Part shown: positions 1-64,000 of the stretch, piece after piece
Layout of the letters: each line of letters starts with the position of its first letter
Position numbering within the stretch: the first letter of the stretch is position 1
NCBI GenBank assembly: GCA_030295235.1
Contig: AP026134.1
Location: 806,001 to 870,000, forward strand
Reading direction: 5' to 3'
Length of the DNA stretch: 64,000 nucleotides
DNA from: Fistulifera solaris
Lineage: Eukaryota
Notes under the pieces: model-generated
Told to the model about the DNA's origin: nothing
The model's database searches: none
What the model saw: only the letters and a program-made list of their open reading frames with translations
Program-made: the position numbers and the translations under genes

Positions 1-204
1 AACCTCCTTGTTGGACAAAATGCAGAAATGAAATCATGTCCCTCATCCGCGTTTCTCGCATCGGACTTGACGCCTTCGACTCACTTTCAAAGCATTTCTT
101 CGCCGACTCTGTAATCCAGCGTACGCATTCAGATTACGCCGGGATTCACTCTACTTTATCCGATGCATTCCTCTGAAAAGCTACCAGTGTTTAATATCAC
201 ACTT

Positions 205-2284
205 TCATGTATGTTGTGGTGCACGAACGGCTATTCGAACTTGAGGGTGGGCAAGGGCAAATGCTCGAAGTTTTTGCATATCTAGTCGAGTCTCCCAGCT
301 GCATGATATCAAAGACTTGCCATTGAGCAAACCAGCATCAAACATCTCCGTAAATAGATATTCATCGCTTATTTTGTCTAATCGGAGACTGGAATCAGTT
401 TTGCGCTCGCTGTGCTTAAAATCGTCTTTATCTTCGCCTTCGACAATCGTGTTCCTCCCTATTGCTGCATTAGCAGTTGTTACCAATAAATACTCTTCGA
501 GTTGAACCAAAACATTATTGGCGCACAGCCATACTACCATCTCAAAAAGAAGATCTTCGACAGGGTTTAGGTCGTTGGTTCCGGTGTCTTTTCGAAATAT
601 GTACGTGCTTCTTTTATTCACCATCGTGAGTGCGCTCGCCTCTAGCTTTTCTCGAATCCAAGTGTCATCAGGTGATGTTCTCCAGGCAGTCATGGCACTG
701 CCGAAAGTCCGGTTATTCCTCGTTAAATAAGCAAGAAGATGATGCACTTGTATATTATCACCGAATTTCTGGGCGAATCCGAGCGATATTTTAGGGAGAA
801 TTCTGACAGGTCGGCAAACTAATCGACTACTCGGCAAAGAACGCTTGATGCTACGCAAGCTCCCTGCTCGATCAGATAATTAGCCAAGTCCAGTGTCAAT
901 TGTAGTGGGATATTTGCTTCTACTGCAGCGTCCGTCAAAGATTTCTGAGGATGAATAACTTGAAGAAGGAGGTGAAGGGTTCGAGGCGGGCCCGATGATG
1001 ACAAGGAGAGAGCCTCAAGAAGTTCCTCAGCAGATGCATGTGGGAATAAAATCGTGTGATACGGCAGTACGTTTGACCTGGAATCCAAATTCTTTGGTCC
1101 ATGTGTCACATCAAGTGACGATACGGCTTCAATGAAAGTCGCCAAATGCCGATTAATAAAAACAATTCCCCTTCGGCCTGAAATCAATGCGGCCGGAGTA
1201 GCGGGAAAACTAATGTCATTTCTGCCGAGCGCATGGAACACTTGGACCAGCTCACGCGCAAGGTTTCCGTGATAATATTGTTTTGTCGTGTTATCGTCCG
1301 TGTCGCTAGCTGCACGCGTATATGTGTCAGCCATGATGATGTCAAGATATTCTTGTTGAAATTCTTCGGAATTTTGAAAAGCCGAGTTCCCACCTGTCCC
1401 CGACCCTTCGCTAGACATGTTCGTAGAACGTTCAATGTAGGAAGATGACCGGTGACGACGGTGACCTTTTGATGCAACTGAAACTGGGCTGTTTGTAGTG
1501 GACGAAGCGCCAGAGACGGCAGCCCCCACATCTTCACTAGATGGGCGAGCCCTGAGCCACTTGCTCTTCAAATCCTGTCGTGTTAGATGAAACTGATGTG
1601 TTTGCGACGAGACGTACTTACAGCGCCGCTCTTCGCGTTCGAGGACACGGCAGAGGCGTGCCAACGACAAATGAACTCTGCGAACAGATAAAATTGATTG
1701 TGAAGTACTACGGCTGTTCCCCGTTCCAATGTTATGTGTTGCGGAATGCGCCCCGGTAGATTGTGTAAGACTATCTTCGTACCAGCCAGTAGTAGGAACG
1801 CTAGAACTCGGTCGTTTCGGAGCCAAAGCAACGATAACGCTGAAGAGAATGAGATCATTGTTGGATGATGCTGCAGGCGAAGAGAACTCATTCGCTTGAC
1901 CCTTTTCCGTCTGTGTAGTTCCGTTTTCTTGAGAGCTCTCATCCATTAGCGTAGCAAAACAGCAAAAGAAAGTACTTCCGACAGAGAGGGTCATTGGTTT
2001 CCCGCAAAGGGTAGGCTTCGGTCGAAACAATTTCGCCATTTGACGCGGTGGTAGTTTAAAGAAAAGATCTTCGACTCCTTCCGAAAGGGGGGATGTGGGG
2101 TAACGTAAAACCCTGCAATGAAGAGAGATAAAAAGTTCAGCGAGCAAAGATTATTGGTGAGCTCGTTATTGACGTCCACGTTTCCTTACATGCTTGCTCC
2201 TTTACCGACTCGGTCGACCACGAAAGCGATGCCGATAGCACGGAAAGAAGACTCCGCATCGAAAGTCTCGGAATCGTGCTTCAT
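205..2284 (-). CDS. NPRL3: GATOR1 complex subunit NPRL3/Npr3 homologue (intron 2113-2189; one frameshift near 830)
   Basis: Spliced N-terminus IGIAFVVDRVGKGASMVLRYP. Motifs MAKLFRPKPTLCGKPMTLSVG, LEREERRCKYVS, LARELVQVFHAL and LPYHTILF match NPRL3 blocks. ORFs 819-2147 and 205-858 join by one indel. 3' end uncertain. Confidence 0.8.
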
Positions 2285-2734
2285 CGATTGAGATGGAGCT
2301 TCCTGTGATTGCCTCTAATGTTAGACTACTTTGTTGGGAATATAATGATTCTTCAGAGAAAAATAGTCTATTTTAACATGCTGATCGTATTTTTTCTTTG
2401 TTGCAAATGATTTTTGTTTTACTTTTGGTTTGTCCTCCGGATCTTTAGGGACTGAAAGCAAGCTTGCGGGTCACTAGCGTGAGGTCACATTCTTGCCAAA
2501 GTTCAGGTTGACGAATGACGTACGAATTTCGAGTCCCATTTCTCGTTGAGAATTGTTCCAGTCCTGAGTTGGCAGCGTACCTTTTGCTAACAAAATCGTA
2601 CGTTGAAGAACGGATCTCGCGATCCTCCCGATCTTCAAGGCAACGCGCAACCATCAAGGGCGAGTAGCGCGAAGCAGACGCCGCACGTTGTGAATTTTAC
2701 AATCTTGTCCATCTGTAAACTTATACCTATCACC

Positions 2735-3416
2735 ATGAAGTTTTCTGCTCTTGTCTGCGCCCTTGCCGCTACCTCGGCTGCCGCCTTCGCTCCCGCCGTC
2801 AGCGAGGTAAGAACTGTGACGATTGCCAAGGCTTACTTTTATTCCGGACTACTCTCGTCCGTCAACAGTCACTACTTGCACATTTGACTCACATCGTTAC
2901 GTCGTTGCCTGTGGTTCTTTTTTTACATAATAGCGTGCTAGCACCAGCTTGAACTCGGTCGACCGCCGTGCTGCTTTCGGACAGATCGCCGGTGCCGCCG
3001 CTGCCGTTGCTGCTTTCCCTCAGCTTGCCAACGCTGATGGTGCCGTCTCTGCCGCCACTGTGAACCGCGCTCGTGGTATCTACGGAGACCGCATTGCCGC
3101 TCTTAAATCCGCTGTTGAAAAGGGTGACCTTGATGCCATTGTTGCTGAAAAGAATGCCTTTGTTCTTTTCAACTCGGGCGCTTACCCCACTGCAAAGAGC
3201 AAGCAGCAGAAGAAAGCCGCCATTGAAGGAACCAACGCAATCTTCAAGGCTATCAAGGCTGGTGATAAGGCCGCTGTCAAGTCTGCCTACAACAGCTATG
3301 TTGCTGCCAACGATATCTCACCTCTTCCGGCCGTTGATGCTAACAAGGGACAGGGATACTCTGGCGACTTTGACTTCCGAGTTAGAACCAAGGCCGGTGC
3401 CATTTACGTTCGCTAA
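2735..3416 (+). CDS. psb31: Photosystem II extrinsic protein Psb31 precursor (intron 2807-2933)
   Basis: Signal peptide plus AAAFAP plastid motif, then a twin-Arg lumen signal (DRRAAF...ANA). Mature sequence DGAVSAATVNRARGIYG...FNSGAYP...GQGYSGDFDFRVRTKAGAIYVR. The GT-AG intron restores the frame. Confidence 0.9.
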
Positions 3417-4198
3417 GATTTGACAGTTTGGTTCGTGTGATAATGTCAATTTCATTGTAGCGATCGAATGTTTTGAGTTGGACTAGCACGATCTTCCTGG
3501 GATACACACCTGATGAGTTTTCTAGAAATATTTTTAAAAGAAAACGTTTCGTAGACCACTTAGACGCCTCTGTAGACAGCGAATGATTTTGAGGAATGAC
3601 TTTCGGTTCACAATTGAAGATAAAATATTCGTAAAAAGTGTTACGGAGCACAAAAAAAGTAGACGTATTGGGACAGCATCGTTTTCATCAAACGACTTAC
3701 ATTTTTTGGTTTACAAGCGTGAATCGAATACAAAATCCAAAACGGGCGTAACAAAATCAAACACTATTGATAAAAGAAAAAACTTATGGTCGTCTACGGA
3801 TGAAGTACCTGGTATTGGAAGCTCAGTTTCCTATTCAAAACTGCTGGCTGCTGGATGTAATTACCAGGTACAGTCCTTAATTACAACCCGCTACGACATA
3901 AGGATAAATCCTGACAGGTTTATCAGTACCGGTAAGGCTTTATAATTTTTTGTTTCAGTCGGACGAACAAAGGACTAAATTGTTGCTCCGCGACTGATCC
4001 GAGCAGTTCTGAAACATGTTATTTGTTATTTTACGCATGAAAACTTCACAACCAACACTCGTTGCCGAATTCCTTCTCGCTGAAATCTGGTCGTATAAAG
4101 GTTGTTATCTCTGACAGACTCTTCTTTCTTCATTTGATATTAACGATTGAATGGTAAGTGGATGAGCAAGTGAACCGCTTTGCTCGATAAAATCAACT

Positions 4199-4984
4199 AT
4201 GAGACTCTTGCAGAATCTGTGGAAGAATAATGATCCTTATCTTCACCCACCGCAACATCGGCACCAACCGTCTCATCCGACGGTCATCAGTCCTGGCTAT
4301 CATGTAGGTCCTACCTACTCTCCGCCTCATCATATGTATTCTCAGCAAAGAATGCCGCCACCTCCACAACAACTGTTACCGCAACAACACCAACAACAGC
4401 AGCAATATCCACCTCAACAATACGCTCACCAGACTCCTCAGAAGCCGGTTATGAAGCCACCGCAGCCACCACACCCCAATGCAGCACGAGTGACTACAAC
4501 GGTGCGAGTACCTCCTCCACCTCGAGTGAAACCAGAAACGCGAGAAAATCTTGCTGAGGAAACGACGCCCGCGTCGACACGCGATGTGGTGAAGAAGTTT
4601 ATCGCTGACATATGGAATCGTGGTGAAGTCGATTTGATACCAGAAATCTGCAGTACAGGCTTGAGGTTCAACGGAAACACCGGTTTTGATCGAGTAGGAC
4701 ACGATGGGCTTGCGCGAATGGTGGGAACAATACGAGACGCTTTGGATGATTACCATTGTGAGATCCATAGCATGGTCGTAGAAAACAATAAAGCATTTTG
4801 CCGCTTGAGGTTCACTGGGAGACACACCGGGAGTTTACTCGGGTACGAGCCGACGAATAAGATTGTTGCTTGGATGGGTGCTACTGAATTTACATGCCAA
4901 AATGGTAAAATAGTGAAGGTCTGGGAACTAGGCGACGTGAAAAGCTTAGAAGAGCAACTCAGTAATGATGTCGTTGAGGATTAA
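4199..4984 (+). CDS. SnoaL-like ester cyclase domain protein with a P/Q/H-rich N-terminus
   Basis: VVKKFIADIWNRGEVDLI...MVVENNKAFCRLRFTGRHTGSLLGYEPTNKIVAWMG...GKIVKVWELGD is the SnoaL/NTF2-like ester cyclase pattern. Confidence 0.8.
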   Translation: MRLLQNLWKNNDPYLHPPQHRHQPSHPTVISPGYHVGPTYSPPHHMYSQQRMPPPPQQLLPQQHQQQQQYPPQQYAHQTPQKPVMKPPQPPHPNAARVTTTVRVPPPPRVKPETRENLAEETTPASTRDVVKKFIADIWNRGEVDLIPEICSTGLRFNGNTGFDRVGHDGLARMVGTIRDALDDYHCEIHSMVVENNKAFCRLRFTGRHTGSLLGYEPTNKIVAWMGATEFTCQNGKIVKVWELGDVKSLEEQLSNDVVED

Positions 4985-5603
4985 AAGCACTTCATTGGAT
5001 CGCACGGGGTTTTGAGACCAACGAAGCACCTGCCTAGTTTTAGCTACTTCGTGACCTCTTTGAAATTGAGATTTGTCCTTGTCCAATATTATCCCCCTTT
5101 CCAAGTTCCTATTATTTACAATGATTGTTTCTTAACACATTAACACCTTTCCAAGTATCAATTAATCTAAATGGTTACGTTGGTTTCATCACTGACAAAA
5201 GATTGTCGTCGCGAAACATCGTGTCGATGGCTGCCAAAATTGTGGACAACAGATTAGGCGCGCCGCGTGCCCTAGACAAAAAATATTTTGGAGCGTGATC
5301 GTAATCTTGCTCCGTATACCTGGTAGAACGCTCTCCGCTCTCACAGAAATGCTAATCATCAAGAAAGTCATTGATTATTTTGGGCCTGGTCTTAATACTG
5401 TTCTCCGCTATTTCCTCCTACTCAAAAAGGCCCTTTTAACTTTTATACACTGCAACACATTTTCTTGCACGGAAAAATACGACCAAAACCAGTGTTTATT
5501 CCATCTCTTGTCATTGAATGGATCGTGCAATCAAAGCAGCGAACCACGAACAATCATTAACACGCGAATCCAATCTACAAAGGACAGAAGAGCTACACTT
5601 ACC

Positions 5604-6766
5604 ATGATTTCCGCGACATCTCCGGTTGCACGAGTGCGGCTGTTCTTGTCGATCGGGCTCCTAATGACTGATTTCGTTTTCTCTCATTCATCGCGCCATA
5701 TCGGCATGAGCGGGGATTTTGTCAGCCGCGGTCTTCAAGCTTTGACAGATGGCCCTACTGACCTTGACGAAATTTGCGCAGTTGTGCAAGAAGCTTTCAC
5801 AACAGATGTGCGGTGCGAATGCTTCGGATCACCCGAACGATTTTTGAGCATAACCTGCGACTATCAGTCTTCGATTTGTGGTGCATCTGGAGAAAATTGC
5901 GGCCGTCCTCTCATCGGTGTCTCAGTTGTAGAAGGCAAGATGTTTTCTTCGACTAGCTGTATTCGAGACTATCAGCGAGGTAGTCGCAAGCTTATGGGAG
6001 AAACTTGCATTTCAGTGACTGCTTGTGAGAACCCTCAAGATGGCCTTTGCGGGTGCATCGCTAGCTACGAGTCCCAAGTCTGCAGCAGCTGCAACGTATG
6101 TGAAGGTGGGGCGGGACTCTCTTTGACTGCACCAATGTTAATGCAGAGGCTGTTTCAGAACCTTGTAAAAAGATCGACATGGATCTTGATCTCGGTGGAG
6201 GTGCCGGTATTCTCGGTAATTTTTTGCCCGAAATGGCGGGTTTGTGTACCGGATTAGAACGCGCTCTTGATAATCGTGTGAGCTGTGATTGCTCACAGGC
6301 CAAAGGTGGCTCCTATACTATTACATGCAAGACAGAAGAAGATACTCAACAACAAGACAAATCAGTGTCGGTTCTTTCGTCTGTGGACGTCATTGCAGGT
6401 GCCGTGCATACTGTCACGGCGTGCACAGACCACCCTGATCCCTATGGCAAAACTTGCACGGCGCTGCAGTTTTGCGAGCATGATTCGGAACGTGTGTGTT
6501 CATGTTTGGCAACATATGATGATAAGTCGTGCCAAATGTGTCAAGTATGTGACGGTGGTGAAGGTGTTCAAGTCGACTGTTCCAACGTTTTCGAGCAAGC
6601 TTCTGTTCAAGAGTGTCAATCGGTCAAACAATCGACAAGTTTCGAGTTCGTTCCCAGTTTTCCATTTATCGAAAGCGAAAAGAATGTTGTAAAGAGTGAC
6701 GCCACACCAATTCACGCTTCCTTCGCGGTCCTGATTGCCGGATTCCTCGTCTTGTCGTCGGTTTAG
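5604..6766 (+). CDS. Secreted, probably GPI-anchored protein with two Cys-rich repeats (frameshift near 6122)
   Basis: Hydrophobic N-terminus and RGLQ motif. Two internal repeats ending C..C.VC.GG.G...DC[TS]NV. C-terminal SDA followed by a hydrophobic tail. Confidence 0.7.
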
Positions 6767-7197
6767 CTTAGATCGATTGAGACTGAGCATTGTAAAAATT
6801 AAATAGTAAGGAGTGATAGCTACGATAAGTCGGTGGCTGTTGTTGAAGGACTGCCTATTTGCCGCTTGTAGCAATTGTATGCTATTGATTTGGCTTGGTA
6901 ATTCTTCCTATAAACGGTCCAAGACTCGACTTCTTTGTGCGCGACTTTGTGTGTAAATTTTGCTATAGTCCCAAATTGTTGGTTGTTTTCGCAATGACTG
7001 TATTTTAGTAACAAATGTGGATTTTCTACTTAGACATTGGGTACCGGTAAGATATTATGGTATTCCCGGTGTGAGGTTTTTCCCCGTCATTCCAACGCAT
7101 GCAAAAACACCACACACTTTGACTTGTTCACCAACGCCTTCCATATCCTCGTCCATACCATAGCACACGCAAGTTCACTTCCCATCATTCTGTGATC

Positions 7198-9354
7198 ATG
7201 AGGAACTCTTGCAAGCCCAAGGTATTATGCCTAGGATTATCCTTTGCGGATATTGAAGGCCAGTTATCGAAGCTTCAGATAGGCAAAAGAGATAGAAAGT
7301 TTCGAGACTGTCGGAATGGCTCCGTCGATGCGGTCGTTCGTAGTGTCCGTCGATGTCTGTTATCTGAAATGGACGGTCGCGATTTAGCTCGATGTATTAG
7401 CACGGAGAGAATATGCGGTGTCGATGTGTATACCGTTAGCCAAGAGAAGGGAGCTGTCTATCGTGACGATCGGCATTTGGACGCTAATTTTAATCGGCAC
7501 GATTTTGTCAAGAATTTACGAAAGCGATTTGGAGAAGACTGCTGTTTTGACGAAATCATTCTGGACTACTTTTGGATTCCGCAGGGATGGGATGCTTCTC
7601 ATTGGTCGAAATCCTTTTTGAAAAAACCTTAGTGTCATTTGCAGCAGAAAATATGCTCCGTGAGGGAACTGGTGCTATTTATCTTCCATTTTGCTTACAT
7701 TGCTTCAAGTCCGTGCGTATGACCTTTCACAAACTAAAACAATACTTCAACGTGTCCTTCATTCGAAAGAACGAACTATCAAAAATTTCTCTGTGGAAAG
7801 GCACACAGGGCATTGATCCCTTCAACATGCAGCATTTTTTGGGAAAGAAACTCAACCAAGAAGATATCTACTGTACATTCGGGCCAAGGGATGTCGCGGA
7901 GGCTATGGAGGATTCAGGAATCTCAAAGTCTGTACTGATCAAACTCGCTAGATCTCTGGAAGACTTTCATTCTATTCGATTTATTTGTCTCACGCTGCTT
8001 CCTGGCAAAAGACCTGCTTTGACTAAAAAAGACATTCGGTTCATTCACCGGATGTATTGCTCCATCCAAAGTTGAGCGGGGTTTTTACCAAATGGAACTG
8101 GACTCTCTGAGCAATATAAAAGCTGAAACTAATATTATCAGTTGCACGCCTGCTCGGAGAACAACTTATGAGACGAAACCTGAAACAGCTAAAGTACGGC
8201 GATGCCTATTCCCAGCCGAAGAGTCTGGACACTCTGCTTTTGTGTCGGAATCCTCAAATTCGGAGATAAGCACTGAAAGCACGGTGGCTATTTCTCTGCA
8301 AAGTGCTCTTGGAAGCCGCGTCAATAACGCATCGAATTTCATAAACGTCTCGGACAACGTGCTGGCTCGAAAGCGGGGACGTCCTCCAAAAAGTGATGTG
8401 ACCTCAAGCAAGATCTCCAGCATTGGTTCACCGTCATCGAATTTGATAACCAACTCAGAGAAACCGTGGCCTCGAAAGCGGGGACGTCCTCCAAAAAGTG
8501 ATATGACCTCATGCAAGAGCACAAGCATTGGTTCACCGTTATCGAATTTGATAACCAACTCAGAGAAACCGCGGCCTCGAAAGCGGGGACGTCCTCCAAA
8601 AAGTGATATGACCTCATGCAAGAGCACCAGCATTGGTTCACCGTCATCGAATTTGATAACCAACTCAGAGAAACCGCGGCCTCGAAAGCGGGGCCGTCCT
8701 CCAAAAAGTGATATGACCTCATGCAAGAGCACAAGCATTGGTTCACCGTCATCGAATTTGATAACCAACTCAGAGAAACCGCGGCCTCGAAAGCGGGGAC
8801 GTCCTCCAAAAAGTGATATGACCTCATGCAAGAGCACCAGCATTGGTTCACCGTCATCGAATTTGATAACCAACTCAGAGAAACCGCGGCCTCGAAAGCG
8901 GGGACGTCCTCCAAAAAGTGATACCACCTCATGCAAGAGCTCGAGTATCGGTTCACCATCAGTAAGGGACAAAATTGTCACTATGATAAAGCACAATCAC
9001 AGTTACAATACCCGAAGGAAGACGTCGTGCTTCAAATTCGTCCCCGCCATAGTTACACCAGTAGGAATTGCAACACCTGACATACAGTGTTCGCCGATTT
9101 CAAACGGATACGAGAGAAGCCGGTCACAGAGTCCCACGCAAGTTCGATTATCTCCCAAGGCGCTGTTCCCTTCCTGTCTTGTATCCAACACATTCGATGC
9201 TATGCCTCGACATTATTTCGACATTAAGTCTCAAGGCGAAGCGGGCAATTCTCCGACACGTGACGTCGCACGAAGCTTGTCTCCTGGAAGAGAAAATGAC
9301 AGTGTCCCTATTGAGATACAAGAAGCTGACATTTGGCGCGTTTATTCAGTATAA
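7198..9354 (+). CDS. Methyltransferase-like (Rossmann) domain plus six AT-hook repeats (frameshifts near 7620 and 8028)
   Basis: ORFs 7192-7632, 7572-8075 and 8092-9354 join by single indels at T/A runs. Motifs KVLCLGLSF, FDEIILDYFWIP and MLREGTGAIYLP, plus six KRGRPPK. Confidence 0.65.
8366..8960 (+). repeat. Coding tandem repeat, 105-bp unit (35 aa), ~5.7 copies, one AT-hook per unit
   Basis: CGAAAGCGGGG recurs at 8368, 8473, 8578, 8683, 8788 and 8893 (exact 105-bp period) with few substitutions. Confidence 0.97.
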
Positions 9355-9580
9355 CTATGACTATGTTGAGAAAAGGTCGCTTTACCTAGTTAGTGCAATG
9401 TAGGAACACAAAGATTACCTTTGAAAGCAAAGTTTTTTCATCTATGCCGCTGCATGAGACTATCGACAATCAAACAAGGATGATCCTGAGGGTGAACGCA
9501 TCGGTAAGACTCGGTCAATCCTTTCGCTACTTTACGTATTAAGATCAATTCATAACAACACATCGTTAGATGCTACATAT

Positions 9581-11285
9581 TTAAATGAGAGGGTCTTCGT
9601 CACCTCCTTTCGCGGTAAGAATTTCAATTTCCTGGTTCTTCGGTTTCCAAAATTGCAGTGCACTGGCTGCGCTTGCAAGTGTTTTATTGTCTTGTCGTCT
9701 GTTTGAAACGGCAGGCTCCAGAGAATCGGAGACGACCCTTTCTTGGACGCCTTCGCACGCATTCGATGCATCAACATCATTTGGCAAGGTGCTTTTTCCT
9801 CTTCCTTTGAACTTGAAATTAAACTTGGTCACCCGCATCTCAGACTTCTTTTCATTCGATTGTCTGGCATCGAGTTCTAAATTAGCCTCTTGACTTTGTT
9901 GATCCGTCTCATCTTGCTTTAGCGCCTTCTGGAGAACTTCATTTTGACGAGTTGACAGACTTTCTGCCCTAAATGTAACCGAGTACATCGATTGCGAACC
10001 ATCAGCGTCGTCGGCGAGCTCTTCATTGCTACTAGCTCTCAAGCTTTCAATAAGTTGATCCATTGTGCACCCATCAGGTACCTCAACATTGTTGATGGCG
10101 ATGATGCGCGAGCCTAGGGAAGGCTTTTTGTTCTTTGTGTCGTCGAAGTCGTTGTAGCCGGAAACAACGAATATTGATTGACGACCGGAGTCTCGACGCT
10201 GATGGCGCCCTTCTTTGTCAACTTTACTGTGAAAAAATTGATGTGAAAGGGTAACCCAACATTTCTCTGCTTCTCGGTCTCGCCTACCATCTTCGTCTGT
10301 TCAGCTTCAGGCGCCAATAATGCCCTCGTCAATTCGGCGTTCGGTTGCTTGGCTGTTGGAGTGCTCATAGTATCATCGTGCAGCTCCAGAATTTTGATGC
10401 CTACTTTAGACCCTCGTGGAAAATATAAAGTGGTGGTTTGGGCCTTAGAAGATATTGATGGCGATGAGTCGTCACAAGACGAATGGGATGCATCCGATCT
10501 TGGCGAAGCAGATCTATGCGTTTGTAAACGAAGGGTCGCGATTCCTTCGTCGGTAACTAACGAAGATCCACTGCAAGAAAATAAAGAATGGTCATCTCCA
10601 TAGCCGTCCTCAAGGTGAATAAAATCCAATCCGTCTGATAGGTTGCTATCAGCTGAAGTTGCTCGGTTTCGATTGGCTTGGAAAAGAAGATTCTCATGAG
10701 CCTGCAATTGGTATGCAACTTTTAATTCTTCAAATTCTCGTTCTTGATCCTTTGACGCTTTTACCTTTTTCATATACTTTTTCATGCAGCTCGCAAGGTA
10801 TCGCTTCTCTTCCGATTTCCTCTCCAATTTGATGGCCAACTTCTTGTTGCGCTCGGTGAGTGCCTCAACATTCATCTCTAGCTCTTCGTTCCTTTTCTGC
10901 AACGACTTGATAAGCTCGTGCAAAGAATCGACTTCAGCGGCATGACTGTCAGATTCGTCTTGCAGAATGGCCAATGATGATTGAAAGCGATGGATGCTTT
11001 TGGTGAGTCTCGCAATCGGAGTGCTGTGTAAACCGTGAGATCTCTCTAATTGAGCCAGTGCGTCAGCCAGCGGAAACCCCTAGACTTCGACCTCGATGCC
11101 TTCGGTGAGTTCAAAATCTCGGACTGATATTCATCGCTCTTCATGGCGGCCAACTCCGATAACACCGACAGGCAGCTCAGCAGCGAACTGAGTTGAGCTT
11201 CAGCTGAAGCCACATTTTCATTAGAGCTGCTTTCATTCCCTCGACTCGCACATTGCTCTGGGGTGATAAGTCCTGTTTGCATCAT
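9581..11285 (-). CDS. Coiled-coil protein with a split PDZ-like domain (several frameshifts)
   Basis: Heptad region LHELIKSLQKRNEELEMNVEAL. PDZ-like pieces TLYFPRGSKVGIKI...LGSRIIAINNVEV...MDQLIESL...YSVTFR lie across ORFs 10114-10974 and 9581-10063. Confidence 0.55.
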
Positions 11286-11819
11286 AGTACTCAGAGCCTC
11301 AGATGGTAGTCGTATGATTGTCTTAGCAATTGACACCTCAGATAATGCGTGCGATAAAGGACAAGCGCAGCAGAAATTCGGCTCAGTCCTGCAGCTTCTT
11401 CGAGCCACGAATGGTAAATAGCTGACTTGGTTGTGTCTAAAGATAATCCGATCGAGTGCAAAGTACTTATCTTTCGAACAGAACTTGATGGATGTTGCTT
11501 GACACTTCTGTGAAAAAATAATGCGAAAACGAATCTTGCTTCATCATTCTCTTTTGGCGCACCTCTTCAACAGTCACAAACCCTTATAAGTACAGTCTGT
11601 CGTTATATATTGCGAAACAACCTCCAATCGCGCAAAGGTACAAACGCGAAGTGCCATTTAATTTACTATCTAATTTAAAGTGTTCAGCCTTTTATGATTT
11701 TCCAGGCGTAAGATGTGAATATACGCGGCTGGCGTGTCGAACGCCTGTCACTCTCCAGCTCGAAATAATCGAAGTGCTTTGCTTTGCACTTCGCACTTCA
11801 CACATCACAGCCCAGCACC

Positions 11820-12765
11820 ATGACCGAAATAGCACTCAGTTTAGGGTGTGCGCTCATGGCCTTTGGGCCATTCGTCTCTCTTTTCGCTCTAATTATATAC
11901 CAGAAAGCACAGCTGGTGATTGTTGTTACCACGGCGGCCTTCTTCTTCTTACTGGGCGCTACGCCCGCTTCCTTCTTTTGGTCCATTTTTCACGCGATAG
12001 GTCTTCGCGGGCCACTGGCGGCGATCATTCCGGGAGTGTTCTTTCAATTTGTTGCTAGATGTGCGTTTGTCTCGATTTATCATAAAGTGGAGCGAGTCAT
12101 TCAAGTGACTCTGCAAAAGCAATTGGAAGAAGAGCGTTACGCGGAGGGTGGTGCCGGAAATTCGGATGCGTCAGTTCGACCCGTACAGAGGAATCGCGAA
12201 GAATGGGCTGAAATTGTGAAACTTCGGTTGCAACTGAACGATGCTTCCTGTGGTGTCGCAGCTGGTGTTGGATTTGGTGGGATGCACGCGGTTATGTTCT
12301 TTGGAACGTTGCTTGCTAGTCAGATGAAGAACAATGTTGGCGTTCTCTATCAAGAAAGTTGTCCAGGTATGCCTTCCCTGGCTGTGTCCGCAATATTTGC
12401 GTGCTTGTTCAGTATCCTTGACGTCTTTTTGGATGCTCTTTACGTTCTTTGGGATGCGCCGCCGTCTGATTTACCATCGAGGAACATTTGACGAAACTGG
12501 ATCGCGGGCTATCGGCGGCTGGTTCGGAAATTCTCGCACAGGAGGAAACATGGCACTGCTCTTAACGCTAGTTTCACATTTCTTCTCATCTGTGCTCACG
12601 ACGTCGGACTATTTTAAGATGGGTTGCACCATTTCCTTGTCATCGGTAGGGGCCGTGGTACTTCTGACAGCTTATATCTTTTGGGCAGGAGTAGGTCGCA
12701 TCTACATGCCACCCGCACAGTCTGTGATCTTGACCAATTCCTTGAGCCGAACGCATGCGGAATGA
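11820..12765 (+). CDS. APH1: Gamma-secretase subunit APH-1 (frameshift near 12428)
   Basis: LGCALMAFGP...YQKAQLVIV, FQFVARCAF, VAAGVGFGGMHA (GxxxG), LYQESCPGMP and LVSHFFSS; about seven TM segments. Confidence 0.9.
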
Positions 12766-13277
12766 GGATTTGGACGTTTATGCCTTGATAGGCGGTTGAG
12801 CGTGATGACTCACGCATACTGTAAGATAGAATGGTATTCACTACAGAAAGAAAGCTGATTCTTTTAGATTACGACAATTTATTTAGTGATTAGCTAGTTC
12901 GTTACTGCAAAACGCCTTGCTGCGACGTCACTCGACAAATTGCTTATAATTGTGCAAGCCATGGTCGCTTTGCTGAATGTTCGCCTAGGACGTTAGCTTT
13001 TGGTATGATTAGCTGTTGATGATCGTGTACGTGGCAGGTGTCAAAATTCCAGTCGTGAATCATCATATCTTGTCTAGTGCAAAGAGTAGGTTTGAGGAGC
13101 TGAGTAAGTCTTGCGCGCCACGCAAAAAGGTGTCAAGGATCTTCGCCCTCTTTTGCATTCCTTAATTACGATTATGAAGAAAAACACAACGATCACAAAA
13201 ATCATCATCGCTAGTTCGCATAAAGTCACATCAAGTTTTGTTATTTATTTGTGATCCTACGAGAAATACCAAACACC

Positions 13278-14598
13278 ATGTGCATCAAAAGCACGAAAGC
13301 CTCCCCTTTTGGTAGTTCTTCTGGTGGCAGTCGGTCTTCCTTCTGGCACCAGTTTCGCTCCCGTTGCTTCACCATACCGGTCTGCTGTGTGCTCGACTGC
13401 GCCGATGACAAAAACCTTCTTTAAGCATCAGCAGCAACAGACGCCTCGCGTAACGTCGACACTGTCCGCAAAGCGTCCCAACATGTCCGATTCTGAGAAG
13501 CAGAAAACTTCCACTGACCCAACTCCCTGGGCATTGACTTATCTTAAAGAAAACAATATGGGACTTAATGGTCGTACTGCCGTTGTTGCTTCACTACTGG
13601 CCTTAGCACTTACTTTTTCTCCTATGAATGCGGATGCCGCTATGTCTGGTGGGAGAATGGGCGGATCCTTTTCATCGCCCAGTCGCTCGGCCCCGAGTCG
13701 AGTCATGCCCAGTCGATCCTATTCGTCGCCTTCCTACCGGGGCGGATATTATTCGCGGCCCAACGTGATCGTAGCGCCAACGATCACGCCCTTTACAGTC
13801 CCTTCACGCCATTCTATAATCCCATCACTCCTTTTTTACGGTGGAGGGGCTGCTCTCACTTACCGTAGTCCATTTTTCTTCGGCGGTGGCCTTTTTCCGC
13901 TATTTGCTCTGGGCTTTGGGGCGTGGGCGCTTCTTACTGTAGTTCCTAATTTGCTTTCTCGGTCGGATACCTTTTCGTCGTTCGAGAGCTCGGCACTTTC
14001 ATCTGCGCTGGGGTCGGGAACATCTGTCGCACAGATCAGTGTGGCGATGGAAGTGCCGGACCGAGACGATCCCAATTCGATTCTTTCTGTATTGGATCGC
14101 TTGTCTCGTACGGCTCGTACCGATAGTCGTGTTGGTATTCAGAATTTAACCAGTCAAGTGGCTCTGGAACTGTTGAGGCGAAAAAGTTCTATTTCGGCTG
14201 CATGGACTCGCTCCAAGCACTTTTCCAAGACGCAAGAGGCTCAGCGAGACTACCAGCAGAGGTCCGTTCAGGAACGAAGCAAGTTTGAGCAGGAAACAGT
14301 CAGCAAGTATGGTGGCGTAGACTATTCTACGACGAGCATGAAAAGTGCAGGTGCCTCGAACAGCAAAGCAACCATGGCAGTCGTCACCATTCTAATCGCC
14401 ATCGATGGTGATTCGACGAAACTCCCTACGATAAATTCTCTTCGTGATGTGGAAAACGCGTTGCAAAAGATTGCTTCGGACGTCAAAACGGATGATTGTT
14501 TGCTGAGTGCCGAAATTTTGTGGTCTCCGGAAGCGCGGTTCGAGACTCTGTCGAAACGCGACGTTGTGGCCGATTACCCCGAGCTCCGGTCCGTTTAG
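13278..14598 (+). CDS. FLAP1: DUF1517 / FLAP1 (fluctuating-light acclimation)-like plastid protein
   Basis: SFAP plastid presequence, ADAAMSGGRMGGSFS, LSRTARTDS, ALELLRRK, SVQERSKFEQET, AEILWSPE...ETLS...DYPELRSV. ATG at 13278 needs one indel near 13305. Confidence 0.85.
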
Positions 14599-14886
14599 AG
14601 TTGATTATCACATTGTTAAATTCCTAAATACAGTTTGTTACGGTGTAGTATAGATGGAATGCTTGGTGTTTCTAGAGTTGCAATACTGTTTACAGTAACA
14701 ATGCTAATTCAGTCCTAATTCGAAAGAATATTCTAGATAAAAAGCTGCAAACTGCTCGTTATAGCCTGATGTGTTATCGTCATATCAGTTCGTCTATTAA
14801 AGCTATAGAAATGTCTCAAGACAAGTCGCTTTCTTGGTAGTCTAGATGTGTATGTTGGGTGTTTCGTGGCGCATTCGTTCGTCTGC

Positions 14887-15938
14887 TTAGTCAAAGGAGC
14901 GCACAATATCGTCGGCATGGTTGGGCTGGCCGTGAAGGGGACTGGGTGGTCCAAAGTCGTGGACACTTCCGTCAAAAGAATGATTCTCAAAATGCTCGTT
15001 ACTGGCGGCGAGAGCGAGCGGATCCAGTTCGGATGCTGGGTTGATTTCGATCTTATCGGTGAGATGAGAAGGATGAAAAGCGTTGTGAAATGCTGATCCG
15101 AGGTTTTCAAACCCAGTGGCTGCCGGTGATGGCGGCATTTTGTGATGAAGCATCAAGTCCGTATGATCTTCCGAGGGCCGTTCCTGGGGTGGAGTAGCGG
15201 CACTCGTGTTCCCCGAGTCGAGCAGGCTGGTCTCGCCCAGCATACCACTGGAGCTTGCGGCTGTAGTAGGAGTAGTAGTAGGCATGTATCTGCCTTCGTG
15301 GTCGATTCGCTGCTTCTTCGACCAGTGCATTCCGTCGTCGATAGAGGGTGACAAGGACGATGCATCGATCGCTTGAGGGTGGAGTTTGCCAAAGGTCCAC
15401 TTCTCCGGGTCCATGAGATGCTGGCTCGACTCACGGAGAGCGGCTGTGGCTATTTGTTCCGCGTATTCCTTGTTTGAGAGTCCGGTTTGGAGACGCATCT
15501 CATTTACTTGTATCACGTCTGGAGGAACTTCCACTGAGGCTGCGTAGCCAGTACGGTCTTGACGGTTACAATCTCGTAACGCTTGACAAGCCTTCTTCAA
15601 ACACTCTTGTTCCGTGAGTTCTTCCCAGGGTCCTTCTAAACCTCGGGAATTCTTAGAACGTCCCGCTCGTTTGAGAAACCTCCCCGGAGGATCGAGACGT
15701 TTGATATGATCAACAATCTCCTGTGCTACGGCTCTCTTTTCCGTGGTTGTATACTGCGTGCAATAGTTGGCATCGTAACAACCATTTACCAAAGCTCGGA
15801 ATCGTTCATTTCCAGGATGCTGAGCGATATTCACTCCTCTTCCATTTAAAACGTCATGATCCGTGGGTACGATCGGTGCGGTGGCTGGTTGCGGCACTCC
15901 CCACGGATAGTTGACTTTTGAGCTCTCTGATGATTCAT
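14887..15938 (-). CDS. DUF6824-domain protein (diatom-expanded putative transcription regulator)
   Basis: PTDHDVLNGRG...HPGNERFRALV...KRAVAQEIV...PPGRFLK...WEEL...KKACQALRD. Start codon uncertain (15897-15938). Confidence 0.85.
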
Positions 15939-16002
15939 TTGGCTCTTTCGATTATTTTCACAGGTACACGATAGAATAGGAAATCCTCACAGAGGAGGAG
16001 CC

Positions 16003-16024
16003 CACACACACACACACACACACA
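16003..16024. repeat. (CA)11 microsatellite upstream of the DUF6824 gene
   Basis: Direct reading of the sequence. Confidence 0.95.
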
Positions 16025-17361
16025 GAAACCGCTACAAACACAAATACCGCAACGCCAGGCCGCTCAACTTTCAAGTAACTTCGGAATGATTGGATCGACC
16101 CTTTCTGGAGAGAATGACAAACAGATAATAATGAGCACAATCGTGATTGACTTGGCTCGGCGGCACGACGATAGTGTGGCAAGTGAAACGAAAACTGTAT
16201 CGAATGTAAATCTCGGATCAACAGCTCGTTCTTTCCCGTCAATAATGAGAGAGGGTACTGTACGAAAGAGGGGGTCCGTGGTCCGTGGACGAGAAAAAAG
16301 GCGGATACCAGGTAATGTATGTTAGCAAGTGCCGTGGATTTGTTTGGAATCTCTCTCCCGTCGAGGGGTCGCGCAGATCGCGCATTCGGCCCATTTTGAG
16401 GCTCTGGATCGGTCGAATGGATCCCTTTTTCGCTTTCGCGCAATGCGCGATGTCCTCGATCACTACTAGTCATTGTACATTACAGTATCGCGAAGGCGTA
16501 AAACGGAGAACTGTGACTACATTTTATCGTATACTAAAAGTAAGGCTCGTCAGCGCTATGCGTTATCGTTTTCCTCATTTGAATCTTGAAGCAACTTCGT
16601 AACGGATAACGGATTGCACGAATTAGATTTCAATCCTTACACATGTTACCTGGTAGGTTCGAGTCGAGCCAAAAGTTAGTTAGTATGTTCAATGTTGAGA
16701 AGCCGCGACAAGAATCGAAAAATGCGCTAACTTGGTTATAAAAACCCCAAGTCGTCTTTCAAGGTCAGTTTTGTCAACCGCGAGGACTTCGTAGAAAATG
16801 CTCTAGCTTAATCCTGTCCTAACAAAGTCGAAAAAACGACAAACGGAGGCAATCCTGCAATGTGATCAGGTAGCAAACTTTCCAATTGTCCTGGGATACT
16901 TTGCGGTCGTCTCAATATTTTTGGAGTCAGATTGCTTTTTACTGCTTTAATAGGCGATCGTGGATTACTAAATCGAGAAAAATAACATAAACAATTACTT
17001 CTAGAAGATTAAAACAATGAAAAATACTTTAGTGGTACTGATTCATTCATCTTTATGAGTTTAGTAGTCTTTTGTTTGATGCGCCTTCGAATCGTGAATG
17101 AACCATGTTCGGTTAGCATACCCACGACTTGAACATAACCCGTAACCTTGTTCAATGTCGATGAGGATCGAATGAATAAAGAATGCGATCATAATATATA
17201 TAACCTTTACTACAAACTACAACACAACTAAGTCAATAAGTTGATAATACATTTTACATCTTACGGAGTCCTTTAAACCCTACTTGAACATTTACACGGC
17301 AATAATCATTTGCGTGGATCCATTAGCATGTCAATCGAATCGATTGTAGATTTGCGCGCTG

Positions 17362-20300
17362 ATGCGAGCCCCCGCTCCCCTCAGTGTGTTCGCCGCTGCC
17401 GAAACGCAAGCTTCCTTGCGGAGCACAAACCCATTTGATGTCTCCAAGGGACCTCCCGGTAAAGGAAGTGTGGTTGCTTTCGTCTTCGGGACGGATAAGG
17501 GATCTATTCACTATCGAACATATGCAGCACCTGGTCCCTCTTCGAACCAAGGCGGGCTTTCCGCACAACTCAATCTGACAACCTCTCTGACCACACCTCC
17601 ATCAAACAGGATATCCTCTCCTCTAGGAGCGAACTCGTCCAGTCAGAGGTCGACTAATTTACCGCGTGCTTACTATCCTGTCGATCTGGGGTCACTGGGT
17701 GGCCCTGTTGTTTCTTGTATTAAATTGGGAGTTTCACAATCGAATTCGACGTATTTTCTTTTGCTCGTGGATGATAACCGGGGGACGTCAGCGACACAAC
17801 CCGGGGCTTATTCTGCCGTTATTGTGGCCCTGACAGCAGGAAATTTCCATATTGTAGTCCCCTCTGGAAATTTGCCGCGAATTTCGTGCGCTACATTTCA
17901 TTCAATGACCGGTTTGGTCTACGGCGCGGGGCGTTCGATACAGGTGCTACGACCTGAGACATGGGAAGAAGAAGTGAAACGAGGGTCCAGATATGCTGCT
18001 AGTCGGTCCAAAAGATTAGTATTCGGAAATAACATTTTGCCAGCACCAGGCGTCCGGACGGGGCAAGATGCAATGGAACTTACAGCAAACGGAAAGGTGG
18101 TAATCGCTGTTGTGGGAAATACCTTCCATGCAATAGTAGGCCAAGAAGCAGATGAGCGACAGCAGACTGGAACAGAGGCGGCTTCAGAAAATATCAAGCT
18201 GATTTCTTTTTCTCAGTCATCTCAAGTGCATCCAGTGATTGCCTTGGATTTGCGTGACGAATCTCTGGACGCTGACTGGTCTTCGTTATTCCTAGCTAGT
18301 GGTCGTGAATGCGCCGTCGTTGACTTAAATTATGGCCCGCCATCTGCTCCGACGCTTTCTGCCAGTAAGCCTCGAAATGGGGTTGTTACGTTGGCGTCGC
18401 CCATTCGTGCGGCCGCTGCATGTTGGCCTTGGATTGTTGTGCTGACCAACGATGGCCTAGTGTCAGTACGTCCACCTTCCTGTCTCTCTGTGACGCTGAG
18501 AACTGTAAGTATATCGTGCGTCGTGCATAAAGATTTATTTGAAATTTCATCTTATGCATATACTGAAAATGAATAGGTTGAAGTTGGTCAACGCCCCAAT
18601 GACTTTTTTTGTGTTGCGAACGTTACGGAACGAAAGCGGAGCTCCATGGATTGCCGCACTTGCTTATTCAGGTGAGAGTAAAATATTGCAATGTCAACCG
18701 GATACGGCTCAAGATCTTGCAGATCGACTTATGCGTCATGCAATTGATGCATTTGGGGCCAATGGATTCCCGAGGGTTGAGGTGGCAGAATCGGTGGGGG
18801 CATCCGTTACTGCGGCTTCCTACGTTGGCCCCGAGCCGTCTCAGCAAGCACGAATGCTACTAAAGCAATACTTGGAGGCTCTACTAGGAATGACAGATTT
18901 CGAAGGCAATCCTAATTCAGGCTGGCCTTCGGAATTAGGGACTGGAAAACTTCGTCAAGGTTCCTCTGGGAGCAAGAAAGAAAAAGTATCCTTCTCCGGT
19001 CGTGGATATCGACCAACGATGCTGTCGGCTGAGTCTCCGGGACATTTGATTGCAGCAACTGCCCTATTGTGTCTCGTGTGCAGTAAAATTTCACCTCCCA
19101 ATCCGGCAGTTGCCAACAGGGCGGCTAAGTCGTGTGCAGATGAGCTTGGTGTCGTTTTTCATGAACGTGGAGATTTATCAGAGAGCGCTTCACAAGTCTG
19201 TGTTCTCGTCGCGGACAAAATTTTACGCGAGGCTTTCGCGAATTTTTCACTCTTATCGGGGTCGGCGTCACCATCTCCTCTGCAGCATAGTAATCGTTGG
19301 TCCAACTCTACAAACAATTCTACGTTTATTGAAGCGACAGTTTGGTTGCTTCGATCAGCTGGTAAGCATGAACAGGCCATTGATGTCGCTTATACTCGTC
19401 TTTTGCAGCAAGGGGAGCAGGTTCAAGCTGAAGAAGAAAGCTCGTCAGTTGGTGGGAAAGGGACATGGTCGCACATTAAATATGAATCCTACACCGCAAC
19501 CCATCTAAGTGATTTATGGTGCTCTGGGAAAAGCGAGGGCTGTGACTTAGTGTTACGGTCTCCGGCGACGTTACGACTATTGGAGAATAATCCCCGATTG
19601 GGACTTTCTGTATTCACGGCCACTCACCCACACTACGAAGACCAGTGGAGAAAAGTGGCAGCTAAAGACGACCCGCTTGTTAATGCCGATTATGTGTACG
19701 ATGTTCTTAAGCTTCTCAAATCAGTAAACCCTACTCTCCCATATGATCAAGAACGTTCCGACAATTTTTCAGACTCCACTCTCCCCTTAGGATCAGGACG
19801 AGCTTTAGCAGTTGCCTTTTTGGAATCGGCGATTGGAATTTATAGCGGTCGACCTTCGGAGCGTCATGATCTCGAAAGTGGTGCTGTTGACAGCAAGGCA
19901 TCAGAGCGCATCGCCAATTTTCATGATGAATTGAGCTTTCTTTTGCTAGAAGGGGTTATCGCCGAGAAAAGTGAAGACGGTGCTCAAGCTCGAGATACTC
20001 GTCTAGGGGAGGTGTATCGAAAAAAATTACAAAAACTGCTTAAATCTCCTCTGGCTCGAATTCGTTCCGATCGCTTTTTGGCCACTTTACCTCCCTCTTT
20101 CTACAGGAAAAGGCGTTAGTGCTTGGTCGTGTTGGTCGACACGAAGATGCTCTTCGAATCTTATACCATGAGCTTGATAGCTTGGAGCTAGCGCTCGAGT
20201 ACTGCGATGATAGATTTGAGCAGCAGCGAGCCCTCCGGGATCGGAGGTATCAGCAGCAGCAACAACAGCTCTCTACTGGGATGGATCAGTCGTTCGACAT

Positions 20301-21144
20301 ATCTACCTTGATTTCCGGTGAAGATAATGCATATCTTCCTCTTGTTCGCGTTGCCTTGGAGTCAAAAGATCAAGAACGAGGAATAAGGGCGGCAATTCAG
20401 ATCCTTGCTCTTCGTCGCAATGCGATCGATCGAGCGGCAGCTCTGCGTTTGTTACCATTAGGCATCCCCGTGTCTGCAGTTGCACGCCCATTCCTCATTC
20501 CTGCCTTGGTCGACAGCGAGTCCCAGGAGCGCCGGTTGGCAGTGGTCGCTGCCTTGATGCGAGCAAGATATTCAAGATTGAAAGAGGAACTGACTGTTGC
20601 GCAATTACGATCGCAAGCTTCTCTCCACGTAGTACCACAGTTACGTAGTCTCAATCTTGGTGAGCCTCTGTATTCGAGCAAGGCAGTACGAGCGCGAACC
20701 AATGCAGCGGCGAGCGCAACAATGCCCGACGTTATGATAATCAAGCATTTCTTTCCCCGAAATGTTGTAATTCAAGCGAAAGTGACGAACAATACGGGCG
20801 GAGATTCGTCGGACTACAGACTTTCAACACATGGCCGGGTTGGGCGAACTTTCACCGAGATTGCGTTTGTAGTGGCAGAGTCTTCCGAAGAAGCCATTCA
20901 ACCTCTTTTCATAGTACCGATAAAGGTTTTACCACAGAAGTTGTCGGGATCAGCCTGGTGTGTATTGGAAGCCGCGCCTGCCCGGATGGATGGAGCAGTG
21001 GCACAGCTTACTTGCGAATTACGGTACACGGTCCAGTCTGTGGAGAGTGCTGGTCTCGTCGGCAGCCCCGGTGTCGGTGTAGGTGGTCGGACCTTTGTCG
21101 AAGAATTACAGGACTTGGAAGTACACGCGGCTCACTTTTCGTAG
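17362..21144 (+). CDS. Vps39/TGFBRAP1(Vps3)-like HOPS/CORVET subunit with a C-terminal gamma-COP appendage-like domain (intron 18505-18576; frameshifts near 18605 and 20100)
   Basis: N-terminal beta-rich CNH-like region, then an alpha-solenoid: YRKKLQKLL...EKALVLGRVGRHEDALRILYHELDSLELALEYCD...ALRLLPLGIPVSAVARPFL. Confidence 0.75.
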
Positions 21145-21230
21145 TATGAAGTTAAATTAAAGAGGGTATATGGACGCGGTTTGTCATATCTTTTCGTTTT
21201 ATTTTTGGGCCTACTAGAGTGAACAACTTA

Positions 21231-21482
21231 CTAAATATACGAATAAGTAAGAGATCTACGAGTTCTCCTTTTGTGTTGCGCCCACTGTGACGACAGCTTT
21301 TTCTTGCGCTCCGCTCGTTCGGCTTGTTTCAATTTGTAGTCTTCAGCGCGCTCGATTGCTCGCTGATCACGTTCCTTCTGCCCTGGCTTGGTGGCTGTTT
21401 GTGAGGCCAGGCCTTCTTTCGCGTCCTTTAAAACGCTTTCAATTTGATTCTTCGCGGCCATCTGAGATGCCTGATTGCCCAT
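21231..21482 (-). CDS. Small helical protein with an N-myristoylation signal; complexin-like central helix
   Basis: MGNQAS (G2, S6) and a charged helix ERAEDYKLKQAERAERKKKLSSQW. The true stop may lie earlier if an A-run indel is present. Confidence 0.65.
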   Translation of the reverse strand: MGNQASQMAAKNQIESVLKDAKEGLASQTATKPGQKERDQRAIERAEDYKLKQAERAERKKKLSSQWAQHKRRTRRSLTYSYI

Positions 21483-21613
21483 GTTGTTTGATGATCGCCA
21501 AACAAATCACAGGTTTATGTTCCAAGAAGAATGCAATAAAATGCCATGGGCGGAAAATGACTTCTCTACAAGTACCAGGTATTGATTTTTGTGGATGCTG
21601 CTGGACGATTGTC

Positions 21614-21893
21614 TCATGACTGAAATCCAGTCGTGGTGAAATACGGGCAACACTTTGTCTTATAGTAAATACGAAAGTCAAAGATCGGCATCGCTGATCG
21701 ACGTAGAAAACCGAGGAGTGCTGTGCACATGACATGATACTAATGGTAATTGAATTATGAAAAAAATAATTTTTGCTTATCATGCTTGCAGAACGAACGA
21801 ACGGAAGATAACGAGCAATGTGGTTCCAAACCAGTTACCATTCATGACTGAATCCAGTCGTGGTCATATTCAGACCACACTTGGTTCTATAGT
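21614..21893. repeat. Pair of ~53-bp dispersed repeat units (21614-21666 and 21842-21893)
   Basis: TCATGACTGA(A)ATCCAGTCGTGGT...ACACTT.G....TATAGT occurs twice; related copies at 56104 and 56324. Confidence 0.85.
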
Positions 21894-22117
21894 GGGACGA
21901 CCAAGGATCCGCCCGAATCGTTCTCCGTGTTAATCCCCATTAACAGAAATTCTGAATGATAGGTGTGAGACGATCCTTGTGAGCAAATGCTTCGCTAATA
22001 AATGATTACTTATCACTGATCGCCGCGATGCTGATCTATTGAACTATAAACTGAAAACTGTAAAGGACTCCTTCTACTAGCGACTCCATCTTCTTGGAGC
22101 TGGCAGCTCCTGACTCC

Positions 22118-22138
22118 TGACGTCAACATCTGACGTCA
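22118..22138. promoter_or_regulatory. Tandem TGACGTCA (CRE/bZIP-aureochrome-type) palindromes upstream of plastid NFU
   Basis: TGACGTCA at 22118-22125 and 22131-22138, about 180 bp before the ATG. Confidence 0.5.
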
Positions 22139-22312
22139 TTTTTGTCTGACGGACGACGGACGCATTTTGATTTTACCACGCGAAACGCGAACATCGTCTT
22201 CGGGAGGTTTCAGTCAAACGTTTTGCGTTTCTCGTCGTTGTTTATTCTTTCGTACATTCTCTCTTTGGTGTTACTGATTTCGTACCACTGCAGTATTACT
22301 TTGTTAACAAGA

Positions 22313-23074
22313 ATGGCTTTCGCGAAATGGTGTAGCTCGGTCGCTATTCTCTTGTGTCTGGAACCGGCGGCGGGGTTCCTGACGACAAACGGCCTACCAC
22401 GGCTTGCCCCAACGTTTGTCCGAATGGCCGACATTATTTCCCCATTTGATGATTCCGACAATAAAAGCAGTACATCTTCTACGAAAACAGCCACCGACAT
22501 TGATAAAGGTCCTCTCGACTTGACGTGGGAGAATGTAGAACTTGTTTTGGACTCAATGAGATCGTATTTAATCCAAGATGGTGGGAATGTTGTGATCAGT
22601 GAAATTGACGGACCAGTGGTTCGTTTGGAGTTACAGGTAGGTCCTTTGTGAGCGAATACTTATCTCTTGTGTTCTTTTGAACGTTCCTGATTGATGCATC
22701 GCGGCTCTGCTTCGATTCAGGGTGCTTGTGGAACGTGTCCTTCATCAACACAAACGATGAAGATGGGATTGGAGCGCGGGTTGAAGGAACGTATACCGGA
22801 AATACAGGAAGTCGTACAAAAAATGCCGGAAGGACCAGAACTCACGGATGAACAAATTAATGTCGTGTTGGATGGTGTACGACCGTTTCTTCAGGTGGCG
22901 GGAGGAAGCATTGACATTGACCGCATTGAAGGGAAAGACGGATTGCAACCTGCGATATTCTTGAACATGCGAGGTTCCAGTGCTAGTCTTAACTCTGTCA
23001 AATTGGAGATTGCTCAACGGTTACAACGGCACTTCATGATGGCTGGTTTAAGGATTGAGTGGGTCAAGAATTAG
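22313..23074 (+). CDS. NFU: Plastid NifU-like Fe-S cluster carrier with two NifU_C domains (intron 22637-22720)
   Basis: Signal peptide plus AAGF. ENVELVLDSMRSYLIQDGGNV...LQ|GACGTCPSSTQTMKMGLERGLKERIPEI; second domain VLDGVRPFLQVAGG. Confidence 0.93.
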
Positions 23075-23212
23075 ATAGTATACAGCAAAACTACTGGACC
23101 TATGTTTCTCCTGAGTAGGAAACATAAAAAGTACTCCGTATAATTTCAAAACGAGTTCTGCGTTGTGTTGAATCATATTCCGTACTACCTGATAAGGAAA
23201 GACGTATGAATT

Positions 23213-26200
23213 CTATGTTACTTTTAGCCTCTTCCACGCTGGCTGCTCGTCATCGTACTCCTCAACGGGATCTTCGTCTTCGTCTTGGTCCATGGGTGAA
23301 ACGCCATTCTCAGCGTCGCTCATGTGCTCGTCTTCCGAAAAAGACTTTATATCATCTGGGAGGCTAGTAAGAAGTGCAGTGCCCTTGGGAACAAAACAAA
23401 AATTCATTTCGCCGCTGTTCTTATCGTACTGAATTCGGTACGAAGCGTTAGCTGCAATAGCAAAACAGTGCGCCCGTGCACTCAAAGGATCGACCCTTGG
23501 CAGATGGCAATAATCATAGAGATGCAGAATGGCGTCTTCTTTCGCGGTATCAATTAACGCTGCTGCGCATCGCTCGACAAATTTCGCCATAGCCGCAACT
23601 TGGTGAACCGTCTCTCTTGACACCTTGCGAGCTCTAGCTTCCAACTCTTTAGCTCCCATTTTTCCACTAACAACTTTCTTTAGTCCATCAAAAATTCCGG
23701 AAAAATCAAGCCGACTCTGGGGTGCGTCCTTGTCTTCATCGCGCTTAAAAGGATTATGGTAAGTCGTTGAGGGGTCCACGGGCGCCGGAGATTTCTCACA
23801 GCACTGCCTTGTATCTCTCAACAACGAGCATAGCAGCAAATATTGTCGCAGGAAAATGTACACGCTTTCCGTGCCAAAAACGATGTTGTAGCGATCACTC
23901 AACTGTCCCTCCGAAGTCAGCCCTGTGATAGTGCTTTCATAACGAACCATAACACCATCTCGACGTACGAAAGGTGTGTCTTGTGACGCCTCTGAAAATA
24001 GGATTGCGGCTGGATTGAGAAAGGCAAGTCCGTAGGGCATTTTGACCTTATATTTCGAAGAAGTATCGCCAGTCGTTTTTACAAACGCAACAATAGTTCC
24101 TTCACCATAAATCGTGACAACTCGCTGTCCAGGCGCAACTGCGGACACAAATCAAACATTAGCAACAAACACTTTGTAATGCTTCCGCTAAGCACTCGCA
24201 CTTACATCTCACGACATTCGGGCTTAGTGTACCACTGAAGCTTCTTCGCAACTCGTCTGCGACCCAAAATGGAGGATAGTTGAACCAAGGGACGACAAAC
24301 TCAGCCCAGATACGTCCAATTCTTTCACGGTGAATGCTGCTTAGGCTGGAATCGAACTGAATGCGTTTCGATACTAAGGAAAATACGTCGCGATGCGAAA
24401 CATCCAGCTGAGCTTTGACAGATGCGTAAGATTGGAAAAGTAACGCTTGGTTGTCAGGATGCGACGTAGCATAGTCGGGCAGAAATTTGGCAACGGCTGG
24501 GTTTTTGCTCTTGTTCTCACCGCTTCGAGCATGCGAACGGGCACGGATGCAATCATCACGCAAACGAGTGAGGGTTCCTAATCGTTCCAAGGCCTTGCGT
24601 TTGAAATAGCACTGAGTGTCAAGAGTTCCCTCGTAATTGGCTGCCGTGGAAGCATTTAACTTTGAGTTCAGATCAGCCTTTGCTTTCCTCCATTCTACAT
24701 CTTTCTGCTTCAGGCGTTGATAAACGATTGGTAACACAGCAAGTGGATTCCGCAGCAAGTGCTGTAAGACCTCATCTCCACGATCACAATAAAGCCTTGC
24801 AATGGCATTTGTGTGTACGGAATTAAGTGTGTGTCGGTTCAATCGATACTGAAGGCGTCCAATCGGTTGACCATCTTTTTCTTCCTGTTCTTTCAAAGCT
24901 TGAACCTCCTCGGCAAGTGGCTCAATCTGACGAAGGGCTTGCGCGTTGCGCTCAATGGCCATGTCAATTTCGTAGCGCTCTTCCTCAATTCGCATCATCG
25001 CTTCTTCGTAAGCATTATGGCGCTCTGCGAAACCGTCGTATGCTTCAATGGAATGAATATTTCGCTCGCCCTTTAATTTTCCGACGCAAATGACGGTTTC
25101 GTTCAGCACTTGCTTCTCCCACTTCGTTTGACCAGGATGCGAAATGAGCATACTGTGCGGGTAGTCACTAGGGTAGGAGTAATAGGAAGGAGTGTGGTTG
25201 TCGCAATTCGACAAATCAAAATCGAAGGTGCGCACGGATCCATACTTCGATTTGTCTTTGAGGGCCGATTGTTGAGCAGCGTACTTTCCGCGTCCATTCA
25301 TTAATTGTTCAAGATCACGGATTAACTCATTGGCGTCACTGGTAATAGCAGACGACATTCCAGTAGTTGAACTCGTTCCGCTTTTGGGAGCATGTCCGTA
25401 CATGAAAAGACTCTTCAAAAGCATGAGTAGCTCATCGCGACTAAGAACGCCTGCTCCGAACAAATGTAAGCATTTCAAGAATTCCACGTAAGGAGTGTGC
25501 CTACGCGAACCAGTGGGTTTGTCGGAACGAAGTTCCCGGCGCTCTAGATGTTTCTTTGTCTTTTGCAAAAATGCAGCTTCAGCGGTATTCGGTTGTTTCG
25601 GAATCGGAGGAATAGTTACGGGACGATTGACCTTTGTAGCTGCCTTGGACGGCGTAAGATCACCTCGTCGCGGCGGGCGGACCGCGTCGAACGACACGAC
25701 ACCGAAATGAGCTCCTCGAATAATCATCTGCTCTTGCTCTTCGGTGCGCCCTTGAACAGCACCATACGGTACATGAATGGTTTCTCGATCGTATTCAGGC
25801 TGCTTGGAACGAGAAGTGTTCTGTGCTTGTTTCTGCATACCATGAGCCGTGCTTAGAATAGCTTGCTTCGCCTGTGCACGCTTTCGAGCCTCCGCCTCTT
25901 TCGCTACCTGATCCAATTGTGCCTTGGCCTGACCCTGCACAGCATCAGGAAGAAAGTAGGTAAACTCTTTGAGAAGATCCGGGTGATCGGCAAATAATTT
26001 TGAGACTTCATCTAGCACTTCTTTGATCCCTCGTTGTTCTTTCCTGATACGTGTGCAAAATCTCTAGAAACTTTTTGTAGATCTCCGGTTCGGTAGCGAA
26101 CCGTTTCTTGATCGTAGTGACGTAATTAATGGCATGGTCAAATTCCATGGGCTGCTGCGCTTGAGCCGCTGCCGGTGGCTGGGCTGCTTTCGATCCATTG

Positions 26201-26928
26201 GTGGTAGCTCCGTCGTTTGCTGCGGGCGGCTTGACGTCGCGCGCCGCCACTGGGGCATTGGGTGACTGCTGTGCGGTGAGAACACTGCTTATCTGGTTTG
26301 GTCGAATCAATCTTGCTGTGGGTACCTGTCGCTGATCTAGAGGTTGTTGCTGCCTCTGTAGCGTTGCTTGTGACGGCACGTGTGACGTCATGACTTGCGG
26401 CGCCAAATTTGGAGCAAATGCTTCACCACCCTGCGGTAGACGAGCCGCATGAGGAATCTGAAGATGATGCTGACCATGGGGTTGACGCAAAGCGGGGGAA
26501 TGACCATGTGGCGGCTGGTGAAGTTGGGGCTGTCCATGCGCCAAAAGTGAAGGGTGTCCCTGTTGGGGCGGTTGTGTCGGGGGTTTCTGCGGCATGGCTG
26601 GAGGCATTTGCGGAGAATCTCCTTCTCGTAGAATCTGGGCGACGTTTGATCCTGGAGCTCGATAAACAGCCACGGGAGGGCCGTTTCCGTCACTCGGTAA
26701 TTCGATTTGGTACCCTTCCGGAAGGAAAGTATTAAAGCCTAACACCAACCTTCTGTTTCCTTTGAACAGATTTGAAACCCTTCGAATGACTCCAGGTGTG
26801 TCAATTTGCTGCGTCTTGAACGTTTTCATAATTTCAAGAAACTCGTTGTAGATATGAGGGCGGTCGCCGAACTCTACTTTGACCTGGTCGAGGTAAAGAA
26901 GGGCATCTTCAACACGAAGTTCCCTCAT
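23213..26928 (-). CDS. SIN3: Sin3 paired amphipathic helix corepressor (frameshift near 26043; intron 24139-24205)
   Basis: PAH1 [14 protein letters not shown]...[16 protein letters not shown]2 [19 protein letters not shown]3 [18 protein letters not shown]...[18 protein letters not shown]-terminal [13 protein letters not shown]. Confidence 0.95.
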
Positions 26929-27982
26929 CTTTGTCGATTGCGATACGTGCTGCCAAAGGGACTCGATTGACTGTTTTCTCTCTTTGACTGTATGATGGTA
27001 AAAACGAAGGGAGTAAGAGGCTGCTGCGGTAACAATCCCAGAGCATTACGCATGAATGTCAAATGAATGAATTAATGAATGAATGAATACTGGCGAGACG
27101 ATGAGATTGAAGCAAAGACCGACAACCGTTCGGCCCGCCCCATCGGATTTCAACGAAGAATAGATTACGACCACGCGCGCGCGGTTTGCGCAATAAAAAC
27201 TCGCAAGTGCCCTCACCGAACTCTTTGACGTCACTGAAAAGAGAGCTAAATTTCTCTCACGATACGATCTTTCGTGAATCAGAAGCTGCCGTCGACTTTG
27301 CGAGACCATGAGGATCGATGCAACGAATGGTTCTTTTGGCGACAATACCCATTGCTCTGCTCCTCCAAATGATATTCCATGGGATCTCAAAGGTCATGGT
27401 GACAAGCGAGAGAAAGATGAAGGCTACGAAACGAGTATTACGCGACTTCAAACTTTCGTGCTCCTTTCTGTCGCCGACAGCGTGCGACACAGTAAGCCTT
27501 ACGAGCTTGACGGAAGAGCACCGGACGGCACAGAACAACAACGATGCGAAATTGCCGGCATGGCTTACTTCTCAAGTCGTCTTCCTATCAGCAAAAACAA
27601 TCAATAACACAACCTTGTCACTCACCTGAAAGACAATTACACCGCAGGTTCTTTCGGAACGACGCTGTGTAATGACAACTGCGCCATGCCCGATGCCTTT
27701 TTTTGGTGGGAGGAGTGTCGACGAACAAGAACTCGGATCGCGCGAACGCGCGACTTTATCCTGTCGCCGTGGTGCGACCAATATACACTCTATTATAGAG
27801 TGAATTGAAAATCGTCAACAGTCAACTGCCAGCACTAAAAAAGGTATAGTAGTTCCGCTATATGTAAGACATGAACCTCCTCTTCGAAACAATCGACATG
27901 CAAATTTTTTGCACTTCAGCAAAGTGGTTAATTGTTGCGAATAACGATACCTGGTAGTAACAAGAGCACATTCATTGACATA

Positions 27983-28463
27983 ATGGCAAGTAACATTAGC
28001 TGCAACGACAATCAAAATTACCTCGTCAAGCAGGGGCGAACGACAAGCCGCGTTTTGGCCCCGCCGGAGGTTTCACTTCGCTTTCGTTTGGTTGCGAGGC
28101 GCCCCTACCGAAGAAAAAAGAAGGTACGAAGAACAGGGTCGAAAGCGTTTATCAATCACGCTCTTTCTCATCTGTGTATCGACAGAACCGATAGTAGCAC
28201 CTAGTGTGGTGGTGCCGGCAACGACAGAATCCGTTGCAGCTCCGGTTGTCAAGGATGAATCATCATCATCATCGGTTCCTGCCGTAGAATCTGGGAACGT
28301 CACGGGGCCAAAGGCAACACCTGTGCAACCCAAAGAAGTACCCATATCGAGCAACGCATTTGCCAGTGGAAGCAACATGAATGGTGCTCAGGTGATGACG
28401 GGCCGTCCGACTTCGCGAGTTCTCGCACCGCCAGGTGGTCACACAACGATCAAACTTTGGTGA
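27983..28463 (+). CDS. SPIRAL1/HN1-like microtubule-associated protein (intron 28124-28185; indel near 28068)
   Basis: Duplicated GR.TSRVLAPPGG motif at both ends; SSNAFASGSNMNGAQVMTGRPTSRVLAPPGGHTTIKLW. Confidence 0.8.
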
Positions 28464-28600
28464 GAACGCGCAACAATGCCTACTGCATCTCGTACTGGAC
28501 CAAAATGGTTTCAGCGTAAGTTCTAGACATGCTGGAATACATAAAATGATGCTATAGACCATTGTTTTCATGCAAAAGAATGTCTTGTGGTAAGATGATG

Positions 28601-30336
28601 TCATGTCGTAAAAGAGGACTGATCTCGATGTTCAAGAAGATGAAAGTTCTCCGAGGTACTCGAGACAAATGTCTGCTCTTCCAACCAAAAAGCAGCTCTA
28701 CTCCCAATAGTCCGCAATGAACGAAGTACTATCACGCCATTCGGTTTTATGCATCTCATCAGGTCGATTCCCAATCTCCTCTGAACGGGGTGCACAGTCT
28801 ACATCAATGTACCTTTTGCGCTTCTCTGAAACAGAATGACCTTGGTGACATGTAAGTCCACTCCCCGCCTGTGCTTCGTTTGACATGGACGTCCACCGCT
28901 CTGGTGTTACCTTAGCTGGAACTCGGCGATCGCAAAAGAGTCATCCGTACTAGAGAGCATAGCGTTCGTCTCTGCATTCGACGCGAATCCCTGCGAAGGT
29001 CGCAGTGCTTCACCCAAATAAGAGCTCTTGAAGCCATGTTCGCTGGCAAAACGATTGGAGCCTCCGTAGTTGTCGGGATTATCGTGACTTTCAAGGGCGT
29101 ATCGATTTTGCACACCTTCGTGGATCAATACGGGCGTTGAATCCGTAGCATCAAGCTGGAAGGAATCATCGTTTTTCTCGTCATTAATAGGCACAATCGA
29201 AGATGGAATGCCCGCTGAAGCTCTCGAGCCGGAGGGACGGTACGGCCAGAAAATGTTTTCAATGAGAGACCATGCAAGAAACGCGAGAAGAAGACCAGTG
29301 ATGACTTGGACAATGAATATCAATCGATCAATTTCATCTAGTTCACTCTGGACCATATCCTGTAGTATCTGAAGTTGCTTTTCACCAAAGTGCGGATGAA
29401 GTGAGCTTTTCTTTGGATAGCTGCAAGTCTCCGTTCGTTTGGTTGCTGTTGGCTTGACTGATTCCGTCGTTGTGAAAGAAACTGGACTTGGCTCCTGCAT
29501 GAAAAGGAGACTCGGTTCGTCCGATACGTCTTCTGGGCCTGTATTATTGTCGTCCAAGGAAGGACTACCTGCCGCGATGATATAGTTGTCGAGGCTTTCA
29601 AGCCATAAACTCATTAGAATGCGCTCAATTGGCACCAGATCGATGGTGATTGAAGCCTCCGTCATAAATATGTTCGCACTGAGACCAGATTTGGTACGGC
29701 TGCTCCATTCAAACGAAGCCGTATCAGCCGAGACTTCAAATGGAGAACTTCGCATGATATCTTCGGACATGTGAAGCGTAGAAGTCATCTTTATATCCCA
29801 AATGCAGTTCGAAAGACCAAGTTGAAACTTCCAAGAATCTCCATGCTCGTGTCCTTGCAAAAGAGGGAAAATAAACATGTTCTCCTGTCCACATGGTAGA
29901 ATTTCTTCGTGAGGAAACGTAAAAATATTCGGTGAATCTTCGGAAACTAGAATCATATCACAAACGAACGTCGAAGATGTGAGAAGATCTGCCCATGTTG
30001 CGTGTAAGGATCTTGCTCCCCCGTTCGTCCTATCTTCGCTTACAATTGTGGAAGCATTAGTTGAAGAATAGATATTCTGTACAGAAGTAGTAGACAAACC
30101 TTCGGAGAGACATTCTGTTTTGAGCAGAAAAATAGATTTTGTTTCGGACATCATGGTCACTGATTGAGCGTGAACTGTACAACACACCTCGAATTGTATT
30201 GCCGTTTCCTGCACCACTACTCTGCACGCGATATGCTATCAATGAAAATAAAGGTTTTGATGGATGTAAGCTCTCCGCTGTATCATTTGCATTGGTTGCG
30301 CCATTGTCGTCGAATGTTGGTCGGTGATGGCGGCAT
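28601..30336 (-). CDS. Uncharacterised single-pass membrane protein (fragmented; boundaries uncertain)
   Basis: A 436-aa ORF (28907-30217) with TM LIFIVQVITGLLLAFLAWSLIENIFW, plus adjacent same-strand ORF pieces. Confidence 0.45.
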
Positions 30337-30697
30337 GAAGTTTTTGCGAGTACCGGTACCTTTTGTAAGTACCTCAGTAGTGTAGAGGCTCGTGACTTGT
30401 TTTTTTTGCAGCTTGTCCATTATTTTCCAAAAAAAAACTCCGTACCTGGTATTTCTCTACTTGTTAGTGGCTCGTGGCTTGTGGTTGTGGCCTATCAGAA
30501 GTCAGAAGGACATCTGCCGAAAAAAGGAGTATAAAAATAATAAGGAACAGTCTCCCGTTGAAACAAAATCCTGTCGCACAGGTTATTCGAGTTTGAGTAA
30601 CCCAATTGCGACTGCCGCGATTGTTTCCTTTCATCGTTTACAAGGTATCACAAGCTCATTTTACTCGTTGACGGACTCTCATTCCCTCGCGCAACAA

Positions 30698-31807
30698 ATG
30701 GATCGAGCCAACACATTCTCCGGCCTGCATTTAGATGCACTCAAACTTGAAATAGACTTGATCGATAAGGTGATGACTCGAAACCGATGCAGTCACGGTA
30801 AAGCAAAGTACTTCAGGCTTCTCGCTATGGCCTGCTCGTCTCTGAGAAAATCGAACGTGCTTGAACTTTTTGATGAAGTGACCGGGCTGCTTCAGGATAT
30901 TCCAGTAATGTGCAAATCGTACAAGACGAAACGAAAGCGACAAGAAATTTTTGGGAATTCCAGCCGTCAGAAGAAAAGAGTGAGATGAACGAAAATGACC
31001 TCCAGCAGTTGTCCCAACGAATCGACCAAGTTGCAAATTGCGTGGCTTGTCAATTACCTGTGTGCTTGTCGAAGTTTGTTTATGCTTCGAAATTTTTCTT
31101 CCTGGAAATTTCAAGAGGATTCTTTCTTCCTTTTGCGTTGTTACAATTGGTGCTATCGCACGTGTACGGACGCTCTTAGAGCAATTGGGACGATACGTGT
31201 CACAAGAATGCTGGTGCACACTTGAATCGAGTTGGCAGGAATTTCGCGATTTACACGGATCACAGAAATGTGCTTTGATTGCTAGTACTAGCTACAAAGA
31301 AGAGCTTAAAAAAGCACGCAGTACCTTCGCTCAATCACTCGAACCGCTTGATTACAATAATGCTCTTTCGAACGTAAATCGCGCCACTGCAATATTACAA
31401 GATCTTGGTATCCACGGTAAGCTAAGCAAGAAAAATAAAAAGGAGAACAAAAGCAAATCAAGTTCAGATTATCTTAATGACCCTTCTGGAGTAGCTAATC
31501 TTGCAAAGGACGATGATGCTTACGACTGTGGTGAAGTTGTAAGGACAGCCAACACCTCGTTTTCGGCCCATTCAAAAGAGACCGCTTCACTTGATGAGAC
31601 GGCAAGCAATTCAGCTATTCGACATGGATCCGACTTGGTTCAAGTCGATCACAACTTTGAAATCTTGGAAAAGATGAAAGGAAAGGTTAGGGAGAAAAGA
31701 CCGTTTGCCACTGCAGTGGATTCATCGAAGCCAAAGAAGAAACGAAAAGAAAAAAAGCAATAAAAAAGCGAACGGGGGATTTTTTTGATGATCTTTTTTC
31801 GCGCTGA
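30698..31807 (+). CDS. Nepro/Rmp1-like (DUF4477; RNase MRP-associated) nucleolar protein, frameshifted
   Basis: LEIDLIDKVMTRNRCSHGKAKYFRLL, EISRGFFLPF..V.IGAIARVR, a Lys-rich tail and terminal DFFDDLF. About three indels at homopolymers. Confidence 0.65.
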
Positions 31808-31939
31808 TTGCCGGGACGTCATTAGATTCTACAATAAAATCGGATTCAGCTTTGATGAAGATGCAAAACTTTCTATCTAAGCTTTATGTAAGTCAGATGA
31901 ACCCACGACGTTCTGAAAAATCATGCACGGCTCACTTTG

Positions 31940-33588
31940 CTACTTTGGAACATTTTTCGTTCGGCGGACTGGGCGATCGATGTAAATAGTGTCAGTCTGG
32001 GCATTGTGGTAAGCGAAGAACGGACGAGGAAGATCTTCGCAGAAACGTCTCATCTTCTGCTTTGCGTCCGGAAGGGATTCGGCAACGAAATAAACCGGCT
32101 GGTATTGAGTAATGGGAAATTCTTGTTTTGACGCAACTTTAGGGTCCCATGGTTTGAATATCGGCGCCGCATCTGCTCCTGGGTGTTCGGGATCGCAAGC
32201 ATACTCTAATTCACCGAACGATGACAGAAGGCCAGCACCGTAAGCTTTATTTGCCCCGCCTTCATTACACACACCGAACTCAACTGAGTGCCAGTAGCAC
32301 TGATATCAATCAAAAGAAGTTAGAGTCCCGCAATCAACCACGGCAATCATCATCAATGCTGTACTTACTCGGGCTAGCTTGTCAATGTCTTCGTCACTGG
32401 CCCCCAAACTTGCTAGACCAATCTCTTGTGAGAAATCACAGAAATCACGATCCGCAAACATCGGAGCGTGTCCAAGTAACTCATGACAAATATCAGGCTC
32501 TGGCGTATATAAGGGTACTGAATGATGGCGGATGTACTGTGTGCAGAAAAAGACACGAAACGCGAGCCCACTGAGAAAATCGCGACTGCTCAACAGTCCA
32601 GCAACTGGTCTTAATCGAAAATCCGTGTGCTGCTGCAAGAATGTGCTAATGTCCTGCTGTTGAGGAATTTCTTCCCGAGAATATCCACAGTGCTCTTTCA
32701 TGAGCTCAAAGGCTTCGATGAACTCTTTGCACGCATATGAATCGTAGAGAGGAATCATCTTGTCCCAGACAACACTCCACACAGACTTCTCGTCGTCACT
32801 ATACTGAATACGTGGAATCGGCTTCTCAATGGAATGCTGTTGAGCATGAAGCGCAAGTTCAGCCCGACGGGCGCGGTACGCAGCATCATGGAAACCGGGG
32901 TGATCAGACTCGAGGTCCTTGCCTAACGAAAAGCGGTGTGAGAATCAGATTGGCGACCGAGACGAAAGCAAATGCATTTACGTTACGCACCAGCATCCAA
33001 AATTCGATTGACAACCATATCCAGCTCCGATACATGACGGGGAAACCAGCTTACTTGCTTTTCGTCCAAGATTAAGAGCTTGTCGGTGATTGGCTTCAAG
33101 GCTTCCAGTAGTTGTTCGATCTTTGAGTCCGACAATGACCCTTCCAGGTCTACATAGAAGTCGAATCGACGCTGCAAGCCTTTCGTGACTACAGGTCGAC
33201 TTTCAATGCGACAAATGTTGACATCATGCTTCCAAAAATGACGCAAAACGTCGTGCAAGATCCCCACTCGATCGGTAAGCTCCATCAATAACGAAATGCG
33301 TGGATTTTCCCCGTAACGTGTCACATCATCCTCTACGTGGGCTCGCTTGAGAACTGGAACATGGTCGCGAAAGGAACTTTTCTGGGTAGAATCATCATAA
33401 TAGACGATATCATTGCGCGTGTTATTGTCAGACATTTGGGTCTGTGTAGATTGAAATCGCAGTGAAGCGGCGGAAAAGACTGTCGATTTTGTCAGCACGC
33501 GTCCGCGTGTTGCTTGCCAAGCAGATCGCTGGCAGCGCTTCAAGGGAAGGTCGAGTAAACGACCAATTACCAATCTGTTCGATGTCAT
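31940..33588 (-). CDS. PAH: Phenylalanine 4-hydroxylase with ACT domain (introns 32923-32990 and 32300-32368)
   Basis: [98 protein letters not shown]. Confidence 0.96.
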
Positions 33589-33977
33589 TTTACTGTCAAA
33601 TATCTCTTGAATCCTCCTTATGCAACAAACAATGACATTGACAAGGACGACAATTCAACAATTCGCAGTTCTTTTGATAGAACAGAATTCGAGAGAATAA
33701 TGAAAGTGTCACGTTTCAAAAGTCGTACAGGTACCGAACACAAATAGGTTTACACTGTATACTGTATCCCTAACATGTACTCCGTACCCCGAGTAGTTTT
33801 TTTTACAGGATGTATACGTACGTTTTACAGACGATTTTTGCGTGATCTTCTCCTCCACCCATGCACAAAAGAAAAAGACGCCATTTTCCTTTTTCATTTC
33901 ATTCTTTGAAAAAAATTCTCGTTTGTTTCAACAAAGCCGTGCTTCTATACATCTAGAACCAGTCAACAAGAGCGAAG

Positions 33978-36900
33978 ATGGGAAAACGCAAAACTAGGTC
34001 GAAGCGATCTGCTTCATCGCTTCCAAAGGGCCTCCCTGTTCGAAATGCTGGCGGAAGCAACCCATTTGAAGTATCGGCTGCTCACAAGCGTCCAAAATTT
34101 CAAGTGCACAATCGCGTCACATCCAAACAACCTCAGACCCCTTCGAAGCTTGCACAGGCCCTGCAGAAACGAAAGCAGCAAGTTCAAAGCGCTTTCAAAG
34201 CATCGAAAAAGGCCAATGTGTTTGCAGATAACCGTATCGGTGAATACGACGATACGATGACAGCCGAACAACAAAATCTCGCTCGTTTGGTCAGGGAACG
34301 AAGTCGTCAATCCAAGAAACATGCTAAATATTCTCTTGAGGATGACGAAGTTTTGACGCATCGTGGAAAAGCTGTGGACCAGATACAACATCATAATATT
34401 GTTCTGTCGGATGATGAAGACGAGGATGCCGGTAATTTAGACGCTGCTGATACGGCGCTGCATTTTGGTGGGGGCGAAAATTCAACGAAAGAAAAGTTTG
34501 ATTATTATGGCAATCAGGCCGAGGGCACGGCGGAACGAATGGCCCAACTCTACGAGAAGCGAAAGATGGATTTGGACGACCTCATCCTTCGCAGAAAGAT
34601 TTTGAAAGCGGAGAAGATGCAATCGAAGGAGCACCAAGCCGAGCGTTTTGCCGCATTGGATGAGTCATTTGATCAAATTGCGGCGCAACTCCAATTCCGC
34701 GATAAAGAAAACGAAATTAGACAGAACTTGGCTTCCAAACGTGAGGGGACGCTTTCTCCTGAGGATGCTGAAATGGTGGACTGGGACAAGGAAATGAAAG
34801 AGTATTTACACGTTCAACGTAAAGTCAAGGCTAGTGATCGAACTAAGACCCCAGAGGAGATCGCAAAAGAGGAAGCCGAAAGACTACACAAGCTTGAAAC
34901 TCGCCGTTTGGCTCGAATGAACGGTGACTTTGAAGATGATGACTTTTCTGATCTGTCCGATAATGAGACGAAAGGGAAAAGGAAAAGGCGGAAAAAGGAC
35001 AACGCAAATCCTGAAGAATTGCCAGATTCGGATGAAGACGAAGCAGATGACGACAATATTACAACACGTTTTACTGCTGATGGGCTTGTACGAGTAAATA
35101 AGGATGGAATAGTTATTGGGAAAGCAGGAGAAGAGGTCGATGGCAGTGAAGAAGATGACGAAGACGACGTCGCGCCGAAAGAAACTCCCGCATTTGATTT
35201 ACCAGCTCCATTAAAAGTTGGAACTAGAGTTAATGCTAGCTACCGTGCGAAGGAACAGTACAATGGTAATGAGTCATGGTTCACAGGTATCGTCGAAGCC
35301 GTGCACAATGATTCAAAGGGCGGTTTCAAATATGATGTGAGGTATGATGACGGCGATTTCGAGGAGGAAGTTGAACCCCAGTTTATCAGAGTCTTAGCTA
35401 GGTCTGCGGAAGAACTCGAAAAGGAAGACGAAGCGAAAGCGAAGGATTCGGATGTAAAATTCAAGCGACAGTTAGCCAAGGAAATAGCCAGGTATGTTTT
35501 TGCAAAAATAAAATGCGTGAAGTTCGTTGGTGTTCGCTCCGTCTTCGCGTTTGCAAGAGATCTCTCTTGATTGCATTTGTTTTGGTCAAGGTGTGGGCGT
35601 TTTGCTCTGCGCTTGGGCTACGATGAGAGCTTGCACCCATAGTGATTTTTGTCACAATAGTACCTTTGAATAAGAGAAGTCGTTCATTGGTCTCCCTGAC
35701 AGGCACATTACTCACATTTCACCCATAGGTCTCAGATTCCTTTCGTTTTCGAAGTACCTACCACACTTGAAGCATTACATAACATCATTGCAACACATGC
35801 GACTACTGGTGAAGATGCGTCGCTAATTATGAGTCGGATACACAAAGCTAATTCTGTGAGACTTGATCGGCGAAATAGCGAAAAGATGCAGAACTTTTAT
35901 GATGTTTTAATTCGTCGATTCATCTCTGTAGGTGACGCGATTCACAAGTCGGGCGATGGCGGTGCTGAACTTGGTCGTTATGCGCAACTTGATGCATTGG
36001 TCAAACTAATGTATGATATGGCACAGGATGCCCCGGATAGCGCGGCGGCTGTTTGGAGTCGTAGGCTTGGGTTCCTCGAAAACGCGCATGCCAAACGTTT
36101 GAGAGACTCAGAATTTGTGCACGATGGCGGCGAAGAAGCATTCTCAGCTTGGCCTTCGACAGGGGTTTTTCTAGCGCTCCGTGCTCTCTGTCATATATTC
36201 CCTTCAACTGATCTTCGCCACCAAATTGTTACACCTGCGGTATTGCTGCTTGGGCAAATAGTATCTCACACACCTGTTGCTACAACACACGACTTGGCAA
36301 TGGGCATCCTTCATGCCGGTTTGCTAATCGAATACACCAGAGAAGCAAAAGGGTATCACCGGAGGCTCATGGATTTCTAGCCGGTGTCATTAGGCTGTTT
36401 GCAGCGAAAGAGGAGGAACGCCGACTTCGCCAACCAGTTCCCAGTTTGGAGCATGCTGCTGAAGAATCCCATTTCAAAAATCTTCGAATGGGTGCGTCGG
36501 GTTATACCGGTGAAGACCTACCGCGACTCTTACTAGAGAAACAGTTTCTTGAATACGATTCTACTCCAGCCGCTTTGTTGAATACGGCCTTACAGCTAGC
36601 GCAAGCTTCAGTACACAATCTAAGCACGTCTTTGTTTTCAGCTGAAATGGAAGCGTTTTCCGAATTAACAGCAAGCATCCTCGCTATTGACCCTAAAGAT
36701 AAAAAGTATCCTCTTCCTTCGGTATTACAAAAAGCAGTTGCCTCTTTGGCGTCGTCTCTGTCGCTTTGTTTGAGATCGGCACGATCTCCATTGAATAGAC
36801 GGCAAGGCCCTTCTATTCAAGAGAAAGCAATCAAGACTCTCGCTCCTCGACTGGAAGATCCCGAGAGATATTCTATGTCGAAGGATAAGGGGAAAAGTGC

Positions 36901-37201
36901 AACACAAGCAGCTGCTGATCGTGTGCGCCGCGAGTACAAGCGTGAGCACAAGGCTGTTGCCCGCGAATTGCGAATGGATGCAACCATGGTCGAGAATGAA
37001 CGTCGACACGAGAAACAATCGAAGGATTCGATCGAGCGAGCTAAGAGACACAAGGCTTTTGCTTGGATGGAAAATGAGCAGGCCACAATGAACCAGCAGG
37101 TTCGACAGGGTGGCGGTCTTCTCCAAGGTGGTGGTATGGGGGCCGCCAAAGCAAAGGCTGCTTCCGGCAAGCTAGGAATCAAAAAGGGTGGAAAATTCTA
37201 A
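33978..37201 (+). CDS. NOP14: Nucleolar protein 14 with an inserted Tudor-like domain (intron 35492-35728; frameshift near 36355)
   Basis: SNPFE, ANVFADNRIGE, LTHRGK, ASDRTKTPEEIAKEEAERLHKLETRRLARMNG, IPFVFEVP, FPSTDLRHQIVTP, REYKREHKAVARELRMD. Confidence 0.95.
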
Positions 37202-37336
37202 GAATCAAAACGATGGTGAGAAATGACAAGCATTGCATTTAGGTTGAGCAACTATTTAAGTTTGCGATTTTCAGTCGTTTATTGTAATTATGATAGATGT
37301 AGACCTCATGTAATATTTCATTGCGGAAAGTCTTGG

Positions 37337-38022
37337 TTACACCCCAAATAACTGTGGCGTGAATACTAAGCCAGCTATGGCCAAACAGATCGCGGCCGCT
37401 TCCAGGCTTTCTTCGTCAAAGGCCGCCTCTTGCTCCACCGCTTTGATTTCCGCACTCTTGACCATACTTTCAGCTTTTTGAAAAAGTCATCTGCATCTGT
37501 AGTAGATGCCTTTTTCTTGTCGGGCTTTAGATGAGGCAATTCCGGCATATCCGCCTCAAGTTCTGGGAACAGAGTAGGATCTGGCGTGTTTTGTTTCAAA
37601 AGATGTAATTGCATATCGAGCTCTTCTTCGATAACGAGCTGGTTGAGAGCTTCTTCTGAGGCAACAATATTATCACTTCCAAACATGAACTTTTGTAGTC
37701 GTTTTCTGTGAAGATCTAGAAGAATGTTGCGTCAGTTTCAGTACTTCGACACGTCGAGCGATCTTTCCTTTTCGCACTCACTATTTCTGAGATGTTCCAT
37801 TTCTTCAATGCTGCACTCTCCAAAGTTCTCAGCGCACTGTTTCGCACGTTCCATATCTACAGACTGATAGTCTTCCATTGGATCGTATGCAAGGCCGTGG
37901 GTATCCTTTTCGATATCCCACATGACAGTGCGAGCTCTGCCTCCGAGTCCGATTGGTTTGACGACGAAAGATGAGACAGTGAATGATCCAGTGAGGATGA
38001 CACAAATGATGCGGGTTAGCAT
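37337..38022 (-). CDS. Uncharacterised plastid-targeted protein with a C-terminal TM (intron 37716-37781; frameshift in the last exon)
   Basis: Signal peptide plus VSSF. VDMERAKQCAENFGECSIEEMEHLRN|NLHRKRLQ; C-terminal AAICLAIAGLVFTPQLFGV*. Confidence 0.65.
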
Positions 38023-38563
38023 GTTTCGTTACACTGAATGGTATTTGAGGACGACTGCTATTTTGAGGGAATTGTTAGTTATTTGAGCTCAGAAGTGAGA
38101 AAGCGCTCACATGGCAAAGCGATGAAAGATCTTGGACGAGGTTCTCTTTCTTTGCGTTCTTCGCAAAAATAATGTGAAAGAAATAATGCGAACGCAGATG
38201 TCATACATGACGTCACGAAGATTATTGATTGCTATTCAGTCCCGTTAAAATTGGCGACCGTGTTTACCGTACGCAACAAAATCCTATTCATTGTTCACAG
38301 CCATGGATGCTAAAAATGACGACGTAGCCTAATCCTAATCTTCAATCGTTGGGCTGATGTGTTATGTTAAGCAGCAAAATACCGTCAAGTTCGCTTCATG
38401 GCTTAGCATCAAAGTGTAATAACGGTGTGATGTATCATGTATCCATACTTTTCGTCTCCTAGCAACCGGCCGTCGATCACTACGTACGCATAGAGCTTTC
38501 GAATGAATTTGTTTATTCAGTAGTTTTGATGCAGTTTACGAAAGAAGTAAACGACCCTTATAT

Positions 38564-39742
38564 CTAGCGCATTGGACGAAGGCGGGCTTTGCCATTACCT
38601 CTTCGCGAAATTCTTTCTTTGTAATCAATGGCGCGACTGCTTGGAACAAAAGTAATGTCTTGCAAGTCCGGGGGTTCCAATTTTCCGAATCTTCGCTTCA
38701 ATGGAGAAAGGATTGCTGCAGCTGACGGCTTCCAGAATACCGCGTTCTTCTTTTTATTCCAAGCATCCTTGTCCATAGATGCCAATACATCCCACATGTT
38801 AAAGACTTCCACGTCTTCGGGCTTGTCCGGTATGTTTCGTTTCGGCTGACGTTGTTTGAGCTGATTCCATGCTGCCTCTAGATCTTCATAGTTAAAGAAG
38901 AGTGGCGTTTCTTGTCGTTGACCCGTAATCAGTCCCTTGATAGGATGTCGTTTCCTTAACGCCGGACAATGGAAGACAGGAATACCAGTGTATCCTTCCA
39001 TATGCGCCGTACCCGGAAGAGCCGTGGTGGCTCTTTTTCGTTCTCGTTTACTACGGCGGCGCATAATATTAAGTCCCTCCAAGGCCGAATTCCCCATTAT
39101 AGCAGTTTGTGCGTCTTGTGCAGCTGTTTCACTTTGCAGCCCCACTCGTTCTCTTCCCTTGCAGCGGGCGGCGTAAAACAGTTGACGTTTGGGAGGTACA
39201 ACTTTGTAACGTAGCGATGCACCCTGAGACGTCTCAAACTTTCCAGTGAGAGCATCCGCGGGCGCACCGGTGGGTAATCCATTTCCCATGTTGGTCGCTT
39301 GACGCAGTGCACGAGTCAAGCTGAGTGAAGTAACGCGAATATCAGCAGATTGCATGGAATCCATTTGTTTCATTTCCGCATGAGCCGCAATGGCGTCGTC
39401 TGGGTCCATGTAGTACAAAGCTACAGTCCGAACTTCGTTCTGCTCTTCGGAAACGCTCTGGGGGTTGGAAGTAGAAGCAGCCCTCGATTCTTGCACAACT
39501 TCATCCAAATCACTTAATTTTTCCATGCTCATGTAGGGACTGCCCCAAGGTGTTGTAACTGCAAAGACCGGATGACCAGCCACGCGTTCGTAGGGAGTGC
39601 GTGCATACGTTGCCGACCCAAACAACGAGCCGAAATTCAAGAATCGGCGCGTCGATGTCAGCACGGCGTTCGGCAAGTTTTCGGCAGCGACCACTTCGGT
39701 TGCTAGCAGTGCAAGTAGCAGAGGAAGAAGCTTCTGCTTCAT
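38564..39742 (-). CDS. TIC22: Tic22-like plastid import protein
   Basis: Signal peptide MKQKLLPLLLALLA. ERVAGHPVFAVTTPWGSP, LYYMDPDDA, GIPVF, TPLFFNYEDLEAAW, ITFVPS. An upstream in-frame ATG at 39796 is also possible. Confidence 0.8.
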   Translation of the reverse strand: MKQKLLPLLLALLATEVVAAENLPNAVLTSTRRFLNFGSLFGSATYARTPYERVAGHPVFAVTTPWGSPYMSMEKLSDLDEVVQESRAASTSNPQSVSEEQNEVRTVALYYMDPDDAIAAHAEMKQMDSMQSADIRVTSLSLTRALRQATNMGNGLPTGAPADALTGKFETSQGASLRYKVVPPKRQLFYAARCKGRERVGLQSETAAQDAQTAIMGNSALEGLNIMRRRSKRERKRATTALPGTAHMEGYTGIPVFHCPALRKRHPIKGLITGQRQETPLFFNYEDLEAAWNQLKQRQPKRNIPDKPEDVEVFNMWDVLASMDKDAWNKKKNAVFWKPSAAAILSPLKRRFGKLEPPDLQDITFVPSSRAIDYKERISRRGNGKARLRPMR

Positions 39743-40106
39743 ATTGATGTGTCCTGTGTTCGCTAAGGTCGGTGAATTAGATGATAGCACAGACATGCCC
39801 CTCGAAAAGTCATGTTTTTGTTTGCCGCCTCAAAGATAATCATCTCACATCATCATTACACTTGGAAGTGTGGGGAAATTGATCGGCTTCAGTAGTACCG
39901 AATCGACGTAAGTCTGTTAAGATTTACTCGTGAAGACGTACCACATATAACAAAGACCATTGCTGTATTATTGAAATAGTAGGAGGCATGCCGAAACGCT
40001 CGCGAGCACGAGCGACGAGGCAGGCGGAAATTTTGCTTTGCAATACTTGTACCAGGTAACCGATGCGTTGCATTGTAGTCTTCCATACAAATGCAACAAG
40101 AGCAAA

Positions 40107-43100
40107 ATGTTTATCACAGAAAAGTTGTTTGGTAGTCGTAGGAATGACGAAGAGGATGGCACAGCGAATGGTTTCTTTATTCAAACGCAACTATTGCCGC
40201 TTCTGATACAGCTGCAAAAGGAAACTCGAGGTCGTCGGTTTCGAGTGAGTATAAGTATATCATTGCAAATCATTGTAGATATATTGCTGTCGTCTTTTAA
40301 CTCTCGTGTTTCTCACATTCTGCTTTCTCTTATAAACAGGAGATCCAAGCGCCACTGCAAGAGGCACTAACTGCCTTGCTGGCTTTTCAAAGTGAGGAAT
40401 GGCCTCCCAAAAAAAGGAATGAAACATCGGATGATAAACGACAAATAGATGAGGACGCTATCGAGGTTTCGACTACAGCAACTGACGTGAGCGAGGTTTC
40501 CGAGGCTTCCGTAGAAGAGGAATCGTCTACAGTTGATGTCCCAGATCAGAATGCGCCAGACGACAATGTGCAAATCAAAGAACCCATGCACGAATCAGTC
40601 ATTGCCGTCTGTGAGGCACTCATGTCCGTGGTGACACATCCGTCCCGTACACCCACTGTTTGTGAACTGGCTTTGGATGGAATAACACGACTGGTAAATA
40701 AAGGATATGTTTCCGGTCGAGCTGGGAGTTCGCGAGAAGAGGCTTCCGAACAATCGTTGCTTCATCGAATCTTGGATAGCGTCACAAAATGTAACGAAAT
40801 GACAGCAACAGTCGTTCAAGCGGCAGTTCTATCAACGCTTCGAGCGATTTTGACGTCTCCCAGATGTGGCGTGCATGAAAATGCGTTGCTGACGGTGTTG
40901 AGAACTACATTTCATGTGTATCTTGTTGTTAATGATGACGCAAATAAAGAAATGGCGAGAGAAACCCTGCAGGATATTCTTAGAGTCGCTTTCACACGGA
41001 TGGAAGAATTCGATCAAAAACATCAGGGATGGAAACCTAAGCAACAAAGTGGTCCTGTATTGGACGATGAGGGTGACGACGCGGACTGTGTGACCTCCCA
41101 AAGTAAAGCGACACAGCTCTTTTCCAGTCAGGGAAGAAAAGGAGGCCACCCTCCCCGACTCAGCCGCATTCCCTTCACAATATCATAGTGACTGCTACGC
41201 TTTGTTTCGAATACTGTGCAAAATGAGTTCAAAAGAGCTTCCTGCGGATACTGCTGACGAACCTGACCGGGCTCGACTTTTATTCGTTTCTTCACAAACT
41301 CAAACCGATCCTTTGGCACTGAACAGCAAAATTCTGGCCTTGGAGTGCATCCTTGTTGCTTTGGAATCGCATTGTGGACCAGCTTTTTGCCAAAGTGATC
41401 GCTTTGGCCATCTGGTTCAGCACTACCTGTGCGTCTCGTTGCTTAAGAACTGTGTTTCCCACCACACGCAAATTGCATTTGTGTCGCAGAAGATCTTTGT
41501 TGTCTTGGTAAGATTTGTTTGCAAGCTTATGTGCTTATTGATGGTCGTTCTTAATTTCCTTTCGCATTCGTAGATTCACAAATTCAAAGGTCAATTAAAG
41601 GAAGAAATAGCTGTGTTTCTTTCCAACGTATTTTTGCGGGTACTCGATTCTCCAAACATGTCATTCAAACAAAAAGCCGTTGTGTTAGAATCACTCCGTG
41701 GGCTCTGTGGAAACCCGTTTTTGCTGACACAAATTTTTCTTCATTACGATTGCGACTTCGATGCTCCGAATCTTTATAAGGATATTGTACATTCGTTGAC
41801 CAAATTGGGAGGAAAAGCGACATCGTCTACCCCTCCAGTGAATAAGAAAGAGGCTGAACAGGAATTTGAGCTCAGCCTCGCAGGTATGGAAGTACTTGTT
41901 ACAATTCTCAAGGCGTTCTTGCAAGCTTTAGGATTGAATGTAGACAGGGAAGAAGACGCGGACGATTTAGCAGGTGGGAAGATCCGTGAGATGCTAAACT
42001 TGAATGTGAAGTTAGCTAGTCAAAACAATCATACAGGCAGTGGTAATAAACAGACATCAGGTGAGAGCGTCGCGTCAAGTGATGTCCTTTCCCAGGCTGC
42101 ACTTCCGAATGCAGCGAAAGTGGTAGAAACCGAATCTAGTGCCGAAGGTGCTGGTCGAATTGTAGATGCGTTTGAGACAAAGCGAAAAGCGGAGCAAAAT
42201 TTCGAGATTGGGGCTGTCAAATTTACTTTGTCCCTAAAAAACGGCTTGCTGTTTTTCATCGAAAACAATTTCGTTGATTTAGATGCTCGCGCCATTGCGC
42301 GCTTCTTCCCTAGTAAACAGAGACAAACTTGACAAGACACAAATGGGCGAAGCACTAGGACGCGAGCCTGATGCTGCTTTTGTTAAAGAAGAAGGCGTTG
42401 ATGCAGATAAAGGCGGGCCTGGATTTTGGCTTCGCATCCTTCATCATTACGTGGACGCCCAGGAATTCACTGGACTTATGTTTGACGATGCAATCCGGTC
42501 ATTCCTTTCAGGCTTTCGGCTACCTGGAGAGGCACAAAAGATAGATCGCATCATGGAAAAATTTGCAGAAAGATTCACAGCACAGAACCCTGAAGTATTT
42601 CCCTCTGCTGATACTGCCTTTATCCTTGCATTTTCCGTGATAATGCTAAACACTGATCTTCATAACCCAAGTATCAAGCCGGAAAAAGGATGACGGCCGA
42701 CTCTTTTGTGAAGAACAACAGAGGCATTGGCGAGAACGGAAGCGATCTGCCCGAAGACTTCTTAAAGGCCATATTTGAACGGATCAAAGAAAGACCATTT
42801 AGCCTGAAAGAGGATGATTTGGCAAGAGAACGTGCTGGCTTCCAGACTCCAAGACAAATTTTTGACGCATCCACATTTTTTGACGGTTCTGCTCTTTTGG
42901 TGCTGCCGATACTGAGGAGAAGAAGCGAGAACGATTCAAGCAGGAACGAGATGAAATGATGGCTGCAACTCAAAAGCTTATTCGTCAGAGACCAGCTAGT
43001 TCCGAAAAATCTTCCTTGGATGCATCCAAGCTGACGGACTCTATCCCTCCTGGTGATGTAATTAAGCCTATGTTTGACGTTACATGGGGTCCGATGATCG

Positions 43101-46100
43101 GTATTTTATCGCAAGTCCTCGAGTGTTCAGACGATTGGCGCATGGTCTCCGTCTGCCTCCACGGATTTCAATACGCAGTCAAGCTGGCTTCTCCAAATCA
43201 CATGTCTCTAACACGTGACACTTTTGTATCATCTCTGGCTAAGTTTACGTTTCTTGGCTCGATCAAAGAAATGAAGCAGAAGAATGTCGAGAGTATTCGA
43301 ACGCTATTGGAGATTGCGATATCAGATGGCGAGCACCTCGGTGATAGTTGGGGATCTGTGTTACAATGCATATCTCAACTAGCTAGACTTCGATTGAGTG
43401 CGTCTGGGCTTGATTCAGACGAAACCTTTTTGATAGAAAAGGAAAAGCTCAAGCCTAGCCCTACTGCCACTAAGATGGGCGGCTTCTTTCGTTCAAGTTC
43501 TTCACGAAGCCAGCAATTCAAAAATCGATTCAGCGAGGGAAACCGAAGAAATGAATGGACGGGCTGTTCTCGAGTCAATACAGGAAGTGCTGATTGACAA
43601 AGTATTCTCTTCGACTGTGAACTTGTCAGCTCGAAGCCTGGCACATTTCATATCACAGTTAATTGTTGTCTCTTCCACCGAAATTGATGGCTCATCGCAT
43701 AGAAGTATTGCGGGCGTTGAATCTCTGAGTGGTACCGCAGCAATGTCAGACGCAAGTAGGAGAGGCAAAGGAGATGGACCAAGCATTTTTTCTCTGCAAA
43801 GACTTGTCGATGTCGCCGATTACAACATGGACGTTCGACCCAGACTGGTCTGGGCTCAAGTATGGGAGTTGATGGCCGACTATTTTGCCCAGAATGCTTG
43901 TCACTCGAATGCAATGGTGAGCGTTTTCGCGATCGATTCCCTCAAGCAATTAAGCTTTAAGTTTTTAGACAAGCCGGAGCTCGCCGAGTTTAACTTCCAG
44001 AGGCTTTTTCTTAATCCTTTCTTGGTGGTGATGGAGAACAAGAACAGCAGAGAAGACATTCGTGATTTGGTTCTGCAATGTGTCGACAACATTATCCGAA
44101 CCAAGGCGTGCAATCTTAGAAGCGGCTGGAAGGTCATTTTTCAATTATCACATGCTCCGCAAACGACCCAAGCGAAAAAATTGAAGCACTCGGAATTGCA
44201 ATACTTCAACGGTTACTGGACGAGCACTTAGACGATGTGTTCAGAGTTGAAGGATGCACAGACGCTTTGCAGGAAAACGCGAACCTAACTATCACCGAGA
44301 AACGACACAGAAACGTTCACGCAGAAGATTTTGTAAATCTATGCAAGACATCCCTTTCCTTTGTGATAAAGGAAGAGTCCGACTTACCGCGTTCAGTTGG
44401 GCTGTCAATGAGGGCTCTTTGTCATACTGCAATCTACGCCGACTTACTGGCGGCACGTCGTGTTTTGCCCCCGGAAACCAGTGTTCAGGTAAGTTATTCT
44501 TATGAGCACCGACTCAATGTTGTTGATTCACAGTTCCCCGTCTCACTTCATCGTTTATTTTTCAGTTCGATAACGAAGTAGGTCTTGGCTTTACTTATTC
44601 AGGACTCTCGCAAAAAGAAGCATTGGAAATGGTATTGTGGCGGCCAATTTTCGACGGTCTTGCAAAGGGGTTCAGATACTGGCTCGAGGAGACGAGGGTG
44701 GTTTCGGGTGTCTTATTGCTCGGTCTAGCTTGCTGGCAATCAGAGCAATCTTGTTGAGGCATTATGATATCTTCACTGCTAGTCAGCACGCCGTGATTCT
44801 TGATCAAACAATAATTCCGTGCTTTCAGGCCGCTGTTGAGAACGATAAATCGCATGTCATCAGAATAATATCAGAATCACCTACAGTTTCTAACGTGGAT
44901 TTCGTAGAAACACCTTTACCACCCCCACCTCCGTTTGACGACCCTAAGCTATCGTTGTTCGGAGAAATGACGTCTCAGAAACGAAAATTGGGACCCGCAG
45001 AACTCATGCTTGAAGCAAGCTTTACGGATCTGCGGCATGGTGGTGACGGAGATCTTCGTTTTGCCTACGAACTCGCCAAGAGAGATGATGTCGCTAGTTA
45101 TGAAAACAGCGTGCAACCCTTCCCGGATAGTTGGATCGCAACAACTGCTGTCTTCGCCCTGGGACTTTTGACGGATGTTACTTCTCTCATTCTCACCGAA
45201 ATGCCGGTTTCAGACATAGGTACACTTTGGCCGATCATTGCGCAGGTTTACAAATTGTGGTTTGTTGGAAAGCAATCGCCGCAAACATGGCACCCTTGTG
45301 AGGCTCTCATCCGCATCTCGTGTCAAGAAATGGGGAGATTGTCTGAGCGGATACTTGAAAAGAGACGAAGCGAATTCTGGATGTCTCTACTTTCTTCCAT
45401 CTACCACGACCTTTTGAAGGAAAGCCGAGCAAGTCAGGAGAATGGGCATCGAGATTTGCTAACTAGGAAGGAAGCAGGTGTTGCCAGACCGGCGATGCCA
45501 AGTCCAGCGGGACAACTGTCGAGCGGCGTCGGCTCAAAGATCGAAACGGTGTATGGCATCGGAGATATTGTAGAAATACGACAAAGTGAGACGGACAAAG
45601 AACCAGAAATTCTCGTTATCACTCTGCAGTGGAATGCGACACTTTTCTTTACAAGAAAAAAGGAACAAAATATTGAGCACAACGAAGAATCTAACGATAT
45701 AGAATCTTTGGAGACAGAACAAGGTACGTCTTTCAACTGTCGTATGGAACAGACATTGTGCATACCCGATCTGATGCATTTTCCCTCAGCACCACCTATG
45801 GCTTACTATGAGGCAACTGTGCCTTTTCTGAAAGTCCGATGCATTGGTGCATTCTGTTTGAATCAGGCGATTCTTTCAACGCTTCCCCTTTTGATTCCAA
45901 AGTCGACAGACCACGAACTTGTGTCGTCTTTGCTGCAAGGCGTGCTCGAATCTCGCAACATAGCTGCCGACTTATCCGCTGATGAAAATATCGCCACAGC
46001 TTTCCAGGAGTCTTTGGTCAGCGATTGGGGCGACGGCGTTGCCATGCCTGATATCGAGTCTGCCGCGCGAGAGTCGTTGCACCATGGAAGTGCGGTTTTC

Positions 46101-46535
46101 TTTCTCGCGCAGGAAGCTGTTGCTGCCAAAGCAGCAGTTCAACTTCTTTCTATGCTGTATGTATGTCCCAGCATGGAAAATGGTTGGTCAAAGCCTGACT
46201 TTGCCGAACCATTTTTATTGGAATTTTTCCAGGATACCATGCAGAAATTTTTAGATTCCGAATACCTTCAGGGCCATCTAGTGGACCCAAATGCTTGGCG
46301 ATATGCCGGTGAGCGCAGTGGAAAGCCTGCCCTGTACTGCACCTATTTTGTTCCAGTCATCAAGGAACTTCTGAAAATGGTCAACGACATGTCGATGGGG
46401 CAACTCGACCGTCACAAACAAATCTATTTTCCCACGTTATGTAAACTGATCCGCGTCCGAAGCGAGGATATTCGCTGTTTGGTCCAAGAAATATTTGAAA
46501 CAAAGATAGCACCAATGATTGGCGCGACTGTGTAA
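40107..46535 (+). CDS. BIG: BIG1/2-type Sec7 ARF guanine nucleotide exchange factor (introns 40245-40339, 41508-41573, 44489-44565, probably 45724-45789; about six frameshifts)
   Basis: DCB/HUS (QIFLHYDCD), Sec7 core FRLPGEAQKIDRIMEKFAERF...AFILAFSVIMLNTDLHNP, HDS domains FSLQRLVDVADYNMDVRPRLVW, FAIDSLKQLSFKFL, NLRSGWK. Confidence 0.95.
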
Positions 46536-47193
46536 CATAGATAATCAACTCGTACAAGGGAAGCCATGTTAATTGAACCCCAACCCAGTGTTCGAAGCAG
46601 TGAACTTAATTTTGACTTCGAGATTATTATCTTGACACTTGTGTAGACTGCTTCAATGCATTTCAGCAAGAGCGAATCTTCTGTCTTGAAGTTAATTGTG
46701 ATTTTTATGTTCTCTCCTTAGCGCCTTGCTTAAGCGCTGGTGGAGGCACAACGGTAGCCACCTGCCAAATGTCGCATACGACATATCCAACCAACACTAT
46801 TGCTTTTCGGTACTGATGATGCTTAAGCACTAAACGTAATCACTACAGGCAACTGTTGTATGTGACAATTGGTTTGGTACTAAGAAAATCGAACGTAGTC
46901 TTGTATCAAAACATTTAGCTCTTAGAAAAATTGTACAACGGCTCTTACCCAGGGGAACGGACAAGGCGTACTGGCGAAAGTGACCGAAAACCTTGCCCAA
47001 AACAGGGGATCGGTGACCAGTCCAATGCTTATGTTTTCACATCATCAACCTCATTCTCAAGGCCACCCTTTCATTTATTTTCAAGTGCTTGCACATGGGA
47101 AAACAGAAAGTAGGCTTTACTATCGATCCTTGTCACTGCTTTGTTTTTTATTTTGTTGTCTTTGCGGGAGTCGTTAGCAGTACGGATTTAACC

Positions 47194-48492
47194 ATGACTG
47201 TTTTTGAGTTCGGTAATAATATTCGCATTGATTTAGAAGACTATCCACCGGCACCGGTGACTTGGTTGACCGCTACAGTTGACACGGTTTGCTCTTTATT
47301 GCCATGTACTGACTGGAGAGAATCCCTTGGAGTTCAAGACGACCCGTGGCTCTCTATGAGAGTCCCTTCTCTGAAAGAAGCTAGGCCAGATCTGTTGTCG
47401 TATTCTCAATTTTGTCAAGACACTGGCCTCCCAAAACATCCGCTTCTTCACTTTATCAATACGCTTTTGAGACGCCTTCGACGACACTGGGAGATCTTGG
47501 AAATCAATCGGCACTTGTGGCTACTCTAGCGGTTCTGATTGTTTTGAGACTCGTGAAATCGGTCTTGTTGCCGCTATTCAGCTCCTACGGACGTAAAGCT
47601 GGGAGACGCACACACGGTGTTCAGTGGGAGAAACATAACGAAGAAAGAATTCAAAAGTTCGGGGAATATGTTTATCGACTGATTTTCCACTCGGTGATTT
47701 CTATTTTCGGAATCCTTTACTTCCGAGATACCGAATGGTGGCGCCGAGAAGGACTCAACTTTGTCGGTACAAAGTCTCTATTCGAGAACTATCCGCAGCA
47801 GTCCATTTCGCCGAGTCTGGCATGGTATTATATCGTTCAAGCCGCGTATAACGCAGATGCTATGATCTCGCTACTCGAAATCAGCTTTGACGTGCATTTT
47901 CAGAATCCGTTCGCCAAGTCCAAGTTTCAATCGCCTGTCGCTTTCCGTTGGAGCAAAAACGTGCGCGGAGACTTTTCAGAAATGTTTGTACACCACATTG
48001 TGACCAACGCGCTTTGTTTCGGTAGTTCCATCTGTCGATTGAATCGCGCAGGCAGTATGGTGTTCCTTCTTCATGATATTTCAGATGTACCTGTCGACCT
48101 CAGCAAGCTTGCAAACTTTTTGAAATGGAAGGTAACCACCATTGTCTTCTTTGCCACTATGACACTGACATGGATGGTAACTCGACTCTACCTCCTTCCC
48201 TTTGTCATTTTTTTCGGCTGCATTACGTTACTCCCACTACACTATGCAAACCGGAATGAACCCCATGCTTTGGGTGTGTTATCGTCACTTTTTCTATGTT
48301 ATGTTATCGGTTCTCATTCTCCTTCATCTTTCATGGTTCACCATGTTCATTCGCATGTTTCTTACACTTGTTACAAAAAATGAGTGCCATGACTACTCAG
48401 AGCATAAGAACGGCGAAAAGAGCCATCTCAACGCTAGTACAACGAATGGGTCGAGTGTCGGGGTGAAGAACGGAAAGAAGAAAACGAGCTAA
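47194..48492 (+). CDS. LAG1: Ceramide synthase, LAG1/TLC family (frameshifts near 47410 and 48212)
   Basis: KFGEYVYRLIFH; Lag1 motif RGDFSEMFVHHIVTNAL...GSMVFLLHDISDVPVDLSK; WMVTRLYLLP; C-terminal KKKTS (di-lysine ER retrieval-like). Confidence 0.92.
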
Positions 48493-48595
48493 ACTCTTTT
48501 AAACATAAGAATCAACGTAAAGCTCTCTATTGTACAGCAATCGTGCAGTCTAATATTTGGGGTGAAATCTCGAGAACCGCCATGTCTACTGTATT

Positions 48596-50749
48596 TCAAT
48601 GTTGACGGCTCCGATCCTGCTGAATTAGTTTTGCTGCTCGACTTGCCACAACGCAGATGGTGCTATGAGTGTTACCACTCGGAACAAAAGGGATGATTCC
48701 ACCATCTACAATACGCAATCCGCTGACACCGCGAACACGTAGATGCCCGTCGACAACGGAGGTAGGATCATCAGACGACCCCATCTTCGTTGAACCAACC
48801 CAGTGGGCATTGGGAAGATGATTTTCGTGAACATGTCTCATCAGATTCTCTCCTGATACGTGCGCTCCGGGATATGTTTCCGTACCGGTGCGTAGAGACA
48901 ACGGTGCCGTCGCTTGAATACGACGAACCTGCTCCATTCCCCAAGCGAGTCGTTGTATATCCCGACTAGATAAGTACTCTTTCCGTTCGACAGGCAAATC
49001 AATGATAGGGAGCTTGAAGCCTTCAAGAGACAAGCGTTCGATGGTATTTTCCGACTGACTTGGCACATCATAAGCTGCTTGCTCGGTATCATAAAAGATA
49101 TCATTACCGCCGAATGTATCCTTTGTACCCGATTCACTAGCATGAACCTGATAGCGTGCATCAGGCTTAAGAAGTGCAACTGTCACCAACATTGTACTAG
49201 CACGCAACTTCTTCAGTTCCATGTGATTGGCGTAACGAAGAATGTGAGGTTCTGTCAGCCGCGGAAAAGAGTAAGTTGAATGTCGGGCGTTTCGTCTGTC
49301 GCCCAAGGAGACCGCAAGAAACCGCCAGCGGAAAACCCAGCTGAGCCAAGTGTCCCCAATTTTTCGGAGAGAAGGAGTTTGTCATTTTCTGAAATCTTTG
49401 TCACGTTCGTGCCCAGGTTGGTTAATTCCTGGACCGCCACTAAATAATCTTCCAATTCGTCGCCGATCGTATAGATTGACGTGGCTTCCAGGGCTAGCTC
49501 AGGATGGATCAAAAGGATAAACCGACAACTGGATGATCTTGAAGGTTCTTTCCTACACCAGGGAGATCGAGAGCTTTCCCGTTTGGTCCAATTCCTGAGT
49601 TCACCAAAATCTGAGGCGTCATGATAGCTCCCGATGACAAAATGACTTCAGCATGGGTTGCATCAGTGAGCATGTATTTTCGGACGTTCCCCATTTCGGT
49701 TAACAATTCTACACCGCATGTACGCAATCCAAGTGGACTATTTCCAAGTAAGACGCGTGCCACTGTCAGTCCAGTTCTAATCAGAAGATTAGCCGGTGGC
49801 TTTCGTCGTCCCAGCAGAGCCTGTGCTACGGAATCACGCACACCGTCCTTAATGTTGAACTCGTAGTAACCCATTCCCACGCGTTCTTCACCACTGTTGA
49901 AGCCTTTTGATAAAATTGGCCAGCCCGCTTGGTCAGCAGATTGCAGAAAGAGAGGAGTAATAGCGTCCACGACTTCCGCCGCTGGATAAGCAGTCGCGAT
50001 AGGTCCCTCCGTGCCCCTGCCGTGGTCCTTCCCCATCTTTGCTTCAAAGTCTTCCAATTGAATGTATTCCTCCAGAATAGTTTCCCATGTCCATTCAGAC
50101 ATGTTCCAGCTCTCAATATCTTGTCGTAACGCCCGCACATTTATCATGGCATTGTGCAAGCCACTGCCTCCTAAACCGCGCCCTAGCAAAGTTTTTTCAA
50201 TAGGCCAGTGATGCCCCGAGGCAAACGGCATAGGAAGAGCTTGCTGTCGATCCCGGCACTTGCCACACCGCTCCAAAAAAGCGGTATATCCATAAAATTC
50301 AAATTTTTATCGTTGAGGACCGCGGCTTGACTCGCGGTTCCCGATTCAATGAGGACGAGCCGTAAATCGGGAAAAGCTTCCGCCAGTTTAATTGCGACCA
50401 GAATCCCGGCCGGCCCTCCACCGACAATGATGTAGTCAAAGTAAGTTGTTGAAGTAGAAAGCGATGTGGGTGGACGATGGAGGGCAAAAGAGTGCAGTAA
50501 TACGCTCAAAGTGATGACAACAAAGAATGTGCCTAACCACAACATCCAATGAAAAGACCACTTTCCTCCTTTGTGACCCGAATTGTCTCCCTTTAGAAGC
50601 GGGCTACTCTCTTGCTGCTCGATGGCTTTTAAAAACGGTTTCTGATGGGGAGTAAATTCATACTGATACGATCGATTTTGCTCATCGTCTAAATCGCATT
50701 GCGTTCGGGGATACGTCGTGTCGTCGCTGCGATCTTCGGTTAGGCTCAT
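48596..50749 (-). CDS. GMC oxidoreductase (choline dehydrogenase-like) with an N-terminal TM anchor; frameshifted
   Basis: FDYIIVGGGPAG, GRGLGGSGLHNAMINVR, EVILSSGAIMTPQILVNSGIG, VGKNLQDHP, HWVGSTKMG, VVDGHLRVRGVSGLRIVDG, GNTH. Confidence 0.92.
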
Positions 50750-51308
50750 TCGATTGCCGTGTGTTTCATACCAGGGTCTTCGTCTTCACTTAAGTAAAGC
50801 GTGCGCATGAAGTTTTGCTGACGCTAAATTCGATAGGAAGGAACGAGAACAGATTAAAAGGCAACCGAGCTCATATGAAAGATAATGCTAAAAACATAAA
50901 TAGAAAAAGATCGAAACACCAGAATGAGCCGTCATCTTTCCTTCGGCTTACATAATACCCCGGAGTACTTTGTATATGACGGTTTTGGTGTTGGTAAGAC
51001 ACTCTTTGCGTCGATCACGTTTCCTACGTTTTCGCTAGAAGGATTACCCCTTTGTCTCTCTTTAGTTCTAGTTCACTCTTCACGAGACCTCCCTAAGGCT
51101 AAAAACGCGCTCTAGGAATAGATACAACACTCAAAGATGAGATAGCTAGAATTATTGGATGTTACGCGATACAACATCATTAAATCGAACTAAACGCATC
51201 TATCTGGTTGAAAGACAACTTTGGGAAAACAACTTAATCTTTTTAAAATTAGAGGAGTGTTTTTGCATGCTCTATTCTTATTGATTATCTCTATAATTAA
51301 CTCTTTCT

Positions 51309-52500
51309 TTAGGCGGCGAATCCAACATGTGTAGCTTGCCAAGCGTGAGCGTCGCGAACAGTCTTGCGTTCCGGGTAGTCTTTCTCCGCTTTCTTCCAGC
51401 CTCCACCCCTCTCTTTTCCTCCCGGAACATAGTCACCAAACATTTTCGAGACTTGCAATGGATCAAAACTTTGAGCCTGAACGCTACCGAAAACATGCCA
51501 TGAAGGCTTTGTGGCCAGTTTGAGACTTTTGCGATTCGAATGTTCGGCAGCGCGATATACATATTTTATTTGCCAAACATCGTCAAATGTGCGTCCTTTG
51601 TAATCCAGCTGTAAATAGAAACGTAAGACCGTTAGAAAAACACTTCAGACCAGGAACAACTCTGCTTGATGAGCAGCAAAGACCACTTACCGGACAGCCT
51701 TCAAAAGGACCGCAACCCAGCTTCCGGGCTAGATGAGATATTTCCGAATGTTTCCAAGAAATGACCGTCAGCTTTCCGCACATCTGACCCGATTGCAAGA
51801 ATGTAAGGATTTCGCTGGTCATTTCGGCTGCACGGTGAACAGGGTACGAATCATCAATGGTGACACCGGCTTTGGTTGCCAGTGGTTCTACGGTTTCGAT
51901 TTCACGAAAGTTCATTTTCCGTGCATTATCCCGGCCTACCGGACTCAACGCGAAAATATAACTCGGCATGGGCCACCGATCGTTCTTGTCGTCTCCGAAT
52001 AAAGAAGCCAGATAAACCGAGCGTTCAAATCCTTCGTAAGAGCAATGCTCTCGGATATCTCCTTTTTCACAGTGGCGAACGAGCATCACGGTTGCTTCAC
52101 AACCATCAGAAACCGGCATGTAATGTGTTTGTCCGTGATCGTCTGTAATTTTCCTCACATACTTGTTTCTAGGGTCAAAATTTACCAGATGCGCGGCACG
52201 GAAGAAATCTGCAATTCTCTGCTCCTGTCGAATGTTTTTCGTTGTTTCCACTGTCAGGGTCAGGCCGTGTGACTCTGCTACATCCCGTTCACGCTCAGTA
52301 GGCCAATACCGAATGAATTGTGTGATTGCGGAAACAACCCACACGCAAGAGCAGCATAACAACGAAAAAGCCAATGCCCATCGAAATGAAACTCGGATGC
52401 TCCGGATGTGTTTTCGCCCTGTTACGAGCTCTGAGGTTTCGTCGTGCTGTTCATCATCTTCCGTAAGGTCGACGTGAGATTTCTGGTAAGCCTGAGACAT
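51309..52500 (-). CDS. Histidine phosphatase/phosphoglycerate-mutase-like type II membrane protein (intron ~51609-51690)
   Basis: TM WALAFSLLCCSCVWVVSAI; VMLVRHCEK, GFERS, REIETVEPLA, VISWKHSEI; exon 2 DYKGRTFDDVWQIKY. Confidence 0.75.
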
Positions 52501-53327
52501 GTTGGACGTGGTTTACGCTTATGAGAGTGATTTATAATGAAAGGTACAAGGTACATGTACCTGGTACATGATGTGTGTTTTTTCACTTTTCGGTTCACGG
52601 CGGTCCTTTTTGAATCTTTGGAATTCGCCACCGTGGACGACTCCTGACATCATGTTTTGTCTTCGGAATAGTGGGCGCCCAACGCGCGCCGATCTTCCGT
52701 ATACAGTACAAGGTTGCCGGTAAACGTTGCCTATTTATTTCATAATGGACACTACCTGCAAGTACCGAATACATGCTCAACGTAAATGGATCACTGGCTC
52801 AGCGGAGATGCCAAGGCCATTCGTGAATGACGAGGAGAGTCGTCGGGAGTCGTGAAAACGCAAAAGTTACGGAGTAGTACCTGGTATTATCTTTTTCCAT
52901 TCCAATCACCAAAAGGCTTTGTTACTTTTACTGATTACACTTAAAAAAAAGAAGAATTACGTCCAAGGGGAGATAGGCTAGAGCCGTTTAGCAACTATCG
53001 CATGAATAATGATGGATAAACGTTTCCCGTCTCATCATCGTGTCGTGTTTGTAGAAAAACCAAAGGAGTATACTCATTTGGAAAAACTGCGCATCATCAT
53101 GCAAATAACTGTCACGTGTTGTCGTACAGCGATCCATCGGCCAATTAATCGGCGTCACAACTCATAACATAATGAATGGCGTCAACTGCAACAAGTTGCA
53201 ACCAACAAAAAATAATAAAAAAAACAACCCTCCGAGCCATCGAACCGACACCTTTTGAAGTGGTGTGAGACTTCTAAAGCTCTTAAACTATAGAATATTA
53301 ATTCTACGGTAGAAATTCATAGCAGCA

Positions 53328-54644
53328 ATGGGTTCCTTGGGCAGCAACGTTTTATGTCGTTTCGTATCAGTTCGACGACATCGACTGATGTCTTGTTGCA
53401 ATGGCTCTCGTCGGTGTTTATCGACCAATTTTCTAACGCAACAGGACGGTCATTGCGATGCGATTCCTTCAAATATTGAACATATTCTTCAAGAGTACTG
53501 CGAAAAGCAACAGACTAGTTCGTCGATTCAAATGCTCATGAAGACTGGAAGGGGCGAAATGCTTGGTAAAACCTACAAAAGCGAAGCGTTCATGGGACGA
53601 TTGGGCCACCAGTTGGCAACAAATCGCATACTGATCCAGTTTGCTTCATTTCTATCACAAGAAATACCCATTCGGTTGGCTCATAGGATCCGAGGCTTGG
53701 ATCAAGTTCCTATTTTGAGAGACATGCACGCCGTGCAACAGGTTAAAGCAATCTACATTCGTTCTTTCTTGGAGATGATCGACTTTCCGCCTATTCTAAA
53801 CTCGAATGATGAACAGCAGTTCGCTCATATGCTAGGAGATCTGTATACGAAGCACTCGGGTGTCTTGGTACAGATGGCGAAGGGTGCGTATGAGCTGCGC
53901 GAAGGTATCCGATCAGGGGACATTAATGTATCGAAAGACGTCGACGATGATTTTTCACTGGAAAGCTTGATCGACTGCCACCGATGCCTGGATCGCTTCT
54001 ACATGAGTCGCATAGGGATTCGTGTTTTGGCTGGTCAGTACTTAGCGATGCGACAGGAACCACAAAACAATTACATTGGTATGATTTGTCAAAAGACGTC
54101 GCCCTCGGCCGTGGTGAGAGAAGCGGCAGTCAATGTGACTAAACTCTGTATTGAACGATACGGAAGAGCACCCGAAGTTCAACTGATAGGACGTCTTGAC
54201 TTGACATTTCCGTATATCCCCACGTACCTGCATTACATTGTGCTGGAATTGCTGAAGAACGCATTGAGAGCAACGTGCGAAAAATTCGAGCTCAGTTCTT
54301 CGCTACCTCCTGTGGTAGTTGTCATTGCTGACGGCACCGACAATGAAGATGTTGTTATTAAAATTACGGATGAGGGAGGCGGGATTCCAAGAAGTCAGAT
54401 TGAAAAGATTTGGAGTTATTTGTATACGACTGCAGGTTCAAACCTCCAAAAGGCTGTCTTTTCCGGAAAGGATCATAGCGACATGTCACCCATGGCTGGA
54501 TTAGGGTACGGACTACCTATATCAAGAAGCTACGCGCGTTATTTTGGCGGAGATATCGACTTGATGAGTATGGATGGACACGGCACCGATGTATTTGTTT
54601 ACTTGAAACGCCTAGGTGATACGAAAGAACCTATTCCTGTATAA
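53328..54644 (+). CDS. PDK: Mitochondrial pyruvate dehydrogenase kinase / BCKDK family
   Basis: Arg-rich presequence; FLSQEIPIRLAHRI, LDRFYMSRIGIRVL, LELLKNALRAT, ITDEGGGIP, MAGLGYGLPISRSYARYFGGD. Confidence 0.93.
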   Translation: MGSLGSNVLCRFVSVRRHRLMSCCNGSRRCLSTNFLTQQDGHCDAIPSNIEHILQEYCEKQQTSSSIQMLMKTGRGEMLGKTYKSEAFMGRLGHQLATNRILIQFASFLSQEIPIRLAHRIRGLDQVPILRDMHAVQQVKAIYIRSFLEMIDFPPILNSNDEQQFAHMLGDLYTKHSGVLVQMAKGAYELREGIRSGDINVSKDVDDDFSLESLIDCHRCLDRFYMSRIGIRVLAGQYLAMRQEPQNNYIGMICQKTSPSAVVREAAVNVTKLCIERYGRAPEVQLIGRLDLTFPYIPTYLHYIVLELLKNALRATCEKFELSSSLPPVVVVIADGTDNEDVVIKITDEGGGIPRSQIEKIWSYLYTTAGSNLQKAVFSGKDHSDMSPMAGLGYGLPISRSYARYFGGDIDLMSMDGHGTDVFVYLKRLGDTKEPIPV

Positions 54645-54704
54645 CAAGTTTTTCATGATACGATGGAAAATCAAACGTTTTCTCATCCATACAAAATTTG
54701 AACA

Positions 54705-55983
54705 TTACTCAATTTTCTTTTGCATTGTCCTAATGCCAGCCGCATCCATAAATCGGTCAATGGCGACAACAGTCAGAAGGACCACTGTCATGTACAAAGT
54801 CAAAAGAAGGAAGGCCGCATAGTGATCGACCTCAAGCGTGTTGAGCGAAAGATTGACCATACCAGTCATGAGGTTCGCGACCACGAACGTCACGAGTCCG
54901 TTTTGATTTACTAGATGTATTAGTTTCGGGGCAGCTAATAATCTGGAATGCGTCGATACAAAATCGATGCAAGTGAGCTGTATGAAACATACAAATAACG
55001 TCCACACACAAAGGATGCGTTGGTGGTCCGACGAGAAACCGGGACACCAAGGTACGTCAACAACCTCCATAACAATCCGAGCACAACGGTGACTTCCAAC
55101 AAACGCTTCTTTTCCAAAAGAAATGATGTGACAGGTATTCGGTAGCCAAGTACAAAGACGTGTAGCCCAGACAGCCTAAGATACCCTCTCGATTGGCTAC
55201 AAACCAGCTCGAGCAGACTTCATCCGGAGCACATGTGCGCGGAGCGTTCTCCACCCATTCTTGAATATTTTGTGATAGTATAAATTGATAACACGCCATG
55301 ATCACCACGGGTATCGTACCAGTGGGCCCGGGTATGAAAGGAGCAACTATCGTCAAAAAGGCCAAGGTACAAAAGAAATTCCAGTGCACACCGTATTCGG
55401 AAGCATGTTCCGGATATTCCAGTCCTTTGTGCGTCAGTAGTCGTAGCAGTCCCATGATCAGTAACGGCAAAATTCGTTTCCAATTCATCCGTGGTGCTGC
55501 TTTGTGCGTATTTCCGTTTCGCGCTTTCGGGGAAACGAGTCCAGCTGCGACAACAAAGGAGGCTGCTCCTAAATCCATGAGACTGTATCCTTTGACTTCT
55601 GTTTTACAGAATCGTCTCGGGAAGAGACGGAAGTCTACAGCAAGTATAGCGATGATTGTCAGATACATGAGACCCGATCGGAAAATGGTGATGGTAGCAT
55701 GTTGCGTATTTGCCGTCGATGACGGAAGAGATTTCAATCGCGTGACGAAGGCCACCACAACTTGTAACAAGAGTAATAAAATACCATAGGGATACAGCCA
55801 TTCACTTTGGCATATTATCATGGGAACAATCCACACCGAAACTTCGGTAAAAACCGATTTGGGCAGGGCAGTATAGCAATACCAACCAACGGGGACCGTA
55901 CTTGCTATCAATAGTAACTCGACGGGTGTCGTACCCTCGTGGCCACTGACAAACGCTTCTTTTTGCTCTTTCCAATCAGTCAT
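54705..55983 (-). CDS. PIGW: GPI inositol acyltransferase PIG-W/GWT1 (frameshifts near 55110 and ~55000)
   Basis: KEQKEAFVSGHEGTT, ILAVDFRLFPRRFCKTE..GYSLMDLG, YPEHASEYGVHWNFF, NREGILGCLGY, VSRRTTNASF, NGLVTFVVANLMTGMVN. Confidence 0.95.
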
Positions 55984-56103
55984 ATATGTTGGAAACGATT
56001 TGTTAGAGGTAGTAAAAGGAAGGTCGAGTGTTGTCGATTGTAATGAATGATTATTCACGCGATTGATGATTATTATTTGTCGAGGGGTTTCGAAAAAATC
56101 CAT

Positions 56104-56377
56104 TCATGACTGGAATGCAATTCTTGGTCACGTCAAGACAACACTTTGGTTTATAGTAGATACGGAAGATGTTAACCCGCAAGGGTTTATTCATATGCGT
56201 AATCGAGGCGTGCATTTCAAATGCTGCTAAAAGTAATTTCATTGTTGTTTTGAAAGATTAAGCTTACCAAATTAGCAGAATGGACGGAATTTATAAAGCA
56301 ATTTACCCCGGCAAAATCAGAATTCATGACTGAAATGCTGTCTTGGTTTCGAAGAACCAACACATTGGCCTGTAGGT
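56104..56377. repeat. Second pair of the ~53-bp dispersed repeat (56104-56157 and 56324-56377)
   Basis: TCATGACTG.AATGC..TCTTGGT...AACAC.TTGG...T.TAG aligns with the 21614 and 21842 copies. Confidence 0.8.
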
Positions 56378-56814
56378 ATATTAAGAAGATGATGATTCGC
56401 TAGGCTTTTTTAGGACGAAGAACATCAACTCTTGCCTTGCAAGCGATGCCGAAGGTATAATGAAAAGGTGCACGCAAGTCACAAATGCTTAGACCAGAAA
56501 AATGCGTTTGTCAGCAACTAACAACAAAGACAGCCCTTTGCTGAAAATTTGTTCTGCCCCATTCATGGGCAAAGACTCGGTGCAACTGCATTCCAGACAC
56601 CATTAATAGGATTCCTTGGATTGAGATAAAATACTGAGTTCATTGTTAGTTCCCACTAAAGTTACAACAAACGAGCAGCGCGACGAGGGACTTAAATGCA
56701 AGGTACGAGAGACGAGCAAGGTTTGTTGATCTGGCTTTGTCTGTTGAAACAGTATTCATGGGCTGCTTTATATTTGCTATGGATAATATGGCGAGTATTA
56801 GTGCGCGTTCTCCG

Positions 56815-57309
56815 TCAGCTCTTTGCCAGTTGTTGTTGCAATAGTCGAATCGCCAGATCGGCGTCGGCACTCGTCAAACCCACCGGACTACTGACCGCGA
56901 TGGCGCGTCCCTCAAAGGAGTTTCTATATCGATCTAAAAGCAAGTCTTCATCATCGAGAGCAATCCACGCTCGAGGTCGATTGTTCTGTAAGTATCGATA
57001 TATTTCGTACTGTCGTTCATCGTGGTAAGACGTGTCCGTCACGTCGTAAAACTCCGTTATCCGGGCAAGAGGACTGTCGTGAGCATTGCCGTATATTTGA
57101 AAGGATTCAATTATATCATCAATCATATTTTTCTGCGCCCTCCATGTCGACGATAAAACCAGCAGGGCGTCGGGGATGGCGTATAGAATTTGTGAGAGCG
57201 CATGCAACGTAGCGTCAGGAAATATGGCTCCGCACGTAGAGGCCGACGGGTCTGGAAATGGTAGCAGCACTCCATCTATATCTAAGAACACCAGTATTTT
57301 ATCAGCCAT
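56815..57309 (-). CDS. HAD-superfamily protein, Swiss-Army-knife RNA-repair-like (HAD_SAK_2)
   Basis: ILVFLDIDGVL, LVLSSTWR, ERQYEI, WIALDDEDL, VGLT..DADLAIRLL. Confidence 0.85.
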   Translation of the reverse strand: MADKILVFLDIDGVLLPFPDPSASTCGAIFPDATLHALSQILYAIPDALLVLSSTWRAQKNMIDDIIESFQIYGNAHDSPLARITEFYDVTDTSYHDERQYEIYRYLQNNRPRAWIALDDEDLLLDRYRNSFEGRAIAVSSPVGLTSADADLAIRLLQQQLAKS

Positions 57310-57622
57310 CCTTCCGTCATAGATGAGTTAAACGCATTTTATTGGCAAATGTATAGCCTCGGTGGTTTGCATTGAAACTTGTCGGCTTTTTTTCTTTCTT
57401 TTAGTGGAGAGTGCGAGATGGGTGGGACTGGGTACCGGTACGATTAATGACTGCAACAGTCACATCGCTTATCGCTCATCGTTGTCTGGCCTGCACTGCG
57501 CATGACCGGCCGTCTCTCCACCGCACAGTGGGCGTTTGCCAGCGACGATGGCTGCCTGCAAACGCAAGAGAAAAATTATAAACGCGGACATTTACAGCAC
57601 TTTTGATTGAGATTGATTCGCA

Positions 57623-58144
57623 ATGGTAAGTAATGACGGTAACCAGAGTTATCCTTACTGACATGCCATATTTGGTAGAGAAGACGGTACTATTGCCGTC
57701 GACGGGAAAAAGTAGACACCAACAAAAAGCTGTTCAACGTCAACGGTCTCAGCGATCGGAGAACGCATTTTGCGACCAGATTTTGTCGGCATTGTGTCTG
57801 TATTTCTGCTTCTATTCATCCCTTGAATTTATTTGGTGTCTTAATAGCTGCGTGGTGCTTTGTGGAGTCCAGATTGTCAAAGATTGTGCTATTCAGTTGT
57901 TGTGATGTCTCAATATGTCTTTTTCAACGTGTATTTGCTATTACAGGCTACTCAAAGACGCGCAGCAGCTCGACAAGCCGGTGGAGGCGGAGGACGCCCC
58001 GCTGGTGCCGGAAATAATATCTTGCAATTTTACACGGATGATTCGCCTGGTTTGCAGGTAGGACCTACCACCGTCTTGGTCGCTAGTTTGTCCTTTGTGG
58101 GAGTTGTGGTACTTTTGCACATCTTGGGCAAATTCAGATCGTAA
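57623..58144 (+). CDS. SEC61B: Sec61 beta subunit (probable ATG-only first exon; intron 57626-57946)
   Basis: NILQFYTDDSPGLQVGPTTVLVASLSFVGVVVLLHILGKF; ATG|GTAAGT donor and TTACAG acceptor. The first-exon assignment is inferred. Confidence 0.88.
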
Positions 58145-58744
58145 AAGTTTAGATAGCACATATGATATGAAGTTATGCTGACGATAGGCGTGTGAATGAT
58201 TAATTGAATACCTGGAAACATCTTGATTAGTCTCGATTTTCGTTTTCGAGTGACATCTACAATATGGAGTAAGCATCTACTCTGACGAAGCTCACTGCTT
58301 TACCGAGTCGTCATACTTGTTTCATGAACAATTGCAGTAACGACAAAGTGCACAAGTTGTTAAGGAGTACTCCAAAAAGGCATTGCTGAACTCCGTCATG
58401 TCGTCTCGAGATCGCGGCTTCGTCGTGTTCATCTCATTCCCACTAGCTCTCCGAGGTCGATTCTATCACAGACAAGGTTTTCGAAGAGCTAAATGATTTG
58501 ATCTTTTAGTAATTAGGTCGTCTAGGTCGTTGAGAATCTATTGTTGAAAAGTTTTGCTTTCTCACTCGATTTGCTGTCGGAGAAAAGTTTATCAATACAT
58601 AGCAATCGAAGATGAAAAATTGTGGTTTCGCGCGTGAGGAGTTTGATAAACACAGAGATACTGGAAGCTCAAAGATTGTGTTGTGATGAAAGATCACGCT
58701 TCTGTGAAATGTGAAATTGTAATGTATCCTTCGCCAATCAAAAT

Positions 58745-59218
58745 TTACGAAAGCCAATATTCTGGATTATCTGTGCCCATGACTTTCGCCTGTAGTTCAC
58801 CAATACGAGCCGCTCCGTATTCTACTGCCTTGGCCCACGGGTTATCCTTGTGAGAGATCAATTGAAGATGAAGATCTTCGAGACTATCATCATCGAATCT
58901 TGCCGTCGTTTGAAGTCGGGGTACATTTGGTCTTGAAGGATCGATTTCTGCTTCCTCTGGCGGATTAACAATAGTAGCAAAAGTAGGGAAGTACTGCTTT
59001 TCTTTCCGGAAACCTGGGCAATCAAAGTCGCGTGCAGCATGCAAAGGATCCAACGAAGCAGCATCTCGACTCTCCCGGATCGTGACCGCGGCAAGTGAGA
59101 AATATTCTGCCACCATAGCGACTTTTACTTCTCTCGTAAACAAGTCAGTTGGATGGACAAGGAATGCTTGAGCAACACTGATGATTGCCATGGAAAGAAC
59201 AAACAGATTCATCTTCAT
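58745..59218 (-). CDS. Uncharacterised protein with signal peptide plus AQAF (plastid-type presequence)
   Basis: MKMNLFVLSMAIISVAQAFLVHP; uninterrupted ORF. Confidence 0.6.
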   Translation of the reverse strand: MKMNLFVLSMAIISVAQAFLVHPTDLFTREVKVAMVAEYFSLAAVTIRESRDAASLDPLHAARDFDCPGFRKEKQYFPTFATIVNPPEEAEIDPSRPNVPRLQTTARFDDDSLEDLHLQLISHKDNPWAKAVEYGAARIGELQAKVMGTDNPEYWLS

Positions 59219-59947
59219 TGACATGGTCATGTGGTGCGTTGTGATGAAAATTTGTGAGGGAGGATGATGCAAATTGCCGTCATGTGCCAGCTAATAACAA
59301 CGAAATTCCGGAATAGATCGTACAGTAAAAGCAGTACTCTACTCGCAGCAGGCAAAAGATGACGTGTACCACAGTTATTTATAGAGTGGCATTACAGACA
59401 TTGAAGCCGTTGTTCCGTGAGATCACGTCAGCACATTTTCTTTTAGTCAGTATAACGAATTATGTAACAGTCATAACCACAGAACAGAGAGAATTGAATA
59501 CCGTCTACCGTTTCAACATCAGCGCCATTCCGTATCCGTTACCAGGTATCCGTATCCATTTTTTGTGACAGTCCATGAAGAGGCCGTCTCTTAGTACTTA
59601 GTACGGAGTAGTAGAGAGTCACACCGTGACAAAAGCACAAGTCAACGCAAAGTCTAAAGTTCTCAACACGACGACTCAAGACTAAATAATGCTGTTCGTT
59701 CCCTAATTAATAGACAAGACTCAGTTTTGGGTCCATGGACGCAGCTCAAATAATAATTGACAAGGACAATGATCTCCTCTTTCATTCGACTTTTATTGTA
59801 ACAAAACCATTTGAGTTTATATCATTTCATCTCTTCTCGTGCGTTGAAAAAGCGACAAGTTTGTTGACTACTTTGTAATCACGTAACCAAAAGCGCTCAG
59901 CAGTTTTAGTCCTTTGTTTCGTTTCAGTGACATATTTTTGTAGAAAC

Positions 59948-61057
59948 ATGGATAAATTTCTGGATCGATTCAAGCCGAAACAGAATAAGTCAAACAATGG
60001 AAATTTGCTCGGAAGTTTGTTTGGCGGAAATAATACATTCGCGGGCCAAGGCTATTCACTCGGTGGGAGCCACGGCGGTGAAATTATTTCTATAGAGCTT
60101 TCTGACGCCGGTCCCCTGGGAATCAAGATAGAGAAAAGACCGAACGCTGCGGCGATTGTTAACATGGTTGTTGAAGGTAGTCAAGCGGAAAAAGCAGGTA
60201 TACAACGAGGGGACGTTTTGTGTTTTGCCGGAACTGCCGGAAAGGAAGAAATTATGTACGATGAATTTCTGAGTCTAGCCAGATCATGCGAACGCCCTCT
60301 TGCTTTCGAGGTGAGAAGAATTAAAACAAAACGTGCCCCGAAAGATAATGAGCAGATGTCGGCAGACTCGTATGCCAGAAAGCAAGCGATGATTGCTGCC
60401 GCGGAAGCAAGAGAGAAAGCACACAAAAAGATGATGAAACCGATTCGGAAAATTGACAGCAAGGTGTCGGAAGCATCGTCGACAATAGCCAACGACATTC
60501 AGCGACCTTTATCCGAAGAGGCAAAACAGGCGATAGCAGCTGCAAAGTCGCAAGAAGAGAAATTAGCAGCCGAATTAGGGTACAATCCCTATGAAACAAA
60601 CAAAATGAATGCAGGACAAGCCCGAAACGCTACTGTTGCTCTGAATCATGGCTCAATGCATGCAAAAGAAAGCGACGAGCCATCACAAACTCCTCTTGTA
60701 TCTACAAACAGACCGTCTGAGCAGTTTCAGCAAGCTTTCGAATCAGTCGTTACCGGGAACGATCACGCAAACGTCGTCAAGAGTTTTGTTATATTGAAAA
60801 AGCTTATTGTCAATGCAACAACAAAAGGTCAGTTAGATAATGAGGATTCGAGTAAATTTCGCCGGATCCGTCTGGATAATCCAAAGATTAATGAGGCAGT
60901 GGTACAAACCGAGGGCGCTCTGGACTTGCTTTTGTCTGTTGACTTCCAGTTGGCCGAAGATGACGGGACATCATTGCTGGTGTATCCACCGGGAAACACT
61001 GGACCTGTCTGGCTCTTGCAGGCACTGGAACAGCTTGAGCAATATGCAAAGTCGTAG
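59948..61057 (+). CDS. PDZ + PUB domain protein with SHP-box and VIM-like p97-binding motifs (UBXN6-like)
   Basis: FAGQGYSLG; GPLGIKI...GSQAEKAGIQRGDVL (PDZ); KQAMIAAAEAR; ILKKLIVNA...KFRRIRLDNPKI...GALDLLLSVDF (PUB). Confidence 0.85.
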   Translation: MDKFLDRFKPKQNKSNNGNLLGSLFGGNNTFAGQGYSLGGSHGGEIISIELSDAGPLGIKIEKRPNAAAIVNMVVEGSQAEKAGIQRGDVLCFAGTAGKEEIMYDEFLSLARSCERPLAFEVRRIKTKRAPKDNEQMSADSYARKQAMIAAAEAREKAHKKMMKPIRKIDSKVSEASSTIANDIQRPLSEEAKQAIAAAKSQEEKLAAELGYNPYETNKMNAGQARNATVALNHGSMHAKESDEPSQTPLVSTNRPSEQFQQAFESVVTGNDHANVVKSFVILKKLIVNATTKGQLDNEDSSKFRRIRLDNPKINEAVVQTEGALDLLLSVDFQLAEDDGTSLLVYPPGNTGPVWLLQALEQLEQYAKS

Positions 61058-61201
61058 AGATGTGGGTGCATCGCAAACTTAAACGCTGTCTTACTTTACA
61101 TGTAGCTCTTGGATTTGAGTAGTGTAGCCTGGTCCACATATACAAAGATTAAAATTAATGAACGCTAATAAAAATTATATAAAGGCAACATCGAAGCTTC
61201 A

Positions 61202-62724
61202 CTAAACACCATCATCTCCCCAGTCATCACCCCAGTCATCCGTATCGTCGTCCTTGCTTCGTACTTTTTCAACTTTGGGAGAGTCGACTTTGACGCCAGT
61301 GGATATCGTATCAGGAGAAGTGGTTCGTACTGGACTTGTATCAGGACGTGCTTGTGCTCGAGCTGAATTCAGCTCAGCTTCCAGTTTATCGATTTCTCTC
61401 TTTGCATCGTTTAGTGCTGAAGACACCTCCTCTTTTTCTTGGTTTGCTTCATCTGCGCTTTCTATAGCTCTAGTGAGCTTCTCTTGCATTTGTGTAATTC
61501 TGGCCTCAACATCTGCGCTCGTCATTTGCAATGTTTCTTCGAGACCATTTTTCTCCATGGTCAACGATTGAATTTGATTCTGCAATTCGTGCAACTGAAT
61601 TTCGTTGTCGGGGCCGCCACCCTCCTGTAAATCTTTCACTTGGTTGAGTAAGTTTTTCTTTTCTTCCTGTAGTGCATGGACAACGTTTTGAGTTTCTTCG
61701 AGCTGCTTCGAAAGTTTCGACAAATCATCTAAATGACGTGACACTTCAGTCTCTTTCTCGCTGAGTGCGCTTCGCAACGCTTCAAGTTCCTTTTGTTGCT
61801 GGCTCACTTCTAACTGCGTTTGTAATAGCTCGTCCTTAAGCTCTTTCACGTCAACTGCCCCGTCAACCGCGTGCTGATCAACCGAGATATCAAGCTGGCC
61901 GAGTTTCAATGCTGCAAGTTCCGACTCTCGTTCAAAAAGCTGCATCTGGAGTCTCTTGATTTCCGATGACCCTTCGCTCGCGCAACGAAGCTCTAACAAC
62001 TGTTTCTTCTGCATCTGCACCGTTTGCTGCAATAAATCTCGTTCCTCCAGAGCTTGTTTCAACTCTTCCTTGAGTTTCTCTTTCTCTTCGTCTTTGAAAA
62101 CAACAACGTCTTCTTCCTCTTCCTCGTCGTCGTCATCCTCTTCATCGCCCCAGCCAAGCTCCTCGTTATCATCGCCATCTGATAGGGCAGTGTTCATTAC
62201 AAAAGGAGGACGAGAACCCGAGAAGAATGAACTCGATTTATTCCCATCCATTGCTTTGCCTTCGTCATCTTCGGCCAGTGTCTTCGAAACAGCTTTTACC
62301 GCGTCTCCTAGGAAGTGACCGATCGCATTCATAGGACCTTCTTCCTCAACGCTCGAATTCTGCCATTCGACCATGATTCTTTCCGGATCACAACGATAAA
62401 AGTATCGCTGCCAAAATTCTGCGTAGCCGACATGATCAGGTACCAATTCTTCCAAATAAGTCTTCAGCATATCGTGTTTCTCCAGATTCATGTTGATCTC
62501 GTCACTTTTTTCTTCTACATTAAAGGCATTCAAAAGTGCTCCACTTCGGCATCATCCTCGTTCAAAGGCGTTGAGTAGGTCTCTTCCAGTTTCAGACGTC
62601 GGAGAGCTTCTGCCTCCTCCTCGGAAAGATCAAAGTTCTCATCTATATTGTTCAAAGCAGCGGCGGCATCTTCAGTGACCGTACTCACGAACTCAGTTAA
62701 GTCTCTACGTAAAGCGCTCCACAT
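61202..62724 (-). CDS. BSD-domain protein with a long coiled coil (frameshift near 62533)
   Basis: MWSALRRDLTEFVSTV; ETYSTP; LKTYLEELVPDHVGYAEFWQRYFYR; coiled coil; DDWGDDW tail. Confidence 0.88.
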
Positions 62725-63366
62725 TGTCGCGGACTTTCTCGTTACAAGAGAAATAATACAAAACGAGTCAGATGGTTCGTTCTAAAACCCCTCAAGGCGA
62801 TATGAATAAAACACGGATAACTTTTGTCACGGACAGCGAGACCGAAACACACTATCTGGTTCACTGATTCCTTAAAGAATGAGCTGACGGAAACGCTTCT
62901 CGTAGATAGAATTGCTAGTTGTTGACATCAAACGAGGAATAAATAACAAAGGGGGCGGATAGGACCAAGCGTTTATCCGCGACGCCTCGAACTCGAACTG
63001 GAACTTCGAATTCGTTTACGTACGGCCGTCGTACGTCCGCTGTGAGAAGGTCGCTTACTTTTTTGCCTCTTGTACAGTCAGAGGTTGTTGTCTACATAAG
63101 GCCTCATGATTCCGGTGTACTCTACGCTCTAGTGAGTGATTCAAATTAGATGTGGCATCAAAGGTTGTTTTAATTTTATACATCGGGAATACGATTTTCG
63201 ATTTTTCTTGTTAGGATGTTTCTGAAGCCAACGGTCCTGGATAATTCTTCATCCCAGCATTCACTTGATCGAAACAAAAATCCCTCCATGTAATGCTCAC
63301 GACATCACCATAACGTTTATTTAAAAGATCATTGTGCCTTCATCAACCATTTACAACCGTCTCTTA

Positions 63367-64000
63367 ATGTGTCGGTTAACTAGACGGGGAGTCGTCGCAG
63401 CAATTCTGCTACTATGCGCTGCGCAAACATTTGCCAGAAAATCCTCCACACGGCGGCTACCTAATGTTTATGGTTTCGAGAAGAAAGATCGAGGATCGCG
63501 AAAAGAAACGATTCTCTTGCAATATGACGAAACAGGGGATACATCGTCTTCAGAGCAAGCATTCACACAGACAGAGCTAGGTGTCGACTGCATAAGACGT
63601 CATGGAGGTAACGGAAAGGGTGACGGCAAACGTAATAGCAAGTCGAAGAAAAGCAAAAGCAGCACATATTTGTGCTCAGAGATCGGTGAAATTCAAGGTG
63701 AAGAAAGTGCCCCTGTTACCGTCTCGACTTCATCTCCCGTACTTGCTCCAATATCCGTCCCAAGTTCTGCTATTGCTGACCTTCCAACTGCTGAAATCAG
63801 CCCAACTACCGTGTCGACTGCTCCATCAATAACCGTTCAGGTCGCCTTTACGAATCTACCCACAAATCCACCTTCATCTCTATCTCCAAGTGCAGCGATC
63901 AGTGTCTCACCAAGTAAAGAGAACACATTCACAGAATCGGGGCAAATTGCCGTCGCAATTCCGAGTGCACAGCCTGTGGTGATGATGATTCCATCAGTGG
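63367..64000 (+). CDS. Secreted Ser/Thr/Pro-rich protein with an RRL site and Lys cluster (truncated by the window end)
   Basis: Open frame to the end of the window: MCRLTRRGVVAAILLLCAAQTFA-RKSSTRRL...GNGKGDGKRNSKSKKSKSS...SAPVTVSTSSPVLAP. Confidence 0.7.
   Translation, partial: MCRLTRRGVVAAILLLCAAQTFARKSSTRRLPNVYGFEKKDRGSRKETILLQYDETGDTSSSEQAFTQTELGVDCIRRHGGNGKGDGKRNSKSKKSKSSTYLCSEIGEIQGEESAPVTVSTSSPVLAPISVPSSAIADLPTAEISPTTVSTAPSITVQVAFTNLPTNPPSSLSPSAAISVSPSKENTFTESGQIAVAIPSAQPVVMMIPSV

Follow-up and report, generated by a model that had tools for sequence, protein, structure and literature searches.

Introduction

Vps39 (Vam6) and Vps3 (TGFBRAP1) are the Rab-binding peripheral subunits of the endolysosomal tethers HOPS and CORVET, respectively. 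Both consist, in this order, of a beta-propeller, an alpha-solenoid and a helical block with a long last helix, and both carry a terminal zinc finger (zf-Vps39_C). For Vps39 of yeast HOPS, the extended helices at the C-terminus are described to interlock with the long helix and the RING of Vps11; the last of them, a long one, also touches the propeller of Vps18 (PMC9592082). Vps3 and Vps39 are reported to be most alike in their C-termini, for which a contact with Vps11 has been proposed, and their sequences to be highly plastic (Klinger et al., 2013, PMC3785458).

The appendage of gamma-COP (COPG/Sec21; PDB 1r4x and 1pzd) combines a beta-sandwich and a platform subdomain. As described by Dodonova et al. 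(2017, PMC5482573), the platform lies exposed in the appendage and can be reached by partners such as ArfGAP, and the sandwich binds the second propeller of beta'-COP through an interface that is strongly conserved; the available text of the same study describes no peptide-binding site on the gamma-COP sandwich and assigns partner binding to the platform. A stand-alone, C-terminal sandwich of the appendage type, with no platform, is found in the gamma-adaptin ear and in the GAE domain of GGA proteins.

Here we describe a gene contained in a 64,000-nucleotide stretch of the genome of the diatom Fistulifera solaris (contig AP026134.1, positions 806,001 to 870,000 of the forward strand), hereafter the window, whose product was read in an initial annotation as a Vps39/Vps3-like tether subunit that ends in a gamma-COP appendage-like domain. 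The parts of this protein follow the same order as in Vps39 and Vps3, but the terminal zf-Vps39_C is absent and a 176-aa beta-sandwich is found there instead; moreover, the members from diatoms are of greater length (about 1150-1550 aa) and are missed by the Pfam models CNH and Vps39_1. With respect to gamma-COP, the linker and the beta-sandwich (gamma-COP residues 616-764) are homologous, whereas the adaptin-type trunk and the platform are lacking, and the domain is borne by a tether subunit and not by a coat adaptor. Gamma-adaptin and GGA ears resemble the diatom domain in standing alone, but show no sequence-level match to it and a structural score far below that of gamma-COP. Finally, a group of tail-less Vps39-like proteins agrees with the diatom protein in the helical block, down to the column where the C-terminal types part, but has neither zinc finger nor sandwich.

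Results

Gene structure and integrity of the reading frame

One gene spans positions 17329-21144 of the forward strand of the window. Exon 1 (17329-18504) starts with the ATG at 17329 and encodes an N-terminal all-beta region, presumed to be the beta-propeller; it is followed by a 72-nt intron read from the sequence (18505-18576, GTAAGT...AG, with an in-frame TAG at its end) and by exon 2 (18577-21144), which extends up to the stop codon TAG at 21142-21144. In the window, three stop-to-stop ORFs are found along this gene, each in a different frame (17350-18576, 18509-20119 and 20044-21144), and their translations are 92-95% identical to consecutive stretches (residues 14-390, 410-898 and 899-1241) of P0005, a Fistulifera solaris protein of 1241 aa. 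In particular, the window piece 17362-18505 has 93% identity to residues 14-390 of this protein and exon 2 has 92-95% identity to residues 410-1241, while over the position of the intron P0005 continues with TLRT directly followed by VEVGQRPNDFF. One of the breaks between the window ORFs is therefore accounted for by the intron.

The frameshifts were checked by comparing positions 17300-21200 with Logan contigs from four public runs of one organism. At 17377, where the window has an extra base in a run of C, a contig from run X1 omits one letter (depth 23.2 of 23.2) and shows no other differing letter over 17300-17877. At 18604, an extra base in a run of T is omitted by X1 contigs at a depth of 43.3 of 63. 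The third frameshift consists of a base missing behind 20097, where contigs otherwise identical to the window add a T (depth 10.7 of 23.4 in X1; in X2, record 13 shows no other differing letter and one gap). A second haplotype, diverged by about 7%, adds a C behind 20096 instead, and both additions give LPPSFLQEKAL as in P0005. Since the read-derived contigs correct all three single-base homopolymer differences, the three frameshifts on the forward strand (17377, 18604 and 20097) are homopolymer assembly errors and the gene is intact. The contigs of the four runs behave like DNA, in that the intron is covered and no joints are seen, and X1 records 5 and 6 bridge the junction with the terminal sandwich, covering 20413-20724. 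The encoded protein, of about 1240 aa, is a member of the Vps39/Vps3 (Vam6/TGFBRAP1) family specified by a nuclear gene of a raphid pennate diatom.

Relationship of the upstream part to Vps39 and Vps3

Pfam gave no match to CNH, Vps39_1 or zf-Vps39_C at E<=1 in the window pieces or in any of six further diatom homologs (6/6), and the sole Vps39-related Pfam signal in the diatom proteins is a sub-threshold match to TPR_Vps41 over ALVLGRVGRHEDALRILY. When profiles were aligned with profiles (hhalign), 25 diatom proteins (A1) matched 14 mixed Vps39-like proteins (A4) with Prob 100% and E 2.1e-49 over 475 columns, corresponding to residues 535-1064 of P0005. Mapped via P0005, this alignment delimits on the forward strand of the window (19022-20613) an alpha-solenoid homologous to that of Vps39/Vps3-family proteins. 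The diatom alignment A2, compared to six zf-Vps39_C-bearing proteins (A6), gave Prob 99.9% and E 9.7e-36 over 354 columns; this result, together with a structural model obtained with AF2 and with the sub-threshold TPR_Vps41 signal, places a C-terminal helical block of the Vps39 type, to which the long last helix belongs, at 20113-20613 (forward strand). In the AF2 model built for the C-terminal 343 residues (pLDDT 82.5), helices occupy residues 1-178, the long helix being at 138-167, and the full-length AF2 model of the ortholog P0028 consists of a beta region (1-382), helices (389-992) and a beta-sandwich (1032-1167). Within the protein, conservation is strongest in the helical block ahead of the sandwich, which contains runs of invariant residues.

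Further evidence comes from proteins that bridge the diatom sequences and the canonical family. A search of 1.84 billion representatives with an HMM built from 23 diatom sequences collected 599 proteins at E<=1e-3, and these include proteins with CNH, Vps39_1 and zf-Vps39_C at E values from 1e-22 to 1e-16. A further homolog search, with A4 as the query, yielded only 4 proteins. Pfam was then used to scan the 26 long distant matches: COP-gamma_platf (PF08752) was present in 8, accompanied in 5 of these by CNH and/or Vps39_1; 5 others combine zf-Vps39_C with Vps39_1 and/or CNH, 8 showed CNH and/or Vps39_1 only, 2 a weak TPR only, and 3 gave nothing. The non-diatom proteins P0162, P0172, P0166, P0180 and P0165 join CNH and/or Vps39_1 to COP-gamma_platf, the latter with up to 124 bits. 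In P0162, CNH scores 55 bits and COP-gamma_platf, matched over positions 7-152 of 152, scores 124 bits; CNH reaches 34 bits in the likewise sandwich-bearing P0172 and Vps39_1 reaches 28.5 bits (cut-off 22) in P0180. Judged from this profile-profile and bridging evidence, the protein belongs to the Vps39/Vps3 family, and the assignment made in the initial annotation is borne out by the hhalign match and by the occurrence of CNH and Vps39_1 in orthologs.

Searches against known structures did not single out the family. No Vps39 or Vps3 chain was present among the PDB matches of the profile of 25 diatom proteins, nor among the best 50 rows of a Foldseek search with the full-length P0028 model, which contained generic propeller-solenoid proteins (nucleoporins, IFT-A, Vps18 and clathrin), and phmmer searches of PDB with P0001, P0190 and P0222 gave no useful Vps39 or Vps3 assignment. 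A tree of 47 rows (LG+G4, SH-aLRT support only) separated four zinc-finger proteins (99) and recovered the diatom clade (84); sandwich-bearing proteins, tail-less proteins and two zinc-finger proteins fell in a poorly resolved remainder, in which the sandwich-bearing groups did not form one clade, and on this tree the protein may be the ortholog of either Vps39 or Vps3. As a separate observation, in the ESM Atlas the clusters nearest to P0263 and P0211 are animal and plant VPS39/CNH families, with scores of 0.85 and 0.97, which are to be taken as leads only; PF08752 is not listed in any of the clusters nearest to these two proteins.

A gamma-COP appendage sandwich at the C-terminus

Translation of positions 20614-21141 (forward strand), the last 176 codons before the stop codon, reads QASLHVVPQLRSLNLGEPLYSSKAV...KHFFPRNVVIQAKVTN...VPIKVLPQKLSGSAWCVL...LTCELRYTV...EELQDLEVHAAHFS, so that the peptide strings quoted in the initial annotation are all found there in one frame. 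One ORF (20044-21144) runs without interruption through the helical block (LGRVGRHEDAL...ALEYC...ALRLLP) and the terminal domain. The last 176 residues contain 2 Cys and 5 His and no CxxC, in agreement with the earlier remark that a RING-like Cys/His pattern is missing.

The Pfam family PF08752 (COP-gamma_platf) matches the terminal residues with an E value of 3.1e-9 and 37.6 bits (curated cut-off 25), and it is above cut-off, with 32-50 bits, in all of the six further diatom homologs that were scanned (6/6). The diatom matches to PF08752 reach at most over positions 4-135 of the 152 of the profile. When a profile of 25 full-length diatom homologs was compared to all PDB sequences (hmmsearch), only three matches were obtained, and all three are from gamma-COP: 1r4x (E 3e-6, over positions 13-160 of a chain of 275), 1pzd and 5a1u_E. 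In the AF2 model of the last 343 residues, the helices extend to residue 178 and are followed by a sandwich of eight to nine strands, located at 206-338. With this model as a query, Foldseek ranked gamma-COP chains first, with E values from 1.3e-9 to 1e-8 (1.3e-9 for 5a1u_E and 3.7e-9 for 1r4x), and gamma-adaptin and GGA ears next, at about 1e-4. Superposition on 1r4x with VIA-align gave a Z score of 16.0 and an rmsd of 2.7 A over 143 residues with 26% identity, residues 170-343 of the model falling on gamma-COP 616-764, as compared to Z scores of 10.4 for the beta-COP appendage, 9.7 for the alpha-adaptin ear and about 8.2-8.6 for GAE domains and gamma-adaptin ears. Pfam, AlphaFold and Foldseek had been proposed as checks on the last ~175 aa, and gamma-COP came out on top in Pfam and in the Foldseek search with the AF2 model. 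The likeness goes far beyond chance, and these results identify the terminal domain as a homolog of the gamma-COP appendage.

The match is limited to the linker and the beta-sandwich subdomain, which is Ig-like; the platform subdomain is absent and the protein stops right after the last stretch of the translation given above. As the alignment of the junction region revealed, all members stop a few residues past the ..EE..L.D.E.. strand, the counterpart of which in gamma-COP precedes the platform subdomain. Therefore, of the gamma-COP appendage end that had been claimed for this protein, the beta-sandwich stands (PF08752; Z 16.0 with 1r4x), but the platform does not. Across the diatom homologs, many residues of the sandwich are invariant. 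No second COPI family was found by Pfam scans of the window pieces at E values up to 10, and no Pfam adaptin match, as would be expected from an adaptin-type N-terminal trunk, was found in the window pieces or in the six diatom homologs.

The junction with the terminal domain

In both hhalign alignments, the homology to canonical Vps39-like proteins stops at ..AQLR(S), the residue before 20614. This end point corresponds to residue 981 of P0237, a protein in which the zf-Vps39_C match starts at residue 980. In the junction alignment, three C-terminal types part at one column, one continuing with the sandwich, one with the zinc finger and one stopping within a few residues. The last type is represented by the tail-less Vps39-like proteins P0189, P0190, P0211, P0245, P0219, P0232 and P0205, which end about 3-12 residues from the junction; CNH and/or Vps39_1 were found in 5 of these 7 proteins, whereas P0232 has only a sub-threshold TPR_Vps41 and P0205 has no match. 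As the sequence alignments show, the C-terminal zinc finger has been swapped, exactly at this junction, for a gamma-COP appendage homolog. The wording of the initial annotation, according to which the domain stands in place of the usual zinc finger, is thus apt, as the homology to zinc-finger proteins ends where the sandwich begins.

Distribution and previous annotation

PF08752 is flagged in 119 of 120 listed homologs with a length above 600 aa, among which are transcript-derived MMETSP entries. The listed homologs that carry an organism name are all from raphid pennate diatoms, of the genera Fistulifera, Mayamaea, Epithemia, Nitzschia, Fragilariopsis and Pseudo-nitzschia, to which a Seminavis-type 'Sro' entry and Bacillariaceae MAGs are to be added. 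The relatives of P0162 are brown algae, namely Ectocarpus siliculosus, Pylaiella littoralis and two EukProt entries with PF10366, PF00780 and PF08752, while the Laminaria and Scytosiphon entries among them are marked as partial. The Ectocarpus protein matches gamma-COP 1pzd with an E value of 1.4e-13; therefore, its sandwich is less diverged than that of diatoms. The search of stramenopiles that had been suggested at the outset thus recovers the same architecture in raphid pennate diatoms, in Ectocarpus and in Pylaiella. The architecture had been presented as a diatom design, and it is indeed a regular feature of the diatom homologs listed, but it is not diatom-specific, being shared by brown algae.

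According to Klinger et al. (2013, PMC3785458), the oomycete P. infestans has a canonical Vps39 (Vps39_1, Vps39_2) and a Vps3 (CNH, Vps39_2), and Table S2 of that survey lists for the diatom T. pseudonana a single Vps39-type entry (24171, 1461 aa) and none under Vps3. The T. pseudonana entry fits the sandwich-bearing family by its length alone. Most likely, we infer, the swap was a single event within the stramenopiles, on their ochrophyte side.

In UniRef/NCBI, these proteins already bear the automatic label 'Coatomer gamma subunit appendage platform subdomain domain-containing protein', and at JGI the label is 'Vam6/Vps39-like protein'. No description of the combination of a Vps39-type protein with a gamma-COP sandwich was found in the literature searched, which lay mostly outside subscription journals. 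The architecture is therefore auto-annotated in databases, but apparently undescribed in print.

Discussion

The explanation that we consider probable is that the gene encodes a Vps39/Vps3-family tether subunit in which a gamma-COP sandwich has taken the place of the zinc finger, the protein being docked on the core of the complex and the sandwich serving as a contact module. One domain-shuffling event in an ochrophyte-algal ancestor would have joined the linker and the sandwich of gamma-COP to the long last helix, at its end. By analogy with yeast, the conserved helical block and the long helix would keep docking the protein on the class C core, and the protein would stay a peripheral subunit of a HOPS/CORVET-type tether. 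In this respect the initial annotation, which stated that the zinc-binding module docks Vps39 onto the core, is at variance with the description of yeast HOPS, where docking is described as taking place via the long C-terminal helices and the RING of Vps11 (PMC9592082). The sandwich would lie at the core-proximal end, because the long last helix directly precedes it and the corresponding helices of yeast Vps39 are at the core; there, it may act as a protein-protein contact module and take over whatever the zinc finger did. The role that we favour, as a guess, is that of a buttress to the assembly, in which it would contact a beta-propeller or RING-proximal surface of a core subunit, since the base of the homologous gamma-COP sandwich holds a beta-propeller of the outer coat. 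Lacking the platform subdomain, it would not serve as a recruitment site of the ArfGAP type.

The main rival to this buttress is that the sandwich works as an ear, binding short linear motifs of lineage-specific accessory proteins and bringing them to the tether. GGA GAE domains and gamma-adaptin ears do match the model, with Z scores of about 8.2-8.6 over 105-125 residues and Foldseek E values of about 1e-4, and they consist of the sandwich alone, as here, where the domain is likewise terminal. However, the sequence homology is to gamma-COP and not to GAE, PF08752 being the only family above cut-off, and partners of the gamma-COP appendage are assigned to the platform, no peptide site being described for the sandwich in the available text of PMC5482573. 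We therefore regard recruitment of this kind as possible but doubtful. A role in coupling COPI physically to endolysosomal tethering, either via COPI accessory proteins or via beta'-COP through the conserved base of the sandwich, is unsupported and seems to us quite improbable. The domain is genuinely homologous to the sandwich of gamma-COP, whose interface with the second propeller of beta'-COP is highly conserved (PMC5482573); on the other hand, the diatom copies are diverged (26% identity, 32-50 Pfam bits) and the platform, which carries the accessible ArfGAP site, is absent. COPI-type accessory binding, which the initial annotation had proposed, is not implied, because the protein ends where the exposed ArfGAP-binding platform of gamma-COP (PMC5482573) would follow.

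It is also conceivable that the protein is no longer part of HOPS/CORVET and works by itself or within a different complex, for instance at a membrane contact site, the loss of the zinc finger marking the change. The diatom members are divergent enough to escape all Vps39 Pfam models, the tail-less Vps39-like group points to an evolutionarily plastic terminus, and the sequence plasticity of Vps3 and Vps39 is large (PMC3785458). Yet the helical block before the sandwich, with its runs of invariant residues, is the part that has been conserved most, and it aligns with the canonical C-terminal part up to the zinc finger, where the contact with Vps11 was proposed (PMC3785458); furthermore, if the T. 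pseudonana protein 24171 is a member, this diatom has no other Vps39-type protein in the published list (PMC3785458). An exit from the tether is hence unlikely in our opinion, if somewhat less so than the link with COPI. The presence of three frameshifts in the gene could suggest an artefact, that is a pseudogene, a mis-assembly or a gene model fused with a fragment of a gamma-COP gene, but these frameshifts are single-base homopolymer differences corrected by read-derived contigs, the junction lies inside one uninterrupted ORF bridged by X1 records 5 and 6 (20413-20724), and the domain recurs in 119 of the 120 listed homologs, transcriptome entries included, as well as in brown-algal proteins. 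We give this last explanation practically no credit. The reading that we prefer is, accordingly, that of a docked tether subunit with the sandwich as its contact module.

HOPS and CORVET are regarded as conserved machines, the peripheral subunits of which join the core via their C-termini. In diatoms and kelps, an ecologically weighty lineage, the terminal module of one such subunit has been replaced by a piece of the COPI coat that is under strong constraint. This offers a natural experiment on the function of the Vps39/Vps3 terminus, on the movement of domains between coat and tether families of shared protocoatomer ancestry, and on what the gamma-COP sandwich is able to do by itself. It also has a practical side, in that surveys based on Pfam fail to recognise the diatom proteins as Vps39 proteins, and the names given to them in databases refer to the coatomer domain. 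A bolder version, to which we attach only a small chance, is that in ochrophyte algae the only Vps39-type tether subunit has traded its zinc finger for a coat sandwich that still recognises a beta'-COP-type propeller. If this were true, the tether would engage COPI-coated or other protocoatomer-coated membranes directly, a coat-tether link unknown in animals, fungi and plants, which might relate to the extra membrane traffic that comes with complex plastids.

Tail-less members and short database models of the Vps39-like family

In the quick tree of 47 rows (LG+G4), the homologous proteins P0189, P0190, P0211, P0245, P0219, P0232, P0205, P0268 and P0269 fall in a Vps39-like clade (SH-aLRT 99, 10 rows), whose members end directly after the last conserved helix (..KKRNLQVVHQLLRVREVNLRT), the zinc finger and the sandwich both being absent. 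Numerous database models belonging to the family, P0006-P0013, P0022, P0023 and others at about 780-870 aa, begin at the conserved Met of ..LADRLMRHAIDAFG. These appear to be gene calls that lack the true N-terminus and lie downstream of the intron (18505-18576), rather than a short isoform.

Sequence of the locus and neighbouring genes

Three single-base homopolymer errors were found in the assembly of the window (17377, 18604 and 20097), all inside this one 3.8-kb gene, and the same type of breakage may affect further genes of the window. Directly downstream of the Vps39-like gene, on the opposite strand, lies a lysine- and arginine-rich ORF of 91 aa (21234-21506, minus strand; start MGNQ..), which gave no match in Pfam. 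Elsewhere in the window there is an ORF of 354 aa at 14890-15951 on the minus strand (Pfam DUF6824, E 1.5e-20). A NifU-like gene (22304-23071, plus strand) is spread over two ORFs, with matches to Pfam NifU at E 3.3e-5 and 1.6e-16; the gap at about 22652-22690 that splits the NifU domain is probably an intron.

Over 17300-21200, two versions of the locus were present within the same public sequencing runs (X1-X4), one identical to the window and the other about 7% diverged; for example, in the stretch 19093-19492 the read-derived contigs designated record 2 and record 3 showed 29 and 0 differences, respectively. This result is consistent with two haplotypes or with homeologous subgenomes.
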